This document shows, in pieces, positions 1 through 64,000 of a stretch of 64,000 nucleotides of DNA; the stretch's first letter is position 1; every line of letters starts with the position of its first letter. A program made the translations under genes and the position numbers. The DNA is from Zootoca vivipara. Taxonomy: Eukaryota. The stretch covers positions 72,850,001 to 72,914,000 of the forward strand of contig NC_083278.1 in NCBI RefSeq assembly GCF_963506605.1. Direction: 5' to 3'. The notes beneath the pieces are model-generated. The model searched no databases. It was not told where the DNA came from and saw nothing but the letters and a program-made list of their open reading frames with translations.

Positions 1-5333
<5,333 letters not shown>

Positions 5334-5959
5334 TTATGCAGGTGCACTTCCTTAACACAGGTTCTCTGTATTCATTCTGCTTTGTGCCATCAATGAAGAA
5401 AGATCTAATGAAGGGTTAAGAGTGGCCTCGCTTAGATGTCACTAACCGCAACATCTTCCCCAAACATAGCAACTGCTAGCAAGGCTGCCTTCCATTCCCC
5501 AGGATCACAGAAGCAACACTCCGAACAGGTTATGGGTTGCTTATGGTTCTCAAGGAGCAACTACAAAAGGGTCAGCATTAACATCCGGACTTCAATGCAG
5601 ATCCAGCCCTCACTACCAAGAAACCACATCCTGCCGTATGAAAAATCAAGAAGCAGGCAATGACAGGACTTCCAGGGAAACTTGAAATTTTGGCACCTCT
5701 CGTTCAAAAAAAGATCCTAAATACTTTGACACAGATCCCTCACAACCAAGTGCCACGCGTGCTATTAAGGTCGCACGCTTTCTTAACAGTGAAGCCCATT
5801 CAGTAGTTTCAGGCTCGGTATATAAAAGATATCTCACTTGAGATCTGGTCTGTACCTCCTCTCTTCGCTTGCCCCCAACCTCTCCCTTTAAAAATAAGAG
5901 TAGCAGTAGCAGCAAAAAAACGTGTCTCACTCAACTCAATGAGAATTGCTTATTTAAAC

Positions 5960-6990
5960 AGCCACAGCAACAACGCATGCAGAGGATCGCGCTGCCGAAC
6001 CAGCGGCAGCCGCCCTCTCGTTCCCGTTCGTTCAGACGCGCATCTTGCGCCGAAAAGCACCACGTGGACGAAAACCCCCCGCGAGCCCCGGACTTACGCG
6101 CAGATGGCGACGCTTCTTAAGCGCAGCACTACGCTCTCGCCCTGGCCCCGCCCCCTCTCCCGGTCCGTCCGCGCACGTGCTGCTTCTTCCGGCACATCCT
6201 CAGATTCCCCCCTCCTCCCTCTTCCTTCGGCGTAACCTTTCCCCGAACCAGCGAGTTGCAGGAGACAGAGAGCGAGAGCAAAAAGAGCTCCGCAGGCATT
6301 CCTAGCCGAGCGCCGACAGGGCCAGCCTCCTCATTGGCTGGCAGGCTGCGCCTGCGCGCTCGCCTTCCTCCCCCGGCCCCGCTCTCCTCCTTCTCTGTGT
6401 CAGTGCCGTCAGTCATGGAGCGGCTCCTCCGAGCCGCGGCGGCAGCAGCAGGAGCAGCGGCGGCGGCGGCAATAACAGGAGCAACCCCAGCGCTAGCGGC
6501 CCGGGACGCCCAAGGCAGCCTCCTTGGCGGAAGACCCAGCAGCGAGGAGGTGCTGCACGCGCGCGCGCCGGGATCCGCACGAGCGGCTGGAGCGGCGGCG
6601 GCGGCGTCTCGCGCCACTGGGAGCAAGTGACTGACGGCGCGAGCCCAGGAATTCCGTCTCGTGCCTGCACTGGGAGTCGCTCAAACGCACAGGCACGCGC
6701 GCGCGCATACGCAGCGCCTCTCTCTCTCTTCCTCTGCCTGCGATGCTTCAGTGAGTGCTTCTTTCAAACCCCCCCGCCCGACCGGCCCCACTTCCCCGGC
6801 ATGCAGCAACAAAACAGCGGCGGCTCCTTTTCCCGGGCGGGTGGAGCGTCAGGACGGGCTACGCCAAGTGTGGCGCGCGGAAGGGCCCTCCCGGGGTGGA
6901 GGCGTCGTCGTCTTCTCTCCTCTCCCTTCCCCCCCCCCCGCCCATCCTCACGCCGCATCTGCCTTTCCCATACAGCTGCCGGCAGGAAGA
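5960..6990. promoter_or_regulatory. CpG island / bidirectional promoter shared by URB2 and TAF5L
   Basis: Very GC- and CpG-rich. GC box GGCCCCGCCCC 6144-6154, E-boxes CACGTG 6061-6066 and 6174-6179, ETS/GABP CTTCCGG 6186-6192, reverse CCAAT 6333-6337, NRF1-like TGCGCCTGCGC 6347-6357. Confidence 0.85.
6098..6140 (-). other. URB2: Probable non-coding first exon of URB2 (TSS approximate)
   Basis: Minus-strand donor CGC|GTAAGT at 6098/6097. An acceptor TTTTAG sits 11 nt before the URB2 ATG (exon edge 5260), which requires an upstream exon. Confidence 0.6.
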
Positions 6991-8336
6991 CCTTAGGCTT
7001 CATCTGCCTCTGTGCATCCTTCCTCTTCAGCTTCCCATTAGCGGGGTTGGTGCCGAATGCAGCTTTGATGGGGTAAAGTTTGGAGCAAAAGGGGACTTCG
7101 AGTTCTTGAACCGCGTGGGTCCGTTTTAGAGTTTTAGAGTGAGGCGTCCTGTACTTAGTTACTTGGAATAGTTTGGGTTGACTAGTTTGCATTACCGTTG
7201 TGGCATTAATTGAATATCATTGCTATGCAGGCTAATGCACACACACATATATTTAAAGGTAGTTTGGTCCATGATAATTTTAAAAAAGAAAAAGAAATCC
7301 CAAATGTTACAAGCTTTCAAGTTCTGCAGAATTTTTAATCAGGCTGGATAAGCAAGATATTTCTATCCTTCCCATGCAGAGTTTACAAATTAAATAGGTA
7401 TGTACTACAGCAATTATCAGCAGAAGTTATAGCAACTGTGGTATATGAGCAAATGTTGTGCCACCTTTGAAAGTACACAATTGAAACATCATTTTAAAAA
7501 TACAGACAAATACAGTTGGTATTATACCATATCTCTGAAGGAGAATGTACCCAAGTCAGTCGTTGCTGACTTGTCTCTGGTAGTAATCAGAGAATTATAA
7601 CTCACTTGGTTGCATATACACACTTTGGTGGACAAAGATTTTTGTTTTACATTTACAAAATTGCATGTATTTTTCAAATCCTCAAAGGGAACAGACTGTA
7701 TTTTCTTAATTATTGCAAATTCAGCCTAAAATCTCTTTTGCCTTTGTAGGGGAGTGTTGAAGGCATAATTATACCTATCATGGGGTTTCTTCTCCTCCCC
7801 TCTCCCCCCATAAGTAATACAGTTGGTAGAGTAGTAAATCATTTGTGTGGAACAAAAGTGAACATCAGAACTCTGCAGATGCTACTACCTTAATTGATTT
7901 TGCATGAAAAGCTTCAAGGAACCTCATAATACTGATGCTTTTAAAATACATTACCGGTAGGAAGGTCAACTAGTAGTAGTAAAAAAAAAAGGTGAGTTCT
8001 ACTGTAAGTTATTTCATTGGAACTTCAGCTTTGTTCAGCAATATTTTATGAGCTATTACTTGAAATCAGATTTGCTCCCAATGGGGCTAACAAACCCTCA
8101 GTATTTCTGTGTTTTCCTCTTTTACATAAGAACCATGGTCCAATGTACATATGTAATGCAGATGCCTTTCTGAAATTAGGCAGGTTTGGGTCTGTTGTGC
8201 TTCGATGGGATGCTGCCTTGATCTTCCTAAAGAAAATGCAAGATATGCATGTAATAAATCAGTGTGAGTAAGCAGAGATTTTAGCAGGTAACCAACACCC
8301 AGAATGCTTTTCTATTTCACTTATGCACTTTTTTGA

Positions 8337-8543
8337 AGTAAAATAAAAAAATTCCTTCAGTAGCACCTTAAAGACCAACTAAGTTTTTATTTTGGTATGA
8401 GCTTTCGTGTGCATGCACACTTCTTCAGATGCACACGAAAGCTCATACCAAAATAAAAACTTAGTTGGTCTTTAAGGTGCTACTGAAGGAATTTTTTTTA
8501 TTTTACTTCGACCCAGACCAACACGGCTACCTACCTGTAACCA
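8337..8543. mobile_element. Penelope-like element, pLTR-only foldback insertion, with minimal hammerhead motif
   Basis: ~80-bp inverted arms (8335-8414 / 8429-8509), nearly identical to the termini of the GIY-YIG-containing copy at 9793-10451. Perfect 12-bp TSD GCACTTTTTTGA (8325-8336, 8544-8555). Confidence 0.88.
8395..8432 (-). ncRNA. Second minimal hammerhead motif (stem I has one mismatch)
   Basis: GCAU-CUGAAGA-A-GUGUGCAUGCACAC-GAAA-GC-UC^AUAC. The core is identical to 9845-9882, but the 5' strand of stem I is altered by the inversion junction. Confidence 0.7.
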
Positions 8544-9218
8544 GCACTTTTTTGAGTTTTACTCTGTGCCTTTCTACCATGCTTGAGGAAAAAGTTAAGG
8601 TTCTACACTAATGTTCCAGTCAACAGGGATGACTGCTGTTATGCACTATTAGGTATAAAGGTAGGGCAGAATGTCAAGTAAAAGAATGATCTGGAAATAG
8701 CTGGCCTTTGACAGCTAACTCTAGTAAAAGTGAAACGAAACTGAAACTAATTTTTCATATGTTTGACAGAAAATTGTATTAAGAGTGCAGAGTAGAATTT
8801 TATAAAATCACATTTGATTATTAATTGCAGCACACTAATCGGGTTCTATGCAGGATGGCATAGTGCCTCTCAAGTAGGCTTAAGTGTAATATATTTAAAA
8901 ACACTGCTGTTGTGCTTGGGAATAAAAATAGAAAAAGTGAAGGAGAACAGCAGCCATTAGAACCCTGAAGAAGTCACTAATGAAACATGCACCATTTTCA
9001 CCTAAACCTCTGCAATCCTAAAAGAACCTCAGTCCTTGCAAACTTCTGTGCTTTGATGCTTTATGATCTGAGTGATAAGCAGGTATTTCATTGAATAAGT
9101 AAGGTGTGCATTTTCTACTGTATCAGCTTTTGGAATGTGTAATGAGTGTCAGTTTCCCACAGGTTTCTAATTCAAAAATCATGTTTTAAGAAATGCGCTT
9201 CCTTTTCTTTTTGAGGTC

Positions 9219-12200
9219 ATGAAACGTGTACGCACAGAACAGATTCAGATGGCAGTTTCCTGCTACCTCAAACGCAGGCAGTATGTAGACTCAGAAGGTC
9301 CTCTGAAACAAGGGCTTCGCTTATGCCAGACTGCGGAAGAAATGGCAGCTAATCTAACAGGTACCTACTAAAGTTTCTTAATGAGTTTATTGCAGGTGTC
9401 GCCAACATGTGCCCTCCAGATATTATTGGATTACAAACCTATCATCCTTAAAATTTGTCCTTGCTGGAGGGGCTGTAGTTCAGCAACATTGGTAAGACAC
9501 GCTGTTGGCTACTTCTGGTTTATAGTAAAGTGCAAATCTCTAGTTACTAAAGAGTGAAACTTCTAAGCAATCAATTGGGGACAGTCTGAAGCATGAATGG
9601 CTTCATGATCCTGTAACACCCAGTTGTGTCCAAAGGCTGGGAAGCAAATAAATAAGCAAGCAAGAAGGTAATCTGGCAATTTACCAAATAAGACAAATAA
9701 AAATGAAAAGTGCAGCAGGAATGCTGCCATTTCCAAATATTTTGAAATGATTTGGCTGCCAAATATTTTTGGGAAGTGTTTTTAACGGACAATTTAAAAA
9801 ATTCCTTCAGTAGCACCTTAAAGACCAACTAAGTTTTTATTTTGGTATGAGCTTTCGTGTGCATGCACACTTCTTCAGATACACTTGAAACAGAAGTCAG
9901 TCCCTTATGTATATACAGAGGGTGGGGGTGGGGGGGTGGGAATGGGTGATGGGCTGATGGGAGTGGTAAACCTGTAGATGGCTGTTAACGACTGATGACT
10001 GCAATTGGTCCTGCGGGGGAAAAGCAAGGGCTGAGGCGCTAAAGAAAGCTTGATCATGCATAATGAGATAAGAATCCAATGTCTTTGTTCATCCCAGATG
10101 GCTCCATGGTTTTAAGCTTGGTAATGAGTTCCAATTCAGCAACTTCTCTTTCCAGTATGTTCCTGAAATTTTTCTGTAATAAAACAGCTGCTTTGAGATC
10201 TTGTATAGAATGTCCTGGGAGATTGAAGTGTTCTCCTACTGGTTTCTCTGTCTTGTGGTTCCTGATGTCAGATTTATGTCCATTTATCCTTTGGCGTAGG
10301 GTTTGGCCTGTTTGTCCAATATAGAGAGCTGAAGGACACTGTTGGCATTTGATGGCATACAAAATAAAAACTTAGTTGGTCTTTAAGGTGCTACTGAAGG
10401 AATTTTTTTATTTTGCTTCGACTCAGACCAACACGGCTGCCTACCTGTAACTTTAACAGACAAATTATGTTTAAATAAGTAAATTTGGGGTTTTTAAGGA
10501 GAACAGCCTTTTCACTGAGATGAAGCTAAATGATTTAGACCAGGCATCCCCAAACTGCAGCCCTCCAGATGTTTTGGCCTACAACTCCCATGATCCCTAG
10601 CTAATAGTACCAGTGGTCAGGGAAAATGGGAATTGTAGTCCAAAACACCTGGAGGGCTGAAGTTTGGGGATGCCTGATTTAGACCTTCTCTAGCTCATCT
10701 CTGCCAAGACGAGAACTATTACTGCTAAATAATTCAACTTTTATATATAGAACTCTACAGCCCTGACACTTTTTTGTGGTTCTAGATGTTTTACAATAAG
10801 CATCAGAGCAATGTGTTATTTTTATCAGTTTTTTTCCGACTAATTGAAAGCCCAGTTAAAGTTAAAGTTAAATCAATTCAGAGGAGACCCGCAGAGACAT
10901 AACTGAACTGTTTAGAAGTTATATTTAATACAAACAGTCATGTGTAACTTTAGAGGTACCTAATACTTCAAAGCACAATTGCCCACACAGAATGTAGCAT
11001 TAAAGTGCTAAGGCTGCAATTCTATAACCATGTTCCATAGAACTCAATGGTGCCTACTTCTGAGTAGACAAGCATACGATTGCACTGTTGGTCTGGTAAT
11101 TCAGGTTTCTGACATTCTGTAGAAGTAGGTTCTCATACTGCTTTGCTGTCTCTTCGCTGGACTTACGAGTGAACAAAGTCTGAAATAAAGTGTTTTTTTG
11201 AAGTGATGTCAGGTGATACAAAATCTCTGTGGCATTGGTTTGTGATTTCAGCTACAGGTAATGAATTCACTCCTGTCATGGAAGTAGAATGGCAACATAT
11301 TCACTTGTACAGTGGTACCTCGACTTACGAATGCCTCGACTTCCGAAGGTTTCGACTTACGAAGTCTGCAAACCCGGAAGTATTTTCGCTCCGCACGCCC
11401 TCTGCGCATGTGCAAAGCACAAAATTGCGCTTTGCGCATGCGCAAAATGGACTTACAAAGGATTCGACTTTCAAAGAGCACTACGGAACGGATCACCTTC
11501 GTAAGTCGGGGTACCACTGTACAGGTATCCCCATTTCCAGTGTGTGATTTTAAAGGGAAGATATTTGTCTAGAAATGCCTTTGTCACAAGCGTATATTAT
11601 TTGAGCACCTGTAGCCCTATTGCTTGTGGTATCAAGATGAACAAGTGGTTCATCTCCATCATTCACTGACAGAGGAATAATACATAACATAATAAAAGCC
11701 TGCTGGATAAAATCAGTAACCCATCTAGTCCAGCATTCTGTTCTCACACTGGTCAACAAGATGTCTATGGGAGGGAGGGAGGGAGGGAGGGAGGGAGGGA
11801 GGAGGCAAGCAGGACTAGACTGCTTCAGTGATTTCACAAATCTTGTCTTGAATGTAAAAGTTAATATATGTGCATCAAGTGTAGGATTACTTTTGGTCAT
11901 TTAGCACAAACATTTTGTTTGCTCTAATGATGTTGGTGATTTGGCACTTTTTAAAAACTCTGTCAAAACACTCCAAATATCTGTTTCAATGTGAGAATGG
12001 TGTGTTGTGTTGCAGCTTCCAGTGCTTTATAGAAACTATTTTTAAAACCTTTGTTTGTTCCCTTAGTTCAGTCTGAATCAGGTAGTGCCAACATTATCTC
12101 TGCTGCACCCTGCCTAGCAGAACCACAACAATATGAAGTACAGTTTGGGCGATTACGCAACTTTCTTACAGGTGAGTTTCATAAACATATGTGCCATATC

Positions 12201-14955
12201 TCCCCTGACCCTCACTGGGTCTTTTCAAATGGCTTTTGGATCATCAGTCATGAAGCTATAAATTCTGCATCCTTGGTGCATGTAACAATGGGAGAGAGGG
12301 TCCCATTTTGTAAATATAGTGCCTGAATTTCACTCTCCTGAATGGGTTATGCTGAATGGGAATATGCTCTATTCCTGAATAGAGTCGAAAAATAGCTCCA
12401 GGAAGGTGGCCGAATGGGGTATGGTAGTTTTACATATGACATGGAATAATATATTCAGATGTACTCTTGAAATTACCATTGGGATTCAGTTTGGCCAAAA
12501 AGCAGAAAACAAGCAAACCAGTACAAAAGAAGAAGAAAGAGCCTAGCATGTTATGGTACTTCCCAAACTGCTAGTCTGTGTGTTTTCCTCCACTCCCAGG
12601 TCAACACCATGTCCCTAAATGTGTGTGTTCCTAAATGATGCATTAACAGAAATGGGCTAGTTTTATTCTAAAGCTCTTCTTTGAGGGAGAGCCCCATGCC
12701 TAATTTAAAATGAAGTATGGCTTAGCAAAACAAATGCGGGCTTTTAGGACTTTCAGAGCAGCTAGATATCCTTTGACGGGGTGAAAGTTGCACTGAATGG
12801 CATGAGATGTGCATTTTTAAAACACAGAAAGAGAAGTCACAAGTGCCCTTAGAATATGTTTTATCTTGCTTCCATAATAATACCTGCTGAGAAAGTGAAC
12901 CCTCTCTCTCTTTCTGTATGTTTAGATTCAGATTCCCAGCACAGCCATGAAGTGATGCCTCTTCTGTATCCCCTCTTTGTCTACCTCCATCTTAACATGG
13001 TCCAAAATGGCCTAAAGAGCACAGTGGACAGCTTCTATAGTCGCTTTCATGGGATGTTCTTGCAGAATGCCAGCCAAAAAGATATCATTGAGCAGCTACA
13101 GACCACACTAACGATTCAAGACATCCTATCCAACTTCCAGCTCCGGGCATTTCTAGACAACAAATATGTCATCCGCCTTCAAGAAGACAGCTACAACTTC
13201 CTCCTTCGCTACCTCCAAAGTGACGATAACAATGCTCTTTGCAAAGTCCTCTCCTTGCACATTCACTTAGATGTGCAGCCAGCCAAGAGGATGGACTACC
13301 AGCTATATGGTAGTGGTGGCTCTTCACGCAGTGAGAGCAATGGCCTGGAGCCCACCGACATGCCTGCTTCCATCCTGCAAAACGAGGCAGCCTTGGACAT
13401 CTTGCAGGATAGCATTAAAAGAGTCAAAGATGGACCGCCCTCGCTCACCACCATATGTTTCTATGCGTTCTATAACACTGAACAGTTGCTGAACACTGCA
13501 GAGATCTCGCCAGATAGCAAGCTGCTTGCAGCTGGCTTTGACAATTCCTGTGTAAAGCTGTGGAGCTTGCGGTCCAAAAAGCTGAAATCTGAGCCCCATC
13601 TGGTAGACGTATCTCGAATCCGCCTGGCTTGTGATATCTTGGATGAGGAGGTCAGAGTATCTTGCTATCAGTATACATTTGGGTGGAGTTGGTTTATGTT
13701 CTTATTGCAATGATTTTTTACATGAGAGATCCTCAAAGCTTGCTGTAGCCTCTCCAGCCAGGAAAAAACACACCACCACCTTCTGCCCATCAGCTGTAAC
13801 TGCTAGGTGAAAGTGATAAGGAGCAACAGCTTTTGCTGGGTAAAGATTCATGCAAGGCTTAGTTGCTATTCTTTGTCGTGCTGATCGCAACGTGACAGAT
13901 CAGCCCTTCGTTGCTTCTTACCATTAGAATGGACATGTATTTACATCTTTGCTAGGAATTGCCAGGGCCTTCCTTTGGAAAGCTGCTTCATCCTTAATGC
14001 ATGTACATGAATGCACCCTGACTTCCAAGGTGTGTAATCATGGGGTTCAAACTGCATGAGGCAAGGAGAAAACTATATGTAAGTGCATATAAGCCTCTAA
14101 GGATAGCTAATGGATGCTGTAAGTCAGGGGTGTCCAAAGGTTAATTGTGATCAACCTGTTGATCGGGGGGGGGGGCATTCCTGGTCGATTGAGCGACCAA
14201 AAAAGGAAAAGGAAAAAAAGGTCAAGAACTTTGCTGAAGCATCCCCCGTAGTAGGGTAGTAGATCAACAACTCCCCAAAAAAAGCTCAACAACTTTGGGT
14301 CTAACTTCCCAACTTTGGTCAATCCATTGGGTAGATCACTGCCAGTGTTTTTATAGTGGGAGTAGATCGCAGTCTCTTGGAAGTTGGACATCCCTGCTGC
14401 AAGTGATAGGGCAAGGATAAACCACGTTTTTCTGTTTCTTGCCAGCAGGTCAAAAGGTGGAGTGGCCCAGCTTTTTACCTTTGGCTTTCTATAGCCATTT
14501 GTTGTTGTTTTAAAAAAACACTTCTCTCCCATTGCTCCCAGGCAGAGGAATGTGAACTGTGGCCCACTCGATACTTTGGCTTAATGCAGACTGTGAACCC
14601 CTTGTGTATGCTTTAATTACCATTTTCTCCAACTGCTGCTGTCCTACAGTTTCTCCTCCCTAAATCCAGAGATTCTCTATGCAATTGATGTAGCATTTGG
14701 ATTTTCAAAGCATAGGAGTCTCCAGATCTATGGAAGGGGAAAGTGTGGGACAGCCATAGTTGGAGAAGAACACCGCATGGACAAAGGGGAAGTAAATTCT
14801 ACTCACTGACGTAGATGCATTTCACTTAATAGACCTATGTTGGTAGTGTCTATTAATTTCAGTGGTTCTACTCTGAGGATGACTAGCTTTGGGTACAGCC
14901 CCCAATTTTCCTCCCTTCTTGGAACATGTTAGCAGAATAGGAGGGCTTTGGATCC

Positions 14956-15012
<57 letters not shown>

Positions 15013-17606
15013 TTATACCCCACCCATCTGACTGGGTTTCCACAGCCACTCTAGGCGGCTATAGATTCATCTTCTACCAGCATGTCCGTGTACTGTTTCA
15101 GCATAAAAAACAAACTGGGGGGAGGGGGGGTAATGCAAGGCTTGTGCAGTTAGATTTCTCTCTCCAAGAGTAGTTCCCCCAGTGCACTGCTGGAGCCAAA
15201 AAATCTAAACAATTCTGTGGCCCCTGAGAAACCCTCCCAAATATTATATGCTACTGGGCTTCCAGCTGGTATAACAATGTGTTCATATTCTGTAGTACAG
15301 GCAACCCCCAATTAGCACAGAGTTTGGCATTCCAAGTCATCATGTGCAATAGCGGAGTGCGCATAAGTCTGCTACACCCCACTCCATCCTCTCTTCTTGC
15401 CACTTCCGGGTCACTGTGATGCATTTTTGCACAGTTGTTTGTGCTCAAAAAAGTTGTTTTTACAACCTAGTTTGAATAGGGATTGTGTGTGAGAGAGTGT
15501 GAGAGAGAGTGCAGTGCCTGCAGTCAAGACTTTACCATTTTTAACAGATTTATCATCTTTTGCCTTTCTAATTTTTAAATGATATGGCATTATAAAATAA
15601 CTAACAATAGTATTATAAATTTAAACCATGAACTCTGAAGCTAAAAAAATAACAGCCACAGTAACTATAGAAGACAGCTTCTCTCAATGTTCAGCGATAT
15701 GTAGTTTTTTCACCAGTTGTACAGTATCTGCTGTTTGGAAAAATCACTGAAAGTAAAGGGATATTTTATTTCACCCTAACTGCTGCAAAGCTTTGATTAG
15801 CTGGTGCTTTCACTACCTACAAATCTTATTCTGAAAAGATGAAACTGCAGAAACATTAAGTAAATAACATTTTTCAGCCATAGTATTTCCAGCCTGAATC
15901 TACAGGCAAAGATACAGGACTCAAACCTATTGCCATTTTGAATGTAATTTAATGCCTATTCATCCAGCTGCTAATCTAATCCAGAAGCAGAATATTAGTT
16001 CTTACTGCTTTTTGTACACAGCTCTCAGTGAATACCAGCTGCAGCTTTTGTGGATGGAGTAAGAAGGCTGCAGCAATTGGAGATGTCTCTTAGAAAAGTT
16101 TTAAAAACATTTTAAGAGCAACAGCGCTGGTGGTAAAACTACTATAACCACTGATTTTAGGTCTTCTGCAGTTGTTTACGGGGTTGGGGACCCCATTAAT
16201 ACCTAAAGGGAGGTTTCAGATCCTAGACTGCTTGTATAAAAAGCAGGACTGCAAGCCTTCCATTGTCCATTAAAATATTAATTGGGTCTTAACTGGTCCT
16301 GCTCCTTCTTTTCTGCAGACTGGGAACAGTGTAGAGCAGTGCCAGCAAATATGTCACTTTTAGTTAGTTTTGTTATAAAAGCAGCTACTAAGATGGTAGT
16401 GGGTTGTGGCAGAGTTGGCAGGGACCAGCAGACAATGGTTCACAGAGTGACACCAGTCATCCACCAATTTTAGTGGCACTGATTTGCATTGCTGTTAATT
16501 TTAACTGGTATCTTTTGCTGTCTATACCATCTTGCAATAAGTTTGCCCTTCATTACTTGCAATAGAATATTTACCGTCTTGGGTAAATAGGTAGTCCTAA
16601 ACATCTAAATATTGCAATTCTAATCTGTTTCCTATTTTAAAGTTTGTTGCTGCCCTTAAAGCTGGTGGAGCCTTGGGGGTCCCTGAAATTTCCCCTCTGT
16701 TGACTTGTATGTTCTTATTGCTACTCTCGAGTGTATATCTCAAATGTTCACTGATATGTCCTCTGAACAGATGAACAAACTTGACTTCTTTATTCTTCCT
16801 TGCAGGGTGAAGATGATGATAACAATGTGGGAACAGAAATGAAGATACTAAGAGGGCACTGCGGACCAGTGTATAGCACAAGGTTTCTGTCGGACAGTTC
16901 AGGACTGCTGTCATGTTCCGAAGACACATCCATCCGATACTGGGACCTTGGATGTTTCACAAACACTGTGTTGTACCAAGGGCATGCCTACCCTGTGTGG
17001 GATCTGGACATTAGTCCTTGTAGCTTGTACTTTGCCAGCGGCTCCCATGACCGCACAGGAAGACTCTGGTCATTTGATCGGACGTACCCACTGAGGATAT
17101 ATGCAGGCCATTTGGCAGACGTGGACTGCATTAAGTTTCACCCCAATTCTAACTACTTGGCAACAGGATCCACAGATAAAACTGTGCGTCTCTGGAGCAC
17201 ACAGCAAGGAAACACAGTGCGCCTGTTTACAGGTCACCGGGGCCCTGTGTTGTCGCTTGCGTTTTCTCCAAATGGTAAGTACTTGGCTTCAGCAGGGGAA
17301 GACCAGCGGTTAAAGCTGTGGGACCTGGCATCTGGCACGCTTTACAAAGAATTAAGAGGGCACACGGATAATATCACCAGCCTTACTTTCAGTCCAGACA
17401 GTAGCTTGATTGCTTCTGCATCAATGGACAATTCTGTTCGGGTTTGGGATATTCGAAACACTTACTGCAATGCTCCCGTCGATGGTTCTTCCAGTGAACT
17501 GGTTGGTGTATATACTGGACAGATAAATAATGTACTGAGTGTACAGTTCATGGCCTGTAACCTCCTTTTAGTGACTGGAATTGCACAAGAAAATCAGGAA
17601 CATTAA
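9219..17606 (+). CDS. TAF5L: TAF5-like RNA polymerase II PCAF-associated factor 65 kDa subunit (SAGA core, WD40), complete, 590 aa. Exons 9219-9360, 12067-12171, 12926-13650, 16806-17606
   Basis: [33 protein letters not shown]...[34 protein letters not shown]|[23 protein letters not shown]...WD40 repeats...[13 protein letters not shown]. The exon sum is 1773 nt, all GT/AG and phase-compatible. Confidence 0.98.
9793..10451 (-). mobile_element. 5'-truncated Penelope-like retroelement with GIY-YIG endonuclease fragment and inverted pLTR
   Basis: Minus ORF 10054-10362 [32 protein letters not shown]...HFNLPGHS...[22 protein letters not shown] is a Penelope GIY-YIG endonuclease. Inverted terminal segment 10360-10451. 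TSD TTTAAC(G/A)GACAA 9781-9792 / 10452-10463. Confidence 0.92.
9845..9882 (-). ncRNA. Minimal type I hammerhead ribozyme in Penelope pLTR
   Basis: RNA GUAU-CUGAAGA-A-GUGUG(CAUG)CACAC-GAAA-GC-UC^AUAC: complete catalytic core, 4-bp stem I, 5-bp stem II, palindromic AGCU in place of stem III. Confidence 0.85.
10541..10676. mobile_element. hAT-type MITE (136 bp)
   Basis: TIRs CAGGCATCCCCAAACT / AGTTTGGGGATGCCTG, perfect 8-bp TSD ATTTAGAC. Same family at 58728-58863 and 42678-42773. Confidence 0.9.
11310..11519. mobile_element. Tc1/mariner (Tigger-like) MITE
   Basis: TA|CAGTGGTACCTCGACTTACGAA ... TTCGTAAGTCGGGGTACCACTG|TA. Confidence 0.9.
14125..14396. mobile_element. hAT-type non-autonomous DNA transposon
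   Basis: TIRs CAGGGGTGTCCAA / TTGGACATCCCTG, 8-bp TSD CTG(T/C)AAGT. Confidence 0.8.
14956..15060 (-). repeat. (AAT)n microsatellite adjoining an L2-type LINE 3' end
   Basis: About 17 AAT units at 14956-15008, then TATACCCCACCCATCTGACTGGGTTTCCACAGCCACTCTAGGCGGCT. The same 3' end occurs at ~34635-34725. Confidence 0.75.
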
Positions 17607-18780
17607 CCTTTTTTTAAAGAAAAAAAGAAAAAAAATGGGTGTGTTGTTGAAATCCAGAGTCTGTTATAAACTAAGATTATATATAATTGACTGTGAAAAA
17701 AATGTTTTCTTTCCCATTGGTGGACATGTCCAGAATGATGGAAATACTGTACTTGAAGATGTATTGTATTGTTGCAAAAAACAAAACAAAAAAGATAGGA
17801 AAGGGAGAACAACAGGAGAACTTCACTGCAAGGGCAGGAAGCTATTTGGGGGGTGGGGGGTGGGAACCAACTACACATAATATTTTTCTGAAGGGATAGC
17901 CAAAACTCAGTCCAAGCAACTCAGATCATTGACTTGAATGTGTTGCAATTAATGGGCATATCCTGCTTAACTGTTACCGGGAGTTTATATGTCTGTCTTT
18001 TAGCTGTTCAGCTCCACCTACATACTTCCCCACCGAAGTTTCTGTGGCACAAGAATCTTTGCCATCGTCTTGGAAAGAAAAATGTATTTTGTTATAGGGA
18101 TGCTCCCAAATATAAGTAACATTAAAATAATGTTTAAAATAACATTGAGGCAGGTTTCCAGCTTGCTAATATAAAAGGCATAGTATTTTTATTTTTATCG
18201 TTGAATTATAAAAACGTGATTTGAATGTGACAGTGGCTGCAAAAAAGATGCAATTTGGATTTGGTATCTTCCATTAGATATAATGTTTTTAGCTCTTTCT
18301 TGATCAGAAATTTGTGGGTTTCCCCCCCAAATCTGGTTGCACTGGTGATGCAGAATACTAGATGGCTGGGGTGATAACTACTAGCTTGCCTTCCAAAAAG
18401 AACTAGCAAAATATGGCTGACTTTATAGTAGCATGTTTGGACTCCTAATAGAAAGGGACACATTTCACTTCACCAAAAATACTTTCTGCAGATAAATATG
18501 GGCAAAGGTGTGCAGACGATGTGAAAAAAAAGTAGTATTACTAAATTATTAATTTTGAGAAGATGCAGCTTTGCCAACTTCCAATGTTTTCCACTGATTA
18601 ATGAACTATTAAGTTGTTTCATGAAGTTTTCATACAAGTGTGTGCGCATGCAAAACCTGGGGTTGGAGAAAGCAAACTCTTAAATTTTGTCATTCTAAGA
18701 AGACTGAATATTTCTGCTTTCCGGAAAGAGATTTTGTATTTTTGTTTTTTTCTATTAAAGCATTTAGTTTAAAGAGGTTT
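17607..18780 (+). other. TAF5L: TAF5L 3' UTR with candidate polyA signals (ATTAAA 18121-18126 and 18754-18759)
   Basis: AU-rich, repeat-free sequence after the stop. ATTAAA at 18754 is preceded by a U-rich tract and followed by GU-rich sequence. Confidence 0.5.
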
Positions 18781-19697
18781 AGTATCTCTGTGTGGAACTG
18801 AATGGGCTTTAGACTTCCATAAACAGATAAAAAGTTTTTACCTTGTGGGTTGCACCTGTCTGCTGCATGAGCCAGGCAGGTGAGCTCTTCTGCAAGCGCA
18901 TGATACTGATGTTCTCAGTCCCCTGGGTTTTTACAGAAGCGGTGTCTGTCTACAGGCTCAAGCATAATTTAAATAGCAAACATTTCAGACCCATTTCTTA
19001 GAATGTTAAAGCCAAGTTCTCAGTGGACACCAAAAAAATAGTTACTGGAGTTAAAATTTCAGCCCAGAGTGTTTCTGTTCCAAATCAAATTTTGATCAAA
19101 TGGTCTACATTTATTGTATTTTCTTATATAAACATTTATGTACCACCTTTCTAGTTCCTATGCCCTACTCAGGGCAGTTTAGAAGAATTTAAAATTGCAG
19201 TGCCATAGGAAAAAATACTTTCTGTTAAAATGCGGGGGAGAACCAGAAGCGGAAACCTGATAAAACACAACCTTTTAACTTGGTGGCGTGCAAACACACA
19301 GCCCTAATCCAAGCTGTGGCCCCTCTATTTCCAGGCACACTCACCCCAGTTGGTTAGGGGAGCAGCCTTCCTTTTCGTGTCACATGGAATGGGCAGGTTT
19401 AGACCTCCCTGCCCAGAGTGCCATAGTAGGGATAAAAATTGCTCAGGTCTCAACCATAGCAGATCACCCAGCTCTTAACAGTAAGGTTGGTTAGCAGTAT
19501 GTTGGTGTTTGCTTTCCTGTTTGGCACTGAGAAACAAGCTGGTTCAAATCTTGCAAGCCACTACTAACGTTTTAAAAATAATTTCCTTGGTTGCTGGCTT
19601 TTAGAAAAGAAACAACAATATGGACTGTGTCACTTTATTCACTATTCTAATAGAAGGGATCATGCAAAAGTTACTGTCAGCAGAAAGGGGAGGGAGG

Positions 19698-20147
19698 CAT
19701 GGGCGTACCCAGCGAGGGGCAGGGGGCAGCTGCCCCCGAAGCAAAAAAAAAAAATTAGCGTATTTTATGGACCATAACCCACACTTTTTCCCTCCGAAAA
19801 CTGAAAGGGAAAAGTCGCTGCGGGTTATGGAAATTGGGCTGTTTTCGCCCTCTCCGCGGCTGCAGCCAGCGACAGGAACGTGGGAGTGGGGAGGAGCAGC
19901 CTGAGCTGGGGGGGGCGCGGGGCGGACGGGAGCTCCATCCTTCCTTCCCCCCTCTTTCTTTCTTCCTTTCTCTCTCTCTCTTCCTCCCTCCCTTCTCTCT
20001 CTCTCTCTCACCCCTTCCTTCCTTCTCGCTTTCTCTCACCCACCCACCCACCCCTTCCTTCCTTCCTTCTCTCTCTTCCCTCCTTCCTTCCCTCTCTCTT
20101 CTCCTCTCTTGCCCCCCCCCCCAGTTTTGATCCTGGGTACGCCCCTG
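19698..20147. mobile_element. hAT-type MITE with internal polypyrimidine tract
   Basis: TIRs CATGGGCGTACCCAG / CTGGGTACGCCCCTG, perfect 8-bp TSD GAGGGAGG (19690-19697, 20148-20155), CT-rich low complexity ~19935-20122. Confidence 0.85.
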
Positions 20148-20269
20148 GAGGGAGGCCATCTTCAGCACTGCCCTCCCTCAGATCCCTACGACCCCCTGTA
20201 AATCTGCTCTGGAAAGTTAAGACGACCATTTGTGACATTTCCAAATTATGTTAAAATATCAGTAACATA

Positions 20270-20613
20270 CAAATCTTTATTACGGTCATAGACCAGCATA
20301 AAAAGGTGGGATACAGTCATTTAAAATCTAAAAAGCTTTTTGGAAAGCTAAAAGGTATTAAAACAGAAGGTAAATATAAAAACCTATAAGAATTTAAGAG
20401 AATCTAAAAGAGGGGATAGGAGCATTGGGTGGGTGTGGAGGAGCATAAAAGGTTGATATATAAAAGACGATCAATCTACAGAGCACTCTGATATGTTCAT
20501 TAAATCCAAAACATCTTGAGGGTCGAGGTTGCCTATGCCTGCTCTACCGTTTCTATTTGTCCCGAATCACAGGGGCATCGTCTCTCCGGGTAGTCTATCT
20601 TCTTGTATCAACG
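20270..20613 (-). mobile_element. Non-LTR retrotransposon 3' end (RTE-X-like), degenerate
   Basis: Minus strand encodes YKKIDYPERRCPCDSGQIETVE (C-terminal zinc-knuckle start). The 3' end reads CTGGTCTATGACCGTAATAAA. Family assignment is from recall. Confidence 0.55.
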
Positions 20614-20626
20614 TAATGATAAAGTA

Positions 20627-20766
20627 CTGTATTTTTCCATGTATCCCCCCCCCCAAATTTTTTAAGTTTGCAATTGGGGGTCGTCTTATACATGGAATGT
20701 TTAAAATATTTATTTCTTAATTTTGGGCTCAAAAAATAGGGGTCGTCTTGTACACGGAAAAACACT
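20627..20766. mobile_element. Tc1/mariner-type MITE (CCGTATTTTTCC TIR family), degenerate
   Basis: TA|CTGTATTTTTCCATGTA ... TACACGGAAAAACAC, with internal repeated GGGGTCGTCTTRTACAYGGA. Confidence 0.6.
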
Positions 20767-22570
20767 ATCCCCCCCCCAACCTCTCTCTCACACACAAATA
20801 TATGTTCATCACATTCAATATATACCTTTTGGGAGTATTGAGCTTCATGTTCTGCTTCTTGGAGAAAACATTCTCAAACTATTTAGGGCCTAATTTGACC
20901 CCGTTGCAGCTGGGTTGCTAATGCTGTGGGGTTTTTAAAGGCACATAAAATGGATGCCATTGTCTTGGATGTCACATTGCTTGTACTGTGCCAAACTCTA
21001 AAACTGTACTATTACGGAACTCCTGTGTGATGGTGTCATTAAATGCATAAATAATCTCTGCCAGGGTCTGTCCCACCAGACTACTCTTCAGCTGCAATTA
21101 AAAAAATGTTTTTGGCTAGAAGCCACAAATAGTAGGAATGGCTGTCAGCTTACTCACCAACTAATAGCCCTCCAGGTACAGAAACTCCTCAGTAGTTGAG
21201 GTTGAACATATTTATACTGATAAGAAATGTTTAAGCCAAGTCTCTACTACGCCAATTATGATTTCCCATCATGCTGATCGCCTGTTTTGCATAGAGTTCT
21301 ACGTTCATATTCCTTGGTTGTATGCGACGATTTGTGGAGCAAGGTAAGCATTTTTCAATAGGCTTTGTAGGTGGGAAATTTATTTCCTTTCCCTTTTAGT
21401 TATCACATGTAAAAAAATTATGTATTGGTTGATCCATTAGGGAAAAACCTGGCATTTTCAGGTACTGAGCAGTGTGTGGTCTACCTAAGACTTTCAAGCA
21501 AAAGAAGAAAGCAATTCTAAGCTAAGGGGCTTTATAAATGTTCTTAAATCTGTATAACTTATTTGTTTTACACATACTGTACATAAGTTAACGCCTTGCA
21601 AAATCTGTTGTAGCTTGCATAGGTTGACTGTTGTACAATTTTATTACCTTCGTACCAATTTACAACCACCAAGCCTTGGGACCAAACTCCATTCAATACT
21701 ATGTAAGTCATGCATCTTTGCATAATTTGTTTTAGATTATTGTAGCGTTTGTATTTTTAAAAAACACTAGAACTTTTAATTGCAATATTGGGGGGGGTGT
21801 TTGGTGTCCTTACAGTAGATTGAAAGTAGGTTTATTAACCAACCATAATTTTACAGCCACTGCCAAGACTTTGCCATCTAGTTTTCCTAATTAGAAGGTC
21901 ACACACACACACACCAAGACAGAAAGTCAAGCTGTTAATTTCAAATGTGCTTTTATAGGGCTTGATTTATTAGGCATGTCGCATACTGAGTTATGCAACT
22001 GTGCTTTCAGAATGACAGGTATGTGCTGTTAGCACTAATAATACAAAAGTCAAGCCAGACCATAACAGCAATCTTCCTGGTTTCCCAAAGCGTACATTCA
22101 CCTTCGGGAGAATGTCCTTTATGACACTGGTCTTCAACTGGTGGGTCAGAACTCAGTGGGTTGCGGCTTGACCTAAGGTGGGTCGCAACTGGAGCCCTAT
22201 CACTGTACAAATATATGGGTTAAAAGTGGGTCATGGATCTGCAAAGGTTGAAGATACCTGCTCTGTTTGCTTTGGATGCAAGACTCTGTCAAGCATTTAG
22301 GGTGACCCCAAGCATATTATGGCATGCACACCTCTAGTTCCTTCATTTCTACCCACATTGGCTATTATTGGCATGGGCGCCTCATGCTTGAACATGTCTT
22401 ATGTCCAAACATAATTTTGGCACTATTAAGATGGAAGATTATGACCGTGATTTGTTGGCACATATAAATGCTGATGCAGCAAAGCAAATTATCAGGATAA
22501 CGTGGTTTTTTAAAAATATGATGGACACAACTGAGTAGCCCCCCGATGGGCTTCATAAATGGGTTGTTGC

Positions 22571-22742
22571 CAGTGCTTTTTTTCTGGGGGAATGCAGGGG
22601 TACGCATACCCCTAAACATTTTGTGAATCTTTGTACTTTTGTCCATTTACTGTATTTATGTTTCCTTAACTGAACTATTAATGGTGATTTTCTTGAGTCA
22701 AAATGAGAGTACCCCTAAACATTTTTTTAGAAAAAAGCACTT
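22571..22742. mobile_element. hAT-type MITE
   Basis: TIRs CAGTGCTTTTTTTCT / AGAAAAAAGCACTT, 8-bp TSD GTTGTTGC. Confidence 0.85.
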
Positions 22743-24149
22743 GTTGTTGCTACATGATTCTCTTCACAAAGGAGCATGTAAGTAGGACCTCTGTTTTGAA
22801 AGACCTGTTCTCCTTGGAGTGAAACTCTATATATGCTCAGAAGACAAACAGCACATTGAAATAATTTATGGAGTCCAGAAAATATCATCCATAACACCAT
22901 CGAAGGGGGAAGCTGCTAGAATTGTATTCAAAGTTATACAGTATCTCAATTATAATACTGTAGACTAGCGGGGGATTTTTAATCAGTGGAGCCTAATCTA
23001 GTGCTTTCTTCCATAGGCCTTACCCTTTATTACCATGATATTGGCAATATTTCAGAAAGAAAAGGGAGATGTGCCAGATTTTTGGTTTGTCCCTTCCTGT
23101 CCAGATGCTTTGAATTAAGACCTCCCTTTTCCAGCTTCAACAGGGTTGTGATTTCTTTATTTGAATTATCAGTTGGCTGCATCTTACTATTCCAAAGGGG
23201 GAAGCACACACAAGAACGCACTAACAAGGAGTAAAGGCTCTAAGAGCATTTCTGATTCCTGATTCTAGTTGAATGAATTTTCCATGCATAGAATGAGAGG
23301 GGTGCAGGCATACAGAGGAACATATATAAAATTCAAAGAAAACAGGCAGAATTAGAAGTACACCTTTGCTGCAGTGTTTTGAAATAATCATGCCATCTGC
23401 CTCCCCCCACAAAAAAAATGGACAATGCTGCTTAACACTAGAATTTATCAGAAATAAGTAACGGTGCATGCAAAGAATGCAATCATTTTTTTATTTTTAT
23501 ATAAAGTTAGGCTCTGTGGTTCTCTATTTGTCTTTGAAATTTAATGATTGTCTTCTCTACAATGAACCCAGTTTATACACTGGAAATCCTTTCTTCTCCT
23601 AATAGCACCAAGAAATAGCCTTAGAAATGTTCGTTCTGGGAACTTGCTAGTAGAGATCAGAGAAGACTGGGAGTTTTAGAAAGGAAGGGCTAGCCTAAAA
23701 CAGAGGCTGTATAAAATCTTCAAAATATGACAGCCCAGCTGTCTCAAACAGAGCGGCCATTTAGTTAGCATCCTGTTTCTAACAGTAACTAGACAGATGT
23801 TTCTGAAAAGTTCACAAAAGCAGGGGATGAAGGTTAACTTGAGCCTACTGTATGCTTCTCTTTAATTGATTTCCACTCTTTTTTTAGATTGCCTAGGGGC
23901 TGGCTGGAACTGAGGAGTTGTAGTCCAAAACATCTGGAGGGGACCAGGTTGGTGAAGCCTGCCCAAGGCTTTAGGTTCAGAAGTGGGCCCAGATACCCGT
24001 TTCATACTTTGACAGGAGGCTCCTGTACTCTGAGGGCTGCAATCCTCTGCATACCTCGCTTCCCAATAAACATGGATAAAAATGGACTGTCAAAATGGCA
24101 ATTCCTGTAACTCACCAGCCTTAAGTACTGAACTGAGGAATAACTGAAT

Positions 24150-24512
24150 AAGAGCCTGGATAAGAAGAGACTGAGAGAAGATACGATAGCCATCTTCAAA
24201 TATTGAAAGGGCTGTCTCATGGAAGATGGAGCAAGCTTTTCTCCTGCTCTAGAGTTTAGGACCCGAACCAACGGATTCAGGTTACAAGAAAGGAGATTCT
24301 GACTAAACACCAGGGAGAACTTTCTTACTGTAAGAGCTGTTTGACAGTGGAACCGACTCCCCCAGAAGGTGATAGACTCTCCTCCTTTGAAGGTGTTTAA
24401 ATAGGGGTTGGATGGGCATCTGTCATAGATGCTTTAGTTGAGATTCCTGCATTGCAGGGGGTTGGACTACATGGCCCTCAGGGGCCCTTTCAACTTTACA
24501 ATTCTATGAATC
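24150..24512 (+). mobile_element. CR1 LINE 3' end
   Basis: Degenerate ORF2 tail (SLDKKRLREDTIAIFKY*KGC), 3' UTR TTCCTGCATTGCAGGGGGTTGGACTA and terminal ATTCTATGA motif. Confidence 0.85.
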
Positions 24513-24582
24513 TTCTGTATTGATCTGAATTAATCAGCCAGTTCTTAGGTTGCAGGCTTCAGAACACTGAACAAGTTATATA

Positions 24583-24823
24583 CAGTGGTACCTCAGTTAC
24601 TGAACGTCTCTGTTGACAAATGTTTCATAACCCGAACCCTGAAAACCCGTAAGTAAATGCTTCTGTTTTTGAACGTGCCTTGGAAGTCGAACAGCTTCCA
24701 CTGCGTGTTTTTCCATTTTCTCAATTGAATTGAGGCTTCCGCATTGAGTTTTCGGTTCTTGAACATTTCGGAACTAGAACGGTCTTCCAGAACGGATTAC
24801 ATTCGAGAACTGAGGTATCACTG
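24583..24823. mobile_element. Tigger-like MITE
   Basis: TA|CAGTGGTACCTCAGTT ... AACTGAGGTATCACTG|TA. Confidence 0.85.
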
Positions 24824-25399
24824 TACCAAACAGATAAATTTATTTACCACATTTATATATCACTTTTTCTGCAAGGAATTCAATGCAGCATACATGGACC
24901 CATCATCCACTTATGCTACTACTGGTGTTTTCACAACAAACCCACCAAATAGGGTAGGCTTAGTAGTAGTGGTTGGCCCAAGATCATCGCCCAGAGTGAG
25001 CCATATGGCTGAGTTGAGGATTTGAGCCAAAATGACAGGACATTCCTAAAAAAGAACCTCACCTTAGACACAGACTTACCTGGACGTTGTACACAGTGAC
25101 TGGAAACCCCTTGGCTTTAACAACCCATGTATGCTTACCACGTTCACTGAAAAGTAAAATACTTAATAAAAACAAGAAAAAAATCACAAACCAATAAACC
25201 CTCCTCAAATTAGGTGTGTGTGTAAATAGCAACAACCGTGCAGATCAGTTTTATTCCCTGGAGACTTTCACTCCCAGTGTACGCCTAGGCTTGTAGCCCC
25301 AAGTCCAAAACATGGTTTAGTGTGTAGTTCCGGGGAGAGCAACACCCTGCCTATGTTCCAATAAGCTTTTTTTTTTAGTTTCAGGAACCTTAACTGAAA

Positions 25400-26300
25400 A
25401 CTTGGCCGAGTGATCGGGTGGTGGTGTTTTTCCGTTTTCGTTATCAGCGAGGCGATCATGGGGCGGGCTTCTCGGGGAGGCTCCCTGTCCTCCCGGCACA
25501 GGCTGGACGGGCGGCGGTGGAGGCGGCGGCCTCTACGCCCTGGTCCGGGCCGCGAGCGGTAGAGGGCGCCTCCGGACGCCGCGATTGCTCGGGCGGGTCG
25601 CTTCTGCCGGCTGGGGATGGTCGGAGGCCGCCTCAGCTGAGAGCCTTATCAGCGCTTCGCAGAAGCAGGAGGGGCCGGGCTGGGCCCCGTTTAGGCGGGC
25701 CGCGCTCTATGGGGCAGCGCCGGCGGCGCAGCCTGTGAGGCGCTGCTTTGCTCTCTCCCGCCGGGGGCCGCAGCAAGGAAGAAGCAGCAGCAAGCAACCG
25801 CCACCTCCGCGCGGCCACCGGCCATTTGCTCCATGGCAGGCTTGGTTCCCCGCCTCCCCCTGCTGCTGCTGTGGCGCCAACAGCGGCGTCGGCGCCTGCA
25901 CTGCTGGCCCTGGGCTCCGGCTTCTTTCGGAGGTGCAGAGGCGGCTGCCGGCGGCGGATGGGCCGCGTCACCCTCGGCGGGCAGGTGGCGGGACGCTGCC
26001 GCTCCTTCGCTCGGCTCTCTGCGCTCGCGGCCAGCCGCTTCCCGCTCCGCCGCGTCCTCGTGGGCGGCCTCGGCGGGGACCTCGCGGAAGAAGGCGGGCG
26101 ACCCCCCGGGAGCCGCGCTGCCCCCGGCTGCCGAGCCCGCCGCCGCCGAGGTCTCGGACGCCAAGAGGCTCCTGGCCTTGGCATATCCCGAGCGCTGGAG
26201 ACTGACAGGTACCTCCTCCTCCTTTGCTGCCCCGAGACCGTCTCCCTGCTTGCCTCCCGGAGGGCTCTGGGGAGCCAAGGGCGCACCGTGGTACTACTAC
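25400..26300. promoter_or_regulatory. CpG island promoter of ABCB10
   Basis: GC/CpG-rich island spanning exon 1, with GC boxes and two reverse GATA sites (TTATCA 25441-25446, CTTATCA 25645-25651). Confidence 0.8.
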
Positions 26301-29300
26301 TACCATGTCCTGCCAGGCTTCGTTGGCTCTTCCGTTTCTGTTTTCTCTTTTTCTCCCACTTCATTGGCCTCCACCCACTAAATGGCTGAGAGCTGAGAAA
26401 ATGCTCCCCCCCCCAGGTCGTTCTTTTCTACCCCCCCTGGTTGCACCTTTGCTCCACCCCACAAATGCCCACCATAGAGAACTGACTCTATGCAGCTTTT
26501 TTATCTCTCCCAAACGCTGGACTTCTGGCGCTTAATCTTTATTCCCTCCTCTACAGGTCCTACACTTATGTTCTCCTTGCCTTTCTGACACATCCACATG
26601 GATGTGGTGGTAAATTTTGACGTGCAGGAGCGCATCAGGACAGCCCCTCTAGCCATGCGCCCAGGGAGAGTCCAGAAATGCAGGAAGCTGTGTGATCCAC
26701 TTTTATATTAGCTGCCCAGCCTACAACAGCGAGCTGTCCTCATTCTCTGTCTTCCACCATGGCTGCTGTGGAAGGACGTGTGGATCCAAAATTGGCCTCC
26801 ACAGTCACTTACGGACTCACTGTTAAAACCGTGTTTATGGAAGTGATCGCCAAAGAAGAAGAAGAAACGCATGATGCCTTTAGAGCGCATGCAAAAGTTC
26901 TGTTCCTCAAAGGTTCCAGATGCTGTAGTTTGGGACGCTTTGCAAAAGGAGGCGGGGAACTCTGTGAGGGGTAAACTACAGTGCACAGTATTCCTTGGGG
27001 GAAATAATGTGTTTTGAATATGCTTTAAAAATATAGTGTGCCACGGGATGAACATCTGAATACTGCATTACTTTTAGTGGAACACACTTCTGTGTGTCCA
27101 TATTCTGTCCCAAGTGGTGATGCAAAAATGCACGCTACAAAAATTGGATCAATGCAGAAGTTTTGCCAAGTATTCCAAGTGGGCAATGTACTATGCAATA
27201 TGCTGTAGGAAGGCAGAGAATGTTGGCCCTGTTGTCTAGGCAGCGACATTGTTCAGTATTGCCTCTCCCCACCTTCAGTGTGAGCAGCATGGATTTAGGG
27301 TGGTACGGGCAGTTCCCCACCACAGGGTGCCAAGCCGAGGGGGAACAATAGCAGCAACAGCAGCAACCTATACGTATTTATACGGGTACCTACTCAAAGT
27401 TGAGGGGGTGCAAAATGTTGTCCTTGCTCAGGGTGCCATATTACCAAAGACTGGCCATGAGTGTCAGGGCAACATCATACTGTGTAGCCTGAGTGATTAT
27501 ATCATGCAGTGACATGTTGTTACATGTTATCCTGGATTAGCTATGGTCCATCAGGGTTAACTGTGAGGAGACCCTTTCAAAGGCCGCTTTATCTTAATTT
27601 ATATCTGCTGTACAGATTCCCTTTAAATTAGGTACTGTGAAATGCGCCTGATGTTAAGCTGATGTCTCATATAAGTATTTCACAAAGTATCCATGTTTAT
27701 TGTGGGCAGAATGCTTCCGAGTACCAGTTTCTGGAAACTCCAGGAGATGGGAGGGGTCTTGTGCTAGGGTTTCCCACAGGCATTTGGTTGGCCACTGTGA
27801 GAACAGGATGCTAGATTAGATGAGCAATTGGTCTGATCCAACAGGGCACTTCTTATGTTCTTGATACTAAGAATTCTCCAGTTAGACTGCTAAAATATAA
27901 GAAGCTGAAGTATTTTATAAAATGTTAATTTTATAATCCTTGCATCATTTTTTCCCATTTATTAAACGGCTTATATTTTCCCCCAGCTGCTGTTGGCTTT
28001 CTGACAGTTTCCAGTGTCATCACAATGTCTGCCCCTTTTTTCTTGGGGAAAGTAATTGATGTCATCTACACAAATCCCACTGGTGAACTTGCTGACAACC
28101 TAACCAATCTCTGTGCCTTGCTGAGTGGAATATTTTTATGTGGTGCTGCTGCCAATGCAATCCGTGTCTACCTCATGCAGATTGCAGGTAATTGGAATGG
28201 ATACCTAAAATGATCTTCTGGAAAATGGAACAAGTGGCTGAAAGTAGCTCCAGACTAATAGTTGCATATTTAAAAGCCAGTGGTTAGGGATGGTGGGAGT
28301 TGTAAGCCAGAAACATTTGGAGGGCCACAGATTCCCCACCCTTTGGTCTCTGGGTTCCTTTCCTATTATACAAACTGAAAATGTATATACTCCAGGGTAT
28401 GAAAAACAGCTGTTGGACAACATCCAGTCTGGAAGCATGCTAACCTCCACTGGAAGGGGTTAGGAACAGTCGGAGGTCTCCCTTCCCTGGTTTCCCTGGT
28501 TTCATCCAAGCCGGCCCATTGGTGGTTTGGAAGCAGCCAATGTAAGGCCTCCAAACAGGGCATATGTAGGGTGGGAGCAGAGCAGGGCCATTGATGGATC
28601 CACAGACTTTTTGTTGGTGCCAATAAAGGGTTTGCCCAACTACAGTGGAACCTCGGTTTATGAACACCTCGGTTTATGAATTTTCGGTTTATGAACGCCG
28701 CGGACCCATCTGGAACGGATTAATTCACTTTCCATTACTTTCAATGGGAAAGTTCGCTTCAGTTTATGAACGCTTCAGTTTATGAACAGACTTCCGGAAC
28801 CAATTACACCCATGTTTCAGTTTATGAACGCTTCAGTTTAAGTACTCCGCGGACCCGTCTGGAACGGATTAATCCACTTTCCATTACTTTCAATGGGAAA
28901 GTTCGCTTCAGTTTATGAACGGTTACTCCGCGGACCGTCTGGAACGGATTAATCCACTTTCCATTACTTTCAATGGGAAAGTTCGCTTCAGTTTATGAAC
29001 GCTTCAGTTTATGAACAGACTTCCGGAACCAATTGTGTTCATAAACCGAGGTACCACTGTATAGATTGTGGAGGTCCCCGGTCCCCCCCCCGCATGGGTC
29101 AATAGAACTACCTTTGCTTTTCACAATATACAGTATAGTCATACCTCGGTTTAAGTACGCTTTGGTTTGAGTACTTTCAATAAGTTCTCCACGGACCCAT
29201 CTGGAACGGATTAATCTGCTTTCCATTACTTTCAATGGGAAAGTTCGCTTCAGGTTAAGTACGCTTCAGGTTAAGTACAGACTTCTGGAACCAATTGTGT

Positions 29301-32300
29301 ACTTAAACCGAGGTATCACTGTACTCTGAAATGCACAATTAAATTTCTTTGAAACATTGTAATAGTATGAATTGCCTTTCTCTGCCTAAAGATAAGTTTC
29401 TTCTCCTAAGTTATGCAAAAACTACTTCATCTTATAATTGAATACGGTATTAATTTCTGATCCAAATATTTAACAATAGCAAACAATACAACCCATATCC
29501 TCCATTCTCCCTATATGCACACACACGAGCACACCATTCTGTCTCTCCTCATTTATGATACAAGATCTGTTGCAAAATAACTTGCAATTAGTGAAGTTGC
29601 CAATTTATTCTTTATATGTGAATTCTTTTCAGTGAATTGTCATACTTCTTGACCCTTCTAGGACAAAGAATTGTGAAACGGCTGAGAGCAACAATGTTTT
29701 CCTCTCTCTTGAAACAAGAAGTAGCTTTTTTTGACAAAACCAGCACTGGAGAGCTGATTAATCGCTTATCATCAGACACGGCACTCTTGGGTCGTTCAGT
29801 CACTGAAAACCTTTCTGATGGGCTAAGAGCTGGTGCTCAGGCTTCAGTTGCAGTTGGGATGATGGTATGTTTCTTATTTCTTTCTCTGTCTCTCTCTGTG
29901 TGTGTATTCTGCCGGCTCAGGATGTTTAGGTTGAGGTTGCAAAGATCAGGAGTCCACCTGTGAAGCTGTTTTGTTTGATACAGGATACATATACAGTGGT
30001 GCCTCGCTAGACGAATTTAATTTGTTCCACGGGTCTTTTCTTATAATGAAAAATTCATCTAGAGAATCCCATAGGAATGCATTGAATTTTTTTTGCCCAT
30101 AGGAACACATTAATTTCAATGCATTCCTATGGGAAACCGTGATTCACTAGACGAATTTTTCGTAAAACGAATTCGTCTAGCGAGGCAACCTCCACTAGAA
30201 AAAACCTTTCGTTAAGCAGAAGTTTCGTTAAGCAGGGCATTCTTTAAGCGAGGCACCACTGTACTAAGAATGCCTTTAAATATATCTGGTGATATATTTG
30301 TTTGTTTGTTGGGTAATTCTACTTTCTATTGTGACTTGTGATGCAAATGGATCATGCAACTTGGGTGGGGTTTGAGTCATTTGCCTGTAGTGAATGATAA
30401 CAGTTGCAGTACGGCTCCAAATGTATCCCTGAACAGCAGGGATTGAAATATTTCCCTTCAGTTGCTCCCCATCTTGCTTGTTAAAAGGAAATCTCATTGT
30501 GTTAACATGCCTTTAATTTATAGATCTAGCAGTGTCTATTTAATTGTACTAAAATATTGATTCAAGGTTACTTCTTTTCCTTCTAGTTTTTTGTGTCTCC
30601 CAATCTTGCCACATTTGTTCTGAGTGTGGTGCCACCTCTGGCTTTTGTGGCTGTTATTTATGGAAGATATTTACGAAAACTGACTAGAATGACACAGGAT
30701 TCCCTTGCAGCATCAACACAGGTCAGTTACTACATGTTAAAATAAAAATACTGAAAGTTAGTGTTGAGGTTATATCACTCTGCACTTTGCCATTATTCAG
30801 CAATTTCCCACTAGTTCTCAGCTGTCTCTTGATAAAGGTTCAGTTAAGGAAAATGAGGTAACATCAGGCATGGATTGTGGAAGATGAAGCAACAGGGATG
30901 TTGCAAGCTTTCTATTCCCCTTTTCAACTGAGAGTGAAGTCCTTTTTTCTTATTATGGTATACAACAGTTTTCTATGTAACTTTTCTTTGTAGGTGTCAT
31001 GGTAGGGTTTGTATATATTGTCTCTTAACAAGGTTTAACAAATGGAGGCCTGCATCAGCATTTTGTGTGGATGGATCTGCACTGACCTTGTGTTATTGGC
31101 CTGTTTCAGGTGCCATGTTAAACCATAGTTGAAAATAAAGGGTGGCTTAATAAGAACAAGCAGCATGCTGGGGGGATACTGCTCAGTAGTGCCTGCTTGG
31201 CTCATTTGACACCTATATTTGTGGCTTGTTTGGAGAGAAACTATCAGTGCTGGTTCACACATAATGCAAAACCAGCCTCTGGTTTGCTTCCCTCCTGGGA
31301 TGGCAAAGACAGAAACAGAGGAGGAGCAAAGCAGGCACTATTGAGCAGGGGGGTAAGCTCACTGCTTGTTCTTGTTAACATATTTTAAACTATAGTTTAA
31401 TATGAACTAGGCCACTGTATAACTGCCCTCTGTGGCCTGTGCTACAGTGCTTTTCCCCAAGCCCCATATAGTACTGGGGCTTAGCCTTAGACTATGTTCC
31501 AGCTCCCTTTTACACAGGAACACGAAGAGGCAAAAGTTCAGGTATGTCTTTTAAACCACGACATCACATGCTAAATGCTTCTAGCATACGGCTAGTGCGT
31601 CTAGTACTTAAAAGCAATTAGAGCAATGGTTCCCAACCTTTTTTTGGCCATGCCCCACCTAAGCATCTCTAAAATCCTGATGCCCCCTCCCCCCGTGACA
31701 TATAATTCTTACTATTCAAAAAGCCAACTCGTATTCATGTGGAGGAAGCCTAAAAGGCCATTCACTGTTAATAACTCATTCTCGAATTGCCCCCCCCTTA
31801 AAAATCAAATTGCCCCCCCTGTTGGGAAACACGGAATTAGAGGGATCACATTTACGATTGTATGTTGGTTTGGGGCACATGAAATTCAAGCCTCCTGGAT
31901 TATATCTATATATTTTAAATGTTAACTGCAGTTAGCAGAAGAACGGATTGGAAATTTAAGAACAGTTCGAGCTTTTGGGCAAGAATTGAAAGAAATGGAG
32001 AAATACAGGAGCAAAGTTGATCATGTGTTACAGTTAGCCAAAAAGGAAGCGTTAGCTCGAGCAGGATTCTTTGGAGCAGTAAGTATATGAAGAAGGTGAG
32101 GAATCCACAATGTTTCTGTAATGTCCCTGGGTTTCTCTTGTATATTTACACTGTTGCTTTGATATAGGCACCTTCATTATCGGATTTTCCATCTGTAAAT
32201 AGCGTATCACAACGCCCCTACAGAAAATTATTTACACATCTAGCTGGGAGTTGCACCTCAGGCCATGTATCACTTTTTTGTTTTGTTCTGTTCTGTTTAC

Positions 32301-35300
32301 AGAAGCTTTCCTTCCTTGTTAGCATTAACTGTGACCAAGGCACTTCTTGGAGACCTCTGCCACTAGCTGCTCCAGAGAATTTTCAATTGACCCTGATTTT
32401 AATAGGAACACTGGGGGGGGGAGTGGATATCAGAGCGCATTCAGTGGAAATTCAGGGTATATGCTGCATGAGTATGGCAGCATTTCCCCTTTAAACTACC
32501 CTTCTGCCTATTGTGAGCTTCCTTGTTCGTATAATGTAAACAGGGACTACGGATATATTTCCTAAGAAAATTGGTTGAAGACATTTACATGGGTTATGTT
32601 TTCCTTTCTGATAAGAGAAGATGTAATCCCAGGGTGGGTAGAGCAGGCAGTGGATTGGATCATAAGCTGCCTTGTGAGCCAGACAATTGGTCCATCTAAC
32701 TCTGTGCTTCCTGCACTGACTGGCAGCAACTCTCCAGGATTTCAGGCAGGAGCTTTTCTGAGGCTTGTCAGGAGACATGTTGGACCTTCTCTGTGCAAGG
32801 TAGATGCTCTACCACTGATCTTGGTCCTTCACACCAAACTCTTCCTGCAACAGGTCCCAACAACTTCAAGAAGAATAGACATAGAACTGCCAGGGGGGGG
32901 GGATTTCTTTGCATGAGTGGAAGTGCCTTCTGCTAGCGCAGGGGCTCCTTTGACTCAAAATTAAGATTTATTTGGCTTTCTTTGGAGACCTTCTGAAAAG
33001 TTTGGGAGTACTGAAGATAATAGTTGCAGTCCTAAAGATGCACTCCAAACATAATAGACTTCATGTACTGAATGTGCTTCTCCAATTTGCTTCTGTCATG
33101 TGTATTTTGACTACCCTTCACGTGTCCAGTTGATTCTTTTAGAAGAATGTGATGAAAGAATTGATGTCTTCACTCTTTTAATTTTGGCAATATGGGTACC
33201 AAGGATGCTTTTTTCAAATAAATGACTTTATTTTAAGATTTTAGATAAATGTTCTCAAACATGAGATAATTTCAGAAGATGCTGCTATGAAGGTTTGGAT
33301 TATCTTGGAAGATATGTTACTTTTTCTTTTTCAGACTGGGCTATCTGGGAATTTGATTGTGCTCTCTGTTCTGTACAAAGGAGGATTACTGATGAGCAGT
33401 GCCCACATGACTATTGGTGAACTGTCCTCTTTCTTAATGTACGCCTTCTGGGTTGGCATAAGCATTGGAGGTATGGATCATAAAATATATGCTTAAAAAG
33501 AATGAGTTAGAAATATTATAGTCAAGATTCAGTTTAGAAGTAGAGACATGGTAAGTGTTTATAAAATCATTCATGGTGTTAAGGAAGTGGGTAAAGTGGG
33601 TTTATCCCTCATCATACCAGAACTTGGGGTTATCCAATGGAACTTATTGGCAGGAAATTCAAGAAAGACAAAGGAAAGTACTTCTTTCCATAGCACACAA
33701 GTAATTTATGGAACTTTGCTGCTACAAAACATGGTGGTGGCCACCAGTTGAGACAAATCCATGGAGAATATGTCTGTCAAGGACTACTAGTCATGTTAAC
33801 TATATGCAACCTCCAGGATCAGACAGAGTATGTTACTACACACCAACTGCTGGGAGATAGCAACAGTTGCTCTCATGTCCTGCTAGATGGACCCTTGGCC
33901 TGATCCAGCAGGGTGGTTCTTTTGAAAGGTTCTTTAAAGTATAGTTAACTTTACTTAAAAGGAAAAAATAGTTTTCCAGTGCTGGGGTGTGTTTACCTTC
34001 TTCAAAAGAGAGGGAAAAGCAGTGCCCTTGCAGAATGACTACTCTCTGCCAAGAATACCCTAGTCTTAGATTTCAATTTTATTTAGGTGTACATGCTAGC
34101 TATTTAGAAGTGGGTTGGCAGAGTTTATTCTGTCAAACATGCAAAACTTGTTTTTCAGGCTGAGCAGTCATGAAGCAGTTAGAATAAGGATTCAGGCATG
34201 GAGGTTATGCCAATCTATTTCATAACAAACTACCTGTCCTGCATGTTCCTGTTTGTACATAACAATACTTTTTCTTGTTTAGGTTTAAGCTCTTTCTATT
34301 CGGAGCTAATGAAAGGATTAGGTGCAGGAGGGCGTCTGTGGGAACTTATGGATCGAAAGCCACAACTTCCTTTTAATGGTACGGTAGGTTCTCTGTTTCA
34401 TAAATGTTTAAGCTGTGGTGTTAGCTCCCTAACCCGGAACGCCATCTTACAGCAGAATTTCCCATCAGGGCTGGTTTTCAGGTATATATATAGATGACCC
34501 GCGGGTCTCTTGCAACTCTGCAATTCTGTGATTTGCCAGGGATGTTGCTGATTACCTCAAGCCTGACTCTGTATGGTCCTTTTTCCCTTTGTGTGTTTGT
34601 TCCATTTAGGGGTGGACTGAAATTCCCTCCACAATTTATTATTTATACCCCACTCATCTGGCTGAGTTTCCCCAGCCACTCTGGGCGGCTCCCAATCGAG
34701 TGTTAAAAACAATACAGCATTAAAATGTGTGTGTGCTTTCCTTACTCTAAGACAAGGTGTCTGAGGCTTTCTTCTGTGTTTCGCACTTTAAAAAAAGCCT
34801 TACTGGCTTCTGACTGCAGCCTGCAAAACCCTTAAATTTTCTAGCCATGTTTTCTCTTCCTGCCTGTGGCACATCCCCATAGAAACAACACTATGTGTTT
34901 CCATAGGGATCTGGCACAGATGGAAAGAGGATATACAATAGGAAAACATGCAAGAGTCTTGCCAACTGTGATCAGTGAGACCCTTTTCAAAAAGGTAAAA
35001 AAAAACCAGAATATCCTTAGCTATGTTGTGTTTCTTCTTCTTTGGCGATCACTCGTATCCGAGTAAGATTGTCTTCCATAAACACTGTTTTAACAATGGG
35101 TCCGTAAGTGACTGTGGAGACCAATTCTGGATCCACACATCCTTCCACAGTGGGGACATTGGTTTCCAGGCGGGAGTTGATCACGGTGTGGATTTAACAA
35201 GTGTGCCTTCCTCTTAGCACGTTTCTCCCTTGCTTCCTGGGATCGAGTGTCTTCAAAGCCCATGACACCTTTGGTAAAGGCTGTTCTCCAACTGGAGCGC

Positions 35301-38300
35301 TCGCAGGCCAGTGTTTCCCAGTTGTCGGTCTTTATACTACATTTTTTTAGATTTGCCTTGAGACAGTGTTTAAACCTCTTTTGCTGACCGCCAGCATTAC
35401 GCTTTCCATTTTTAAATTCGGAATAGAGTAGTTGCTTTGGAAGATGATCATCAGGCACCCGCACATGACCAGTCCATGTTGTGTTTATAGTAAGGGAAGC
35501 CACACACACCCACACACGAAATTTGAAGGCATTTCCCCCACCCATCCCTTATGTGTATATTGTCTCTCGTCCCTCCAAATATATGAGAAGAATGAACTAA
35601 ACATATCAGCCCAGCTCTTCACCAAGTTCTGTCCCTATTATATGACCCATTCTCTGTCTTTGGTGCTGCTATTGGTGCTGCTATTCCCTTGGGAGAAAGT
35701 GGGACTAACTACCGGTACCTAGTCCAGCTAGGCCATAAGCAGAATAAGCCACTGGGGATTTTTAGAGTGTGCGATTGCTAAGGTACTTAATTCCCAGAAA
35801 GAACACAGCTAAGGCTCGTGCCCAATTCCTCTATGATCAGACTGATCCAGGTTGCCTTATAGATAACATTTAAAAATGAGCAAATCTGTATAACTCTTAA
35901 GAAGAGTCACAGCAGATAACCTGTGCCCCTTATTTTGATTTTTTTGATGGCACAACTGAATGTAATGCACATAGATGCATCTTACTTGCACAAATATTGG
36001 GTTCCTCTTCAGTCATAAATGTGTTTATATTACTGCAATTTTAATTGTTGTTGTTGTTGTTTGTTTTTTTTTAAGAGGGAATGGTATTAAACCAGGATGC
36101 ATTCAAAGGTGCTCTGGAGTTCAGAAATATCCAATTTGCATATCCAGCTCGTCCAGAAGCATTGATTTTTCAGGACTTTACCCTTAGCATCCCATCGGGC
36201 TCTGTAATGGCATTGGTTGGCCCAAGTGGCTCTGGCAAATCGACTGTTGTCTCTCTCCTGCTTAGGCTTTATGATCCAATCTCAGGTAAGAATGAGGGTA
36301 TACAAGGTCAGCAATTGTGTTAGATGCAGTTTTGCATTCAGAATAGAATGCAAAAATGCTGGTCTCCTGTTCACAATATGCAGAGTCTGCTTTGCTTCAG
36401 CAAGGTGGCAGCCCCCTGGGTCTTCAGACTATTACAAATTATTAAGATCCAGAGCAACCTTATCCAAGTCTTCCAAAGCATAGGCAAATAAATGTGATTT
36501 TAGTAGGCGACACGAGGAGACAGTTCCATTCAGGGTAAAATTGCCAAGAAGGCTATACAGTAACCTCTGTGGCACTTAAGCATTCCCTCTGCTATTATTT
36601 CTCATTCTCCTGAGTCTCCTATTTCTCCCTCTGTTCCTAGAATATTATCTAACAACCATCTCTTGTTCAAGGAAGCATCACTGTTGATGGTGTTGATGTT
36701 CGTCAGTTAAATCCACTCTGGTTCAGGAATAGAATCGGAACAGTAAGCCAGGTAAGAAGAGAAGCAGTGATTCTTTGTATATTTATCCAATTCTTGCACT
36801 CCTTGTGAAAGGAAGGTTCTTACTGCAATGCTCCATTCTAAGCTTTGGACAAAAGCCTGAGAACACTCCTTCTATATTCCTATAGAGTATAGGGATACTT
36901 CCTTCTATATTCCTATAGAAGGAATCGATTCACTGCCGTACAAAATGTTTAACCACTGCAATTGGTAGAAAATATTAAGACTTCAGATAAAAAAAAATCT
37001 CATATGAAAATGTTGTGTTTTACACGTTAGGAACCAGTTCTGTTCTCATGCTCTATTGCTGAAAACATTGCCTATGGTGCAGAGGACCCTTCTACAGTAA
37101 CTACTGAAGAAATTGAGAGAGTTGCTGAGATAGCAAACGCTGCTAGTTTTATCCAAAACTTTCCAAACGGATTCCACACTTTAGTGGGGGAGAAGGGTGT
37201 TCTTCTTTCAGGTATGACTTCGAACTTTTCAAAATGCATTGTGTAATACAGTATATGTGCTTTTAAAATATAATTTAAATTTTGTTAATATCCCAGGGAG
37301 GAGCAAAGAGGCCATGGTCTCTTCTCCATGGGCCCACATGCTTATACATTTGCACTGACTGATAATTTGGTTTAGCGTGACAAACCAGGCCACTGTCTGT
37401 ATTTTATGCATTCTATTCTCTTTGACCTGACTGTTTACAAGTCTCCCTTTATCTAACCTGCAAATTAGGATAGCACTATATTATAAACAAAGAAATGAAT
37501 TATTATTACAGCAGGATAGCTTAGTTGGTTAGAGCATAGTGCTGATCATGCCAAGGTTGCAGGTTCAATCCCCTTAAAGGACAGCTGCATATTCCTGCAA
37601 TGCAGGGAGTTGGGCTAGATGATCCTTCCAACTCTATGATTCACTTACATTAAATGACGATGTGAACCCTAGCCCCCCAAACTTATGCTTTTATAAATTT
37701 GCTAGTTTCTAAGGCAGTGATGTTTTGGGACTACAACTCCCATCATCCCTAGCTATCAGGGCCAGTTGTCAGGGATGATGGGAATTGTAGTCCCCAAACA
37801 GCTGAAGGGCCAAGTTTGGCCATCACTGCTCTAAGGCATGGATAGGCAAACTAAGGCCCGGGGGCCGGATCCAGCCTAATCACCTTCTAAATCTGGCCCA
37901 CGGATGGTCCAGGAATCGGCATGTTTTTACATGAGTAGAATGTGTGCTTTTATTTAAAATGCATCTCTGGGTTATTTGTGGGGCATAGGAATTTGTTCAC
38001 CCCCCCCCCAAAAAAAATAGTCTGGCCCCCCACAAGGTCTGAGGGACAGTGGACCGGCTCCCTGCTGAAAAAGTTTGCTGACACCTGCTCTAAGGTGTCC
38101 CAAGACTGTTGTTTTGCTGCAACTCACTCATACAGCTACTCCTCTGGAAAGCTTTAAAATGTAGTCCTCCTTGCAGAATTAGTGGAGAGCAATTAATCCT
38201 CCTGCATTTAACTAAGAATTTCCATAAAGAGAAAAAAACAGGATTTTTTTAAAAAAGTTACATTTTTTAACAGGTGGACAGAAGCAACGGATTGCAATTG

Positions 38301-40505
38301 CTCGAGCTCTTCTCAAGGTAAGACAGAAACCAATTGGCTTTTCTCATATCCATATCTTGAAAGAGGAACAAGGGAAAACATACAGTGGACGCTCGGCTTG
38401 CGAATGTGATCCATGTGGGATGCACGTTCACAACCTGCAACGTTTGCAACCCGCACCTGCATGTCTGCACGTGCGCGGGTTGTGATTTGGCACTTCTGTG
38501 CATGCGCAAAGCGCGATTTAGCACTTCTGCACATGCGCCGAACCCGGACGTAACCCGTTCCAGTACTTCCGGGTTTGGCCTGGAGCGCAACCCAAAAGGA
38601 CATAACCCGCAGCGGACGTAACATGAGGTATGACTGTATGTGTCAAACAGATTTTTCTTAACTGAGGTAGTACGGTAGGAATAGGAAATGTGTTACAGTT
38701 GTGGCGTTATATGATGCTTACTATAGAGTCAAATTGTCCTACTTTACTTTTCCGTCTGAAACCTACAGGTCGGTCTGGTCTGTCTGGAATAGCTTGCTCT
38801 TCCAGGAGCAGCATTTTCTCTCTGGGAAGATACGGTAGTAATTTTGATTAGGGTGTCAAAGGTGTAGTACCTTTGCTTAGCACTTTTAAGAGTTAGCTTG
38901 CAGGTTACTTAAAAAAATGTAAATTGCCTTCCCGTTTGTTGGTAACAGCTCTTAATTTAGTTAGATACAAACTCCAGGCTCTACATAGAAAAATCTCTTT
39001 TTTCTGGTATGTGATAAAACATTTTGGTTGTTTTAGTGGTGAGTACTAATGCATTGCCATTTTTGCAATTGTGCTTTAGTTTAGAGGAATCTTAATAATC
39101 TAGTAGTGCATATTAAAAGCTACCATGTTTACTCCATTTCATACTTATATGTAAATATGTATTGCTTATGTCAACTCTCCAATGAATTTCAAATTTTTGC
39201 ATAGAATGACATTGCCATGCTGCTTTTCTTTGCTTCATCCATATATTCTTCACGTAATTGGAGCAGCAAACTTAGCTGCTTCATATCTATGTTTGCTACA
39301 TAAGCATAGCTATGAAGCAGCTAAGCTTGCTGCTCCAATTACATGAAGAATATATGGAAGACGCAAACAATTCCACCAGAAACCACTGATAAGTTCATTG
39401 TTAATAAAGGTGGCCTCATAGTTGCTTTCCACCTATATAGAGGAAGAGATCTGAAGTATTCTCCCTAATGTTCCAGTTATTTTTCCAATGTATGTACATT
39501 AACACAATCTTCAACTAAAAAACTGCCAAAATAAAATCAAGTTCATTTTGTTCTGTAGAATCCAAAAATTCTTCTTCTTGATGAAGCAACAAGGTAAGTA
39601 AAACATTTCCCCCCAGAAGTGATAATTTCTTCTTTACTACTGACCTTTTAATACTTCTATACTGTACTACTCACCTTATGCCAGAGCAGGCCATGTATTT
39701 TCCTTCAAAGCAGTTTGGAAGGAACTGTGACTTGATGTTCCCAACAGTTTCTGACCACATCTGTGGAATGCTTCAGCAAGTCCAGACCAGGAGAGCACAA
39801 AAATCAGTACAGGATAAGCTGTGCTCAGTTGTACAATGAAAGGAACTGTCTTTCTTTCTGGGACACTTCCTTCTCTCCTGTTAAACTGGGAAGCTCCCAT
39901 TTGGATGTGTCCTTGTCTTTTGAAACTTGATTAAATATAAATTTGATTAAAAATGAACATGTTTAATTAAATTTCAGTAGGAACTGATCTGTCAAAAGGT
40001 GGTGTGTGTTGCTGAAGACAAAATGGGTTAAGATTATCTTTTCCAATAAATAATGGGATATTATTTTGTCCACAGAATGTGGACTTTGTGAAATAACAAT
40101 ATTTTAAGCGTATTTATGGCAGATTTTTAAATGAAACAAAAGCAAGCTGGTTAGACAACTAGTCTGTACTAAAAAAAAATAGCCCTCAGAGTGTAGTAGT
40201 GGAATATATCACATCTTTTCCCTTCAATCTATTCTTGAATTAGTGCTTTGGATGCTGAAAATGAGTATCTTGTCCAAGAAGCACTAGATCGGCTCATGGA
40301 AGGGAGAACTGTCCTCATTATTGCTCATCGTCTGTCCACCATTCAGAATGCTAATTCTGTTGCAGTTCTTGACCAAGGTAGAATTATTGAGTGTGGAAAG
40401 CATGAAACACTGCTTGCAAACCCAGATGGACTTTTCAGCAAACTAATGAAGAAACAGTCTCTTATCCAGACTCCTGAAAGTTTTGCATTAAATGTGAAAT
40501 CCTGA
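25833..40505 (+). CDS. ABCB10: ATP-binding cassette sub-family B member 10, mitochondrial, complete, 701 aa. Exons 25833-26208, 27987-28187, 29662-29864, 30587-30721, 31932-32078, 33335-33470, 34283-34378, 36076-36285, 36672-36751, 37031-37211, 38274-38317, 39559-39593, 40244-40505
   Basis: Arg/Ala/Leu-rich presequence then [15 protein letters not shown]|[25 protein letters not shown]. Also [26 protein letters not shown], Walker A GPSGSGKS, signature [15 protein letters not shown], Walker [14 protein letters not shown]-loop IAHRLSTI. 13 exons sum to 2106 nt in frame. The start codon is the least certain part. Confidence 0.97.
26768..26867 (+). mobile_element. RTE-clade LINE extreme 3' fragment
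   Basis: Matches the 3' end of the 35034-35475 element ([19 protein letters not shown] then (GAA)n tail), with an internal deletion. Confidence 0.8.
28643..29059. mobile_element. Tigger-like MITE with internal tandem triplication
   Basis: TA|CAGTGGAACCTCGGTTTATGAACAC ... GTGTTCATAAACCGAGGTACCACTG|TA. The ~75-bp unit CCGCGGACCCRTCTGGAACGGATTAAT...GGGAAAGTTCGCTTCAGTTTATGAAC occurs three times. Confidence 0.9.
29136..29321. mobile_element. Tigger-like MITE (single-unit relative of 28643-29059)
   Basis: TA|TAGTCATACCTCGGTTTAAGTAC ... GTACTTAAACCGAGGTATCACTG|TA. Confidence 0.85.
29994..30261. mobile_element. Tigger-like MITE
   Basis: TA|CAGTGGTGCCTCGCT ... AGCGAGGCACCACTG|TA. Same family in the opposite orientation at 46836-47097. 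Confidence 0.9.
31624..31834. mobile_element. hAT-type MITE
   Basis: Degenerate TIRs CAATGGTTCCCAAC / GTTGGGAAACACGG, perfect 8-bp TSD AATTAGAG. Confidence 0.8.
33525..33800 (+). mobile_element. Old CR1 LINE 3' fragment
   Basis: Degenerate [12 protein letters not shown] ... FHSTQVIYG similar to the CR1 ORF2 C-terminus, plus GTGGTGGCCACCAG/GACAAATCCATGGAG 3' motifs. Confidence 0.6.
35034..35475 (-). mobile_element. RTE-clade LINE, 5'-truncated
   Basis: [36 protein letters not shown]...[22 protein letters not shown], (GAA)n tail, perfect 11-bp TSD ATGTTGTGTTT (35023-35033, 35476-35486). Confidence 0.92.
37510..37642 (+). mobile_element. Squam3-type SINE (tRNA-derived head, CR1-like tail)
   Basis: A-box TAGCTTAGTTGG, B-box GGTTCAATCC, then ATTCCTGCAATGCAGGGAGTTGGGCTAGATGATCCTTCCAACTCTATGATTC. 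Confidence 0.8.
37715..37828. mobile_element. hAT-type MITE (relative of 10541 family)
   Basis: CAGTGATG ... CATCACTG termini, flanked by TTCTAAGG / CTCTAAGG. Confidence 0.8.
37837..38087. mobile_element. hAT-Charlie MITE resembling OposCharlie1 (OC1) non-autonomous elements
   Basis: 3' end GGTCTGAGGGACAGTGGACCGGCTCCCTGCTGAAAAAGTTTGCTGACACCTG, perfect 8-bp TSD CTCTAAGG. The OC1 likeness is from recall. Confidence 0.75.
38383..38636. mobile_element. Tigger-like MITE
   Basis: TA|CAGTGGACGCTCGG ... CATGAGGTATGACTG|TA, with internal TGCGCATGCGC-type repeats as in the 11310 copy. Confidence 0.8.
39229..39367. repeat. Long inverted repeat (66-bp arms, 7-nt loop) in ABCB10 intron 11
   Basis: 39229-39294 is the reverse complement of 39302-39367 with 6 mismatches and no indels. 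Confidence 0.9.
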
Positions 40506-42157
40506 AAGAAAAATATTTTTAAAAATTATGAAAGAGTATAAGGAATCGAAATGTACCACATTTCCAAGAATTTTAAATTATGTTTCAGTTTATGTACAAT
40601 AAATGTTATATATATTTTTCAGCTTGTTTCAAATATTTTTAAACTTGATTGTGCTAAACTTTTTATTCAGAACTACTAACTATATTATGAAGATACCCAA
40701 TACTGAGTTGTTTTCAGGTTGTAATTTCTTTGTATTTTTATTGATGACTATAATATGGATGTTCATTGGTTTTAGGTTATGGCAGCACACTGATTTTCCC
40801 ATTGTTGGAAATTAAAACTACATTTAGTTATGTTTTTTTTTTTTAAGTTATGGGGTTGGAAACAGAGGTCCATTCATTGAACACAGAGGATCAGAGCAGA
40901 GGGAAAGTTTCACCAATTCCTTGTTCCCACCATTGACCCTTGCATCCTCCAAATTTGTTCCGGAGAGTTGGAGGAGCCTCTGGTACAGCATAAGATGTGG
41001 CACAGGAGGCCGAAGGGGGAATCATAGAAAGACATTTAGTAGAAAAGCTGCTACTAGTTGGGCTGGAAGACAGAGACCTATGACAGAGATGGGGGACCTG
41101 TGGCTTTCCATATGTTTTTGGACTAAAACTCCTGTCATCCCTAGCCATTGGTCATCCTGGCTAGAACTGATGGGGGTCAAAAGGCCAACAAAATGGGGAA
41201 GGCAGAAATTCCACCCTGACCTGTTTAGGGTTTTTTTAATAGGATATTTGCCCCACAGGCAGAATTTAGACATGTTCTTGAGTGTATCTAAAACTTTCAC
41301 TCTTCCCAATTAAATCCTGAGGCTAGTAACTGATTAGGAATACAGAACATTCCTCTGTTTTCAGTTCTATCCTGTTACTTTGATGCCAACACACCGGATG
41401 ACATTTTAAATTGCCTTTGTAATCTCTCTTCCACTTTAGGATTGCACCCTAAAAATCATTCTGTCACTTGCTTAAAAAGCAGAACAAGCAGCATTTAAAA
41501 CCCAGTGTACATTATATGTTCCAAAGTGCCCCACCCCCATAAAAACCATTCAAAATAGTCCAGGGCAGGGAAGCATTCACGTGGCACCAAAAAGATCCGG
41601 GGTGGGAGAGTATTCACCTGGTCCAAAAGTATCTTAATGTTGGCTCATTTCATATAAGGCAGCTTCATTTGTTCATGTGTTTATAAAGATATGTTTAAGT
41701 CACACAGAATAAAACTGTATAAATAAATAAAACCAGTTTACTGTACACGGGATTGCAGTCATAGCCACTTTACTATTACCCACCATCAATTATTTTGAAT
41801 CAAAACTGGAAATATGTCATAAAACATAAAATGGGTATGACTTAGCAAACATGTTTATGCCTAGGTGTGGGTTAAATATTGGAAACTTTCATGAGGAAAG
41901 CTATATTTACTCAGTTGTAAACCTTATTGAATTCAATTGGACATATTCCAAGGTAAATGGGATTAGACTTGCAGCCTTAGATTATCAGCGTAAAGAGAAC
42001 AAGATTAATAATACTATGCATTCTAAAAACTACAAAAAAATAAACAAAAGCATAGGAATTGACTTCTTTGATTTTTAACTATATGTATTATTAAAATACT
42101 AGTAAACAGTCCTCTTTCTAACTTTGCAAATTTTATCAGATTACATAAAATTGTATA

Positions 42158-42510
42158 CAGGTGAGACTCGGAAAATTAGAATATCGTCAAAAAGTGCATT
42201 TATTTCAGTAACGCAACTTAAAAGGTGAAACTAATATATGAGATAGATGCATGACATGCAAAGCAAGATATGTCAAGCCTTTATTTGTTGTAATTATTTG
42301 TCGTTAGGCGGGTCAGTTACAAATGGAATGTAATTAATGAAATGTAATAGCGATATTTATTTTTGTATTATTGTAACTATTTGTTTTATTACTGTGGAAT
42401 TTCCAAAAGAAAGCATTTGTAAAAATTAAAAGAAAAATAAAAAATAAAAAATTGCATTACTGAAATAAATGCACTTTTCGACGATATTCTAATTTCCCGA
42501 GTTTCACCTG
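42158..42510. mobile_element. Tc1-like non-autonomous element with ~60-bp TIRs
   Basis: TA|CAGGTGAGACTCGGAAAATTAGAATATCGTCAAAAAGTGCATTTATTTCAGTAACGCAA ... TTGCATTACTGAAATAAATGCACTTTTCGACGATATTCTAATTTCCCGAGTTTCACCTG|TA. Confidence 0.9.
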
Positions 42511-42677
42511 TACATCACACACTGGTGAAACATAATTGAACTGTCAGTTAACTCACTTCTTGGTTTATAACTTACCGGTAATGCATTGGTGGGTGCATAT
42601 TTCAACTTTTGAACAGAAGAGTTTTTAACAAACCTTTGGTCTAATGTACTGTAAGAGTCTTTGACAAAGTTCTATGT

Positions 42678-42773
42678 CAGGCATCCCCAAACTGTGGCCC
42701 TCCAGATGTTTTGGCCTACAACTCCCATGATCCCTAGCTAACAGGACCAGTGGTCGGGGAAGATGGGAATTGT
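42678..42773. mobile_element. Truncated hAT MITE (10541 family)
   Basis: Left TIR and body match. The right TIR is missing. Confidence 0.8.
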
Positions 42774-43829
42774 TTACCTTCAAATGTCCTTAACTTAGGA
42801 GTAGTGTGCAGTGTATGGTTTTGTAACTTCAAAGTTCATTTCATGCAGGTTTTAACAATGGAACACGAGCACAGCCTCCTAGAACTGCAAACAACTATAC
42901 TGTATAGCTATTACTATCTGTAATTCAGGGGTCTCTGGATGTAAGTTTGATAATTAAGTAAAGCATTTGACAGTTGTTTGTCTATCTTCTGTATACCTGA
43001 CTTCAATTTAAAAATAAGGTTTTCCCCCTACATTCTTTGATATTTGTTTTTCAACACTACCAGTATCTGCTTCTCAGTAATATTTTCTATTATGGATTAA
43101 AATACATTGGTAAACCATGTAATAGAGCTGTGGTTTTATGTAACTTATCTTGCTTTCTAATGATACCATGCATTTTTGGATCATTATTTTTATCCTCTCG
43201 GGGTAGAACTACACATTTCCAAGGGGCTACCAAAGAGTTGTGTGGCTCCACCCCAGCTCCACATCACTTAAATTTCTTCCATTAAGCAAACCCAGAACAT
43301 TATGACATTACAGGGTATGTGATACAACATGCTACGGGGGTGAACCCAATAGAGAAATGCCATTTTTTGTTAACATCAGTGTCTTCCATAATTTGTAGTT
43401 CTATCCAGAATGTCAAATTAGGAGTGCTTTTATTTTAAAAAGAAAAGAGGCACTAGCACAGGCCCTTACAATGGTATTTTAGAGTGAATCTGCTACCTCT
43501 CTCTAAGTCACCCAACATTTCTTCACCCCTATTCCTTGATTCTTGGTATTCCCTCTTCTGCAGTCTTTTAACTTGTCTTTATTTATTGCATAAATTCTGT
43601 ACAAGGCTTGATTGTAAAATACAGTAAAATCAAGGTGGAGAAATCACAACTGTACTTTAAAACATGCACAAATTAAAATGCTAAAATAGATTAAAATTAC
43701 GTTTCAATCCCCACCCGCTAAATGCTCCCACATCCTTCTGATTTGTTTTGCTACTTGCCATGCAAACTTAAGTTTTAGGAATGAAGATGTGGGGCATAAA
43801 ACATAAGCACATCACTGAGAGAACGGGCT

Positions 43830-44460
43830 TTTAAAAATATTCTCGAGTCCCCGCCCGCGAATAAACGCTTTTCATACAAACTGCCGCCCACCCACGTGAT
43901 TCCTCCCTCCGCTCTCTCCCATACGTAAATAACGGAACTTCCCGCCTTTCTGAGCCAATCAGGGCGCGACAGAAAAAAGGCTCTTCAGCCAATCCTCTTC
44001 GTGGTGGGGGCAGGGGTGACGCAAATCCGACGCGCCAGCAAGCCGGCACGTCAAACGGGGGCGCCTGCAGCGCGCGAGTTCACGGAGCGCCGTCGCCGCT
44101 GTGTTTTGCGAAGCCTTTGGGCTCTTCTTGCCGAGCTCGCGATGTTCCCTTCAACCCCCGGCTCGCCTCACACGGCGGCGGGCGGCGGGTCCAGCCGGAG
44201 AGGCCTCCGGAGTGGAGGCCGGAAGGGCCAGCAGGCCTTCGCGACCTCGTCCCTCAGTTCCCCGGCTTTGTTCTCGCCGGTGACCAGAAGGAGCGTCAGT
44301 TCTCTGTCTGCGCGGTGAGTGAGGGATCCGCCCCCCCCTGCTCTGCCCGGCAGCCCGGCCACGGGAGGGAGCTTTTTCTTCCCTGGTCAGGACATCGGCT
44401 GCCCGTCTCGCATGTTGATTTTCCTCTTGAAGGGCGCCTCCAGGCCGTCGCTGTTTTGTG
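43830..44460. promoter_or_regulatory. CpG island promoter of NUP133
   Basis: CACGTG 43893-43898, E2F-like TTCCCGCC 43939-43946, two CCAAT boxes 43955-43959 and 43989-43993, CpG-rich through exon 1. Confidence 0.8.
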
Positions 44461-47400
44461 GAAGGGATTTAAGCGCATCCCGGAACTAGGTTTGCTGAGT
44501 TGAAGGTGGAATAAAAGGCTGTGTCGCCCTAGGGCAGCAAATCCACTGTTCAAAAAGAACTTGACTTTGTACTAGTGAAGAGGAAATTCACTGCAAAGTG
44601 TGGGGTGAACAAATGACTTGATAGGAAGATATTTAAACAAATTGGGATGGAAGCAAGACGAATGCTCAAGTGTCATATAACTGTCCTCTATTAAATTGCA
44701 TTGGGGATAAACTGCAGTACACCATATCGTGATTTCCAGAGGGCTGAAAAGCCCTCTCCCAATTCTATTCATGGTCCAGAAAGTAGGACAAGAACTGCTG
44801 TGTGTGCCCCTGATTCCCATGCCACAGAGCCAGTCCAGGAGGCTGCCAGAGTGAATGGTATCAAGTACCACAAAGAGGGCAGGAAGCAGGAGCAAGGTTG
44901 GATTCTTGCTGCCCTGTTCTCTGTAAAGGTTATCCATTGTGGGGGGGGGGTGTAACCAAGGCCAACTCTTGTGTCATGATCAGGCCTGGAAACAGATTGG
45001 AATGTATCTAAATAATCTGTCTGTCTGCCAAGAATGCATGCAGGTGCCTCACTACAGTTTTCTACATCACTTGCCCCAAGGAGCCAGCTTTTGTGACTGT
45101 TTAGTAGTTATTCCAATCCAAGGGGTCCGAGGCCAGTTTCTTTAGGATGGTTGCACAACCATCTTTTTCAAGGCAGCAGGCACCACTCCCTTGCACAACA
45201 GAAACAATGCAGAAGTGAAGTGAAATGTGAAAGCTGCTATAAACTGATGAAATATTTGGTTGAATAGCTAAAAAAGGTACACATTTGTTCAAACAATTAC
45301 AGAACAAGAAAATGAAAAGAACATAACATGGTATTGGATTAATGCAATTTACTCAATTGAAACTGAAATATTTGAAGTGTTTATGACATTACATACATCT
45401 TTTTGCTTAGAGGTACACCCACAAAAGTTGTACATCATCCATCAGGAAGTGAAACCATCAACTATGATGTGAAAAGCTTTGGTTCACCTCTGCCAGTAAA
45501 GATTATGGAGGCATTGAGAATGGCTGATGGTAAGTAGTTTAATTCCTTCTAATGTTCCTAGACTAGATAAATGTTTCAGTCAGCATGCAGTTAAGTTTGA
45601 AATATAAAGATGTAAATTAGTGCTTGTGCTCATACATGTGATATTGCTTATTCCAGACAAGGAATTGATGGCATGGGGTAATGGCTTAACAAACCAAAGA
45701 TGTGAAATTCAGCCTGCCTTAGATGGGTTTACACTCCCACTTAAGGGAGGGGGGTCAAAGTTTGAGGGTGTTCTTAGATCCATCATTGTGCAGATGGCTT
45801 CAGAAATGCGTCATGCCTTTTCTAACTTCAGTCAGTGTGCAAGCTTCACTCTGCCTGGAGAGAAATAGTCTGCCCAAAGTTGTCCATGCTCTGATAACAT
45901 CAATGGCAGGTTAATGTAATGCACTGAACATGGGGCTGCCTTTTAAAAACACCCAGAAGCAATGGGTTCAGAATACAACTGCCAGAGTGGTAACTGACTG
46001 ACTACCATGACCATAATACAGCAATGTTGGAAGATCTTCACTGATTGCCAGTATGATTCCAGGTTAAATTCAGTGCTCTGGTTTTGACCATCGAACCCTT
46101 AAATGGTCTGGATAGTCAGAGGAATAACTTATCCCACACAGTTTATATTTTTCTCATAAGTTTCTATTCAGATGCCCCTACTTTAAAGTTTAGGCCACCA
46201 CCCCAGTGTGGTGATGTCCAAGTCATGGAACTCCCTTCCTAGGCATATTGATCTGGTGCACAGTCATCATCAATCCCTCCAATTCTGATTTTCAGGCTGT
46301 GAAAGCTGTTGCTTCTGTTGCCAAAATGGCATCACCCACACATAAGGGAAGAACAGACTCGGGGAAACCCCGAGGTTTGTAGGTATTAAAAATTTAGAAA
46401 GAAAGGGGGAAGCCCAAAAAAGAGCTCAGTAGGAACTGCTCAATCGCCATGAAATGCAAGTTGACTGGGGATGGAACAGAAACCCAGGTGATGTGTGAGA
46501 GGAAGCATGCATTGAGCTGGAAAACTGAAAATCACCTGTTTTATTTTTATTTCAGCTGCTGATTTTATTAGCTTTGTTTATTGTTTTATATGCTGATGTT
46601 TTTACTTATTATGTATTATTTTTATTGTAAAGTTCTTTGGAACTGTTTTGCAAAAGGTGGGGTAAAAATCATCTAAATACATGTGGGTCATCTGCTAGCA
46701 ATGTTGCTTTTTATTTAACGTTACCCACAAACTGTAAAGGACCTATTCTAGCAAGTCATCATAATGGTAATGGTTTTAAGTGGGCTATGTCCCCAAACAA
46801 CACTGGGTAAAGTAGGTGCAATTCAATAAAATGTACAGTGGTGCCTCGCTAGATGATTGCCCTGTAATACGAATTTTTCGCTTAATGGAGAGATTTTTCG
46901 AGCGGAGGTTGCCTCGCAAGACGAATTCGCTTTACGAAAAATTCGTCTGGCGAATCACGGTTTCCCATAGGAATGCATTGAAATTCAATTAATGCAAAAA
47001 AAAATTCAATGCATTCCTATGGGATTCGCTAGACGAATTTTTCGTTATACGAATTGACCTGTGGAACAAATTAAATTCGTCTAGCGAGGCACCACTGTAT
47101 AGGGCTTCAAATATACACTTGGGTATCTTATTCTGCTATGCCTCAGATATGATAAATTTAAGATTTTGTTCATTCTTGTAGCTGAGGACCATTTGAATGT
47201 GCATCTAGATGAAAGTGGATGGGCTTGGCTAGTCTACAAAGACAGACTGATTATTTGGAAGATTGGTCAGTCTCCGGTTGCTAAGGTAAGATAATAGTAC
47301 GTCAAAAATATAGAAATGTAGGTTTTTTGTTATAATATAAATCTTCAAAATAAAGTGTTGTAGCAAATGAGCAACCTCAAAACAGTGGCATTGCTATGAG

Positions 47401-50400
47401 CCTCATTGATATCAACTTAAGGTACTTCTGTGTTGCCACGTTTAAAGTCCTCTCTGCAAAATGTTAAGACCTTACATGAGTGGAAAGTGAAAACTAGTGT
47501 TCGCCTTAATAGGTTTCCTATTTCCTGTTGTCTCACTGAGTCTTTAAGTAGCCTCAAAAGACTGTTTTGAGTTCAGTGGAGCTTCCAGGTATGTATGGTT
47601 AGGATTGTAGCCCTAATGTTTTGTCAGAAACTAGCAATATATTCTAGTGGTGATATTTCCTGCTTTCATCCATTTACTCATGAGTACAGTCAAATCTACA
47701 TTTCATATGCCATCTCATATGCTGTATACGAGAACTAGGCCTTAGTGCAACTTTGATGTGTTGGTGATACAGGAGGAAGTACAAAGCACATGGCTTCTTA
47801 TTCGCATGCTTTTCCATCGCAGAACATTTGTGCTAGCTCATGAATGCAAAAACTGCATTTCAGCTGTGACCAAAATTTCCACTTCCTGTTGCTTCTGCAC
47901 CATTGCTGTTTCCAAAGTCCCTTTAGTAGACACTGAACTGATAATATAGACTACTTCATTTTGTTCAAGAAACTCATAAAAGAAGCATCATAAAATGATG
48001 TGTGTGTTTTGCAGTTGTCTGCATGTAAGGAACTTCAGTTACCACCTAGCGACTATCTGTGGAGTTCAAGCTTAGTGGCAATATCTTCTCTTAATGCCTC
48101 TGGTGAAGCACCTTCTTTACAGGTGAGAAACTTAACATTTATTTTGGGGATATCATTTAGGAAAGTAATGAATCCCATCTTTTGTTACAGGATCACAAGT
48201 GATGTGGAGCATATTTTAAGTTCATTTGTAACAATCAATGGATGCCAATTTCGAATACAATATTAGGCAAACTTTGCAGTTTCAAGCTTTTTTAAAAAGC
48301 TTTTTTTTAAAAAAAATGAAATACAGGTAAAATGAACACGGTAAATTAGATTATTGTCTTAGGCATGGGGATTTTTTCCAATGCAAACGGAAAAATTTCC
48401 TATGCAAATTAGACTAATTTGCAGAAGAAAGTTTTTCAATTCAGTATTTCCAGAAAACCGACATCACTGGAGATCATTTAGAAATTACACTCATGATATA
48501 ATGCAGTGTTCAGTTTGCTAGAGCTGATAGTATTACTTTTACAAATGGGTCTTGTTTACAATTTACTTATGAATGAATAAATAGAAAATTAGCCTGTAGC
48601 TCGTACTGCATAAATTATATCAGCATGTTTATCTTAGGGCACACTGCACTACAGATTTTTTAAAAACTTGAAATAACTTTACATTCTTCAGCAGCCTCAC
48701 AAATGAGTTTTTGTTCCTTCACACAATTAGTTTCTAGAGCTGCTTGTCTAGAAACCATGACATGAGTAGCTTGAAACCAGTGTAAATTTGTTGCTCAGAT
48801 TCTGAATCAATTCCTAACTGTTTTCTTATTTGCTGTGTTTGCAAGTCTCTGTCAATCATGGTTGCCACCTGTGAAGGAATTATACGCTATTGGCCCAGCT
48901 TTGTGCATGAAAGCTCTTTTACGGAGACCCATACGGACTTTGGAGGCGCACTCTGCAGTTTTCTAACAGCTGTAAAGGTAAAATAGAAACTTAAATGTGA
49001 GCATACATTTTATGGGGCATTTGTTAACAACTCTGGGAAATCTGGATTGCGTCCTGTCACTGACCATTGTCCATAAGTGATTAAATGCTTTTTTCTCACA
49101 GTGTATATGTAAAACAGAATAAAAATTTGCTCTGAGTTGGCTTAGCAAGTCTGTATTCTCTTTTTAAAAACTGAATAATAATGCAGTAGCTACAAAAAGC
49201 TGTCAGAATTAAATTGGGTTTTCTTTTATTTTAGGGTGGAAGCTTTATTTTATCATCTTCAAGGAGTGATTTTATTCGACTGACACCAGACAGTAGTGGC
49301 AAGATTCATCAGCATGGCCTACCACAAGGACAAGGCATGTTTTCTGGAATAGGCCGAAGAGTTTCTTCTCTGCTGGGAATCTTGTCTCCCAGCAATGATG
49401 TAGCAGTAAGTCTTTAAAATAGTTTAAACTCAATTATAATGCTATATTTGGATTTTTTTTAGTTTCTTTCATATTAGGGAAATGTCTTACAACACCAGCT
49501 TTAAAAAGTAATAGAACTACAAAAAGTATCCAATATCTGACCATGATACTATGGACTTTAGCCTTATCAGTTAGCCCTTGTGTCTTCCAGAACTGGTTTT
49601 TGATCTAGCTTGAAATTCTCACATTTGTGAAACACTAAAGTCAATCTGACCAATCTCAGCAAAGCACAGAGAAACTTGTTTTTAGTTTTTGAAATGTAGC
49701 ATTAAACAGTTCTGTTTTATTCTTTAAAACTTTAAACTGAGAACTTTATTGTCTCAAACACTAAGCTCCTATAATTTATGTTTAATGCAGCTTTCTAGTG
49801 TTCTTTGGGACAAAAACGGTTCACGTTTTTATGCTTTGACCAGCTTAAATCTTTACAAATGGGAAATAGATGATACTACAGAGCGTCAAGTTGTCAGCTG
49901 GGATGTAAACAGAATACTTAAAGAAAACATCATGGAATCAATATGGGTAAGAGGCAGTACATTTTGAATGTAAAACAAGTGTTTGCTTTCTTGCTAGCAT
50001 ATTTAATAACTATTATTTGCACAGGGTTCTGAAAGCAACTATGAAGAAATTAAAGGAGATGTCAATGTGCAGTATTTGGATTTGCAGCAAAATCGGTGAG
50101 TTCTTATGAGAAAGTGAGGTATTCAGTAGACAGTATTATGAACTAGTCACTAGTGTATACATTGTCCTTTTGTGTGAAGGTCAGTTATTTCAAGCCACAG
50201 AACTTGCAAAAAGTGGAATTGACATTTTAGGAAATACTTAATTTCTTATTGGTTTTTAGGTCTACTAGCATGTTGTGCTTGTTTTAGATGTCTTTCACCC
50301 AGAAAAAAGTTGTCAAATTTTGTAATTCAATCAGGGAAATCTGTGAAATGCTGAAGTTTCTCCTCCCTTCAAAAGCCAAGGAATATGCAAAGGCTTAGCA

Positions 50401-62944: not shown

Positions 62945-64000
62945 GTATGTACTGCTAAGTGTCCTACCGGTATTGAATTTCTGAGCTACTCTGTCGAAAG
63001 GCTCTTCTCTAACGTGGTTTTGTGTTCCTGAACAATATTGGGTAAAATGGCTGGATGAAAATGGAACATGCTTTAATCCCCTGACCCCAGCAAACAACTC
63101 GGCAGCCACATGGCATCACTGTGGCATCACAATAGACGGGTGGATTGCCACGCTCACCGGTCAAAATCGCTTGTGCTTACAGTGATCTTTGCAGCAGTCT
63201 TTCTTCATCGCTGTGTGATTGGAGCAGTCTCTCAGAGCCGATGTCTCCATGAAGCAGACATCAGCTCCGGCAGGGACTGCTCCATCGTGCAGCAATGAAG
63301 GAAACAATTTGTCTGCAGCTTTCACTGCCTGCTCAAGGCTGAGCTTTTTTAGAGACTGAAGGAATCAGTGGAGGTGGGCTGTCCAAGAAGGTCCTGTCTA
63401 TCAGCTGACATCACCAGTGATGTCAGTTAATGGGCATTGTTTGGAGAAAATGGTCTCTTGGCCCAAATTGGACCCCCTGGCAGGCCCAGATTGGCCCGAA
63501 CTTCCACACCCCTGGGAGGGAGGGATGGCTAGAAAATTCGTGCAATAGATACTGTTCATGTGATAGATACTGAATGCCCTGCCTTGCTTGAGTAGAAGTG
63601 CTTTCTGCTGGCACAAAGTCACTATTGGATACAACCCAATGAAGATGCACTGAGTCTGTCCTGACTCCTTTATATTACAAATCTTAGTGACCTCTCCAAC
63701 ACAATCAAAATAAATTCAGGAAATTTTGGTAGGGAGTCTGCTGTCCAGTTTGAGTCAAAGAGTTAATCTTCAGTGCTAACATACCTCATAGGTTTGTTGT
63801 GCTAAAATGGGGAGCAAACCATGTTTATTGGATGAATGGTCCTGTTTGGTTTAAATTATTTTCTGCCTCAAATACTGTACCAGGAATGAATCCTATTTCA
63901 GATGAGTTGGCTATACTCTTCCATAGAGATTGTCCTCTGCCACCATATCCAGACGCCTTATGCAGTGGGTTTTGATTATACACAGAGTTCATGGGTTATT

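What the first reader, a model, noticed from the sequence alone, without database searches (positions are those of the whole stretch)
9845..9882. Intact minimal hammerhead ribozyme inside TAF5L intron 2 (antisense strand)
Seen: the minus strand reads GUAU CUGAAGA A GUGUG-CAUG-CACAC GAAA GC UC^AUAC, with every hammerhead core nucleotide, stems I and II, and only a palindromic AGCU where stem III should be. Established: Penelope-like retroelement pLTRs carry such minimal type I hammerheads, thought to work as dimers. Inference: this copy may still be catalytically competent. The motif class is known; its state at this locus is untested.
Basis: partly seen in the sequence, partly recalled or inferred. 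Interest (0 to 1): 0.7.

Follow-up and report, generated by a model that had tools for sequence, protein, structure and literature searches.

The report
Ordinary Penelope hammerhead; copies begin there
This self-cutting RNA motif is real but is one of over 13,000 identical copies spread by a Penelope-type jumping gene, lies on the strand opposite the host gene and is likely inert here; about a quarter of the copies that keep the motif's first 22 letters begin exactly at its first letter, often with an extra G, which likely marks the capped start of an uncut RNA.

Summary
The 38-mer has every hammerhead core base, a 4-bp stem I, a 5-bp stem II and palindromic AGCU. It lies in the 3' pseudo-LTR of a 5'-truncated Neptune-type Penelope-like element (9797-10451, minus strand) in a TAF5L intron. 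The genome holds 13,219 identical copies, and the motif class was described in 2014. This copy is likely inert: it is antisense to TAF5L, has no usable dimer partner, its stem I is predicted to be sequestered by the element's inverted tail, no RNA reads cover the unique flank (shallow test), and a related species likely lacks the insertion. Inserted copies decay neutrally (core 10/275, rest 25/675), although the 38-mer is invariant between subfamilies. Family-level result: 4,390 of 16,948 copies have a non-native base directly before stem I, 2,909 of them G; about 0.6% of tail copies begin at the cut site. A TATA-like box lies about 30 nt upstream. The likely template is a capped, uncleaved RNA that starts with the ribozyme. 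The scan noted both readings before, in other genomes.

The parts
9845..9882 (-). Minimal type I hammerhead motif; predicted cut 9849^9848; first base 9882 is the inferred transcription start of the family
   Evidence: sequence; genome-wide junction counts
9797..10451 (-). 5'-truncated Neptune-type Penelope-like element (inverted tail, endonuclease remnant, 3' UTR/pLTR, hammerhead, short tail)
   Evidence: BLAST to 20 own-genome loci; full-length relative L016 with RT and GIY-YIG
10054..10359 (-). [quoted passage not shown]
   Evidence: Pfam GIY-YIG 24.3 bits, cutoff 22.6
9883..10053 (-). 3' UTR / upstream part of the pLTR; 56-83% identical between subfamilies over 150 nt
9904..9915 (-). TATA-like box (TATATA at -33, TACATAAG at -29 from 9882); a similar word lies at the same distance in all subfamilies seen
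   Evidence: sequence; promoter function inferred
9797..9844 (-). Tail downstream of the cut site, ending at the nearer of two family end points (55-64 nt after the cut)
   Evidence: 43 of 106 tails end at 55-64 nt, 50 of 106 at 90-104 nt
10356..10451 (+). Inverted copy of the long tail at the element's 5' end; predicted to pair with the tail and the 3' strand of stem I
9781..9796 (+). Likely target-site duplication, left copy (14 of 16 identical to 10452-10467)
10452..10467 (+). Likely target-site duplication, right copy
8346..8541 (.). Second, fold-back pLTR insertion in the preceding intron; its hammerhead (8395-8432, minus) has a mismatch in stem I and is predicted to be locked in the hairpin
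9216..9360 (+). First coding exon of TAF5L (host gene, opposite strand)
   Evidence: sequence; gene identity from downstream exons

Best explanation
The motif is the standard minimal hammerhead of a young, high-copy Neptune-type Penelope-like retrotransposon, carried as a passenger into a TAF5L intron on the opposite strand, where it likely never cuts anything. In the active element the ribozyme likely forms the first 38 nt of a capped RNA started about 30 nt downstream of a TATA-like box in the pLTR. The element's reverse transcriptase likely starts at one of two sites about 55-60 and 95-100 nt past the cut site and copies uncleaved RNA. It either runs off the capped end, leaving copies that begin at stem I with an extra G, or, from a downstream pLTR, reads through the ribozyme into the ORF, as in this copy. 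Cutting would need a second copy (AGCU pairing) and probably the element's protein. SHOWN: motif, element anatomy, copy number, junction counts, G excess, two tail end points, neutral decay of copies, invariance between subfamilies. PREDICTED: sequestration of stem I. INFERRED: promoter, cap, RT start sites, inertness at this locus.
For: 13,219 exact copies, reversed-pattern control 0. Full-length relative L016 has a 901-aa ORF with RVT_1 and GIY-YIG and a CxxxxCxxC linker. All min-HHR hallmarks of PMC4209133 are present. The motif is antisense to TAF5L. In folds of the whole element, stem I has pairing probability 0.0 because the inverted tail pairs with the tail; the second hammerhead at 8395-8432 has stem II probability 0.0. 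No RNA reads on 9400-9777 in two runs and no begin/end pile-up at the cut, while 4,739 and 2,266 family reads were laid. A 4,142-nt contig of organism B aligns over 9409-9796 and then goes on for 1,016 letters that do not lie on the element. 25 of 30 copies chosen by upstream sequence (5 with indels or truncation dropped): core 10/275 versus other 25/675 changes, p=1. G12>A is the most frequent listed substitution within the motif in DNA contigs, about 14% of depth. Between subfamilies the 38-mer is 38/38, against 116/167 upstream and 39/46 downstream for the unbiased comparison. Junctions: 4,390 of 16,948 copies have non-T before stem I, 93 of the first 100 rows being joins to unrelated DNA (counted by eye), and 2,909 of the 4,390 have G. 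Of 12 joins with a single base after an identifiable donor, 10 are G. About 124 of 19,885 tails begin at the cut site. In PMC11167929 the Anolis Poseidon element starts RT internally at two sites, uses unprocessed RNA, and its hammerhead cuts only with protein.
Against: Cleavage was not tested; the sequence is intact and this copy keeps its TATA-like box, so it could be transcribed in an unsampled tissue. The RNA test is shallow: about 6% of each of two runs was read, tissue unknown, and TAF5L's own intronic reads were also absent. Joins at the cut site are about twice those at the two neighbouring positions (about 124 versus 69 and 62), about 1.4-fold after a rough microhomology correction, so a small in vivo cleavage footprint is not excluded. 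The 5' edge is not perfectly sharp: 1,832 copies lack the native G and mostly begin one base later. In one search the -1 G could be read from a donor in 15 of 64 cases and had no identifiable donor in 39. An extra G could come from terminal transferase activity, not a cap. Folding is context-dependent (stem I 0.0-0.7 across windows). Absence in organism B rests on one contig whose onward letters I did not see.
Confidence: 0.85

Rival explanations
1. This copy is a working ribozyme at the locus: its own promoter drives an antisense RNA into TAF5L that is cut at 9849/9848, in trans with any of thousands of family transcripts or in cis with the copy at 8395-8432.
For: Intact sequence and TATA-like box; family RNA is abundant; a second UC^AUAC site lies 1.45 kb downstream on the same strand.
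Against: No reads on the unique flank and no end pile-up; the partner is hairpin-locked with a stem I mismatch; min-HHRs cut poorly even as dimers (PMC4209133); the insertion is likely lineage-specific.
Confidence: 0.07
2. The 38-mer is conserved in the active lineage mainly as a promoter or protein-binding element at the RNA start, and cutting is incidental or lost.
For: The whole 38-mer is invariant, including loop II and N7, not only the core; it overlaps the inferred start site; templates are overwhelmingly uncut; hammerhead mutants did not affect insertion in vitro (PMC11167929).
Against: Older families in the same genome keep core, inserted A, G10.1-C11.1 and AGCU with different stem II sequences (about a dozen of the first 100 rows, decayed); the one lineage-level variant seen is the tolerated C17U.
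Confidence: 0.2
3. The pile-up of 5' joins at stem I is a reverse-transcriptase stall or a microhomology artefact at a structured RNA, not an RNA 5' end.
For: Joins are also frequent inside the motif (23 of 30 tail-anchored copies begin at positions 5-44, after a one-base offset correction); many joins are fold-backs with templated bases.
Against: Join density falls sharply upstream of the first base (4-5 of 100 rows over -4 to -12); G is 66% of non-T bases against about 29% expected from composition; clear untemplated G next to target-site duplications in 6 loci; TATA-like box at the right distance.
Confidence: 0.2

Closest known systems
Minimal type I hammerheads (min-HHR) in pLTRs of metazoan Penelope-like elements (Cervera and De la Pena 2014, PMC4209133; abstract, results and discussion read)
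   Same: Full core, 4-bp helix I, unpaired base between 9 and 10.1, G10.1-C11.1, palindromic 15.2-16.2 with no helix III, location in the pLTR, thousands of dispersed single copies; reported there for Neptune elements and reptiles.
   Different: Helix II is 5 bp plus a 4-nt loop inside a perfect 14-nt palindrome (7-8 bp in their Schistosoma families); sequence variability is very low here, as in their Drosophila virilis case of a recent invasion.
Neptune/Nematis-type EN+ Penelope-like elements (described in PMC8557442; passages read)
   Same: RT plus C-terminal GIY-YIG, CX2-5CxxC linker, partial tandems forming pLTRs, inverted 5'-truncated copy, optional tail of about 40 bp at one end.
   Different: No phylogeny run, so Neptune versus Nematis was not resolved.
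Poseidon element of Anolis carolinensis (PAc; Frangieh et al. 2024, PMC11167929; main text read)
   Same: Two internal RT start sites that bound the tail; uncut RNA as template; no RNA-seq ends at the cut site.
   Different: In PAc the ORF starts within stem II; here the ATG lies 104 nt after the cut site. A pile-up of 5' ends at stem I with an extra G is not described in the text read.
Non-LTR retrozymes (bioRxiv 10.64898/2026.07.22.740005; abstract and first part of results read)
   Same: Hammerhead-bearing, PLE-derived, dispersed monomers.
   Different: This copy is a truncated piece of the autonomous element with an ORF remnant, not a tandem non-coding unit.

Membership tests
min-HHR of metazoan PLEs (PMC4209133) | Conserved core CUGANGA, GAAA, UH | tested here: met
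min-HHR of metazoan PLEs (PMC4209133) | Short helix I (4-5 bp), G10.1-C11.1, unpaired base between 9 and 10.1 | tested here: met
min-HHR of metazoan PLEs (PMC4209133) | No helix III; palindromic 15.2-16.2 | tested here: met
   AGCU at 9853-9850
min-HHR of metazoan PLEs (PMC4209133) | Helix II longer than the canonical 4 bp | tested here: met
   5 bp plus CAUG loop, pair probability 0.98 in isolation; shorter than the 7-8 bp of the Schistosoma families
min-HHR of metazoan PLEs (PMC4209133) | Located in the pLTR of a PLE | tested here: met
min-HHR of metazoan PLEs (PMC4209133) | Self-cleavage as a dimer | not testable with these tools
   needs an in vitro assay; no end pile-up in RNA reads
Neptune/Nematis-type EN+ PLE (PMC8557442) | Single ORF with RT and C-terminal GIY-YIG | tested here: met
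   L016, 901 aa; the window copy keeps only the last 101 codons
Neptune/Nematis-type EN+ PLE (PMC8557442) | CX2-5CxxC linker between RT and endonuclease | tested here: met
   visible in P0001 just before the GIY-YIG domain
Neptune/Nematis-type EN+ PLE (PMC8557442) | Partial tandems, inverted 5' copy, optional tail | tested here: met
Neptune clade specifically | RT phylogeny with reference Neptune elements | not tested
Rfam hammerhead families | Covariance-model hit | tested here: not met
   no hammerhead family at E<=10
Domesticated intronic hammerheads of amniotes (HH9/HH10; recalled, from no call) | Single-copy, conserved at the orthologous site, full three-helix fold | tested here: not met
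   13,219 copies; likely absent in organism B; no helix III
Non-LTR retrozyme | Tandem non-coding units each with a hammerhead | tested here: not met
   single copy with ORF remnant

The most novel reading that the evidence does not exclude
The hammerhead is the first 38 nt of the element's capped RNA, so cleavage removes the cap with a 34-nt leader. Because cutting needs two RNAs, it works as a concentration-dependent self-decapping brake that takes transcripts out of both translation and retrotransposition. The genome records this: thousands of copies from capped, uncut RNA and very few from cut RNA.
Probability: 0.2. Interest if true: 0.65.

Novelty: already known. Interest (0 to 1): 0.25.

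Why it matters
The flagged copy does not matter: it is an ordinary transposon passenger. The family pattern does. Why Penelope-like elements keep a poorly cutting hammerhead is stated to be open in PMC8557442. Placing the likely capped RNA start at the first base of stem I gives a concrete test: CAGE on the family, and core mutants read out by capped RNA level, translation and insertion rate.

Tried and rejected
Rfam scans found no hammerhead. I considered a 3' splice site at the start of stem I, as in D. virilis Penelope: rejected, because a major subfamily has no AG there and the sequence upstream of the joins is heterogeneous. A cis dimer with the copy at 8395-8432 was rejected on predicted folding. 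The lowest-energy cofold of two 38-mers is a 14-bp duplex through the stem II palindrome (-30.6 kcal/mol), not the AGCU dimer; the active dimer is pseudoknotted and could not be scored, and my hand-built half-dimer in that call was mis-paired, so I do not use its energy. No RNA holder was listed for the stretch. Library strandedness was not calibrated on a TAF5L exon, so the direction of family reads is not interpreted. The empty-site letters in organism B were not seen. The exon translation printed is out of frame and is not used; one search gives exon 3 in frame. The bacterial promoter scan is irrelevant. Lunse et al. 2016 is not held and is known only through PMC6765202 (passages). PMC2377424: abstract and one section read; it describes a TATA-less internal promoter for D. 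virilis Penelope. Searches for the 5'-end/extra-G pattern in print found nothing relevant (three narrow searches only). Supplements of the papers were not read and may list this family's motif.

Full report
Observation. Numbering: stem I 9882-9879 with 9848-9845; C3-A9 9878-9872; an inserted A at 9871; G10.1 9870 and C11.1 9857; G12 9856; A15.1 9853; U16.1 9850; C17 9849. A relaxed descriptor finds this one hit in the window and none in 60 simulated windows. Rfam has no hammerhead hit at E<=10. The host gene is TAF5L on the + strand, so the motif is not in its pre-mRNA.

Element. The motif lies in a 655-bp insertion, 9797-10451, flanked by a likely 16-bp target-site duplication with 2 differences. 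On the minus strand it has an inverted tail (10356-10451), the last 101 codons of a GIY-YIG domain, a 3' UTR, the hammerhead and a short tail. Among 20 own-genome stretches chosen around exact matches, L016 holds a 901-aa ORF with RVT_1 and GIY-YIG and a CxxxxCxxC linker, which PMC8557442 gives as the mark of Neptune and Nematis elements (passages). That the host is a lizard is my inference from the repeats and genome size, not a tool result. The ATG is 104 nt past the cut site. The exact 38-mer occurs 13,219 times in 1.44 Gb, with 0 for the reversed control.

Known class. PMC4209133 (abstract, results, discussion) defines these minimal hammerheads, lists the same hallmarks, reports them in Neptune elements and reptiles, and finds no monomer activity and low dimer activity. 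PMC11167929 (main text) shows for an Anolis Poseidon element that the hammerhead cuts only with the element's protein, that mutants do not affect insertion in vitro, and that RT starts internally at two sites.

Conservation. Thirty copies were picked by an upstream 28-mer of an older subfamily (1,005 matches), so without regard to the motif. Five with indels or truncation were dropped. In the other 25, core positions changed 10/275 and others 25/675 (p=1; without the CpG 9/250 versus 24/650); 7 of 30 were exact. In DNA contigs of two organisms G12>A, a CpG change at a catalytic base, is about 14% of depth. Changes at stem II position 10.2 are mostly uncompensated (197 matches, first 100 seen). 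Inserted copies therefore decay neutrally. Between subfamily majorities the motif is 38/38, while 150 nt upstream are 56-83% and the tail 78-100% identical (only the older subfamily was sampled without bias). Selection acts on the replicating lineage, not on copies such as this one.

This locus. Folding the whole insertion puts the tail and the 3' strand of stem I into a long duplex with the inverted tail (stem I probability 0.0). The only nearby second hammerhead (8395-8432, same strand) has a stem I mismatch and lies in a fold-back hairpin. A transcript starting at 9882 also gives stem I 0.0-0.3 for lengths of 60-400 nt. Two RNA runs (about 6% of each read) gave 4,739 and 2,266 family reads, none on the unique flank 9400-9777, and no begin or end pile-up at the cut; TAF5L intronic reads were absent too, so the test is shallow. 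One contig of organism B aligns over 9409-9796 with 25 differences and continues for 1,016 letters off the element, so the insertion is likely absent there.

Where copies begin. Of 16,948 copies with the first 22 nt intact, 4,390 have a base other than the native T before stem I. By eye, 93 of the first 100 rows are joins to unrelated DNA and 7 continue the subfamily sequence. 2,909 of the 4,390 have G, against about 29% expected from composition. One base later the count is 1,832, about 88-90 of the first 100 rows being joins. In the first 100 rows, 14 joins are at the first base, 11 at -1 to -3 and 4-5 at -4 to -12. I examined 90 such sites in 87 loci (of rows 31-100, 7 were left out, 4 of them continuations). 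A single extra base after an identifiable donor was seen in 12, of which 10 G; the -1 base was in the donor in 21 (15 G); no donor of 8 nt or more was found in 57. At the cut site, 310 of 19,885 tails have a non-C base and 40 of the first 100 rows are joins, about 124 or 0.6%; the two neighbouring positions give about 69 and 62 (53 of 100 rows each). The excess is about 1.4-fold after a rough correction, weak but not nil. The anchors differ (all subfamilies for the 5' edge, young tails for the cut site), so the 40-fold contrast is approximate. Among 30 tail-anchored older copies, 4 begin at the first base, 3 upstream, 23 further inside and none at the cut (offset corrected by one). Tails end at 55-64 nt (43 of 106) or 90-104 nt (50 of 106) after the cut, matching two RT start sites. 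A TATA-like word lies about 30 nt upstream in every subfamily seen. That an extra 5' G marks reverse transcription of the cap is recalled from LINE-1 work; one search retrieved no source for it.

Reading. The active element likely makes a capped RNA that begins with the ribozyme and is copied uncut. This copy came from a template read through its 3' hammerhead, and it is likely inert. Three narrow searches found no paper on the 5'-end pattern. I had reached this reading before consulting earlier notes; unreviewed notes of this scan report the same in other genomes, and one reports cut-site footprints, which are weak here. No note exists near this place.

Verdict. Real motif, known class, ordinary copy. 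Interest 0.25, carried by the family-level 5'-end pattern.

Noticed in passing
window 9797-9885 (family reads): Family RNA shows an excess of A>G and T>C places (18 of 32 in X21, 24 of 47 in X22; 2 of 14 in DNA run X9), including the 3' strand of stem I at 9846 and 9847 (11-12% in X21, 2-6% in X22, about 1% in DNA). Likely ADAR editing of fold-back copies; no DNA of the same individuals.
   Followed up: partly
L003:3436-5742 (G000:C1:2777400-2779750): Four head-to-tail 598-bp units, each with an intact hammerhead: a natural cis-dimer substrate resembling a retrozyme array.
   Followed up: no
L001 and L016: Tandem near-full-length copies with hammerheads 3,000 bp apart (L001) and an intact 901-aa ORF (L016): the family is young.
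   Followed up: partly
window 9857-9870: Stem II with its loop is a perfect 14-nt palindrome; two RNAs are predicted to prefer a 14-bp duplex there, which would compete with the AGCU dimer.
   Followed up: partly
family, C17 (window 9849): C17U is about half of the first 100 rows and marks a sub-lineage with its own tail (4 of 25 copies): a change the ribozyme tolerates.
   Followed up: partly
L021, L030, L049: Decayed hammerheads of other, older families: same core, inserted A and AGCU, different 16-nt stem II.
   Followed up: partly
L001, first 100 nt from stem I: Predicted alternative pairing of the first 11 nt, including CUGA, with the tail about 60 nt downstream, which would switch the ribozyme off.
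   Followed up: no
window 8429-8497 (+) and 9796-9864: Inverted tail copies flank the first coding exon of TAF5L and could pair in the pre-mRNA; effect on splicing untested.
   Followed up: no
window 10541-10685 and 11309-11522: Two short elements with terminal inverted repeats, likely non-autonomous DNA transposons (seen; the first gives weak miRNA-model hits).
   Followed up: no
first 100 rows: About a dozen tails are preceded by a shared CACTAG or GCTAG word in place of the hammerhead: perhaps a hammerhead-less derivative family.
   Followed up: no
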